Below the pieces are notes generated by a model that was not told the DNA's origin, did not search any database, and saw only the letters and a program-made list of their open reading frames with translations. A DNA stretch of 37,339 bases from a virus (lineage: Duplodnaviria; Caudoviricetes), in the IMG/VR virus record IMGVR_UViG_3300008005_000038, positions 1-37,339 of that record. The stretch is one strand, 5' to 3'. A program made the position numbers and the translations under genes. This document shows positions 1-37,339 of the stretch, piece after piece (positions within the stretch are counted from its first letter, which is position 1; every line of letters begins with the position of its first letter).

Positions 1-309
1 CTCGCCATCCTCGCCCAGGATCGCCGCCAAGACTGCCTTGGCCTCGTCGAAGCCGCGCAGTTCGACGGTCAGGGTCAGGCCGTCGTATTCCTCTTCGTCC
101 TCAAAGACTTCGCCACAGGACTCGCCGACGCGCCACTGCTTGCCCTCCATGTCGAGCGGGAGGGTGAGGTGGTGCCGCGCGGCATATGCCTCGGCCATGA
201 TCTGGTGCGCGAGGAAAAGCGCTTTCCCGGCAGTGGTGTCGTATCCATGATCTCCCGGCGCGCCGAGCGCCTTGAGCCGGTCTGCGAGGTCGTCGAGATG
301 GTCAGTCAC
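1..309 (-). CDS. Hypothetical early phage protein (3' end runs off window)
   Basis: GTG at 309 overlaps the TGA of the upstream gene; frame is open to base 1 (MTDHLDDLADRLKALGAPGDHG...). Not in the ORF track. Confidence 0.7.
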   Translation of the reverse strand, partial: MTDHLDDLADRLKALGAPGDHGYDTTAGKALFLAHQIMAEAYAARHHLTLPLDMEGKQWRVGESCGEVFEDEEEYDGLTLTVELRGFDEAKAVLAAILGEDGE

Positions 310-650
310 CCCTCCGCCTCCGATTGCTGCGCCCGGTCGAGCGCGTCGAAAATCCACTTCCCAGCCTTGTCGCTCAGGCCGCCCTTGGCATCCCATGACA
401 GCGTGAGGCGCTTCCCGTCGCCGTAGGTGATACGCACCGCGCGCTGACCCGCCCGACGCTCGAACGCCTGCCGCATTGCGTCTGTCACCACATCGGCCAT
501 CAGGTCGGCGTCGCGCTCGTCAAAGCCATCCTCTACGGCCTCGTCGCGCCATGCGGTGATGGCGTAGAGGATGCGGCCCAGATCGCCCATGGCGAGGGCC
601 GAGGTCAGATCGCCCATGGCGGCGCTGATGGTGTGTTGCAACGTGGTCAT
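306..650 (-). CDS. Hypothetical early phage protein
   Basis: MTTLQHTISAAMGDL...; ATGA coupling at 647-650, GGAGG upstream. Confidence 0.75.
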   Translation of the reverse strand: MTTLQHTISAAMGDLTSALAMGDLGRILYAITAWRDEAVEDGFDERDADLMADVVTDAMRQAFERRAGQRAVRITYGDGKRLTLSWDAKGGLSDKAGKWIFDALDRAQQSEAEG

Positions 651-1324
651 TTGCCCGCCTCCGCTTGCTGCGCCTCGATGATTTCGGCCTCGAAGGCGGG
701 CGCCGTTATTTTGGCCCATCTCGGCATGATCAGGCCCGCGAGGTCGGGGCGATCATCGAAGTGCGGCCGGAATGGCGCACCGTCTTCCTCGGGCGCGGTC
801 ATCTGAAAAGCTCGACCGCCGCTGATCCGGTGCAGGAGGCACGGGTCAAGAGCGATGTCATCGTATTTACCGGCTGGGTGGCGCTTTACCTGGCCGCCAC
901 CGCCAAACACCTTGCGCCAGTCGGGGAAAGTGCTTGCAGGCAGCACCTCCTCGATCACGCCGCGCCGCCAATACGAGCACCAAGACGTGCGAAAATTTGC
1001 GACGCAGGGTGCGCCCTTATCCAGCGCGAAGCTTAACCGGGTCACGTCGAAGTCTGCCTTCGACAGCGGATCATCCCACTCGTCCATCTCTGGCTCGTCG
1101 GCTTGCTCCGTCAGGTCCAGCATGACGATTGCGGGACGGGGCGCGACGGCGCTCTTGTCGTGCGCCACCAGCATCACGCGGCCATCGGTCGCGACGAGGT
1201 AGGCCCCTTCGTCCGGGTGCGGCTCGATCAGCACGCCAGCCAGCTGGATGCGGACCCATTGAGGCCCGGTCGCGCGTCGAACATCCATGAAAAGCCCGCC
1301 GTCGATATCAAATTCGTCGGTCAT
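647..1324 (-). CDS. Beta-sliding-clamp (DnaN)-like phage protein, truncated relative to DnaN
   Basis: GVLIE..YLVATDGRVM, FPDWRKVF and C-terminal GLIMP resemble DnaN VATDGHRL / FPDYRRV / VVMPMR. ATGA coupling at 1321-1324. Confidence 0.6.
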   Translation of the reverse strand: MTDEFDIDGGLFMDVRRATGPQWVRIQLAGVLIEPHPDEGAYLVATDGRVMLVAHDKSAVAPRPAIVMLDLTEQADEPEMDEWDDPLSKADFDVTRLSFALDKGAPCVANFRTSWCSYWRRGVIEEVLPASTFPDWRKVFGGGGQVKRHPAGKYDDIALDPCLLHRISGGRAFQMTAPEEDGAPFRPHFDDRPDLAGLIMPRWAKITAPAFEAEIIEAQQAEAGK

Positions 1325-2021
1325 CCTTCTTTCCTTTCTCTCTCTGCGTCCCCCGCCCACTGGCGGGCGGCGGCGTTCATCGTTCCGGGAAACGACCGGC
1401 TGCGCAGGCGCTGGCGCTCGGGGCCGGGCGGCATGCGATGCACCGCGTTCCAGCGCTTCCACTCTGCGCTGCCGCGTTCCGGCTCGGGCAGGCAGTCGGT
1501 CGGGGTCATCTCCGGCAGGCCGCGCAGATACCAGCCCGTGGCCTTGTAGGCCGGCTCCCCGAACCAGTAGGGCTGCGCGGCAGTCGCGCGGGCAGGTCCG
1601 GCGGCATGGCGGCGCGGGCGAGGTGGTTCATGACCGGGTTCTCGATGGCGACGCGCCGGATCGGCGCGCGCCAGCAGGCCGTGAAGATCGACACACCCTC
1701 CGCGAACTCGGCGCGCAGGTCGTCCCAGCTGCGCCCGCGCGGCAGGGTCTTGGGCGGCGTCCATGCCCCCGGCGTGCTGCCCGGCCCGGCCTGCATGCAC
1801 CCGCCCGACCGGCAGAGCCGGGTGCAGGGCGGGTGCATGCAGGCCAGCAGGTCCCAGCCCCATTCGAGGATGCCGCCCCGGATATCGCAGACAATGTGCC
1901 GGTTGCTGCCATCCTCGGCCGGATCGAGATCGCAGGACCACACGTCATGACCCAAGGCGGCAAAGGCGCGGCGGCCGATGCCGCTGGTCTCGCAGCCGAC
2001 GAGGATGCGCAGGGTGGTCAT
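1321..2021 (-). pseudogene. Phage DNA cytosine methyltransferase-like gene, frameshifted near 1576-1586
   Basis: N-terminal part (ILVGCETSG, WSCDL, HPPCT, AIENP) is in ORF 1506..2021. C-terminal part (QPYWFGE..KATGWYLRGLP, VHRMPPGPER..RSRSFPG..QWAG) is in frame 1321..1941. Confidence 0.8.
1788..1845. repeat. Perfect 19-bp inverted repeat inside the methyltransferase gene
   Basis: ggcctgcatgcacccgccc (1788-1806) and gggcgggtgcatgcaggcc (1827-1845), 20-bp spacer. Confidence 0.95.
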
Positions 2022-2422
2022 GAATGCACTCGTGCCGCTTTAACGAACGTGCCAAAACTGACGTCACAGGTGTCGGAAACAGAGAGCCATTTTTGATACA
2101 TCGCCTTCCCGCGAGATTCAGCAATTTGCGTCAGATGCATGCCATCCCACTCGATGTGCCAAATCCGGTGGCGGTCGCCGATTTCGCGCAGGTGGCTGTG
2201 CAGCGCGTGCCGACCGTATTTGGTCACGTAGAAGAACAGCATGTCGCCAGACCGGAGGCCGATATGCCATGCGGGGTCGGAGGCCAATTCCAGCGCTTGA
2301 GGGCCTCCCATTTCGGTCGCGTAGTGATTCCGATATGTCTTGTGCAGCGGGTTAACCGGTCGGCCCAACGCGTGGTCGATCCGATCGAAACTTTTGTTTT
2401 CAAGCCAACGATTAACCTGCAT
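2018..2422 (-). CDS. Hypothetical early phage protein
   Basis: MQVNRWLENKSFDRIDHALGRP...; visibly lower GC than neighbours; start could alternatively be 2443. Confidence 0.75.
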   Translation of the reverse strand: MQVNRWLENKSFDRIDHALGRPVNPLHKTYRNHYATEMGGPQALELASDPAWHIGLRSGDMLFFYVTKYGRHALHSHLREIGDRHRIWHIEWDGMHLTQIAESRGKAMYQKWLSVSDTCDVSFGTFVKAARVHS

Positions 2423-2705
2423 CACGCGCCTCGCCTCCGTCATCCACCATCGCCGCGACCATGCCGTCCTCGGCGATGGTGGCCAGCAGGGCGCGGGCCA
2501 GCGCAGCGGCCGTCATCCCGCGCGCCTTGGCCTCGGGCCGCAGGGCGTCCAGCACGTCGCGGCTGATGCGGATGGTCTGCATCGTCGTGTCGCCCTTCCG
2601 GGCGCGGCCCTTGCTGTAGGCGCGCCACGCGGCCCGGCAGTCGGGGCAGGCGCGGAAGCGGTCGTCGGGCTTGGGCGCGTGGCAGCTTTTGCAGGTCGTG
2701 GTCAT
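2412..2705 (-). CDS. Small zinc-finger plus ribbon-helix-helix-like DNA-binding protein
   Basis: CxxC...CxxC (CKSC, CPDC) followed by TIRISRDVLDALRPEAKARGMTAAALARALL; ATGA coupling. Confidence 0.65.
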   Translation of the reverse strand: MTTTCKSCHAPKPDDRFRACPDCRAAWRAYSKGRARKGDTTMQTIRISRDVLDALRPEAKARGMTAAALARALLATIAEDGMVAAMVDDGGEARDAG

Positions 2706-3181
2706 CCCGCGCCCTCCTGCGCGTCGGCCCAGGCCAGCGCGGCGGTGGAAAACTTTTGCGGGTAGCGGTCGATCAGGCCGCACACGAAGGCGCGGTCGCG
2801 GGCGTGGCCCGTCAGCCAGGCGCGGGCCTCGCGGCGCTGCGCCCGGAACGTGGGCTGCGGATTGGCCGCGTCGCGCGCCACTTGGGCAGCGACGGCGTTC
2901 CACAGGCGGCGGATCGCGGCGTGATCGGCGACGGTGACGTCGTCCCACCACCAGCCGGGCCAGCCCATGCGGTCCTCCGCCTCGGCCAGGCGGGCGCAGG
3001 CGCGGCGCAGCTCCTCGGTGGTCAGCCGCTCTTCGCTGCCGCCCGCCGACGGGTCCGGCGGCGCGATGGCGGCGGGCGGGGGTGCCGCGCGCGACGGGGC
3101 GGGGGTAGGCCCCGGCGCCTCGACCACCGCGTCGGCGAACTCCTCGAAGATCGCGGCCAGGATGTCGTCGTCCGTGGTCAC
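2702..3181 (-). CDS. Hypothetical early phage protein
   Basis: GTG at 3181 overlaps the upstream TGA; MTTDDDILAAIFEEF..., Pro/Ala linker. Confidence 0.7.
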   Translation of the reverse strand: MTTDDDILAAIFEEFADAVVEAPGPTPAPSRAAPPPAAIAPPDPSAGGSEERLTTEELRRACARLAEAEDRMGWPGWWWDDVTVADHAAIRRLWNAVAAQVARDAANPQPTFRAQRREARAWLTGHARDRAFVCGLIDRYPQKFSTAALAWADAQEGAG

Positions 3182-3579
3182 GCGCGGCCCTCCGCCTTGG
3201 GCTGCGCCCAGTCGGGCAGGCGCACGGCGACGGTGCCGTCGCGCAGGGCGAGCTGCGCGCAGGCCACCGCCTTGCGCGGGGTCGTGTCGCAGCCCCGCCA
3301 CGGCGCGGCCTCCAGCCGAACGGCGCCGCGCATGAAGCCGCCGACCTGGATTTCGCCCTTGTCGGTGGAGGTGATCAGCAGGATGTGCGTCTTGCCGGGG
3401 TCGCTGTTAAGCGTCATCATCATCGGCTCGCCCTTGGCGAGGCGGCGGCCGAAGGCGCGCTCCTGCACCTCGGCGTTGAGCGTAAGCGAGACGTAGGCGC
3501 CGCCGGGCCCCTCGCGCAGGGCGATCTTGACGCCGCCTTTCGGCGCGACGGGGCGGGGATTGGCGGTGAATGCGGGCAT
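3178..3579 (-). CDS. Hypothetical early phage protein
   Basis: 133-aa ORF preceded by a strong RBS (AAGGAG). Confidence 0.75.
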   Translation of the reverse strand: MPAFTANPRPVAPKGGVKIALREGPGGAYVSLTLNAEVQERAFGRRLAKGEPMMMTLNSDPGKTHILLITSTDKGEIQVGGFMRGAVRLEAAPWRGCDTTPRKAVACAQLALRDGTVAVRLPDWAQPKAEGRA

Positions 3580-3853
3580 GGTCAGGCTCCTTTGCGGGAT
3601 GGGAGTTGCGGCTCCGAAATGGTCGTGACGTCTTCCTTGCGCCGCACGAAAGCCCTTCCTTCATCGCCGCATGGAAAAATCCGCCTGCCCTCAGAGCCTC
3701 CGCGCGGCGGATCTGCTCCGGGTCGGGGTCGTAGCGCAGGATGTAGTCGGCGGCGCGGCGCTGTTCCTCGGCCGGCCAGCTGCGCGGCGCGGCGATGACG
3801 GCGCGGGCGTGGCGGATCCCGGCGACGGAGAGGGTGTCGAGCGGGCCTGTCAT
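3407..3853 (-). CDS. Hypothetical early protein (3' end uncertain; read-through overlaps next gene)
   Basis: MTGPLDTLSVAGIRHARAVIAAP..., ATGA-coupled start. The in-frame stop lies ~170 bp inside the next gene, so the original stop may have been lost. Confidence 0.45.
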   Translation of the reverse strand: MTGPLDTLSVAGIRHARAVIAAPRSWPAEEQRRAADYILRYDPDPEQIRRAEALRAGGFFHAAMKEGLSCGARKTSRPFRSRNSHPAKEPDHARIHRQSPPRRAERRRQDRPARGARRRLRLAYAQRRGAGARLRPPPRQGRADDDDA

Positions 3854-4047
3854 GCCGCGCTGCCGCCCGTCGGGGGCTGTGGTGCGCGCTGGCGCGGGGT
3901 GCGGCCCTGGGCGCTGACGAGGACGAGCCAGCACATCCGGCGCAGGCCGGGCTTGTCGGCGCAGCGCGCCGGGTCGGCGACGATGCGGCGGGCCTGCGCG
4001 ACCTGGCGCGGGCGCGGCGGATGCAGGAGGGTCGGCAGGCGGGTCAT
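3850..4047 (-). CDS. Hypothetical early phage protein
   Basis: MTRLPTLLHPPRPRQVAQARRIVADP...; RBS GGAGG; coupled at both ends. Confidence 0.65.
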   Translation of the reverse strand: MTRLPTLLHPPRPRQVAQARRIVADPARCADKPGLRRMCWLVLVSAQGRTPRQRAPQPPTGGSAA

Positions 4048-4310
4048 GTGGTGACCTCCTGCCCGGCGGCCTCGGCCGAGAGGCGGCGCAGATGCTCGAT
4101 GTCGTCGGAGTAGCGGATCGACGGGGTGAGCCAGTAGACCGTCTCGCAATCCTCGGCATTAACGACCAGCAGCCATTCCGTCAGGTAGCGACCCTCGGGG
4201 TCGAAAATCTGCCAGCGAAACAGGTCCGCGCGACGCCAGACGGTGCGGGCGAGCACGCGGCAGGTGTAGCCGTGGCTGCGGGCGTTCTCGATGCTGCGCG
4301 GGGCGATCAT
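4044..4310 (-). CDS. Hypothetical early phage protein
   Basis: 88-aa ORF, ATGA-coupled at both ends. Confidence 0.7.
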   Translation of the reverse strand: MIAPRSIENARSHGYTCRVLARTVWRRADLFRWQIFDPEGRYLTEWLLVVNAEDCETVYWLTPSIRYSDDIEHLRRLSAEAAGQEVTT

Positions 4311-4549
4311 GCCGCACCCCCGGCGTCGCGGTGCACCGATTGCAGGTGGCGGTCGCGGGCATGGGCGTCGACGGCGGCGCGCACGGCGCAGTCCTTGGCC
4401 TCCAGCAGCTTGCGCAGGGCGGCGTCCTTTTCGGGGCCGTCGGCGAGGCAGGCGTCGAGATCGTCGGCGAGCCGCTCGAACGGCGCCGAGACCGGCCGCA
4501 GGTGGTCGGGCAGGTGGGCGTACTCGAAATATCGCAGGGGGGTGTGCAT
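4307..4549 (-). CDS. Small helical-hairpin protein, possible Acb2/Tad1-like nucleotide-signal sponge
   Basis: YFEYAHLP..VSAPF..PEKDAALRKLLEAKDCAVRA, containing an E-x3-A-[LI]-x-K-L-x-E-A motif. First gene of the leftward operon. Confidence 0.5.
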   Translation of the reverse strand: MHTPLRYFEYAHLPDHLRPVSAPFERLADDLDACLADGPEKDAALRKLLEAKDCAVRAAVDAHARDRHLQSVHRDAGGAA

Positions 4550-4568
4550 GGCGGTGGGCCTTTCGATT

Positions 4569-4626
4569 GTCGATAAATCGGACGTATAACCGAAAAAAGA
4601 AGCGCCATGCAACCGAAAAAGCGGAT
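4569..4626 (-). promoter_or_regulatory. Leftward early promoter (PL-like) with operator-like boxes
   Basis: Minus strand TTGCAT(4612-4607)-N18-TATACG(4588-4583). Boxes GTCGATAAATCGGAC (4569-4583) and AACCGAAAAAGCGGAT (4611-4626) resemble the PR operators. Confidence 0.55.
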
Positions 4627-4719
4627 ACGTGCGCGAGGCGGGTGTGGGCTTGCCCGGAAAGCTGGGATAGGCTTCACTGTTCCGGTCAGCGACGTGCTGT
4701 CTCGGATAGGGGGTTGCCA

Positions 4720-4887
4720 ATGGTGTTTTTAATCGTCTGGATCGCGGCAGCGATCATCACCGCGCTGGCCGCGCAGGCGCGCGGGCGCAGTTTTCTCGGG
4801 TGGCTCCTCCTCGGCGCGGTCTTCGGTGTCTTCGCGCTGATCGCCGTCCTGGTGATGCGCGACGAGAGCGGCAAGAGCGGCGCCTGA
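4720..4887 (+). CDS. Small two-TM membrane protein (moron-like)
   Basis: MVFLIVWIAAAIITALAAQARGRSFLGWLLLGAVFGVFALIAVLVM...; two hydrophobic helices. Confidence 0.75.
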   Translation: MVFLIVWIAAAIITALAAQARGRSFLGWLLLGAVFGVFALIAVLVMRDESGKSGA

Positions 4888-4918
4888 GCCGTCCGAAAGC
4901 CAGCATCGAGGGCCTGAT

Positions 4919-5317
4919 ATGCCGCGACCAGATACGTCTCTGCAAGACCGCAACCTCGGCGGCTGGATCGCCGCGATCTTCGTGGGCGGCTTGCTGGTCC
5001 TTGGCGGCATCGCCTGGCTTGTCACGACCGAGGAGGGGCTGCCGCATCACGCGTGGGAGCGGCCCGAACACGGCAAGGCGCGAATCGCCTGCCGCGATTA
5101 CATCGAGGAGCGCCTGCACGACCCGTCATCTGTCGAGTGGGGCGATCTGATCGAATGGACGGCGTCGGAGATGCACATGGGCGAGATCACGGTCTGGCCG
5201 CGCTTCCGGGCGCGCAACACTTACGGCGCGCTGGTGCTGGAGCGGCGGACATGCCTTGTCGATGCCCGGCCAAGCCTGCGCCGCGCCCGCGTCATTTCAC
5301 TGCGCGATTTTCCCTAG
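4919..5317 (+). CDS. Single-TM membrane-anchored periplasmic protein (moron-like)
   Basis: N-terminal TM helix, then C..YIEERLHDPSS...FRARNTYGA..C. Confidence 0.7.
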   Translation: MPRPDTSLQDRNLGGWIAAIFVGGLLVLGGIAWLVTTEEGLPHHAWERPEHGKARIACRDYIEERLHDPSSVEWGDLIEWTASEMHMGEITVWPRFRARNTYGALVLERRTCLVDARPSLRRARVISLRDFP

Positions 5318-5940
5318 GCCGCGTCCATCTGCGGTGCGCGGTAGCTCGCCGCGATCCGGCCCATGATTGTGGTGCGGTGGTTGTCCACGACCAGCGCCTC
5401 GGCGTCGGCGGCGGCGTCGTTGGCGATCAAATAGGGCGGCAGGTAGCGGCGCAGCACGGTACTGGCCGAGCCGACGGCAAGGTCGGCGACATTGGCCAGC
5501 ACCAGGTCGCCGGTCTTCGGCGACGCCTTTAGATCCACGATCAGCACGTCGCCGGGCAGGAGGGCGAAGCCCGGCATCGCCACGCGCAGCCGGTAGGTGG
5601 CGAGCTGCCGCCCCGCCGGCGCCAGCAGCTGCGGCAGAAGCCGCTGTTTCTCCGCGAGGTCGGGGCGCTGCCCCGCCGGGGCGCGCAGCTCGAACGGCTC
5701 CGCCTCCGATTCGCCGAACCCGTCAGCGCGTTCGTTCGGCCTTTCCCCTTCCGCCAAGTAGGCGAGCGACACACCCAGCACCCGCGCGATGTTCTGCACG
5801 TTCTCAAGCCGTGGGGATTTGTCCGGGTCAGTTTCGATTGCTTGCACGGTGCCCGGGCTGAGCCCCGCAGCGATGGACACTTCGCGCGCGCTCTTGCCGG
5901 CCTTTTCGCGTAGCGTCCTGATTCTATTTCCAAGGGTCAT
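5314..5940 (-). CDS. CI-like repressor (XRE HTH plus degenerate S24-like C-terminal domain)
   Basis: LGNRIRTLREKAGKSAREVSIAAGLSPGTVQAIE...PRLENVQNIARVLGVSLAYL; C-terminal PGDVLIVD...PKTGDLVLA; divergent from a cro-like gene. Confidence 0.88.
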   Translation of the reverse strand: MTLGNRIRTLREKAGKSAREVSIAAGLSPGTVQAIETDPDKSPRLENVQNIARVLGVSLAYLAEGERPNERADGFGESEAEPFELRAPAGQRPDLAEKQRLLPQLLAPAGRQLATYRLRVAMPGFALLPGDVLIVDLKASPKTGDLVLANVADLAVGSASTVLRRYLPPYLIANDAAADAEALVVDNHRTTIMGRIAASYRAPQMDAA

Positions 5941-6006
5941 CCCGTCTCACCGTCGTTGCCGTGATCTTTTGATCGGTCGATGCACGGATACGCCATTGCA
6001 AGCACC

Positions 6007-6048
6007 TCCGAAAAAACGGTTTACAAGCATCCGATTTTCGGATACAAG
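6007..6048 (+). promoter_or_regulatory. PR-like promoter with operators
   Basis: TTTACA(6020-25)-N17-TACAAG(6043-48). Palindrome ATCCGA-TTT-TCGGAT (6029-6043) lies in the spacer; second box TCCGAAAAAACGG at ~6007-6019. Confidence 0.65.
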
Positions 6049-6055
6049 CCTTTTC

Positions 6056-6325
6056 ATGACCTACGCAGACCATCTCCGCGCCCTGATCGAGGAAGCGCAG
6101 CGCGCCGTTCCGGGGCTGACCTATCGCGGCCTCGCGAGCCGGGCCTCGATCGGGCTTGGCTGGGTCAGCGAATTCATGGCTACCGGCTCGGGCACCTTCT
6201 CGCGCGCCGAGGCGGTCGTCGCGGTGATCCGCGATCTCTGCCCCACCGGCGAAAGCGGTGACCGCCTGCGCCGCCTGCTGGCCCAGTTCGACGCCGAGAC
6301 CGAAAACGAAAGGGACGCGGCATGA
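6056..6325 (+). CDS. Cro-like HTH protein
   Basis: MTYADHLRALIEE...LTYRGLASRASIGLGWVSEF; divergent from the repressor. Confidence 0.75.
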   Translation: MTYADHLRALIEEAQRAVPGLTYRGLASRASIGLGWVSEFMATGSGTFSRAEAVVAVIRDLCPTGESGDRLRRLLAQFDAETENERDAA

Positions 6326-6336
6326 CGGTCCCGATT

Positions 6337-6409
6337 TCATCCATGCGGCTCCTCCTCCCGGCCGGCGTGGGTGACGGGCCGGGCGGCGGTGGCAGGCGCC
6401 GCCCGGCCC
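6337..6409 (+). ncRNA. Cuckoo-type (CCUCCUCCC-loop) hairpin followed by a 13-bp hairpin
   Basis: Stem 6337-6350/6360-6374 encloses loop CCTCCTCCC (6351-6359). Second stem GGGCCGGGCGGCG/CGCCGCCCGGCCC (6376-6409). Confidence 0.65.
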
Positions 6410-6467
6410 ATCCTGATTCTCACCGTAGCGGGGCACCCGCGCCCTGCCAAGGAAACGAGGTTGCGGC

Positions 6468-6902
6468 ATGAGCCAGATCGAGAACCTGCGCGCCTGCACG
6501 CGGGCGCTGGTGCAGCGGTTCGGCTGCTATGAGGCGGCGGCGGCGACGATTTCCGCCCGGCTTGGCACCGCCACCGGGAAGGGCACCGTGTCGAAAAAAA
6601 TGGCCGGGCAGTGGGATTTCAGCGTGCCAGAGATCGTGGCGCTGGAGGATGCGATGGGCGACCACCCGGTCAGCCGGATGCTGGCCCGCCGCCTCGGCGG
6701 CGCGGAGCAGCGTATGGCAGGGGTCGACCTGGTCGAGCAGGGCGGGCTGATCGCCAAAGAAGCGGGAGAGGCGGTCAACGCCATCCTCGCCGCCGGTCAG
6801 TCCGCCGGGCGGGGGCGCGAGGCCGCCGCCGTGGTCGAGATCGACGAGGCCATCGCGGCGCTGGAAGCGGCGCGCCAGCACCTGCAGGAGAAGGGGGGAT
6901 GA
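6468..6902 (+). CDS. CII-like phage regulatory protein
   Basis: Position after cro; HTH-like segment ...KGTVSKKMAG..FSVPEIVALEDAMGDHPVSRMLA. Confidence 0.6.
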   Translation: MSQIENLRACTRALVQRFGCYEAAAATISARLGTATGKGTVSKKMAGQWDFSVPEIVALEDAMGDHPVSRMLARRLGGAEQRMAGVDLVEQGGLIAKEAGEAVNAILAAGQSAGRGREAAAVVEIDEAIAALEAARQHLQEKGG

Positions 6903-7237
6903 GCGATCTGTCTGTCCCCGAGCGCCTGCGGGTGCATGCCTCTTGCGGCGAGCTGGTCAAGTGGACCATGACCGCCGAGGAGGCGCGGCGCGTGGCCGGC
7001 CTTCTGGAGCGCGGCGGCCTGTCGCCGGAGAAGGAGGCGCGGATCCTGTCCGCCGCGACCTCCGCCGCCCTGGCCCGGATCGGCGAGACGCTGGGCCTCG
7101 CCCGCGCGCTGCGCGAGATGCGCCGCGACACGGCGCGCCGGCGGATCGACACGCTCTTGTGGTGGGGCGGGCTGGCCTTCATCGCCGCCCAGCTGACCGA
7201 CCTCTGGGTCACGCTCGTGATCGGGGGTGCGCCATGA
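6899..7237 (+). CDS. Hypothetical protein with C-terminal TM helix
   Basis: MSDLSVPERLRVH...LLWWGGLAFIAAQLTDLWVTLVIGG; ATGA-coupled. Confidence 0.7.
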   Translation: MSDLSVPERLRVHASCGELVKWTMTAEEARRVAGLLERGGLSPEKEARILSAATSAALARIGETLGLARALREMRRDTARRRIDTLLWWGGLAFIAAQLTDLWVTLVIGGAP

Positions 7238-7437
7238 CCTGCCTTCCCGATCCGCGCGCCGGCCTGCTGACGATCCTGCGCGATTTCGGCCCGCAGCCGG
7301 CCGAGGATATCGCGGCGCTGGCCGACATCCTCGGCGCGCCGGAGCCGGTGGTGGCCGGCCTGGTCGATGAGCTGGCCGAGGCCGGCGAGATCGAGCGCTT
7401 TGCCGGCGCGCTGCGCCTGCGCGGGGTGGCGGCATGA
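7234..7437 (+). CDS. Small winged-HTH-like protein
   Basis: LLTILRDFGPQPAEDIAALADILGAPEPVVAGLVDELAEAGEIERF; ATGA-coupled. Confidence 0.65.
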   Translation: MTCLPDPRAGLLTILRDFGPQPAEDIAALADILGAPEPVVAGLVDELAEAGEIERFAGALRLRGVAA

Positions 7438-7499
7438 CGTGGCGCCCCGACACCGACCCCGGCGCGGCGGGCAATCCGCGCGACTGCCTGTGTGGACTT

Positions 7500-7530
7500 G
7501 CCCGGCCGGCCCCGGCTGGCCGGGCCTTTT
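7500..7530 (+). terminator. Intrinsic terminator-like hairpin upstream of the RNA array
   Basis: GCCCGGCCGGC/GCTGGCCGGGC stem followed by CTTTT. Confidence 0.55.
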
Positions 7531-7541
7531 CGCCGCTTTCC

Positions 7542-8046
7542 GAGCGGCGCCCGTATGCCGGACGATCCAGTGCCACTGGTGAGGGCGATGGCGGATCGGG
7601 TGTCGCTCCGAGCGCGGCGAGCCAGCGACGGCCTTACGTCGCAGCCCATGTCGGGCTCATGACCCGGCATGTCGGGGTTGGCATCCCGACGCTCAACCAA
7701 TCCCGAGCGAAAGCAACCGATCGCGGAGCCGGTCCTAACGGGCACGGAGGCTACGGGCCGGCGTTTGCGAGTAGGCGATCCATGACGCGGATCATGGACC
7801 GTAGCTGCACGGCGGAAACGGCGGCAGAGGCCAAAGGGCCGCGGCGGGTGGAAGCCCCGCACCTGCCGCTTTCCGGCGGGTGCAGATTAGCCGTCCATCG
7901 CAAGACCCGGACGGCGCGGGCCGGTGGAGATGGCCGCCACCGCTGCACCCACCCGAGCGCGGCGAACTGCCATGGACGGCGGGCTTACTTTGCCAAGGAC
8001 GCGACCCGGAAACGGGCTGTGGGATCGGTTCCCACCGCCGCGCTCG
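7542..8046 (+). ncRNA. Tandem array of tRNA-like/multibranched structured RNA modules
   Basis: Abutting closed modules at about 7542-7608, 7610-7699, 7721-7770, 7771-7808, 7813-7875, 7878-7950 and 7954-8046. G.U pairs favour the + strand; T-loop-like and GNRA loops are present. Confidence 0.65.
7610..7699 (+). tRNA. Degenerate tRNA-fMet-like element (anticodon CAT, 3' ACCA)
   Basis: Anticodon arm ATGTCGGG-CTCATGA-CCCGGCAT with three consecutive G-C pairs; T-like arm GTCGGG..CCCGAC; GAGCG/CGCTC closing stem; ends CAACCA. Confidence 0.55.
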
Positions 8047-8049
8047 ACC
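7954..8049 (+). tRNA. Degenerate class-II-like cloverleaf (loop TTGCCAA, long variable arm)
   Basis: 11-bp closing stem CGAGCGCGGCG/CGCCGCGCTCG; D-like arm CTGCC-ATGGAC-GGCGG; variable arm CCCG-GAAA-CGGG; T arm GTGGG-ATCGGTT-CCCAC. Confidence 0.5.
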
Positions 8050-8052
8050 CTT

Positions 8053-8121
8053 GGCGCGCCACCTCCTCCCGGCGCGCCGCCCCGGCCCGTGCATCGCTCA
8101 CGGGACAGGACGGGCCGGGGC
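8053..8121 (+). ncRNA. Second cuckoo-type hairpin plus a 12-bp hairpin
   Basis: GGCGCGCC-ACCTCCTCCC-GGCGCGCC (8053-8078), then GCCCCGGCCCGT/ACGGGCCGGGGC (8079-8121). Confidence 0.65.
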
Positions 8122-8143
8122 CGTCATCCCCGCGGGGTGCGGC

Positions 8144-8356
8144 ATGAGCCCGGCCCGCGATATCCTGCGCGCGGCGCGCGGCGGGCAGCGGCCGGACCGT
8201 GACGCCCTGCGCCGCGCCAAGATCGCCAGCCTTGCCTCAGCCGAGGAAATCGAGGGCTACCGCCTCGGCGCCGCCTGGTCGCGCCGCGCCCTGACGGATG
8301 ACGAGCGCGCCGCGCTGACCCGCCGCGCGGCCGAGATCGCGAGGGCACGGCGATGA
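8144..8356 (+). CDS. Hypothetical phage protein
   Basis: MSPARDILRAARGG...; ATGA-coupled at both ends. Confidence 0.7.
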   Translation: MSPARDILRAARGGQRPDRDALRRAKIASLASAEEIEGYRLGAAWSRRALTDDERAALTRRAAEIARARR

Positions 8357-8811
8357 CCGGGCGCGTCGACGAGGAGGATTTCCGGGCGGCCTGGGGTCGG
8401 GCGCTCGGCTGGCCGATATCGCCGCGCGCTTCGGGATTTCGGTGAGCACGGTCAAGAACACGCGGATCGCGCTGGGTCTGCCGCCGCGCCACCGGGGCGG
8501 CGCGGGTCGCGCGCAGCTTGACGAGGCGGCGTTCCGCGCGGCCTGGGCCGACCCGCGCCTTTCCCGCGACGAGATCGCCCGCCGCTTCGGGATGTCGATC
8601 AGCAGCGTGGCGCTGACGGTCAAGCGCCTGGGCCTGCCGCCGCGCCCGGCAGCGGCAGCGCGACGAGCAGCTGCTGGGCTGGCTGGCCCTGCGCGAGGCC
8701 GGGCTGAGCTTTTCCGAGATCGCCCGACGCGCCGGGCTGACCCAGCAGGCTGTCAGCGCGGCGCTGCGCCCGATCGAGGCCGAGATGGAGGATGACGATG
8801 CCAAATCCTGA
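8353..8811 (+). pseudogene. Multi-HTH protein gene with two frameshifts (~8400 and ~8655)
   Basis: Two repeats of DE.xFRAAW...IAxRFGxSxSxV...LGLPPR and a third HTH (EAGLSFSEIARRAGLTQQAVS) are split between reading frames. The start frame stops at ~8443. Confidence 0.65.
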
Positions 8812-9028
8812 CGCGCTGAAAACCGCTCGTACCCGGATCGCCATGGCCGAGGAGCAATTGCAGATCGCCTGCACCGCCCTGCGCCGGCAGGGCTGGCCGG
8901 AAAACGCGGATGCGCTTGCCGTGGAGCTTAAGCGCCTGCGCATCTGGACGCAGGACGGCGGGTTTCTCGACTGCATGGCGCGCGAGGCGATCGAGGTCGC
9001 CGCGGACGATGCGGAGGGCACGCCATGA
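8798..9028 (+). CDS. Hypothetical phage protein
   Basis: MPNPDALKTARTRIAMAEEQL...; RBS GGAGGA. Confidence 0.7.
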   Translation: MPNPDALKTARTRIAMAEEQLQIACTALRRQGWPENADALAVELKRLRIWTQDGGFLDCMAREAIEVAADDAEGTP

Positions 9029-9360
9029 GCGACCCGCGCACCGCCTTCGCCTTCCGGGCCTTTGCCATGGCGATGAAGGCGCGCGCCCGGGCCCTGCGCC
9101 CGGCCGAGGCGCTGGATCTGTCGCTGGCCTGGGCCGACATGGTGCCGGGCGATTCCGAGGCCGCGATGGCGGTGCTGCGCTTCCAGGCCGGTCTGCGCGG
9201 CGACGGCGCGGCGGCGGGCGCGGCGTTGCACGATTTCCTGGTCGGCTGGTGCGACGCGGGCACGGCGGCGCAGGCCGACCGCGCCGAGGATCGGCTCGTC
9301 GCCTTCGACGCGCTGCCGCCGCGCTACGACTGGCAGGAGCGCAAGGATATCTGCGGATGA
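9025..9360 (+). CDS. Hypothetical phage protein
   Basis: 111-aa ORF, ATGA-coupled at both ends. Confidence 0.75.
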   Translation: MSDPRTAFAFRAFAMAMKARARALRPAEALDLSLAWADMVPGDSEAAMAVLRFQAGLRGDGAAAGAALHDFLVGWCDAGTAAQADRAEDRLVAFDALPPRYDWQERKDICG

Positions 9361-10481
9361 GCGTGACCCGGGATGATCCCCGCCTGGCCGAGGCCAAGGC
9401 GATGCCGATCCGCGAGGTCGTGGACCGGCTCGGGATCGACGGGCTGCGCCCGGCGGGGGCGGAGCTGGTCGGGCCGTGCCCGTTGTGCGGCGGCACGGAT
9501 CGGTTCGGGGTCAACCTGCGCAGCCACCGGTTCCTGTGCCGCCGCTGCGGGATCGCGGGGGGCGACACCGTGGCGCTGGTCATGGCGGTGGAGGGGCTGG
9601 GGTTTCGCGCCGCGCTCGACTGGCTCTGCGGCCCGGCGCGGGAGATCGACCCGGCAGAAAGGGCGCGGCGCGACGCGCTGGCCCGCAAAGCCGAGGAAGA
9701 ACGCGCGGCCGAGGCGCAGCGCTACCGGGACCTGGCCATGCGCGATGCGCGGACGATCTGGGCGCGGGCGGTGCGTGACGATGGCGACCGGCTGCGGGCC
9801 TATTTCGCGGCGCGCGGGCTGTCGGGGCTCGACCCGGCGCGGCTCGACGCGATCCGCGTCCTGCCCGACCACCCCTACGTGCGCAAGATCGGCGGGCAGC
9901 TGGTGACGCTGCATCGCGGCCCCTGCATGGTCGCGCGGATCGACGGGCCGGGCGCGGATTGCGTCGCGGTGCACCAGACCTGGCTGGCGGCGGATGGGCG
10001 CGGCAAGGCGCGGATCCGGCACGGCGGCAAGGATTACCCGGCCAAGATGGTGCGCGGCGCCAAGCGCGGCGGGGTGATCCGCCTGTCGGACCCGTGCCCC
10101 GGCTGGGCGGTGCTGGTCATGGGCGAGGGGATCGAGACGACGCTGACCGCGATGCTGGCGCGGGTCTTTCCGGATGCGAGCTACTGGGCCGGCGTGGACC
10201 TGGGCAACATCTCGGGCCGGATGGCGCGGGTCGAGGGCGTGAAATGGTCCGGCCTGCCCGACATGGACGACGCGGAGGCCTTCGTCCCGCCGCCCTGGGT
10301 GCGCCGCCTCGTGCTGATCGAGGATGGCGACAGCCATCCCGCGATGACCCGCGCCAAGCTGCTGTCGGGCGCGCGCCGCGCGATGCGTCTGCGCCCCGGC
10401 CTGAAGGCGCAGATCGTGCGCGCCGGCGACGGCGTGGATCTCAACGACTTGGTGACACCGGACCCGGAGGGGCAAGAATGA
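9357..10481 (+). CDS. Phage DNA primase (N-terminal zinc-binding domain plus Toprim-like domain)
   Basis: GPCPLCGGTDRF...CRRC zinc ribbon; GEGIETTLTA; IEDGDS; C-terminal GVDLND. Confidence 0.9.
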   Translation: MSVTRDDPRLAEAKAMPIREVVDRLGIDGLRPAGAELVGPCPLCGGTDRFGVNLRSHRFLCRRCGIAGGDTVALVMAVEGLGFRAALDWLCGPAREIDPAERARRDALARKAEEERAAEAQRYRDLAMRDARTIWARAVRDDGDRLRAYFAARGLSGLDPARLDAIRVLPDHPYVRKIGGQLVTLHRGPCMVARIDGPGADCVAVHQTWLAADGRGKARIRHGGKDYPAKMVRGAKRGGVIRLSDPCPGWAVLVMGEGIETTLTAMLARVFPDASYWAGVDLGNISGRMARVEGVKWSGLPDMDDAEAFVPPPWVRRLVLIEDGDSHPAMTRAKLLSGARRAMRLRPGLKAQIVRAGDGVDLNDLVTPDPEGQE

Positions 10482-10585
10482 GTCCGAACGCATTTCGCCG
10501 AAAGTATCCGCATTTGGCAAACCTCGGCCGCAACACGATCATCTCGATGCTGAGTGAGTTTCCACAGATGCGAGGCGGCGCATGA
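10478..10585 (+). CDS. 35-aa small ORF between primase and helicase
   Basis: MSPNAFRRKYPHLANLGRNTIISMLSEFPQMRGGA; ATGA overlaps at both ends. Confidence 0.5.
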   Translation: MSPNAFRRKYPHLANLGRNTIISMLSEFPQMRGGA

Positions 10586-12438
10586 CCGACGCCCCCGACG
10601 ACGACACGCCCGACCGCTACGCCCCGGTGCGCGAGGCCTTTGCCCGCGCCGAGGACGTGGACCTGCCGGAGGGCGAGGGCGGCGGCGGGCCGTCTGACGC
10701 GCCGCCGCCCTCGCCGTCGGGCGACGGCGCTGCGCCCGACCGGGCGGCCGAGGGCGCCCTGCAGCCGGCCAACGACACAGGCAACGGGGCGCGCTTTGCC
10801 CTCTATTGCGGCGACGATGCGATGTATGTGCCGCGCGTCGGCTGGCATGTCTGGGACGGCCGGCGCTGGCGGCTCGACCCGGACGGCATCGCAGTGCGCC
10901 GTCTCGCCCAGACAATCCACGAGCGGATCAAGGCCGAGATCCCGCACCTCAAGCTGCGCGTCGCCGAACGCCGCGCCGTCGACCGGCTCGACCGGCTGCG
11001 CGCCGATCTGCGTGCCCTCGACCGGGGCGAGGAGGGCCTCGATGCCGAGACGGCCGCCAAGCGGCGCGAGGAGCTGACCGTCGAGGCCGAAAAGCTCTCG
11101 TCTGCGCTGTGGGGCAGCGGCTCGACCCGAGCGCGGCACTTGACCTTCGCGAAATCGGCCGGCAACACCAACGCGATCAAGAACATGCTGACCGAGGCGG
11201 TCACGACGCTCGGCCGCGAAGTCGAGGACCTCGATGCCGCGCCGCTGACGATCAACACCCAAACCGGGGTGCTGTCCTTCCTTGTGACCGACATGCGCAG
11301 CGAGGGCGCCGGCAAGGTGGCCGAGCTGGCGCTGCTGCCGCATGAGCGGCGCGCGACGGTCCCGGGCCGCAACGCGTTGCAATACATCACCAAGATGATG
11401 CCGGTCGATTACGACCCGCACGCGACCTGCCCGCGCTTCGACGCTTTCCTGGAGCGTGTCCAGCCCGACGCGGCGATGCGCGGCTTCCTGCAGCGTTGGT
11501 TCGGCCTGTCGATGACGGCGCTGCCGGTGCAAAAATTCCTTTACTGCTACGGCATGGGGGCCAACGGCAAGTCGGTCCTGGCCGGGCTGATGCGCCGGAT
11601 GATGGGCGACTATGCCACGATGGTGCGGATCGAGAGCCTGACCGGCAAGAATCGCAAGTCCGGCTCCGACGCGACGCCGGACCTGATGCGCCTGATCGGG
11701 GCTCGCGCCGCGATCACCAACGAGCCGGAGGAAGGCGAGCGCCTGCAGGAACAGAAGGTCAAGGAGATGACCGGCGGCGACGAGATGCTGGTGCGCAACC
11801 TGCATTCCGACTTCGTGGCCTTCACCCCCTACTTCAAGCTGACGTTCACGGGCAACCACAAGCTCGACATCCGGGGCACCGATGACGGCATCTGGCGCCG
11901 CCCGCTGCTCTGCCCCTTCGACGTGCAGATCCCCGAGGAGGAGCGCGACGAGACGCTCGGCGACACCCTGTTCGCCGAGGAACGGTCCGGCATCCTCAAC
12001 TGGATGATTGCCGGGCTGATCGACTACCTCGAACGCGGCCTGCAGGAACCGCCCAGCGTCATCCAGGCGACCGAGGACTACCGCAAGGACAGCGACCCGG
12101 TGGGCGATTTCCTGGCCACGGGCTGCGAGATCGACGGCGCCGGCGACTTCCTGCCCGCGCGCGAGCTGGTTGATGCCTGCTACCTCTACCTGCTGGAAAA
12201 CACCGCCCATGCCTGGCAGCCCGGCAACCTGCAGCGAAAGCTGAAGGAGCGGGCCGAGAAATACGTCCACCCAGCCACTGGCAAGAGCTATGCCCGCCAC
12301 AAGCGCAACGGCACCTGGGGCTATTCCGGCATGCGGCTGACGCTGGCCATGCGCGACAAGCTGCACGAGGCGCCGCGCGACGCCAAGGGCCTGCCGATGC
12401 TGCGCAAGGACGCCGACGCCTGGGGCGACGGGACGTGA
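10582..12438 (+). CDS. P4/D5-family SF3 helicase (phage/plasmid primase-helicase C-terminal type)
   Basis: NDTGNGARF...WHVWDGRRW (D5_N); Walker A YGMGANGKS; KEMTGGD; GNHK; DDGIWRR. Confidence 0.93.
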   Translation: MTDAPDDDTPDRYAPVREAFARAEDVDLPEGEGGGGPSDAPPPSPSGDGAAPDRAAEGALQPANDTGNGARFALYCGDDAMYVPRVGWHVWDGRRWRLDPDGIAVRRLAQTIHERIKAEIPHLKLRVAERRAVDRLDRLRADLRALDRGEEGLDAETAAKRREELTVEAEKLSSALWGSGSTRARHLTFAKSAGNTNAIKNMLTEAVTTLGREVEDLDAAPLTINTQTGVLSFLVTDMRSEGAGKVAELALLPHERRATVPGRNALQYITKMMPVDYDPHATCPRFDAFLERVQPDAAMRGFLQRWFGLSMTALPVQKFLYCYGMGANGKSVLAGLMRRMMGDYATMVRIESLTGKNRKSGSDATPDLMRLIGARAAITNEPEEGERLQEQKVKEMTGGDEMLVRNLHSDFVAFTPYFKLTFTGNHKLDIRGTDDGIWRRPLLCPFDVQIPEEERDETLGDTLFAEERSGILNWMIAGLIDYLERGLQEPPSVIQATEDYRKDSDPVGDFLATGCEIDGAGDFLPARELVDACYLYLLENTAHAWQPGNLQRKLKERAEKYVHPATGKSYARHKRNGTWGYSGMRLTLAMRDKLHEAPRDAKGLPMLRKDADAWGDGT

Positions 12439-12499
12439 CGACCCGGGCGGCATATCCCGCGCGATCCGCCGCCCGACCCCCGCACCCCTTTACCCGTCT

Positions 12500-12830
12500 T
12501 CGAGTAAATCCGGGGCAGGTCGCGAAGTTCTGCCCCGTTCGGGGCAGGTCTCTCAGCCGGTGGCCGCCTGAAAAATCCCTTCTCTGTCAACGGGCTGCGC
12601 TCGCTTCGGGGCGCGCGGGGCGCGCGGGGCAGAAAAATGCGGGGTACGCGCGTGCGCGAGAAAGCATCGGGGTTCGGGGGGTGGTTCTTGCGTGTAGGTC
12701 TCGAATTTCTGCCCTATGCGCCCCGCGTGCCCCACCGGCCCTTTTTTGCGTGCGTTTCCAGCGGCTTGGCATTTCGGTTTCGTCCTCTGGGTTCTGCCCC
12801 GGCCTGCCTCCGTTCTGCCCCGCCGGCCCC
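12500..12830. repeat. Iteron-like (TT)CTGCCC(C) repeats in both orientations; putative replication origin
   Basis: Copies near 12512, 12528, 12541, 12626, 12706, 12791 and 12812 directly downstream of the helicase. Confidence 0.55.
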
Positions 12831-12885
12831 GTTACGATTCCACGAAATCAACATCTTGTTTCATCGAGGAAAAAGGAAACTAAAT

Positions 12886-13554
12886 ATGAAGGTCTTGAGG
12901 ATGGGCAGGTCTGGAAAAGTGGATCGGGCCGACCTGATCGCCCGCGGCACCCCGCCCGAGGCGTGCGGCGATGCGATCCCTGTGGCCCCGGCGCGCGGGC
13001 TGTTGCGCGCCTTCATGCCGGTGGAGCTGGCGCCGGACGGCAAGGGCGGGACGCGGCCCGTCGATGCCGGGTACCGGGGCCGGGCGGCGGCGCGCGTCGA
13101 GGATGCCTTCGACCGGATGGATCGGGCGCGGCGGGGCAAGGGGCCGGCCCCCTTCACGCCGGCGCAGGTCCAGATGGGTCGGTTTTACGCCACACTGACC
13201 GAGCGGGTCGCCTCGGCCGGGGTAAAGGGCACGTCGCTCGAAGCGCTGTCGCAGCGATCCGGCGGCGGCAATGCCGGGTTCATGGACGCGGTGATCGACG
13301 ACAGCCGACGGCTCGCCGCGCTGCATGCCCGGATCGGTGGCTGTGTGGCGATGAGCGTGCGGCGCATCCGCCCCTCGGCGCGGGGCAGCCGGCGGGAGAT
13401 CCTTGATCGCGGGCTGGTCGACGCGGTCTGCCTTGGCGGGATGATGCCCGACCAGGTGCTGCGTTCGGCGGGTTGGGCGGTCAACGGCCGCCACCGTGCC
13501 GCCCTGCGCGCGGCGTTGTCGGAGGCGCTCGACCGGATGATCGGCTACAACTGA
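12886..13554 (+). CDS. Putative late-gene regulator (Q-position protein)
   Basis: AAGGA RBS before ATG 12886; C-terminal LVDAVCLGGMMPDQVLRSAGW...LSEALDRM HTH-like; last early gene before the late promoter. Confidence 0.6.
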   Translation: MKVLRMGRSGKVDRADLIARGTPPEACGDAIPVAPARGLLRAFMPVELAPDGKGGTRPVDAGYRGRAAARVEDAFDRMDRARRGKGPAPFTPAQVQMGRFYATLTERVASAGVKGTSLEALSQRSGGGNAGFMDAVIDDSRRLAALHARIGGCVAMSVRRIRPSARGSRREILDRGLVDAVCLGGMMPDQVLRSAGWAVNGRHRAALRAALSEALDRMIGYN

Positions 13555-13567
13555 TGCACGAGGGGGC

Positions 13568-13650
13568 TTGACGGCTATGTCCGTCATGTGCATGGTCACC
13601 AATATCATCCACAAGAGCGCCCGGCGGGGGATACCCCGACCGGGCGTTCT
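13568..13650 (+). promoter_or_regulatory. Late promoter (PR'-like) followed by a terminator-like hairpin
   Basis: TTGACG-N17-CATGGT; dyad TGACGG/CCGTCA (13569-13586); hairpin ~13616-13648. Confidence 0.55.
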
Positions 13651-13681
13651 GCGTTCCGGGGTAGCCCGGCGAGGGAAAGTG

Positions 13682-14395
13682 ATGGACGCCACGATCAACC
13701 GGGCCGATCTGGCTGCGCTGAGCCAGCGTTTCCGGGATATCGAGACGCGGCACCTGCCAGATGTCACGCGCTGGGCGCTCAACGACATGGCTTTCGGTGT
13801 CCATGCCGAGAACAAGCGGCTGATCGACCGGGTCTTCGACAACCCGGTGCGCTTCACGCGCAACGCCTTCTGGGTGCGCAAGGCGACGCGCGACAATCCC
13901 GTCGCCGTGGTCGAGCGCAAGCGCATGGTGGTCGGCAAGCACTACCTTGAGGTGCAGCAGGAGGGCGGCACCCGCAGGCAGACCGGCATAGAAAAGATGC
14001 TGGCGCGGCGCCTGCCTTACGAAGGACTGATCCAGTCGGTTTTGCCCGCCTCGATCCGCACCAACGCGGCCGGCAACATCGCGCCGGGCGCGCTGCAGCG
14101 GCTGCTCTCGGGCGTCGGTGCACAGACCGACCGGAACCAGAACACGACCGATGCGAGCCGTCGGCGCAACCCGAGGCGCGCGCGGTTCTTCGTGCCTGAC
14201 GCCGACAGTCACCTGTCGCCGGGCGTCTATGCCGAGCGGGCGGGAGAGTTGACGAAGATGCTGCACTTAAGTGAAATGGCGCCGACCTATCGCAAGCGCT
14301 TCCCGATGGAAGAGCACGGCGAGACCGTGGCAGCCCGCGCCGCGCCTGCCGCAGTGGAGCGCGCCCTCGCGCGCGCCCTGCCCAATATCCGGTGA
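13682..14395 (+). CDS. Putative virion morphogenesis / tail-completion protein (gpZ/HK97-gp10-like)
   Basis: WALNDMA...VFDNPVRFTRNAFWVRKAT...YLEVQQEGGTR; first late gene. Confidence 0.55.
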   Translation: MDATINRADLAALSQRFRDIETRHLPDVTRWALNDMAFGVHAENKRLIDRVFDNPVRFTRNAFWVRKATRDNPVAVVERKRMVVGKHYLEVQQEGGTRRQTGIEKMLARRLPYEGLIQSVLPASIRTNAAGNIAPGALQRLLSGVGAQTDRNQNTTDASRRRNPRRARFFVPDADSHLSPGVYAERAGELTKMLHLSEMAPTYRKRFPMEEHGETVAARAAPAAVERALARALPNIR

Positions 14396-14447
14396 CGCCG
14401 CGCCGCGGCCGACCCGCCCCCGTGACCATGCTGCCGGACCCCTCGCC

Positions 14448-14525
14448 GGGTCCTTCCCTCAAAGCCCAGACCGCGGGTTATTCGCGCCCCGGTGTTTGAG
14501 GGCGCGCCGGATTTTTCCGGGGGTA
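14448..14525 (+). other. Putative cos packaging site (cosQ-cosN-like)
   Basis: GGGTCCT (identical to lambda cosQ) at 14448-54; dyad CGCG-GGTTATT-CGCG 17 bp later; immediately upstream of the small terminase. Confidence 0.65.
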
Positions 14526-14545
14526 AACTTTAGGTTCTTGTTTTC

Positions 14546-15214
14546 GTGAGGAAAACGGTAACGATGCAGATCGAGCTCGACAACGGCGAGACGCTGAGTG
14601 TCGATGCTTATCCGCTGCCCGACGGTATCGAGGACACCGTCCTGAACCGCAGCCTGCTTGCGCAGGCGATGGCCGTGTCCGAGCCGACGATCTCGAAATG
14701 GGTTTCGGCCGGTATGCCGGTGCTGAGCCGGGGCGGCAATGGCACCAGCTACGAATTCCAGTTGTCGCACTGCTACGCCTGGCGTATGTGGCAAAAGGAA
14801 TGCAACGACCGCGCCCGCCGCCGCGCCGCCGACGTGGCGCAGCAGATGGCGATGACCTTCCTGAACGACGCCGAGGCCGACGAGATCTCAATGACGCCGC
14901 AGGACGTGCGCGCCTGGGCGGAGGCCGAGCTGGTGCGTGCCCGCGCCGAGGAACAACGCGGCGACCTGGTGCGTCGTCACCGTGTCGAGCGCCTGCTGCA
15001 GTCGATGATCTCCATCACCCGCGACGCGCTGGTCGGATACGGTGATTTCCTGGAAGCCGAGCTCGGCCTCGCCCCGCGCGAGGTCGAGATCGCGCAGACC
15101 CGCGCCGACCAGTTGCTGACCGAGCTGCGCCTCGAGATCGAGCGACATCTCGACGGCGTGTCTGCCGAGGTGACGCCGATCCGGCCGAACGCTACCGAGA
15201 CCGAGGCGGTCTGA
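14546..15214 (+). CDS. Terminase small subunit (Nu1/DUF1441-like)
   Basis: HTH LNRSLLAQAMAVSEPTISKWVSAGMP; AEL..EEQRGDLV; upstream of TerL. Start may be ATG 14564. Confidence 0.88.
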   Translation: MRKTVTMQIELDNGETLSVDAYPLPDGIEDTVLNRSLLAQAMAVSEPTISKWVSAGMPVLSRGGNGTSYEFQLSHCYAWRMWQKECNDRARRRAADVAQQMAMTFLNDAEADEISMTPQDVRAWAEAELVRARAEEQRGDLVRRHRVERLLQSMISITRDALVGYGDFLEAELGLAPREVEIAQTRADQLLTELRLEIERHLDGVSAEVTPIRPNATETEAV

Positions 15215-15221
15215 GAAGCCC

Positions 15222-17348
15222 ATGGTGCAGCTGACGGGACAGGGACGCGAGGCGGCGATGCGCCCGCTGGCGCCCTATGCCACGCCGGAGGACATCCTGC
15301 GCGATGCCCTGCCGATGTATGACCCGCCGAGCCGGATCAGCGTCACCGAGGCGTCGGAGCGCTACATCCGCATCCCGATGGCGGGACGCGTACAGGGCTA
15401 CGATCGCGACCTTGTGCCCTACATGGTCGAGCCGCAGGACGTGACGCAATCGCGCCGCTACAAGGCGGTCTGCTTCATCGGTCCGGCGCAGACGGGCAAG
15501 ACGCAGCTCCTGATGAATGTCGCGCTGCACGCCGTGACCTGCGATCCGTCGCCCGTGATGATCGTGCACATGACGCAGAGCGATGCGCGCGCCTGGGTCG
15601 AGGACAAGCTGGATCCGGTGATCCAGAATTCGGCGGCAATCCGCGAGCGGCTGGGTCGCGGCAAGGACGACGACGCCAAGGGCCGCAAGCGCTTCGCGGG
15701 GATGTCAATCGAAATCGGCTGGCCCACGGTGCGCCAGCTGTCGAGCCGCTCGAAGCGTATGGTGCTGCTGACCGATTACGACCACTTCGAAAACCTGGTC
15801 CTCGGCCCGGCCGACAACGCCGAAGGCACGCCGTTCGGCATGGCGTTGGACCGGATCACGACCTATCGCTCACGCGGCTCCGTGCTCGTCGAAAGCACCC
15901 CGGCACGCCCGATCGTCGATCCGACATGGGCAAGGTCGCAGGCCCGTCCGCACGAATACCCGCCGGTCGCGGAAGGGATCGTGCCGATCTACAACGACGG
16001 CACGCGCGCCCGCCTCTACTGGGAGTGCCGCGACTGCCACACGGAGTTCGAGGCGAGCTTCGACCATATCGAGTTCGACGAGACGCTGGATCCGATGACG
16101 GCCGGTGAGCGCGCGGTGATGGTCTGCCCGCATTGCGGCGCGGTCATCGATCATCGTCACAAGGTGGAGCTCAATCGCGCCATCCTGAAAGGGCGCGGGG
16201 GGTGGCGCCACGAGGCATCGGACGGCACGCTCTGCGCCCTCGGCGACGTGGCGATCCGGGGTACGGACATCGCGTCCTACGCGATGGACGGCGCGGCGGC
16301 GGCCTTTCGCAGCTGGAGCGACCTCGTCGCGCAGAAAATTACCGCGACCCGGCGCCTGGAAGAACTGGGCGACGAGACCGACCTGCGCAAGTTTTACTAC
16401 ACCGGCCTCGGCCGTCCCTACCTGCCTATCGCGGTCGGCGACGACGGTGCGATCCCGCTGGCAGAGCTGCGCGAGGGCCGGACCCTGACGCCGCGCGGCC
16501 ACTGCCCGGACTGGACCGCCTTCGTGGTGACTGCGGTCGACGTCCAGCGGGGCCGGTTCGTGGTCGCGGTGCACGCCTTCGGGCTGGACGGTCGGCGCAC
16601 CGTGGTCGACCGCTTCGACCTTGCCACCCCGCCCGAGGGCGCGCCCGGCGATGCTCGCCGCGCGCTGGACCCCGCGAAGGCGGCCGAGGACTGGGCGGTG
16701 CTCGACCCGCTGGCCATCGCGGAATACCCGGTCGAGGGGCAGGGGGTGCGGTTGCGCCCCGCGGCGCTGGGCGTCGATTTCCAAGGCGAGCCGGGCGTTT
16801 CGGACAACGCCGAGAAGTTCTGGGGCGCGCGCCGCAAGGCCGGGCAGGGCAACCTGTGGTTCGTCACGCGCGGCCATGGCGGGCTGCACCAGCGCAGCCG
16901 GACATGGCACGAGGCGCCGGAACGCGGCAATGCGCGCCGGCGGCGCGGGATCCGCATCCTCAATATCGCGACCGACCGGCTGAAGGACACTGTCGCGTCC
17001 GCGCTTCTGAAGCCGGGCACGGCCGAGGGCGCCTTCCCGCTGCCCGAATGGCTGGAAGACGATCCGCTGGTCGAGTTTACCGCCGAGACGCGGACCGAGA
17101 AAGGCTGGGTGCCGCGCCCCGGCATGAAACGCAACGAAAGCCTCGACCTCGCCGTGCAGGCGCAGGCGCTGGCCGAGCACAAGGGCCTGCGCCGCATCAA
17201 CGCGGAGGCGCCGCCGGCCTGGGCCGCGATGAGTGCCGACAACCCCTTCCGGCTGGCCGATGCCGGCGAAATCCCGAAACCCGCCGCCCCGGTCCTGGCC
17301 GACGATCGGGCGACAGGTTGGATCACCAAGAGGACCGACTGGATATGA
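15222..17348 (+). CDS. Terminase large subunit (lambda GpA family)
   Basis: PYMVEP; Walker A GPAQTGKT; VESTP; CxxC...CPHCG; TAVDVQ; RNESLDL. Confidence 0.95.
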   Translation: MVQLTGQGREAAMRPLAPYATPEDILRDALPMYDPPSRISVTEASERYIRIPMAGRVQGYDRDLVPYMVEPQDVTQSRRYKAVCFIGPAQTGKTQLLMNVALHAVTCDPSPVMIVHMTQSDARAWVEDKLDPVIQNSAAIRERLGRGKDDDAKGRKRFAGMSIEIGWPTVRQLSSRSKRMVLLTDYDHFENLVLGPADNAEGTPFGMALDRITTYRSRGSVLVESTPARPIVDPTWARSQARPHEYPPVAEGIVPIYNDGTRARLYWECRDCHTEFEASFDHIEFDETLDPMTAGERAVMVCPHCGAVIDHRHKVELNRAILKGRGGWRHEASDGTLCALGDVAIRGTDIASYAMDGAAAAFRSWSDLVAQKITATRRLEELGDETDLRKFYYTGLGRPYLPIAVGDDGAIPLAELREGRTLTPRGHCPDWTAFVVTAVDVQRGRFVVAVHAFGLDGRRTVVDRFDLATPPEGAPGDARRALDPAKAAEDWAVLDPLAIAEYPVEGQGVRLRPAALGVDFQGEPGVSDNAEKFWGARRKAGQGNLWFVTRGHGGLHQRSRTWHEAPERGNARRRRGIRILNIATDRLKDTVASALLKPGTAEGAFPLPEWLEDDPLVEFTAETRTEKGWVPRPGMKRNESLDLAVQAQALAEHKGLRRINAEAPPAWAAMSADNPFRLADAGEIPKPAAPVLADDRATGWITKRTDWI

Positions 17349-17548
17349 GCGGATACACCGCCGCGCAGCTCGCCGAGCTGAAGGCGAATTACGTGAAGGG
17401 CGTGAAAAGCGTCCAGAAGGGAGACGAGCGGGTGGAATTCCGGTCGATGTCCGAGATGGCCGACCTGATCCGCCGGGTCGAGAGCGATCTGTCCCCGAGC
17501 GCGCCTACGCAACAGGTCTACCCGACGGTCACGAGGGGGGTCGACTGA
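17345..17548 (+). CDS. Head-tail joining protein (gpW-like)
   Basis: YTAAQLAELKANYVKGVKSVQKGDERVEFRSMSEM; located between TerL and portal. Confidence 0.85.
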   Translation: MSGYTAAQLAELKANYVKGVKSVQKGDERVEFRSMSEMADLIRRVESDLSPSAPTQQVYPTVTRGVD

Positions 17549-19056
17549 TGGCGGGGCTCGACCGCGCCCTGATGACCGTCGCGCCCGGCCTCGCCGCGGC
17601 GCGCGCTGCCAGCCGGATCAAGGCGGAGATGCTGAACCGCCGCCTCAACGAGATGCGCTACGATGCCGCGACCGGCGGCCGGCGGGCGGGAACGTTCCGC
17701 GACAGCCGGGCCGATGCCGATGCTGCCGCCGCGCGCCGCGGTGTCATGGGCGCGCGCGCGCACGACCTGATCCGCAATAACCCCTGGGCGCGCCGGGCGC
17801 AGGATGTGATCGTCAACAACGTGGTCGGCGACGGCATCCTGCCCAAGCTGACCGGCGGCAGCGATGACCTGCGCGCCGAGGGCCGGGATTGGATCGAGCG
17901 GCACCTCGGCACCACGGCAATCGACTTCGAGGGGCGCCAGAACCTTTACGGCTTGCAGCAGCTGGCGACGCGGGCAATGGTCGAAGGCGGCGAGGCGCTG
18001 ATCGTTCCGATCTTCGACTCGCGTCGCCGGTCCGAGATCCCGCTGAAACTGCGCGTTCTCGAAAGCGAGTACCTCGACGACACGGTTTACGGGCCAAGCC
18101 GAGAGGTGCCCGGGAACACCGTGTTCGACGGTATCGAGTACGACCCCGACGGCCGCCGCGTGGCTTACTGGATCCACGACCAGCACCCGGGCACCGAAAA
18201 CCCGAGGGCGGGTGGCATGCGGCTTACCTCGCGCCGTTACCCGGCGGGATCGGTCATCCACCTCTACCGGCAGGATCGGCCCGGCCAGATGCGTGGCGTC
18301 ACCTGGTTCGCGCCGGTAATGATGGCGATGCAGGACCTGGCCGACTACCAGGACGCACAGATCATGCGCCAGAAAGTGGCCGCGTGTTTTACGGCCTTCT
18401 GGCGCAGCGACGATACCAACCCCGGCGCCGGCCCCGGCGAGACGCTGTCGCCCGGCCTGATCCAGAAAATCGGCCAGAACGACGAAGTGGTGCTGGCCAA
18501 TCCGCCGGAAGCCGCGGGCTTCGACGAGTTCATGCGCAGCGTGCTGCGCTCGATCGCGTCGGGCCTCGGCGTCACCTACGAGGCGCTGTCCGGCGACCTG
18601 GGGCAGGTGAATTTCAGTTCGGCGCGGATGGGCCGGGCTGAAATGGACCGCGCTGTCAGTTCCTGGCAGCGCGAGATCCTCGTGCCGCTGATGATGGACC
18701 GGATCGGCGACTGGTTCCGCTTGGCCTGGGGCTTCGCGGACCCGGTGCGCGCCGCCGAGATCGCCGCGCTCGGCGTGAAATGGACGCCGCCGCATCGCTT
18801 CCTCGTCGACCCGGCGCGCGAGATCCCGGCGCTGACCGACAAGGTGCGCGCCGGGTTCGCAAGCCGGCAGGGCGTCGTGCGCGAACTCGGCCAGGACCCG
18901 GATCGGCTCCTTGAAGAACAGATCGAGGATCGCGCGTCGGCCGACGCGGCCGGCCTCGTCTTCGACACCGACCCGCGCGTCACCAGCGGATCGGGTGTCA
19001 CGCAGGCGCGGCCGGAAGGATCAAGGCCCCTTATCGAGGAGACAGACGATGAATGA
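17548..19056 (+). CDS. Portal protein (lambda family)
   Basis: RAHDLIRNNPWA, VVGDGI, RPGQMRGVTWFAPV, GVTYEALSGDLGQVNFSSARMG. Confidence 0.95.
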   Translation: MAGLDRALMTVAPGLAAARAASRIKAEMLNRRLNEMRYDAATGGRRAGTFRDSRADADAAAARRGVMGARAHDLIRNNPWARRAQDVIVNNVVGDGILPKLTGGSDDLRAEGRDWIERHLGTTAIDFEGRQNLYGLQQLATRAMVEGGEALIVPIFDSRRRSEIPLKLRVLESEYLDDTVYGPSREVPGNTVFDGIEYDPDGRRVAYWIHDQHPGTENPRAGGMRLTSRRYPAGSVIHLYRQDRPGQMRGVTWFAPVMMAMQDLADYQDAQIMRQKVAACFTAFWRSDDTNPGAGPGETLSPGLIQKIGQNDEVVLANPPEAAGFDEFMRSVLRSIASGLGVTYEALSGDLGQVNFSSARMGRAEMDRAVSSWQREILVPLMMDRIGDWFRLAWGFADPVRAAEIAALGVKWTPPHRFLVDPAREIPALTDKVRAGFASRQGVVRELGQDPDRLLEEQIEDRASADAAGLVFDTDPRVTSGSGVTQARPEGSRPLIEETDDE

Positions 19057-21121
19057 AATGGTGATTTACGGCACCATCGGCGCCACCTTCTGGGAAGAGG
19101 ATCACGTCACGCCGGCGCAGGTGCGCGAGCGCCTTGCGGGGATGGATGGCGGGCCGTTGACGGTGCGGATCAATTCGGGCGGCGGAATCGCGATGGATGG
19201 CCAGACGATCTACACGCTGCTGCGCAATTACCCCGGCCCGGTCGAGGTGGTGATCGACGGCGTGGCGATGAGCGCAGCCAGCCTGATCGCGATGGCGGGC
19301 GACACGATCACGATGCCTGCCGGGTCGCTGATGATGATCCACGACCCGGCGCATTTCATCACCAGCGGGCGCGGCACCGAGGAAGATCACCTCACCTCGG
19401 CCAGGGCGCTTCGGGTGGCGGCGAATGCCTATGCGGATGTCTACGCGTCCCGCGCCGGGATGAGCCGTGACGCGGCGCGCGAGATCATGCGCGCCGAGAC
19501 CTACTATGACGGGCCGGGCGCGATCGAGGCCGGTTTCGCCGATGCGACAGATGAAACCGCCGCCGCCGCCGAGGCCGCGGACTTCGACTATTCGATCTAC
19601 GCCCACGCCCCGGAGGCGCTGTTGCAGCGCCACCCGGGCAAGCGGCGCAGCAAGACGGCCGTGATGGCCATGATGGCGGGCCATCCCGCGCAACCCCGGA
19701 AAGGATCCAAGATGGCAGACGATACCACCACCCCCGAAGAGGAAGACACGATCACCACCGCCGATGAGGAGAGCACGACGCTGTCCGATGCCTCGACCCC
19801 CGCCACCGGCGAGGTAGAGGAAGAGGCCGCCACCGTCACCGCCGAGGATGGCGAGGACGAGGAAGACACGCCGCCGATGCAGTCCGTCGCCAGCGGCCCG
19901 CCCGCGATTGCCGACGTGCGCGCGCTTGTGGATCTGAGCGGCGGCACCGCCGACGACGTGCTCGATTACGTCCAGCGCGGCATGAGCATGGACGCCATCA
20001 CCCGGGACCTGCGCGCCCGCAAGCAACAGGAGACACAGACCATGACCGGCCCCCGTGCCCGCATCACGCGCGACGAGCGCACCACCCGCCGCCAGGCCAT
20101 GACCGAGGCGATCGTCGCCCAGGTCGGCCGTGGCGACCCGACCGACCGCGCCCGGCCCTACATGGGCCAGTCGCTGGCGCAGATGGCTGCCGATTGCGCG
20201 GGCTACCGCGGCCCGCTGCGCAGCGCGGGCGACCGGATCGAGGCTTTCACGATGGCCTCGCATTCGACCTCTGATTTCCCGGCGATCTTCGAGAACGCGC
20301 TCAACAAGCTGCTGCTGGAACGCTACCAGGTGGCCGAGCCGACCTACCGGCGCATCGCGCGGCAGCGCAACTTCTCCGACTTCCGGCCCACGAACCTCGT
20401 TCGTGCCGGCGATTTCCCGAGCCTGCAGGCAATCAACGAGACGGGCGAGATCAAGTTCGGCACCTTCGGGGAGAACAAGGAAACGGCGGTGCTGACGCCC
20501 TACGGCATCGGGCTGACCATCAGCCGCCAGATGATGATCAACGATGACCTCGGCGCAATCGAGGAGGTGCTGGCCGGCTACGGCGATTCCATCGCGCAGT
20601 TCGAGGAATCGACCTTCTACGCCTTCGCGTTCAGCGCGGCGCTGTCGGATGGCAACCCGGTCTTCCACTCCTCGCACAACAACCTTGCCGGCAGCGGCAC
20701 CGCGATCACCGTGGCGGCCGTGTCCGCGGGGCGGGCGGCGATCCGCAAGCAGAAAAGCCTCGACGGGCAGAAACTCAACTGGGCGCCCTCGATCCTGCTG
20801 GTGGGGCCGGACAAGGAGACCGAGGCGGAGCAGCTGGTGTCCGAGATCCAGGCGGCGAAGATGTCGGACGTCAACATCTTCTCGGGCCGGCTGCAGGTCG
20901 TGACCACGGCCGAGATCACCGGCAATGCCTGGCACCTGCTGGTCGGGTCCGAGCGGGCCGGCGCGGCCTGCTGGGTCTACGGTTACCTCGACGGGGCGGA
21001 GGCGCCGCGCCTGCGCCGCGAGGAACCGTTCGGGCGGCAGGGCTTCTCGATGACGGTGGAGCACGATTTCGGCCTCGGCGCCGTCGATTATCGCGGCGGG
21101 TACAAGAACCCGGGCGCGTGA
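19049..21121 (+). CDS. ClpP-type prohead protease / major capsid fusion protein
   Basis: RINSGGG, IDGVAMSAASLIAMAGD, MMIHDP; acidic linker; capsid part HSTSDFP, ISRQMMINDDLG, HDFGLGAVDYRG. Confidence 0.93.
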   Translation: MNEMVIYGTIGATFWEEDHVTPAQVRERLAGMDGGPLTVRINSGGGIAMDGQTIYTLLRNYPGPVEVVIDGVAMSAASLIAMAGDTITMPAGSLMMIHDPAHFITSGRGTEEDHLTSARALRVAANAYADVYASRAGMSRDAAREIMRAETYYDGPGAIEAGFADATDETAAAAEAADFDYSIYAHAPEALLQRHPGKRRSKTAVMAMMAGHPAQPRKGSKMADDTTTPEEEDTITTADEESTTLSDASTPATGEVEEEAATVTAEDGEDEEDTPPMQSVASGPPAIADVRALVDLSGGTADDVLDYVQRGMSMDAITRDLRARKQQETQTMTGPRARITRDERTTRRQAMTEAIVAQVGRGDPTDRARPYMGQSLAQMAADCAGYRGPLRSAGDRIEAFTMASHSTSDFPAIFENALNKLLLERYQVAEPTYRRIARQRNFSDFRPTNLVRAGDFPSLQAINETGEIKFGTFGENKETAVLTPYGIGLTISRQMMINDDLGAIEEVLAGYGDSIAQFEESTFYAFAFSAALSDGNPVFHSSHNNLAGSGTAITVAAVSAGRAAIRKQKSLDGQKLNWAPSILLVGPDKETEAEQLVSEIQAAKMSDVNIFSGRLQVVTTAEITGNAWHLLVGSERAGAACWVYGYLDGAEAPRLRREEPFGRQGFSMTVEHDFGLGAVDYRGGYKNPGA

Positions 21122-21143
21122 TCGCCTGACGACAACCTGACCT

Positions 21144-21180
21144 GACCAGGGGGCGGCCGATGGGCCGCCCCCGGTCGTTT
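21144..21180 (+). terminator. Hairpin/terminator after the capsid gene
   Basis: GGGGGCGGCC/GGCCGCCCCC stem followed by GTTT. Confidence 0.55.
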
Positions 21181-21235
21181 CGAAAGGCGCAACCGGGCCG
21201 CGGCCCGCGGCGCCGCAACACGAAGGATCCAAGAC

Positions 21236-21568
21236 ATGAAGAACTATCACCAACCCGGAAGCTCGATTTCCGTTGCCGCCCCCGCCGATGTCGCATCCGG
21301 CGCCGGCGTCCTCGTCGGCAGCCTCTTTGGTATCGCGGGGCACGACGCCCTTTCCGGTGCGCCAGTCGAGATCCATTTCAGCGGCGTCTACACGCTGCCG
21401 AAGCTGGAAGCGCAAGCCTGGACGGTCGGCGCCAAGGTCTACTGGGACGACACCAACAAGCACCTGACGACGGCCGCCACGGGCAACAAGCTGGTCGGCG
21501 CCGCAGTGCAGGCCGCGGCCAATCCGTCCACGACCGGCGTGGTCCGCCTTGACGGCGCGGCGCGGTGA
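21236..21568 (+). CDS. Head decoration/cement protein (DUF2190-like)
   Basis: MKNYHQPG...VASGAGVLVGSLFGIA...GVYTLPK...VGAKVYWD. Confidence 0.85.
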   Translation: MKNYHQPGSSISVAAPADVASGAGVLVGSLFGIAGHDALSGAPVEIHFSGVYTLPKLEAQAWTVGAKVYWDDTNKHLTTAATGNKLVGAAVQAAANPSTTGVVRLDGAAR

Positions 21569-21897
21569 CCAGCCTTTTCAACGGCATTGGCACCATCGTG
21601 ACCGGCGTCCTGGGCGCGCCGGTCACGGTCACGCCGGAGGGCGGTCTGCCGCGCGAGATCGAGGCCGCGTTCCGCGAGGGTCCGCGCATGGTGCAGGGCG
21701 CCGACGGGATGGAGTACCAGACCGTGCTGCCGACCCTGACGGCGCGCCGCGACGAGGTCGAGGACATCGTGCCGGGCGGCACCCTCGAGCTACCGGACGC
21801 CCGGCGATACAAGGTCACGGGCTGGATGCCCTCGGGCAGCCCGGCCAGCGACGCGCTGGTCGAGCTTGGCCTCGAAAAGATCGACGTCCATGCCTGA
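21565..21897 (+). CDS. Head-tail joining protein (gpFII-like)
   Basis: Synteny, size and GTGA coupling. Confidence 0.7.
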   Translation: MTSLFNGIGTIVTGVLGAPVTVTPEGGLPREIEAAFREGPRMVQGADGMEYQTVLPTLTARRDEVEDIVPGGTLELPDARRYKVTGWMPSGSPASDALVELGLEKIDVHA

Positions 21898-22363
21898 AGC
21901 GATGCACTACCTGAAGGCGGTGCGCCGCCGCGTCACCGCGTCGCTGACCGATGCCGCGATATCGATTCCGGTCGCGGGTATCATGACACCGGTGACCGTC
22001 CTGACGCACCCCCCCGCGGCAGGCTACGCACCCGAAAGCACCCTGCCCGCGATCTACGTTTTCTGCCGCAGCGAGAAGGTGGATCTGTCGGGCCATTCGA
22101 CGACCCGCGCCGCGATCCTCGTGGACGTGACGCTTCAGAGCTTCGGCAATGCCGACGCCGCGCTCGATCATGTCGACGACATGCACCTCGCCGCGCACCT
22201 CGCGATCATGTCCGACCGCCGCCTCGGCGGTGTGGCGATCAACACGGAGCCGCGCGGCTCCGAGACGCACACCGATTCCGGCGAGGCCCGCTTCGGCATC
22301 CGCCGCGTGACATTCGAGGTGACGGTCGCCGGCCCGCTGGCCGACCCCACCGTCACCATCTGA
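21890..22363 (+). CDS. Tail terminator-like protein (gpU-like)
   Basis: LPAIYVF...DRRLGG; located just before the tail tube gene. Confidence 0.65.
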   Translation: MPEAMHYLKAVRRRVTASLTDAAISIPVAGIMTPVTVLTHPPAAGYAPESTLPAIYVFCRSEKVDLSGHSTTRAAILVDVTLQSFGNADAALDHVDDMHLAAHLAIMSDRRLGGVAINTEPRGSETHTDSGEARFGIRRVTFEVTVAGPLADPTVTI

Positions 22364-22403
22364 CCCGACCGCCGGAAGACCGGCACAAAGCAAGGAGACT
22401 ACC

Positions 22404-22847
22404 ATGGCCGCAGGCAAGGAAACCGTCGCGCTCGATCTGACGTGGGAAATTCACGACGGGCTGGATCCCGGCACGTTCCAGGCTGCCGGGATCCTGACCG
22501 GCGCCACCCCGCCGAACCCGACCTCGCAGGAGGCCGACGCGTCGCACTTCAACGCGCCCGGGCACCTCAAGAAGTTCCTGCCGGCGCAGATCGACCCCGG
22601 CGATGCCAGCTTCATGTTCCATTGGGACCCGGGATCGGACGAGGACGTGATGATCGAGGCGCTGCGCGGCAGTCGCGCGGTCCGCCAGCACCGCATCACC
22701 TTCCCGACCTCGGACGGGGTCGGCTTCAGTTGGACCTTCGAGGCCTGGATCAAGAGCATCGGCCCCCGGGTGCAGCTGGGCGAGACCCTGTCGCGCGAGG
22801 TGACGATGCGCGTCATGACCATCCCGACCGGCGCGGCGGCGATCTGA
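22404..22847 (+). CDS. Major tail tube protein
   Basis: DASHFNAPGHLKKFLPAQIDPGDASFMFHWDPGS...RITFP...WTFEAWI. Confidence 0.88.
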   Translation: MAAGKETVALDLTWEIHDGLDPGTFQAAGILTGATPPNPTSQEADASHFNAPGHLKKFLPAQIDPGDASFMFHWDPGSDEDVMIEALRGSRAVRQHRITFPTSDGVGFSWTFEAWIKSIGPRVQLGETLSREVTMRVMTIPTGAAAI

Positions 22848-22850
22848 TCC

Positions 22851-23249
22851 ATGGCCGCGCAAGACAACCCGAAGGGTGAAGTGCTGCTGACGCTCGGTGA
22901 CGGCGTGTTGCGCCTGCGCCTGACGATGAATGCCATCGCCGACATCGAGGCGCTGCTGGCCCAGCCGTTCCACGATCTTCTGAGCCGCATCGCGTCCTGC
23001 GCCGGCAAGGCCGGGCTCGACGGGACGGCGACCCGGGCGCTGGTCTGGGGCGCGATGCTGCACCAGCGCCCCGACGCCACGCCGCGCGATGCCGGCGCGC
23101 TGATCGACGAGATCGGCCTCGATCGCCTCGACGGCCTCGTTTTCGAGATTCTCGAAGCGGCCGGCTATATGCGGCGGACCGGGGAAGACGAAGGGGAGGC
23201 GGAGGACGGCGAAAACCCTCCGCTGCCGCCCGGCGGGGCGGCGGCCTGA
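22851..23249 (+). CDS. Tail assembly chaperone (gpG-like)
   Basis: NPKGEVLL..LRLTMNAIADIE; located between tube and tape measure. Confidence 0.85.
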   Translation: MAAQDNPKGEVLLTLGDGVLRLRLTMNAIADIEALLAQPFHDLLSRIASCAGKAGLDGTATRALVWGAMLHQRPDATPRDAGALIDEIGLDRLDGLVFEILEAAGYMRRTGEDEGEAEDGENPPLPPGGAAA

Positions 23250-23545
23250 GCGGCCTTCTGGAGGACTGGGTCTCGGCCGGGCTGCCCCCGGCCGAGTTCT
23301 GGTCGCAGACCCTGCGCAGCTACCGCGCCCAGATGGCCGGTGTCCGGGCGCGGCTGTCGCGCGAGGCGCAGTCGATGCGGGCGCAGGCCTGGTACACCGC
23401 CGCGCTGTCCAAGTCCCGCAGGCTGCCGGATTTCAAGACGTTCGTTTCCGGCGAGGCCCGGAAGCCGCAGACCCGAGACGAAATGTTCAACATCTTCAAG
23501 GGAATGGCCGCCTACTACGCGGGCGCCCTCGGAAAAAAAGGCTAG
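23213..23545 (+). CDS. Tail assembly chaperone GT extension, reached by -1 frameshift
   Basis: Slippery heptamer A AAC CCT at 23213-19. The -1 frame is open to 23545 and encodes GLPPAEFWSQTLR. Confidence 0.75.
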   Translation, partial: KPSAAARRGGGLSGLLEDWVSAGLPPAEFWSQTLRSYRAQMAGVRARLSREAQSMRAQAWYTAALSKSRRLPDFKTFVSGEARKPQTRDEMFNIFKGMAAYYAGALGKKG

Positions 23546-23554
23546 TCGGCAGGC

Positions 23555-26017
23555 ATGCTCAACAAGAATATCGGCAAGCTCAGGGTCGTCCTCGGCCTCG
23601 AGGACCGCGAGTTCCGGCAGGGCCTGCAGCGCAGCGCGCCGCGGCTTCGGGCCTTCGGGCGTGCGATGGCGGTGACCGTGGCTGGCGGTGCCGCCGCGGG
23701 CGCGGCGGGCATGGCGCTGCTGACGCGGCGGTCGCTGGAACAACTCGACGCGCAATCGAAACTGGCCGAGTCTTTCGACACGTCAGTGGAATCGGTCCAG
23801 ATCCTCCAACGCGCGGCGCAGCTTGCCGTGGCGTCGATGTCGGAGGCCACGTCGGGTGCGCGGAGCCTGACGCGGCGCCTGTCGATGTTCGCGACGGATG
23901 GCGGCGGGCCGGCGGCGGACGCGATCGAGCGGCTCCACCTCGACGTCACCGATCTGATGGCGCTGCCGCTCGACGACCGGCTGCGGGTGATCAACAACGC
24001 GCTGGCCACCTATGCCACGGAGGCAGAACGCGCCTCTCTGATGAGCCAGCTTTTCGGCGACGACAGCTGGACGGCGTTCTCGCGCTTGTCGAATGCCAGC
24101 CTCGACCAGGCTAACGCCGAACTGGAACGCTTCGGCGTCCTCGTCTCTGACGTGGAGGCCGAGCGGATCGAGGAGGCGAACGACGCCATCTCGCGGATCG
24201 GGCTGGTCATGGAGGGCATGGGCAACCGCATGGCCGCCCGGCTGGCGCCGATCCTGACGATGGTGGCCGACGGGCTGACCGAGATCGCGGATCGCCGGTC
24301 GGTGCTGGAGAGAGCGATCGACAACAACACGCTGGCGATCGGCGACGAGATCGGCCAGATCAACCAGCTCCTGGCGCTGCGCCCCGGCCAGAACCAGATG
24401 ACGCTGGAGGCGGCGCGTGTCACGCTGGCCGAGGCCGAAGCGCGATGGGAAAACGTGCGCGGCATGCGCGCCGAGCTGCGGCAACAGGTGATCAATTCCG
24501 AAGAATTCCAGCGCCTGAGCGAGCGGATTGAAAGGGCGCAGGGCGTCGTGGAAACCTTTCGTGGCGCCATGCCGACCGGGCCACTGGTTGACTCGACCGG
24601 GCAGTTCGATCCTTTCGGGCAAAACCTTCAGATCGTTGAGCGCGCGGAGCAGCAACTGGCAGAGCTTCTGCGCCGCCGCGAGGAAATGCTGAACGTGGCC
24701 CGCCGCGAGGCGACCGACATGGTGCTGGAGGACGGCGAGGGCGTCCAGGAATTGACCCGGATGATCGAGCTTTACGAGTTGGCGATCGAGAATGCCGAAG
24801 GCGGTTTCGTGATTCTGAACGGCGAACTCGTCACCGCCAACGACCTGTCCGAGCGCCTGACCTCGTCGACCTCAGCCACGTCCGACGCCGCCGACCGCCT
24901 CGCCTCCGCGCTGCAAAGCGGCTCGGTCTTCTCTTCGCAGATGCTGGCCAACCTCATGGCGGCGCCGGGCGCCGCGGCGCGCGTCGCCGCCGGGGTGTCG
25001 CAGCAGATCGCCGCGATGGAGGATCAGAACCGCGTCCTGGAGTTGCAGATCGAGGGTGGCGTACCGGCGGCCGTCGCCGAACGCCAGCGACAACTGGAGC
25101 AAATGCTCGCCGCCGCTGGGTCCGGCGGCCGGATCAATTTCGACGAGGTTGTGGCGCTGCAGCAGCAGATCGATGCCCTCAACGCCAGCTACGAACGCCA
25201 GCAGGAATTGCGCGACCGGCTGGCCGCGTCATATGGCGGCGGCGAAACGGGCGGCGGCGGCGGCGGTGGCGGGCTAAGCGATGCGGAGCGCGCGGCGGCC
25301 GATATCTACCGCCGCACCCGGACGGAGCTGGAGCGCCTGAACGAAGAGCAGGCGCAGCTGAACCGCCTGCACCGGGCCGGGGCCCTGGACACCGACACCT
25401 ACCAGCGGGCGATGGCTCAGCTCAACGAGCAAATGCTGCAAGCTGAATATCCGCACCTGATCAACGCGGTGGACAGCACGTCCGAGGCACTGGCGCGCGC
25501 CATCGTGATGGGCGAGGACTTCGGCGACCAGATGGCGCGCATATTCCAGCAGCTGGCGGTCGACATCATCAGCTCCGGCGTGCGCGAGGCGATCATGGAC
25601 GTGCTGTCGCCGATGTCTGGCGGCGGCGGCGGCGGGTTTCTGAGCAACCTCCTCGGGTCGGTCTTCGGCGGGATCGGCGGCGGCGGCGCGCCGGTCAAGT
25701 CCTTCGACGGCGGCGGCTTCACCGGCTGGGACGCGCGCACCGGCGGGCTGGACGGCAAGGGCGGCTTCCTCGCGATGATGCACCCGCAGGAGGTGGTGAC
25801 CGACCTGACGCGCGGCGCAGCCTCTGGGCGCAGCATGAACGTGCAATTCGTGGTCAACAACAACGCGCCAGGCGTCGAGGTGGAGCAACGACGGGAACGC
25901 GGCCCCGATGGGCGCGAGGTGTTCATCGCCGAGGTCAACCGCTCGGCCGGGGTCGGCGACATGGATCAGGGGCTCGGTGGCCGCTTTGGCCTGACACCGC
26001 AGCCGGTGGTGCGATGA
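23555..26017 (+). CDS. Tail tape measure protein
   Basis: 820 aa, Ala/Leu-rich helical; N-terminal IGKLRVVLGLE; C-terminal FDGGGFTG..GGLDGKGGFLAMMHPQE. Confidence 0.93.
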   Translation: MLNKNIGKLRVVLGLEDREFRQGLQRSAPRLRAFGRAMAVTVAGGAAAGAAGMALLTRRSLEQLDAQSKLAESFDTSVESVQILQRAAQLAVASMSEATSGARSLTRRLSMFATDGGGPAADAIERLHLDVTDLMALPLDDRLRVINNALATYATEAERASLMSQLFGDDSWTAFSRLSNASLDQANAELERFGVLVSDVEAERIEEANDAISRIGLVMEGMGNRMAARLAPILTMVADGLTEIADRRSVLERAIDNNTLAIGDEIGQINQLLALRPGQNQMTLEAARVTLAEAEARWENVRGMRAELRQQVINSEEFQRLSERIERAQGVVETFRGAMPTGPLVDSTGQFDPFGQNLQIVERAEQQLAELLRRREEMLNVARREATDMVLEDGEGVQELTRMIELYELAIENAEGGFVILNGELVTANDLSERLTSSTSATSDAADRLASALQSGSVFSSQMLANLMAAPGAAARVAAGVSQQIAAMEDQNRVLELQIEGGVPAAVAERQRQLEQMLAAAGSGGRINFDEVVALQQQIDALNASYERQQELRDRLAASYGGGETGGGGGGGGLSDAERAAADIYRRTRTELERLNEEQAQLNRLHRAGALDTDTYQRAMAQLNEQMLQAEYPHLINAVDSTSEALARAIVMGEDFGDQMARIFQQLAVDIISSGVREAIMDVLSPMSGGGGGGFLSNLLGSVFGGIGGGGAPVKSFDGGGFTGWDARTGGLDGKGGFLAMMHPQEVVTDLTRGAASGRSMNVQFVVNNNAPGVEVEQRRERGPDGREVFIAEVNRSAGVGDMDQGLGGRFGLTPQPVVR

Positions 26018-26607
26018 TCCACTGGCCCGCCAACATCCCCCAGAATCCGCGGTTGCCGTTTTCCCTGTCGCCTGCGGAAACGCGCACGACGTTCGCGCCA
26101 CAGGCCGGCGAGCCGGTGTCCCGCCCGCTGACGACCGGCGTGCCGATGCTGACGCGCGCAGAGTTCGTGCTGCAAGGCGCCGAGATCGAGGCGTTCGACT
26201 CGTTCCACGCCGCTGCGCGCGGCGGGCGCTTTGCCTGGCGGGAACCGCGCAGCGGCACGCTGCGCTTGTGGCGGATCCTGAAACCCTATTCGCGGCGCTT
26301 CGAGACATCTGGCCTCGCGATCGTCAACGTCGAGATGATGATGCTGCCGGTGTCGCCGTGGTTTGGCCCCTACGCCCGAGAGGGCTACTCCATCCTGCCG
26401 GCCTTCGTCGCCGATTACGCGAACGACATCTACGGCATCGGCGAGCAACTGCGCACCGCCGCGGACATGCCCTCGGTTACAGGCACCTATCTCGTGCGCC
26501 GCGCGACGACGACGGCGATCACGCTGGCGCAGGAAACCCTCGCGGCAGGCGACATCCCGGAATCGCAACCGGCCGGCACGCTCAGCATCATCGGGTATCC
26601 GCTGTGA
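26014..26607 (+). CDS. Putative distal tail protein
   Basis: IHWPANIP...FDSFH..GGRFAW; directly after the tape measure gene. Confidence 0.65.
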   Translation: MIHWPANIPQNPRLPFSLSPAETRTTFAPQAGEPVSRPLTTGVPMLTRAEFVLQGAEIEAFDSFHAAARGGRFAWREPRSGTLRLWRILKPYSRRFETSGLAIVNVEMMMLPVSPWFGPYAREGYSILPAFVADYANDIYGIGEQLRTAADMPSVTGTYLVRRATTTAITLAQETLAAGDIPESQPAGTLSIIGYPL

Positions 26608-27125
26608 CACGCGCCCTTGCCCCCAGCATTGCAGAGGACAACGACCGCCCGGACAGCCCGCACGCGCATGTCTGGTTTGTCGAGATCGACCACCCGAACA
26701 TCGTGGGCACGGTGCGCGTCGTGTCGGACATTTTCGAGTACGAGATCGACGGCAAGACCTACGCAGCGGCACCTTTCCAGGCCAGCCCGGTAACCGACAG
26801 CGACGCGCCGCCCTCTGCCGAGATCGTGATGGAGAACATCAGCCGGCAGGTTTCCGCCGCGCTGGAAAATGACACCGCCGGCACGCGCGCCACGATCACG
26901 GCGGTGGCGCATTCCAGCGCGGATTTCGACCTGTCGGTGGAGCCGCGCGTGCCGCTCGCGCCCGGATCGCCGCCGGAGGTTTACGCGTTTCGGCAATTCG
27001 AGCTGAACGATGTCAGCGCCGACGTGGCCGAATTGAAGGCGCGCATTTCGCTGGTTGATATCGCAACGGAGCCATGGCCGAGCCTCAGGGCGACCAGCGA
27101 CCGTTTCCCGGGGCTTTTCGCATGA
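26604..27125 (+). CDS. Tail tip protein (DUF1833/gpL-like)
   Basis: VEIDHP..VRVVSD...IVMENIS...EPWP...RFPGLF; GTGA-coupled. Confidence 0.8.
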   Translation: MTRALAPSIAEDNDRPDSPHAHVWFVEIDHPNIVGTVRVVSDIFEYEIDGKTYAAAPFQASPVTDSDAPPSAEIVMENISRQVSAALENDTAGTRATITAVAHSSADFDLSVEPRVPLAPGSPPEVYAFRQFELNDVSADVAELKARISLVDIATEPWPSLRATSDRFPGLFA

Positions 27126-27517
27126 CGCTCGACGCGTTCGTGCAGCGGGCGGTCGGGGTGCCATTCGCCCCTGGCTACGACTTCACGGGCTGGCATTGCT
27201 GGGGCCTCGTCGTGGCGGCTTATCGCGAGGTTCTGGGCGTCGACCTGCCGCGCCATGCCGACGTGTCTGTCCACGAGCGGTTGCGGATCGCGCGCCGCAT
27301 GGCGCATGGAGAGGCGTGCTTTGGGCGTGTCGATGCCCCTGCGCCGCTCGACGTGATCGTCATGGGGCTGCATTCCGGTCGCCGCTTCGGGCATGTCGGC
27401 CTTGCCGATGGACAGGGGCATGTCCTGCACGTCGAGGAGGCATCGCACACGGTGCTGGAGCCGCTGGATTCGCCGCTGATCCGGGGCCGGGTGCGCGGGG
27501 TGTTCCGGCATGTCTAA
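27122..27517 (+). CDS. NlpC/P60-family tail protein
   Basis: VGVPF...CWGLV...HVGL...VLH (Cys-His-His). Confidence 0.85.
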   Translation: MTLDAFVQRAVGVPFAPGYDFTGWHCWGLVVAAYREVLGVDLPRHADVSVHERLRIARRMAHGEACFGRVDAPAPLDVIVMGLHSGRRFGHVGLADGQGHVLHVEEASHTVLEPLDSPLIRGRVRGVFRHV

Positions 27518-30146
27518 GGCATACGCCGTGTTTCGGGAGCCGTTTTCGATGCGCCCCGAGGTCGTTCCGATCCGGGGCGACGAGAGCATCGAGCAGATCG
27601 TCGCGCGGCTGCGCGGGCTGCCCGAGGGGTGGCCGCGCCACGACGAAGACGCGGTGTACCTCAACGGCACACGCGTGCCGCGTCGCCTGTGGCGGGCGGT
27701 CAAGCCGCGCCCGTGCGGCCGGCCGATGGAAATCACGGTGACGGCGCCGCCGATGGGTGGAGAGGGCGGCGGCAAGCAGGTGCTGTCGGTGGTCGCCTCG
27801 ATCGCGTTGCTCGGGGCTGGCGCGCTGGTGTCCAACTCGGTTTTCACGGGCCTCGCCAATGCCGGGCTGACCGTCTCGCGCGCGACCTTGTTCGGGAAGC
27901 TGGCCGGTGCTGCGGTCGTCCTTGCCGGCAGCAGTGCGCTGCAGGCGCTGGCCCCGACCCCGAACATCCCGAGGTCGCCCGACGCCCAGACATCGCAACT
28001 CGGCTCGGCCTCCGTGCAGGGCAACGTGCTCAGCCCCAATACCCCCCTGCCTCGTGTGGTTGGCACGCGCAAGATTTTTCCGCCATTCGTGATCGAGCCG
28101 TTGATCTATTTTTCGGGCCAGGACGAGGTGGTCGAGGCGGTCTGCGCGCTGGCCGGTCCACACAGTCTGGAGCAGCCGCGCGTTGGCGACGCCTCGGTCG
28201 ATGATATCGCGGGCGTTGAGATCGAGACGCGCGAGGGCTGGCCCGGCGACCCGCCCTACACGTTGGTGCAGCGTTACGCTCGCACGACCAACTCGGGCTC
28301 GACGATCCGTGGCCACGTTGTCCGCGACGACGCCAAGAGCCAGTTGCAGGCGGAAACCGGGAACGTTCTGGATGCGCTGCCGCAGCCGCAGCTCGTGGCG
28401 ACCCGCGACGCGCCCGACGAGTTCTGGATCGGGCTGCAATTCCGCGCCTTGGCCCGCACAAAAGACGAGGACGACCCCTTGCGGGTGGCGCTGCGGCTTA
28501 GAATCCGCAAGCGCGGCGAAAGCGACTGGATCAATCTGCCCGAGCTGCATTTCCGCGACGCGATCCTTGGCCCCCGCCGCGCGACGATCAAGCTGGTCTG
28601 GCGTGACGGCCCGGTGGCCGCGTCCTCGGCGGCGCGGACCGGTTGGGTCGAGGCGCGCGTTTTCGCACCGGGGCAGGAGATCGAGCCGGTGGGCGACGAC
28701 TGGAGCGCGGATAGTTACTTCGACGCGGGCGAGGGCGGCGACAAGTATGTGACCGGCAGCAACCTTTCGTCGACCGACGTGCAGAACGTCATCATGAGTG
28801 CGGACGAGGCGGCGATCCAGCTGGACCGCGCGACGTTCGGGCCGGGGATCTACGACGTGGAAATCCTGCGCGGCTACGCGTTTCGGGATGCACAATACAC
28901 GCCTGCGACCTACGAGATCGCGAACAAGGTGCGCGACACGTTCGGCTACGAAGGCGGCGCGGAGTCGATTCACGAAAGCAAGGAAAGCCTTGTAGACGAG
29001 CTGATCCTCGTCCGGTCGAGCTCCGTCTGGAACAGAGCGCCGGTCGTCGGCGGCGGGGTGGCGGGGGCCGCGATCCGCGCCCGCAACACGCAGATGGACA
29101 GGCTGAGCTTTCTTGCCGGCGGCTATGTGCGGGATTGGGACGGGACGCAATGGGCTGACTGGAAAGTAACGGACAACCCGGCGCCACACCTGCGCGACAT
29201 TCTCGTCGGGCCGCAGAATTCGACCCCGCTGCCGGCGGTCGTGCTTGACGATCAGGGGTTGCGCGATTTCCGCGATGCCGGTTGGAGCTGCAACGCGGTC
29301 CTCGAAGGGCGATCGGTTGCCGATGCGGCGCGGATCGTGGCCGGGACGGGCTACGCTCAGCTCTACCAGTCGGAAAAGATCGGCGTCGTGCGCGACCGGG
29401 ACCGCAGCGGCGAGACGCCGGTGCAAATGTTCACGGCACAAAACATGGCGAATTTTAGCTGGTCGCGCGGCTATCCGCGGCTGCCTGGCGGTTTCCGGGC
29501 CAGCTTTGCCGATGCCGATCGTGACTACGAGGTGCGCCAGATCGTGCATCCGCCAGAGGCGGTGCGCACCGAGCAGGTGCGGATCGAGGGGCTGGTGACA
29601 GAGCAGGCGGTTCGTGCGCGGCTGCAATACGACCTCGACAGCGCGCGCCATCGGGCCGTCTACTACAGCTTCGATGCGCCCAGCGATGCGATCCGATGTC
29701 GTCGCGGCTCTCTCATCGGCGTGGCCAGCGACATCCTGCAGGAGCGTCTTGTGTCCGGTCGCCTGGCCGAGCATCGCCTCGACGCCCAGGGCAATGTCAC
29801 CTCCGTGCTGCTCGACAACGTCGCGACAATGCCGACCGCCCCGGTGTGGGACGACATCGACGACCTGACCGCGATCGACGACATGCGCCTCATAGGCGCC
29901 ACCTACGGGCTGGTGGTGCGCCCCACGGGCAAGCCGTCCAGCATCCACCCCGTGACACCTGCCGGGGGCGGTTGGGTCGACCTCGTCACGCCGGCGCAGA
30001 TCGAAGGGATTGATTTCGGCGACATCGCCGCGATCGGCCCGATCCAAGCAGAATATCGCAGGCTGATCGTCATCGAGATGAGGCCCAAGAGCCTGTCGAA
30101 GTGGACCATCACCGCAGTCCCGGAGGCCCCCGAGCTATGGCAATAG
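27510..30146 (+). CDS. Tail tip / host-specificity protein (TipJ-like)
   Basis: 878 aa; GGKQVLSVVASIAL, PLPRVVGTRKIFPP, TDNPAPH; synteny. Confidence 0.85.
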   Translation: MSKAYAVFREPFSMRPEVVPIRGDESIEQIVARLRGLPEGWPRHDEDAVYLNGTRVPRRLWRAVKPRPCGRPMEITVTAPPMGGEGGGKQVLSVVASIALLGAGALVSNSVFTGLANAGLTVSRATLFGKLAGAAVVLAGSSALQALAPTPNIPRSPDAQTSQLGSASVQGNVLSPNTPLPRVVGTRKIFPPFVIEPLIYFSGQDEVVEAVCALAGPHSLEQPRVGDASVDDIAGVEIETREGWPGDPPYTLVQRYARTTNSGSTIRGHVVRDDAKSQLQAETGNVLDALPQPQLVATRDAPDEFWIGLQFRALARTKDEDDPLRVALRLRIRKRGESDWINLPELHFRDAILGPRRATIKLVWRDGPVAASSAARTGWVEARVFAPGQEIEPVGDDWSADSYFDAGEGGDKYVTGSNLSSTDVQNVIMSADEAAIQLDRATFGPGIYDVEILRGYAFRDAQYTPATYEIANKVRDTFGYEGGAESIHESKESLVDELILVRSSSVWNRAPVVGGGVAGAAIRARNTQMDRLSFLAGGYVRDWDGTQWADWKVTDNPAPHLRDILVGPQNSTPLPAVVLDDQGLRDFRDAGWSCNAVLEGRSVADAARIVAGTGYAQLYQSEKIGVVRDRDRSGETPVQMFTAQNMANFSWSRGYPRLPGGFRASFADADRDYEVRQIVHPPEAVRTEQVRIEGLVTEQAVRARLQYDLDSARHRAVYYSFDAPSDAIRCRRGSLIGVASDILQERLVSGRLAEHRLDAQGNVTSVLLDNVATMPTAPVWDDIDDLTAIDDMRLIGATYGLVVRPTGKPSSIHPVTPAGGGWVDLVTPAQIEGIDFGDIAAIGPIQAEYRRLIVIEMRPKSLSKWTITAVPEAPELWQ

Positions 30147-31216
30147 ACCCCACCACCATCTACAGCGACACATCCGTGCCGGCGCCGAGCGGCCAGCAGT
30201 TTCTCGATCAGTACGACACTTTCGTCTCCGCGCTGATCAACGCAGCGGTGCTGCGGCTGACTGGCGTCGGGGGCACGGCTGACAATATCACCGCCACGGC
30301 CGAGCCGTTCGAGGTCCCACCCTCCGGGCTCGTTGCGGGCATGAAGTTCGTGCTCCGCCCGACCGCGAACAACACCGGCCCCGTGACGCTGGACATCGAC
30401 GGGCGCGGCGCGCAGCCGGTCGTGGACCGGGCAGGCACCACGCTTGAGGCCAGCGATCTCGTGGCGGGGACCGACTATCTCTTGCGGTTTGACGGGTCCG
30501 GGTTCCGCGTCCTGACCCAGACCGGCGAGGACATTTCGGGCATCGTCACCGAGGTATTCACCACGACAGGCGTCTGGGAAAACGTCTACGCGCCCGACGC
30601 GATCGTGGAGTTCCGGGGCTGGGGCGGCGGCGGTGGCGGAAGCACGAATCAGCGCGGCGGTGGTGGCGGCGCATACGTCCGCAAGCAGTGGCGCGCGGGC
30701 GATCTGCCCGCGACCGTTACTGTTTCCGTGGCTGACGGGGGCGCCGCGGACGCGAACGGCGGCAACACGTCTTTCGGGGCACTCGCAACGGCCTACGGCG
30801 GGGCGCGCGGTGCTGAGCCGGGCAACAACGGTCGCGGCGGGGGAGAGCACGAGGCCGGTGCCGATGGTGGCCTGATCGGCGGCGGATTTCGTGACAGCGG
30901 CGATGTGGCAGACGGCGTGACGGTCAATGCCGACGACGGTCATGCCAAGACCCCGGATGGCGGTGGCGGCGGTGGCTTAAGCAGCGCAGGTGGTGATGCG
31001 GTGAACGGCGGTGCTGGCGGTGGTGGCTACAAGACCGCCGGTTCACCCTTTGACGGCGGTCGGTCCGTGCATGGCGGCACAGGTGGGCAAGGCGGCGCCG
31101 GAACAGACCCGGCAGGGCCGGGGCAAACACCCGGCGGCGGCGGCGGGTCCGGTGACACGGTCGCCCGTTCCGCCGGCGGCGGCGACGGACAAGCAATCGT
31201 GAGGGTCTACCAATGA
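30137..31216 (+). CDS. Glycine-rich tail fibre protein
   Basis: NNTGPVTLDIDGRGA anchor domain, then WGGGGGG and GGxGG repeats. Confidence 0.8.
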   Translation: MAIDPTTIYSDTSVPAPSGQQFLDQYDTFVSALINAAVLRLTGVGGTADNITATAEPFEVPPSGLVAGMKFVLRPTANNTGPVTLDIDGRGAQPVVDRAGTTLEASDLVAGTDYLLRFDGSGFRVLTQTGEDISGIVTEVFTTTGVWENVYAPDAIVEFRGWGGGGGGSTNQRGGGGGAYVRKQWRAGDLPATVTVSVADGGAADANGGNTSFGALATAYGGARGAEPGNNGRGGGEHEAGADGGLIGGGFRDSGDVADGVTVNADDGHAKTPDGGGGGGLSSAGGDAVNGGAGGGGYKTAGSPFDGGRSVHGGTGGQGGAGTDPAGPGQTPGGGGGSGDTVARSAGGGDGQAIVRVYQ

Positions 31217-31377
31217 GGCTGATGATCATGGACGGCAACCGGGTTGCGAACGTGATTGTCGCCGACCCCGACAACCTGCCCCCGGAATACGCGGACCTTC
31301 CCGAAGCGCCGGAGGGCGTCGGTGTCGGGATGCTGTGGGACGGCGAGAAATACAAATATAACGACGAGGAGAGCTGA
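31213..31377 (+). CDS. Small tail-fibre-associated protein (54 aa; not in ORF track)
   Basis: MRLMIMDGNRVANVIVAD...GVGMLWDGEKY; ATGA-coupled to the fibre gene. Confidence 0.7.
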   Translation: MRLMIMDGNRVANVIVADPDNLPPEYADLPEAPEGVGVGMLWDGEKYKYNDEES

Positions 31378-31380
31378 GGA

Positions 31381-33936
31381 ATGGCTGACGCGGGAACCTA
31401 TTGCACCGTCACCGGCAACGCCCAGAAGATCACGGCCGAGTCCGCATCGGGCGGGAAGTTTATCTTCGAGCTAGATAAATGGGACGTGACGGACAATCAG
31501 ATCATCATCAACGACCACGAGGCGGTGGCCGTGGTGCAGGCTGATGGCACGATCAGCGTGGACCTCTTTCGCAACGTGCTCGGAACCACGGGCAGCAGCT
31601 ACCTTATCACCTACGAAGGCCCGGACGGGCTGAGGCGATCCCGGAAAGGGCGCATCATCGTGCCCGACAAGGCGACCGAAGATCTGGGAAAGCTGGTCGT
31701 GACCTACGTCAACAATGAGCCGACCCTGACGCCGACGCTCGTCCACGCCGCGCAGGAGGCCGCAACAGAGGCGCAGCAGTCAGCAGAAGCCGCGCAGGCG
31801 TTTAGCTTGATGCCGTTTGACAGTCGCGGCGACGCGGAGGCGGCGAACCTCTCGGCCAGCGTCAAGCGCGCCGCATTCCTGTCCGGCACCGCGCTGGCTG
31901 AAATCGTCCGTGGTGGCGCCTATCCGATCCTCAGCACGGCAGATGGCGGCGACTGGTCTGCGGCGGGCCTCACGACGCCTCAGCACTTTGGCGCGGTTGC
32001 CGACGATGACACCGTGGACAACACGGCGGCGATGAACCTGTTTTTTGACTGGTTCCGGCTACAGGCGCAGCGTTTCCAGCGAGATGATCCGCGCACCGTC
32101 GAAAACGCCCCTGTCATGGGGTGGATTCCGCCCGGCGTCTATCACTGCGCCGGGTCGATCAACGCCACGAAGATCGTTGGTCTTGGCTGGGTGGCGAATG
32201 CGCCCGGCGCAGAAATTGTCTCGACCGCGACAGGCAAGCCTGTGCTTGACGCCCTCGGCTCGCGGTGGGGGCGTATCCACGGTATCCGGCTGATCGGGGA
32301 TGACACCAACACGCCGCTCATGGCAATCCAGCATGGCCGGATCGACGAGGCCGGGGGGCAGGACAGCTTTGACGGCATGACGTTCGACCATTGCCAGATC
32401 GACGGCTATTTCTCGCGGACGTGCGTCTACAACCTCGCATCCGAGACATCGCTGCACATCGCTCCCCGCTACTACAACAGCAGCACCGATGTCACCGCAA
32501 CCTGCATGGTCTATGACGGCAACAACTTCTTGGAGGCTGTGTCCGACTACGTGCCGGCGGGCGAGATGTTCAGCGGCGTGCAGCCTTTCTCGAACATCCA
32601 CCACACGGTGCTGCACGGCGACATTCGCCGCTTCAACGCTGGCGCTCCTCTTTGGCTGTCGCGGGCCAAGCAGGTCAAGTTTATTAAAAGCTATGCTGTG
32701 GGACGGGAAGGCCCGCTTGTCACCCTCTCCGATGATGGCAGCGGGTTTGCCGAGCTATACTTTGACCTCCACGGCGAGACCGCCGGCTTGGAGCATTGCT
32801 TCCGCGTCGAGAAGCAGCCGCAGGTCGCGTCTGGCTCTTGGGTCAACATCGATGATTTTCAGTTCACCGACCACGCGCACTTCGCGTCGGACTCGATCTT
32901 TGACATCGCCTCGAATGTGCCGCGGTGCAACCTGCGTGGTGCGGACATCCGCATTCCGCAGGCCGGGGTGCTGCCGACGAACGGCCTGAGTGCGCAAAAC
33001 ACCAAGCTGCATATCTACGGCAACGTGCTGGCGCAACCGAACCTGATCAACAACGTGCGGCTCTACGGCACGTTGCGCCTGATCGGGGAGGCCAGCGGTA
33101 TGCTGTCCAATCCGGTCGGCAACTACACGATCTACGAGACGACAACAGGCGACGTGAAGCATGTCGGGACCGAGAGCTTTGAGGAGATCACCGGCAACGC
33201 CGTCATGCAATCGCCCACCGACGCGACGGCGGGCAGGCTGATGCCGGTCGGGGCTTTTGGCAACGGCGATTTGTGGCCTCAGCTCGTTGACTGGTCGGTC
33301 ACCGACAACTCCATCGTGCCGGGTCATTACATTTACAACGAGGGCGCCGTCCCAGCGTCAACCGGCGGCCCTGCTGACGTGACGCTCGGCCATGGGTGGC
33401 ATTCCCGGCGCGCGATAGGCGGCGGGGAGACGCAAGTCCTCGTGGCAGAGTCGGCGTCTGGACCGACCGCCAGACCAGGCGAGGTGTTCACGCGCAGCCG
33501 TGTGGCAGGCGGATGGACGGACTGGCGACGCGCAGTCGCCAATGACCGTGTCATTGGGGCCGTGTCTTTTGTCGGGGGCACCCCGACAGGCGGGCTTTTC
33601 GAGTCCGGCTCCGGCCCGAATGGCGGATACCGGCGCACCGGAGACGGGACGCAAGAGTGCTGGCACGAGCTGACGCTAGAGTATAACGCTATCTCTCGAT
33701 GCCTCGCCACGTGGACCTTCCCGAAATCATTCCCGGACGGCCCGCCGAAGATCACGGCGACGATCTCGGACGTGTCGGGCGCGACGCCGGGAACTCCGGA
33801 AATCGGGCAACTCGAGCTTGGCAGCGTCACCTCAAACGGGGCGGTGATCAGGGTCGTTCGAATCTCTGGCCTCACGGATTTCGCGCCGGGCGATACCGTC
33901 AAAGCCCACGTCAAGGCAATCGGCAAGGCATTCTGA
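31381..33936 (+). CDS. Tailspike/receptor-binding protein with beta-helix-like region and C-terminal fibre-knob domain
   Basis: TPQHFGAVADD..DNTAAM, IPPGVY (pectate-lyase-like start); C-terminal DATAGRLMPVGAFG, WTDWR, GGYRRTGDGTQECW. Confidence 0.8.
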   Translation: MADAGTYCTVTGNAQKITAESASGGKFIFELDKWDVTDNQIIINDHEAVAVVQADGTISVDLFRNVLGTTGSSYLITYEGPDGLRRSRKGRIIVPDKATEDLGKLVVTYVNNEPTLTPTLVHAAQEAATEAQQSAEAAQAFSLMPFDSRGDAEAANLSASVKRAAFLSGTALAEIVRGGAYPILSTADGGDWSAAGLTTPQHFGAVADDDTVDNTAAMNLFFDWFRLQAQRFQRDDPRTVENAPVMGWIPPGVYHCAGSINATKIVGLGWVANAPGAEIVSTATGKPVLDALGSRWGRIHGIRLIGDDTNTPLMAIQHGRIDEAGGQDSFDGMTFDHCQIDGYFSRTCVYNLASETSLHIAPRYYNSSTDVTATCMVYDGNNFLEAVSDYVPAGEMFSGVQPFSNIHHTVLHGDIRRFNAGAPLWLSRAKQVKFIKSYAVGREGPLVTLSDDGSGFAELYFDLHGETAGLEHCFRVEKQPQVASGSWVNIDDFQFTDHAHFASDSIFDIASNVPRCNLRGADIRIPQAGVLPTNGLSAQNTKLHIYGNVLAQPNLINNVRLYGTLRLIGEASGMLSNPVGNYTIYETTTGDVKHVGTESFEEITGNAVMQSPTDATAGRLMPVGAFGNGDLWPQLVDWSVTDNSIVPGHYIYNEGAVPASTGGPADVTLGHGWHSRRAIGGGETQVLVAESASGPTARPGEVFTRSRVAGGWTDWRRAVANDRVIGAVSFVGGTPTGGLFESGSGPNGGYRRTGDGTQECWHELTLEYNAISRCLATWTFPKSFPDGPPKITATISDVSGATPGTPEIGQLELGSVTSNGAVIRVVRISGLTDFAPGDTVKAHVKAIGKAF

Positions 33937-33947
33937 AAGGACACGAC

Positions 33948-34274
33948 ATGATCATCGACATCACGCCTGTATTTGGCGAGATCGACCAGCCCGAGACCGA
34001 GATCAGCGTCGCGGGCGACACGATCACCGTGGACGGCACCAGCTATGACCTGTCGGACATCCCCGATGGCGGCGAGGTGGAGGGCGAGGATCACCCCTTT
34101 GTCGGCCCGATCCGGCGCGAGAACGGCGTGGTCATATGCGCCCTGCGCGTGATCCTAGGCCCGGATGCGGCGCGGTCGCAGCCCACCGATCTGGCGCATT
34201 GGCGCGTCGAGGCAGCCGACGGCCCGGTGGAGATCCCCGCGGCGCGCGAGGCGGCGCAGAAGGCAGGCGACTGA
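33948..34274 (+). CDS. Tail fibre chaperone-like protein
   Basis: GDTITVDGTSYDLSDIPDGG...FVGPIRRENG; follows the RBP. Confidence 0.7.
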   Translation: MIIDITPVFGEIDQPETEISVAGDTITVDGTSYDLSDIPDGGEVEGEDHPFVGPIRRENGVVICALRVILGPDAARSQPTDLAHWRVEAADGPVEIPAAREAAQKAGD

Positions 34275-34504
34275 TGGAGATGATCCGGGATCTTTGGGGG
34301 CTGATCGTGGCGGCTATCAGCGCGCTGTTCTGGCTGTCGCGGCTGGAATGGCGCGGGCTTCAGAATGAGCGCGAGATTCGCCGCCTCTGGGCGCAGCGAA
34401 AGGAGGATCTTGAGCGGGCGAGCGCGAGCCGCGCGGAGACGCTGAAAGTGCTGGAGGAAATCCAGAAAGACATCAAGGAAATCCTGAAAAGGAACGCGAA
34501 ATGA
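34274..34504 (+). CDS. Single-TM coiled-coil lysis-cassette protein (holin/antiholin-like)
   Basis: N-terminal TM helix plus coiled coil; first gene of the lysis cassette. Confidence 0.6.
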   Translation: MEMIRDLWGLIVAAISALFWLSRLEWRGLQNEREIRRLWAQRKEDLERASASRAETLKVLEEIQKDIKEILKRNAK

Positions 34505-34719
34505 AGCTTGTCCCGAACTGGAGGCGCGCATGGCGCTGGTATTCCGTGCAGGCGTCCATCATTGGCGCGGCGCTGGTCAGCGCGTGGCCGATCCTGCCCG
34601 CCGGCCTGCGCGCCGATCTGCCCGATGGGCTGCGCACCATCATCGCCGTGGTCACGCTGCTGGCGGTGGTGCCAGGGCGGATCGTGAAACAGGAGGATGA
34701 CGATGAAAACCGTCCGTGA
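34501..34719 (+). CDS. Holin
   Basis: MKLVPNWRRAWRWYSVQA; two TM helices; C-terminal RIVKQ. Confidence 0.8.
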   Translation: MKLVPNWRRAWRWYSVQASIIGAALVSAWPILPAGLRADLPDGLRTIIAVVTLLAVVPGRIVKQEDDDENRP

Positions 34720-35317
34720 ACTGGCCGAGGAAATCGTCGATCGCGAAGGCGGCTACGTCAACGATCCCGACGATCCCGGCGGGCCGACAAAGCACGGCGT
34801 GACGATCCACACCGCGCGGCGGCTGGGCCTCGACCTCGACGGGGACGGCGACGTGGACGCGCAGGACGTGATGATGATCACGCGGCGCCAGGCGGTGCGC
34901 ATCTTCATCGACCAGTATTACCGCGCGCCCCGGATCGACCGCCTGCCCGAGGCCCTGCAACCTTCGGTCTTCGACATGCAGGTGAATGCCGGCTCCGGCG
35001 CGGTGCGCATTTTGCAGGACCTGTTGACCGACCACGGTGAGCCGGTTGCGGTTGACGGGATCATCGGCCCGATGACGGCGGCGGCGGCGTTTCGCGCGGC
35101 CGACAGGATCGGCGACCGCGAACTGGCCAATGCCTACGGCATCGCGCGGCGCGAGTGGTATTACCGGCTGGCCGACCGCCGCCCGCCCTCGCGGAAATAC
35201 GCCACGCGCCGCGATGGCGGCAAGGGTGGCTGGATCCGGCGGGCGGAGGAATTCCTGCCGCCCGAGCTGCACCTGACGCAGGCCGAGCACGAGGCTCGCA
35301 CGGCGGGGTGGCGGTGA
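34703..35317 (+). CDS. Endolysin, GH108 family muramidase
   Basis: REGGYVNDPDDPGGPTKHGVT; FDMQVNAG; VDGIIGPMT; GWIRRA. Confidence 0.92.
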   Translation: MKTVRELAEEIVDREGGYVNDPDDPGGPTKHGVTIHTARRLGLDLDGDGDVDAQDVMMITRRQAVRIFIDQYYRAPRIDRLPEALQPSVFDMQVNAGSGAVRILQDLLTDHGEPVAVDGIIGPMTAAAAFRAADRIGDRELANAYGIARREWYYRLADRRPPSRKYATRRDGGKGGWIRRAEEFLPPELHLTQAEHEARTAGWR

Positions 35318-35493
35318 TGGCCTGGCTGGTCTACGCCGTGCCGCTGGCGCTTTTCTGGGGACTGTGGGGGCTGGTCCACCTGCTGGGCTGGCACCCGGTG
35401 CTGGACTACCTCGCCTTCGGCGCGGCTTTCGCGGCAACGGTTGTCGCGGCTCTGGTCGCTGCGCTCGACGCCGCCATGTGGCGGGGGCGGTGA
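35317..35493 (+). CDS. Small two-TM membrane protein
   Basis: MAWLVYAVPLALFWGLWG...; TGATG coupling at both ends. Confidence 0.65.
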   Translation: MAWLVYAVPLALFWGLWGLVHLLGWHPVLDYLAFGAAFAATVVAALVAALDAAMWRGR

Positions 35494-35816
35494 TGTTCGG
35501 CCTCGGTCTCTCCGGCATCCTGCGCAGCGCCACCGTGCTTGCGGTCATCGGGGTGCTGGCGTGGGGTGGGCGCGCCCTGTGGCAGGCGGGCTATGCCGCC
35601 GCAGAGCGTGACCGGGCCGAGGCGGTGGAGGCGCTGCAAGACAGGCTCGACGCGGTGACGGCCGCGACGATGCAGGACGTGGCCGAGGCGCTGCAATGGC
35701 GCCGCGACCTGACCGCCCGCGAAAGGAGGCTGATCCTCGATGCGATGCAAGACCCTGATGCTGACCGCCGCGCTCTTGGCGCTGGCAGCGTGCAGCGGCT
35801 CGATCAAATCCGCTGA
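35493..35816 (+). CDS. i-spanin (Rz-like)
   Basis: N-terminal TM helix plus coiled coil; overlaps the lipoprotein gene. Confidence 0.75.
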   Translation: MFGLGLSGILRSATVLAVIGVLAWGGRALWQAGYAAAERDRAEAVEALQDRLDAVTAATMQDVAEALQWRRDLTARERRLILDAMQDPDADRRALGAGSVQRLDQIR

Positions 35817-36024
35817 GATCGACGTGGCCCCGCCGGGGGCCGCTCTGACGGAGCCGTGCTCCCCGCCGGTGGCGCTGCCCGACCGGGCGCTGACACAGGC
35901 CGAGGTCGAGGTGCGCTGGGCGCGCGACCGGGTGGATCTGCTCGATTGCGGCAAGCGGCACGCGGCGCTGGCTGATCATGCTGGCCGCCTCGGCGCCGCG
36001 CTGTCCGGGGAGGGTGCGCAATGA
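35740..36024 (+). CDS. o-spanin lipoprotein (Rz1-like)
   Basis: Lipobox LALAAC; LTEPCSPPVALP...WARDRVDLLDC. Confidence 0.8.
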   Translation: MRCKTLMLTAALLALAACSGSIKSAEIDVAPPGAALTEPCSPPVALPDRALTQAEVEVRWARDRVDLLDCGKRHAALADHAGRLGAALSGEGAQ

Positions 36025-36248
36025 TCGGAGAGTTGATCATCCTCGTGCGGATCTGCGCGGCGCTGGGCGGCGAGGTGGAGTGCCGCGAGGTCGAGGTTCC
36101 GACCGAGATCGCCGTGCGAGAGGAGTGCGCCGCCGAGGCCGAGGCAGAGGCCAACGCGGCGCTCAACCTGGCGCTGCTGCATTCGATGCGCCATGTCGAC
36201 GTCCGGGTCGAGAGCGTCGAGGCCCGCTGCGCCGGCTGGCCGATGTAG
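36021..36248 (+). CDS. Small four-Cys hypothetical protein
   Basis: 75 aa; ATGA-coupled to the o-spanin; hydrophobic N-terminus. Confidence 0.6.
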   Translation: MIGELIILVRICAALGGEVECREVEVPTEIAVREECAAEAEAEANAALNLALLHSMRHVDVRVESVEARCAGWPM

Positions 36249-36333
36249 TCCCCGTAGGGGGATGCGCGCCGGGCGCTTCCCGGTATGTCGCGGCGGGCCG
36301 ATCCGGCCTGTCGTCTGTCTGACCTGTCAACTC

Positions 36334-36367
36334 GCCCCGCCAGTCTCACCCGCTGGCGGGGTCTTTT
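36334..36367 (+). terminator. Intrinsic terminator ending the late operon
   Basis: GCCCCGCCAG/CTGGCGGGGT stem followed by CTTTT. Confidence 0.7.
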
Positions 36368-36579
36368 CGTGCGGCGCCTTGCGGCTCGTCGCGGTCGATC
36401 AGCGTCATCAGCCCGCGATAGGCGCGCTCGTGGACGCAGGGCGCGCCGCGCAGCCAGCGGCCGAGGCTGGCTTGCGTCGTGCCGAGCCTAGGCGCCGCAG
36501 CGTAGGCCGTCAGCCCGTGCCGCGCGATCCAGTCGCGCAGCACCTCGGCAAAGGGGCGGGGGTCATCGAGGGGCGTCAT
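36346..36579 (-). CDS. Small XRE-like HTH protein
   Basis: FAEVLRDWIARHGLTAYAAAPRLGTTQASLGRWLRG; ATGA-coupled to the upstream ORF. Confidence 0.7.
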   Translation of the reverse strand: MTPLDDPRPFAEVLRDWIARHGLTAYAAAPRLGTTQASLGRWLRGAPCVHERAYRGLMTLIDRDEPQGAARKDPASG

Positions 36580-36830
36580 CGCACATACTCCATCCACGCA
36601 TGGCCGAGGGTGTTGCCAAAGTCGCCGGTCCAACTCGCATCCTCCCGGGTCGCGCCCGGCTCGATCCGCGACAGTATCCACGGCGCGGCGGGGCGCGCCT
36701 CCTGATCGGCCTCCAGCGGTGGCGTGGCGGTCTGGTGCATCTCGCGCCAGAGCCGGGGCGCGGCCTGCGATTTGAGGCAGGCCGCCACCGTCAGGACCGG
36801 GGCCTCGCCGCGCCAGAGCGTAGCGACCAG
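36576..36830 (-). CDS. Hypothetical protein, start uncertain or 5'-truncated
   Basis: Protein-like stretch ATLWRGEAPVLTVAACLK...WTGDFGNTLGHAWMEYVR; no clear start codon outside the nuclease ORF. Confidence 0.4.
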   Translation of the reverse strand: MVATLWRGEAPVLTVAACLKSQAAPRLWREMHQTATPPLEADQEARPAAPWILSRIEPGATREDASWTGDFGNTLGHAWMEYVR

Positions 36831-37186
36831 GTTGCGGCCGTGCTGGGCCGCCACTCCCGCGCCAGCCCCTCCTCGATCAGCACCGACCCCACCGTGCGCC
36901 CGCCGGGCAGCGCGAGCCAGACCAGCGGGCGGCCGTAGACGTCGCTTTGGCCCGACCCGAGCACGACCAGGCCGGGTGTCTGCAGCATCTCCGACATGCG
37001 CGCGAGCGCACGGATGGCGCGCCGGTGCTCCGCCGGGCAGTCCGCCCGCCACCCCAGATCCGGCGCGTCGAACCCCGAGACATAGGGCGCGCCATCGCCC
37101 ATAGGCCGCAGGTTGACCCCGTCGCACTTGACGGTGTCGCCATCGACGGCGAGCAGGACAGCGCAGGAGATGATGACAGGGTCCAT
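36791..37186 (-). CDS. Thermonuclease (SNase) family protein
   Basis: AVDGDTVKC, GFDAPD, DVYGRPL, VGSVLIEEGLAREW. Confidence 0.85.
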   Translation of the reverse strand: MDPVIISCAVLLAVDGDTVKCDGVNLRPMGDGAPYVSGFDAPDLGWRADCPAEHRRAIRALARMSEMLQTPGLVVLGSGQSDVYGRPLVWLALPGGRTVGSVLIEEGLAREWRPSTAATWSLRSGAARPRS

Positions 37187-37213
37187 TGAGGAGATTCCAG
37201 GTCTGGCGACAGC

Positions 37214-37285
37214 CCCGACCTGCGGGACACTCGGCGCCTAAGTCATTGATTCACAATGCCGCATATCGCCCGACCTGCGGGACAC
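37214..37285. repeat. att-arm region: 17-bp direct repeats flanking an IHF consensus site
   Basis: cccgacctgcgggacac at 37214-30 and 37269-85; TAAGTCATTGATT (37239-51) reverse-complements to AATCAATGACTTA = WATCAANNNNTTR. Confidence 0.7.
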
Positions 37286-37319
37286 CTTCCCCTTGATTTC
37301 ATTAGAAAAAACGGGGATT

Positions 37320-37339
37320 TGGTGGGCGACCCTGGAATC
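37320..37339 (-). tRNA. 3' end of a tRNA (probably tRNA-Tyr), prophage att core; rest of gene lies beyond the window
   Basis: Minus strand GATTCCAGGGTCGCCCACCA: part of the T arm, acceptor strand and CCA. Isotype is from recalled alphaproteobacterial tRNA-Tyr sequences; the anticodon is not in the window. Confidence 0.75.

What the first reader, a model, noticed from the sequence alone, without database searches (positions are those of the whole stretch)
7500..8121. ~620-nt array of abutting tRNA-like RNA modules in the early lytic operon
Seen in sequence: after a terminator-like hairpin (7500-7530), the DNA is tiled nearly without gaps by closed multibranch modules. These include 7542-7608 (12-bp stem, 2 G.U), 7610-7699, 7721-7770 and 7771-7808. 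Further modules are 7813-7875 (GCGGG-TGGAAGC-CCCGC T-loop-like arm), 7878-7950 (8-bp stem, GCAA loop) and 7954-8046 (11-bp stem), followed by a CCUCCUCCC hairpin. Modules share starts (ccgagcgcggcga at 7608 and 7953; gccgctttccg at 7532 and 7866), and G.U pairs indicate RNA-level structure on the + strand. Inference: this is a polycistronic precursor of tRNA mimics/sRNAs. They could be decoys against host anticodon nucleases, RNase P/Z-processed regulators analogous to P1 C4 or P4 CI RNA, or a cis antitermination element like HK022 put. I do not recognise it as a described family.
Basis: partly seen in the sequence, partly recalled or inferred. Interest (0 to 1): 0.88.

Follow-up and report, generated by a model that had tools for sequence, protein, structure and literature searches.

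The report
Translated cassette of shuffled phage RNAs
A temperate phage carries, inside its early gene block, a string of folded RNA modules that related phages reorder and keep free of stop codons without conserving any protein, likely so that ribosomes can pass through while the modules are likely cut out as small decoy or regulatory RNAs.

Summary
The structure is real (z -5.3), but it is not a row of tRNA mimics. Window 7455-8121 is a cassette of exchangeable RNA modules. It holds a decayed SorX-like sRNA with a terminator-like hairpin, and two copies of a two-helix unit ('AE') whose first cargo is a decayed initiator-tRNA look-alike. Motif C and AE recur in dozens of phage loci with strong covariation and match no Rfam family. 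Relatives carry the modules in other orders, beside real tRNAs and sRNA homologues. The 237-codon ORF over the array is ATGA-coupled at both ends. So are the ORFs over 11 other arrays, which lie mostly in early operons. Copies beside lysis genes are not kept open. The ORF shows no codon-level selection (substitutions 47/52/52 by codon position). Likely mechanism: a P4-eta-like ribosome conduit through a precursor of small RNAs. Processing, expression and targets are untested.

The parts
7434..8147 (+). 237-codon frame over the whole cassette; its ATG overlaps the stop of gene 7234-7437 and its TGA overlaps the ATG of gene 8144-8356; no protein-level selection
   Evidence: GC by codon position 0.71/0.72/0.74 against third-position 0.89-0.94 in six neighbours; strain differences all non-synonymous, none a stop
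7455..7531 (+). Decayed SorX-like sRNA ending in an 11-bp terminator-like hairpin (7500-7525) and U4; the CCUCCCUG stretch is altered
   Evidence: Rfam SorX 28.7 bits, E 1e-4, gathering 46.6; 75.6% over 82 nt to the SorX copy in L162, which scores 48.1 bits
7532..7608 (+).
   Evidence: pair probability about 1.0
7609..7699 (+). AE unit 1, E helix (7610-7694) enclosing a decayed initiator-tRNA look-alike: anticodon arm 7650-7668 with CAU, degenerate T-arm, 3' AACCA
   Evidence: best of 32 host tRNAs is tRNA-Met CAU; 1 of 148 random windows scored as high
7700..7863 (+). Motif C: 5' AUCCC, E-loop (sarcin-ricin-type) 7707-7713 with 7768-7776, helix P2, hairpin P4 7779-7798 with loop CGCGGA, terminal hairpin 7844-7860 and ACC
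   Evidence: 72% over 169 nt to L005
7865..7953 (+).
   Evidence: 86.5% over 89 nt to L162
7954..8049 (+). AE unit 2, E helix (7954-8046) with four inner arms, the last T-arm-like (8019-8035), then ACC
   Evidence: T-arm match to a host tRNA-Lys; 2 of 149 random windows scored as high
8053..8078 (+). Single Cuckoo/CcsR-type hairpin with loop ACCUCCUCCC
   Evidence: z -4.3; similar hairpin in L013
8079..8121 (+). Closing 12-bp hairpin before the ribosome-binding site of the next gene
8144..8356 (+). Downstream 70-aa gene coupled to the cassette frame
   Evidence: homologue in L004, 33% over 63 aa, E 4e-4
7234..7437 (+). Upstream 67-aa gene whose stop overlaps the cassette ATG
   Evidence: third-position GC 0.90; no family hit

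Best explanation
The stretch is a cassette of exchangeable structured-RNA modules, conserved by base-pair covariation across phages, lying in a stop-free frame coupled to both neighbouring genes but free of protein-level selection; ribosomes likely run through it only to carry the early operon past it, and host nucleases would likely cut the modules out as small RNAs that likely act as decoys or regulators of host RNA machinery. Steps: (1) shown: RNA-level conservation, module shuffling and the coupled open frame. (2) Inferred: the cassette is co-transcribed from the early rightward promoter. (3) Inferred: translation keeps the terminator-like hairpin at codons 23-31 and Rho from stopping transcription, and hands ribosomes on to the next gene, as P4 Eta does. 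(4) Inferred: on untranslated or decaying transcripts, RNase E (the AU at the start of motif C) and RNase P or tRNA 3'-trimming enzymes (acceptor-like helices ending in ACC/ACCA) release the modules. (5) Least supported: they act in trans, the fMet-like arm as bait for initiator-tRNA nucleases, the C-rich loops as anti-Shine-Dalgarno or Hfq-binding RNAs.
For: Covariation without selecting on stems: motif C P2 241 of 260 and P4 220 of 260 cells paired in 65 distinct hits (shuffle means 124 and 125, maxima 146 and 145; slid registers 81-114). AE P1 has at least 7 of 8 pairs in one fixed register in 20 of 21 metagenome hits. Shuffling: L162 holds D-, A-, E-, SorX- and G-like modules in another order. 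Other arrays mix these motifs with tRNA-Met/Thr/Pro and mmgR-, ar14- and YrlA-like RNAs. Frame: coupled at both ends in 9 of 25 AE loci including this phage and in 4 of 20 metagenome loci, one being this phage. Shared modules are read in the same frame. Open-frame probability in shuffles: 0.04 (window), 0.016 (L433), 0 of 2000 (L411). Coupled arrays lie among ssb, methylase and HTH genes, whereas L393, L413, L422 and L482 beside endolysin genes are not kept open. No protein selection: substitutions 47/52/52 by codon position against 28/25/53, 88/81/153 and 94/82/121 in controls; flat GC; no homologue. Trans action: motif C has no fixed partner gene, starts within -1..+5 nt of a stop codon in 24 of 52 loci (no null computed) and directly after a tRNA-Met CCA in L046, as it does after B's ACCA here. 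Precedent: PMC10111431 passage on P4 eta; PMC6238624 passages on RNase E release of SorX and AU at cleavage sites.
Against: No expression or processing data: the two RNA runs gave only patchy low-depth contigs. In the independent metagenome set only 8 of 20 AE units keep both anchors in frame, no more than chance, so the frame rule holds for a subset only. The end-coupling test alone is weak, and short arrays are often open by chance (P 0.27-0.53 for L394, L400, L445). This phage's copies look decayed: SorX is below its cut-off, B's T-loop is degenerate, motif C P2 has a C.U mismatch (restored in strain X12), and the thermodynamic ensemble of 7441-8140 gives P2 about 0 and the anticodon arm 0.07. 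The U-tract is only four U and was not called as a terminator. Motif C also sits in frame inside linkers of ordinary proteins (L037; 4 of 121 members of the L005 family, read by eye), which fits hitch-hiking or cis action as well. Nothing tested identifies a target.
Confidence: 0.5

Rival explanations
1. P4-type immunity or attenuation switch acting on the phage itself: when the frame is not translated the transcript stops at 7500-7530, and a cassette RNA pairs with the phage's own ribosome-binding sites to enforce this.
For: Terminator-like hairpin plus U4 directly before the AE leader here and in L260, L310, L411 and L437. L310's frame runs into a real HTH gene with its own start, like eta/kil. 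The CCUCCUCCC loop can pair with GGAGG sites (sequence).
Against: No internal sigma-70-type promoter on +. No C4/CI Rfam match. The longest perfect complements to early transcripts are 10-14 nt and GC-rich (no null computed). The phage has a conventional repressor. Most modules lie downstream of the hairpin.
Confidence: 0.2
2. Mobile, mostly neutral structured inserts (like palindromic elements inserted in frame into genes, recalled from Rickettsia RPE) plus decaying tRNA and sRNA relics; selection only purges stop codons.
For: Motif C replaces a hypervariable linker in a few members of a protein family and sits in an ATPase linker. Four of six strain differences in 4.2 kb fall in the cassette. 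This phage's modules are decayed.
Against: The invariant E-loop, the 5' WUCCC in 50 of 59 hits when not in the pattern (0 of 6 chance hits) and compensatory changes in three helices show purifying selection on folded RNA across the families.
Confidence: 0.12
3. Motif C is a cis element for processive antitermination or mRNA stabilisation (put-like, or a site for a NusG paralogue).
For: It follows a NusG-family gene in L036, heads late operons (L023, L138) and separates high- from low-copy structural genes (Mu-like gene to head-tail adaptor, tail tube to the next gene). It is followed by terminator-like hairpins in some loci (read by eye).
Against: Here it lies about 1.6 kb into the operon, downstream of the terminator-like hairpin. 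It also occurs in tRNA clusters. There is no fixed regulator gene.
Confidence: 0.1
4. Motif C is a new self-cleaving ribozyme that cuts at its 5' edge and separates modules (compatible with the best explanation).
For: Sharp conserved 5' edge next to stop codons and tRNA CCA ends; invariant non-canonical core.
Against: No match to known ribozymes (twister-sister 24.4 bits against a cut-off of 34; none in 39 loci). Its in-frame presence in protein genes would cut those mRNAs.
Confidence: 0.06
5. The 237-aa product is a functional disordered protein and the folding is incidental.
For: The frame is open and coupled.
Against: lengths of 62-365 codons in relatives, with shared residues only where the RNA motifs dictate them.
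Confidence: 0.02

Closest known systems
Phage P4 eta / CI RNA / kil region (PMC10111431 passage citing Forti et al. 1999; the original paper was not held)
   Same: A frame coupled to the upstream gene runs over structured RNA and a termination site; in L310 it continues into a gene with its own start.
   Different: No CI/C4 homology, no internal promoter or seqA/seqC-type target found. Several unrelated modules are exchanged between phages, and the frame shows no protein-level selection.
SorX (Rfam RF02784) of Rhodobacter sphaeroides
   Same: Two-hairpin 3'-end sRNA layout; L162 carries a full member and the window a homologue.
   Different: On a phage, inside an open frame, mid-operon. The window copy is 18 bits below the cut-off and its C-rich stretch is altered.
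Cuckoo / CcsR / ar14 RNAs (RF02344, RF02791; PMC4615179 passages)
   Same: CCUCCUCCC in a hairpin loop.
   Different: A single hairpin rather than 2-4 adjacent ones; no phage or prophage mention in that paper's main text.
Initiator tRNA-fMet and phage tRNA clusters
   Same: Module B is colinear with host tRNA-Met(CAU) from the anticodon arm to CCA; relatives hold real tRNA-Met at the same junction with motif C.
   Different: D-arm replaced, T-loop degenerate, A37 read as G; not called by ARAGORN or Rfam.
Pseudomonadales-1 RNA (RF03046)
   Same: Shares the CGAAAG / YGAGUAG E-loop on a helix.
   Different: 18.3 bits against a cut-off of 68; motif C has a 5' AUCCC tail, a CGG hexaloop hairpin and a GAGAGA terminal hairpin; no hit in 39 related loci.

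Membership tests
tRNA gene | Cloverleaf called by ARAGORN or Rfam RF00005 | tested here: not met
Initiator-tRNA mimic (module B) | CAU anticodon loop on a stem ending in three G-C pairs, and a 3' CCA (identity elements recalled) | tested here: met
   the arm is in the MFE and centroid but only P 0.07
Initiator-tRNA mimic (module B) | Canonical T-loop and D-loop forming the elbow | tested here: not met
SorX RF02784 | Score at or above 46.6 bits | tested here: not met
   28.7 bits; L162 copy 48.1
SorX RF02784 | Release by RNase E from a 3' end | not testable with these tools
   contig-level RNA data only
Cuckoo/CcsR | CCUCCUCCC in a hairpin loop | tested here: met
Cuckoo/CcsR | Two to four adjacent such hairpins | tested here: not met
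   one at 8062, another 1.7 kb away at 6351
P4 eta/CI/kil immunity region | ORF over the RNA region, coupled to the upstream gene | tested here: met
P4 eta/CI/kil immunity region | CI/C4-family RNA | tested here: not met
   no C4-type Rfam hit
P4 eta/CI/kil immunity region | Constitutive promoter inside the ORF | tested here: inconclusive
   none on + in a sigma-70 consensus scan; other promoter types are not covered
P4 eta/CI/kil immunity region | Antisense target sites in the same transcript | tested here: inconclusive
   only short GC-rich complements
P4 eta/CI/kil immunity region | Translation prevents termination | not testable with these tools
   needs a reporter
HK022 put antiterminator | Promoter-proximal two-stem RNA that modifies RNA polymerase in cis (recalled) | not testable with these tools
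   position is not promoter-proximal; no Rfam match
Pseudomonadales-1 RF03046 | Score at or above 68 bits | tested here: not met
   18.3 bits; absent from the tables
Known self-cleaving ribozymes | Match to a ribozyme model at its cut-off | tested here: not met
Ordinary protein-coding gene (237 aa) | Third-position excess of substitutions, phage codon bias, homologues | tested here: not met

The most novel reading that the evidence does not exclude
Alphaproteobacterial temperate phages run a plug-in system for RNA payloads. A standard AE scaffold and motif C (possibly a new processing ribozyme or polymerase-binding RNA) carry swappable cargo, including captured host sRNAs and tRNA-shaped baits against tRNA-cutting defences. 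A protein-free reading frame lets the cassette be dropped anywhere in an operon without polarity.
Probability: 0.25. Interest if true: 0.9.

Novelty: new variant of a known kind. Interest (0 to 1): 0.74.

Why it matters
It defines two widespread, strongly covarying phage RNA families that are missing from Rfam. It shows a design rule: a reading frame kept open for ribosome passage rather than for its protein, which explains a class of meaningless 'hypothetical proteins' in phage early operons. It also shows phages carrying homologues of host stress sRNAs (SorX, Cuckoo, mmgR) and tRNA-shaped relics in one exchangeable block. That makes RNA-based host takeover or counter-defence directly testable in laboratory Rhodobacter or Paracoccus strains.

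Tried and rejected
ARAGORN and Rfam gathering on the window: nothing. blastn of the array against cultured phages: no match. Two motif-C members found only the short terminal hairpin, plus one partial match in a Bradyrhizobium phage. Protein-led locus searches gave few relatives; of the non-identical ones L004, L007, L012 and L013 lack AE and motif C by BLAST. The first A-module pattern was mostly chance: 3 distinct real sequences in 29 stretches, one of them this phage. The E-stem pattern was mostly chance too. The family-wide genome scan gave 5 of 401 genomes, one of them real (L482). Rows dropped before counts: 13 of 66 motif-C hits failed the stem test, L143 was dropped by eye and L048 replaced by the window. 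52 of 84 AE hits failed the filter and 6 more loci were dropped by eye; the 214-of-216 pairing figure rests on that selected set, so one search is the fair test. A pseudoknot between 5' UCC/CCG and the P4 loop showed no covariation and is not claimed. A Gly(GCC)-like loop in module E (7990-7996) was not supported: tRNA-Gly was not the best match. RNA runs X23 and X24 gave 9 and 4 laid records at low depth, which are uninformative. Literature: sequence strings in full text gave 1 unrelated hit; term searches are. Supplements of PMC5737381 and PMC11109978 and files 1-2 of PMC10690425 could not be read, so either motif may be among their candidate RNAs; the other files of PMC10690425 had no match.

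Full report
Setting. The window is a whole 37.3-kb virus record of a GC-rich temperate phage: repressor 5314-5940(-), CII-like 6468-6902, primase from 9357, then head, tail and lysis genes. The host is inferred to be alphaproteobacterial, probably Rhodobacterales. Named genomes carrying motif C include Tabrizicola, Paracoccaceae, Mesorhizobium, Aminobacter and Chelatococcus, and SorX is a Rhodobacter family.

Observation. 7500-8121 folds at z -5.27 on + and -2.32 on -. Of 24 150-nt windows across 5901-9500, the two lowest z values lie in it. ARAGORN and Rfam gathering find nothing. Weak Rfam matches are SorX 7455-7531 (28.7 bits) and Pseudomonadales-1 (18.3 bits).

Motif C (7700-7863). A CII relative, L005, shared 169 nt at 72%. 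A 15-mer from that match hit 58 viral stretches, and gapped patterns added 25 genome and 51 viral stretches. These gave 66 distinct sequences, 53 with a helix that the pattern did not specify. RNAalifold on 52 rows shows both-sided changes in 26, 21, 32 and 9 rows at four pairs. A looser pattern without the 5' end gave 74 stretches and 65 distinct hits. With no selection, P2 pairs in 241 of 260 cells and P4 in 220 of 260 (shuffle maxima 146 and 145; slid registers 81-114). A terminal GAGAGA hairpin is present in 32 of the 59 good hits (114 of 128 cells paired). The 5' WUCCC appears in 50 of 59 good hits and 0 of 6 bad ones. The shuffle ignores relatedness; the slid control keeps it. The core CGAAAG / YGAGUAG matches the sarcin-ricin E-loop consensus (recalled). 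No non-tRNA Rfam family covers the motif in 39 loci (searches also included two chance loci). It starts within -1..+5 nt of a stop codon in 24 of 52 loci (no null). Contexts include Mu-like head genes, tail tube, NusG-like, HNH-terminase and cro. In L046 it directly follows a tRNA-Met CCA.

AE unit (7532-7699 and 7865-8049). 110 viral stretches and 5 genomes gave 84 distinct hits; 24 loci were kept, plus L310. In these selected loci P1 pairs in 214 of 216 cells. In an independent metagenome scan (26 stretches, 21 distinct) 20 keep at least 7 of 8 pairs in the same register. Cargo includes a tRNA body in L482 (50 bits) and a T-arm in L414. No Rfam family matches the scaffold.

tRNA likeness. 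Module B is colinear with host tRNA-Met(CAU) from the anticodon arm to CCA. It is the best match among 32 distinct host tRNAs, and 1 of 148 random windows scored as high. E has a T-arm-like hairpin (2 of 149). A and D have no tRNA similarity. B lacks a canonical elbow, so it is a relic or mimic, not a tRNA.

Shuffling. L162 holds a 1.1-kb array right after a cro-like gene, with D-, A-, E- and G-like modules and a full SorX member in another order. L260 and L310 share the order C-rich RNA, terminator-like hairpin, AE. Other arrays carry mmgR-, ar14- and YrlA-like RNAs below their cut-offs, and real tRNAs.

The reading frame. ORF 7434-8147 overlaps the stop of the gene before and the start of the gene after. 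The same holds in L005 (125 codons) and L162 (365 codons). In L310 the frame runs into a real HTH gene. Shared modules are read in one frame. Both ends are coupled in 9 of 25 AE loci, and 16 of 25 keep the anchors in frame. In the metagenome set the figures are 4 and 8 of 20, so this is a property of a subset. Where neighbours could be named, that subset lies among ssb, methylase and HTH genes. Copies beside endolysin genes (L393, L413, L422, L482) are not kept open. Long arrays are unlikely to be open by chance (0.04, 0.038, 0.016, 0 of 2000); short ones are not informative. The frame encodes nothing under selection. Substitutions in eight array pairs are 47/52/52 by codon position, against clear third-position excess in three control pairs. 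GC is flat across codon positions. There is no homologue. All four strain differences in it are non-synonymous, while both in neighbouring genes are silent.

Mechanism. Shown: RNA-level conservation, exchange of modules, and an open coupled frame without protein selection. Inferred: ribosomes traverse the cassette to avoid polarity and to hand on to the next gene. P4 Eta is described as doing this in PMC10111431 (passages; the primary paper was not held). Inferred: modules are released by host nucleases, as SorX is by RNase E, with AU enriched at cleavage sites (PMC6238624, passages). Weakest: they act in trans as baits and anti-Shine-Dalgarno regulators; initiator-tRNA-cutting nucleases are recalled, and no decoy paper was found. 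Against a purely trans view, motif C also sits in frame in protein linkers, where it has replaced a variable linker in 4 of 121 family members (read by eye). No expression evidence was obtained.

Novelty. The architecture has a precedent in P4. The two RNA families, the exchange of cargo and the phage-borne SorX were not found in Rfam 15 or in nine paper searches. Three catalogues' supplements were partly or wholly unreadable. Papers seen: PMC10690425, first fifth of the text and 7 supplement files; PMC4615179, PMC6238624 and PMC10111431, passages; PMC5737381 and PMC11109978, search listing only. An earlier scan note (e1-9766094) describes a similar stop-free array in another genome; it is a repeat of the idea, not support. 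Verdict: new variant of a known kind, interest 0.74.

Noticed in passing
window 6322-6471 (+): A second, small cassette: a 49-codon frame ATGA-coupled to cro and to the CII-like gene, with flat codon GC, lying over a CCUCCUCCC hairpin.
   Followed up: partly
window 8353-8795 (+): Strain X12 has one extra G after 8392, so the HTH gene annotated 8442-8795 is probably frameshifted in this record and starts at 8353.
   Followed up: no
L005 6318-7235 and L037 914-2938(-): Motif C lies in frame in the linker of real proteins. Other members of the L005 family have linkers that also look like translated RNA modules.
   Followed up: partly
L068, L073, L078, L086, L093, L105, L117, L123, L142: In Mu-like alphaproteobacterial prophages motif C sits between a small head-region gene (FluMu_N-like in L068) and the head-tail adaptor gene.
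   Followed up: partly
L162 1608-1681; L007 about 4490-4562: A phage-borne SorX above the Rfam cut-off; a SorX/mmgR-like end right after the CII-like gene in L007 (by eye).
   Followed up: partly
L482 1575-1660: The E helix extends the acceptor stem of a tRNA body with a shrunken anticodon arm.
   Followed up: no
phage records H1-H16: The GUGACA + GAGAGA hairpin that ends motif C also occurs in unrelated cultured phages (Pseudomonas Medea1, Cronobacter CS01), mostly outside annotated features.
   Followed up: no
L035, downstream of motif C: Long array of other hairpin modules separated by AUUCAGUU-like spacers.
   Followed up: no
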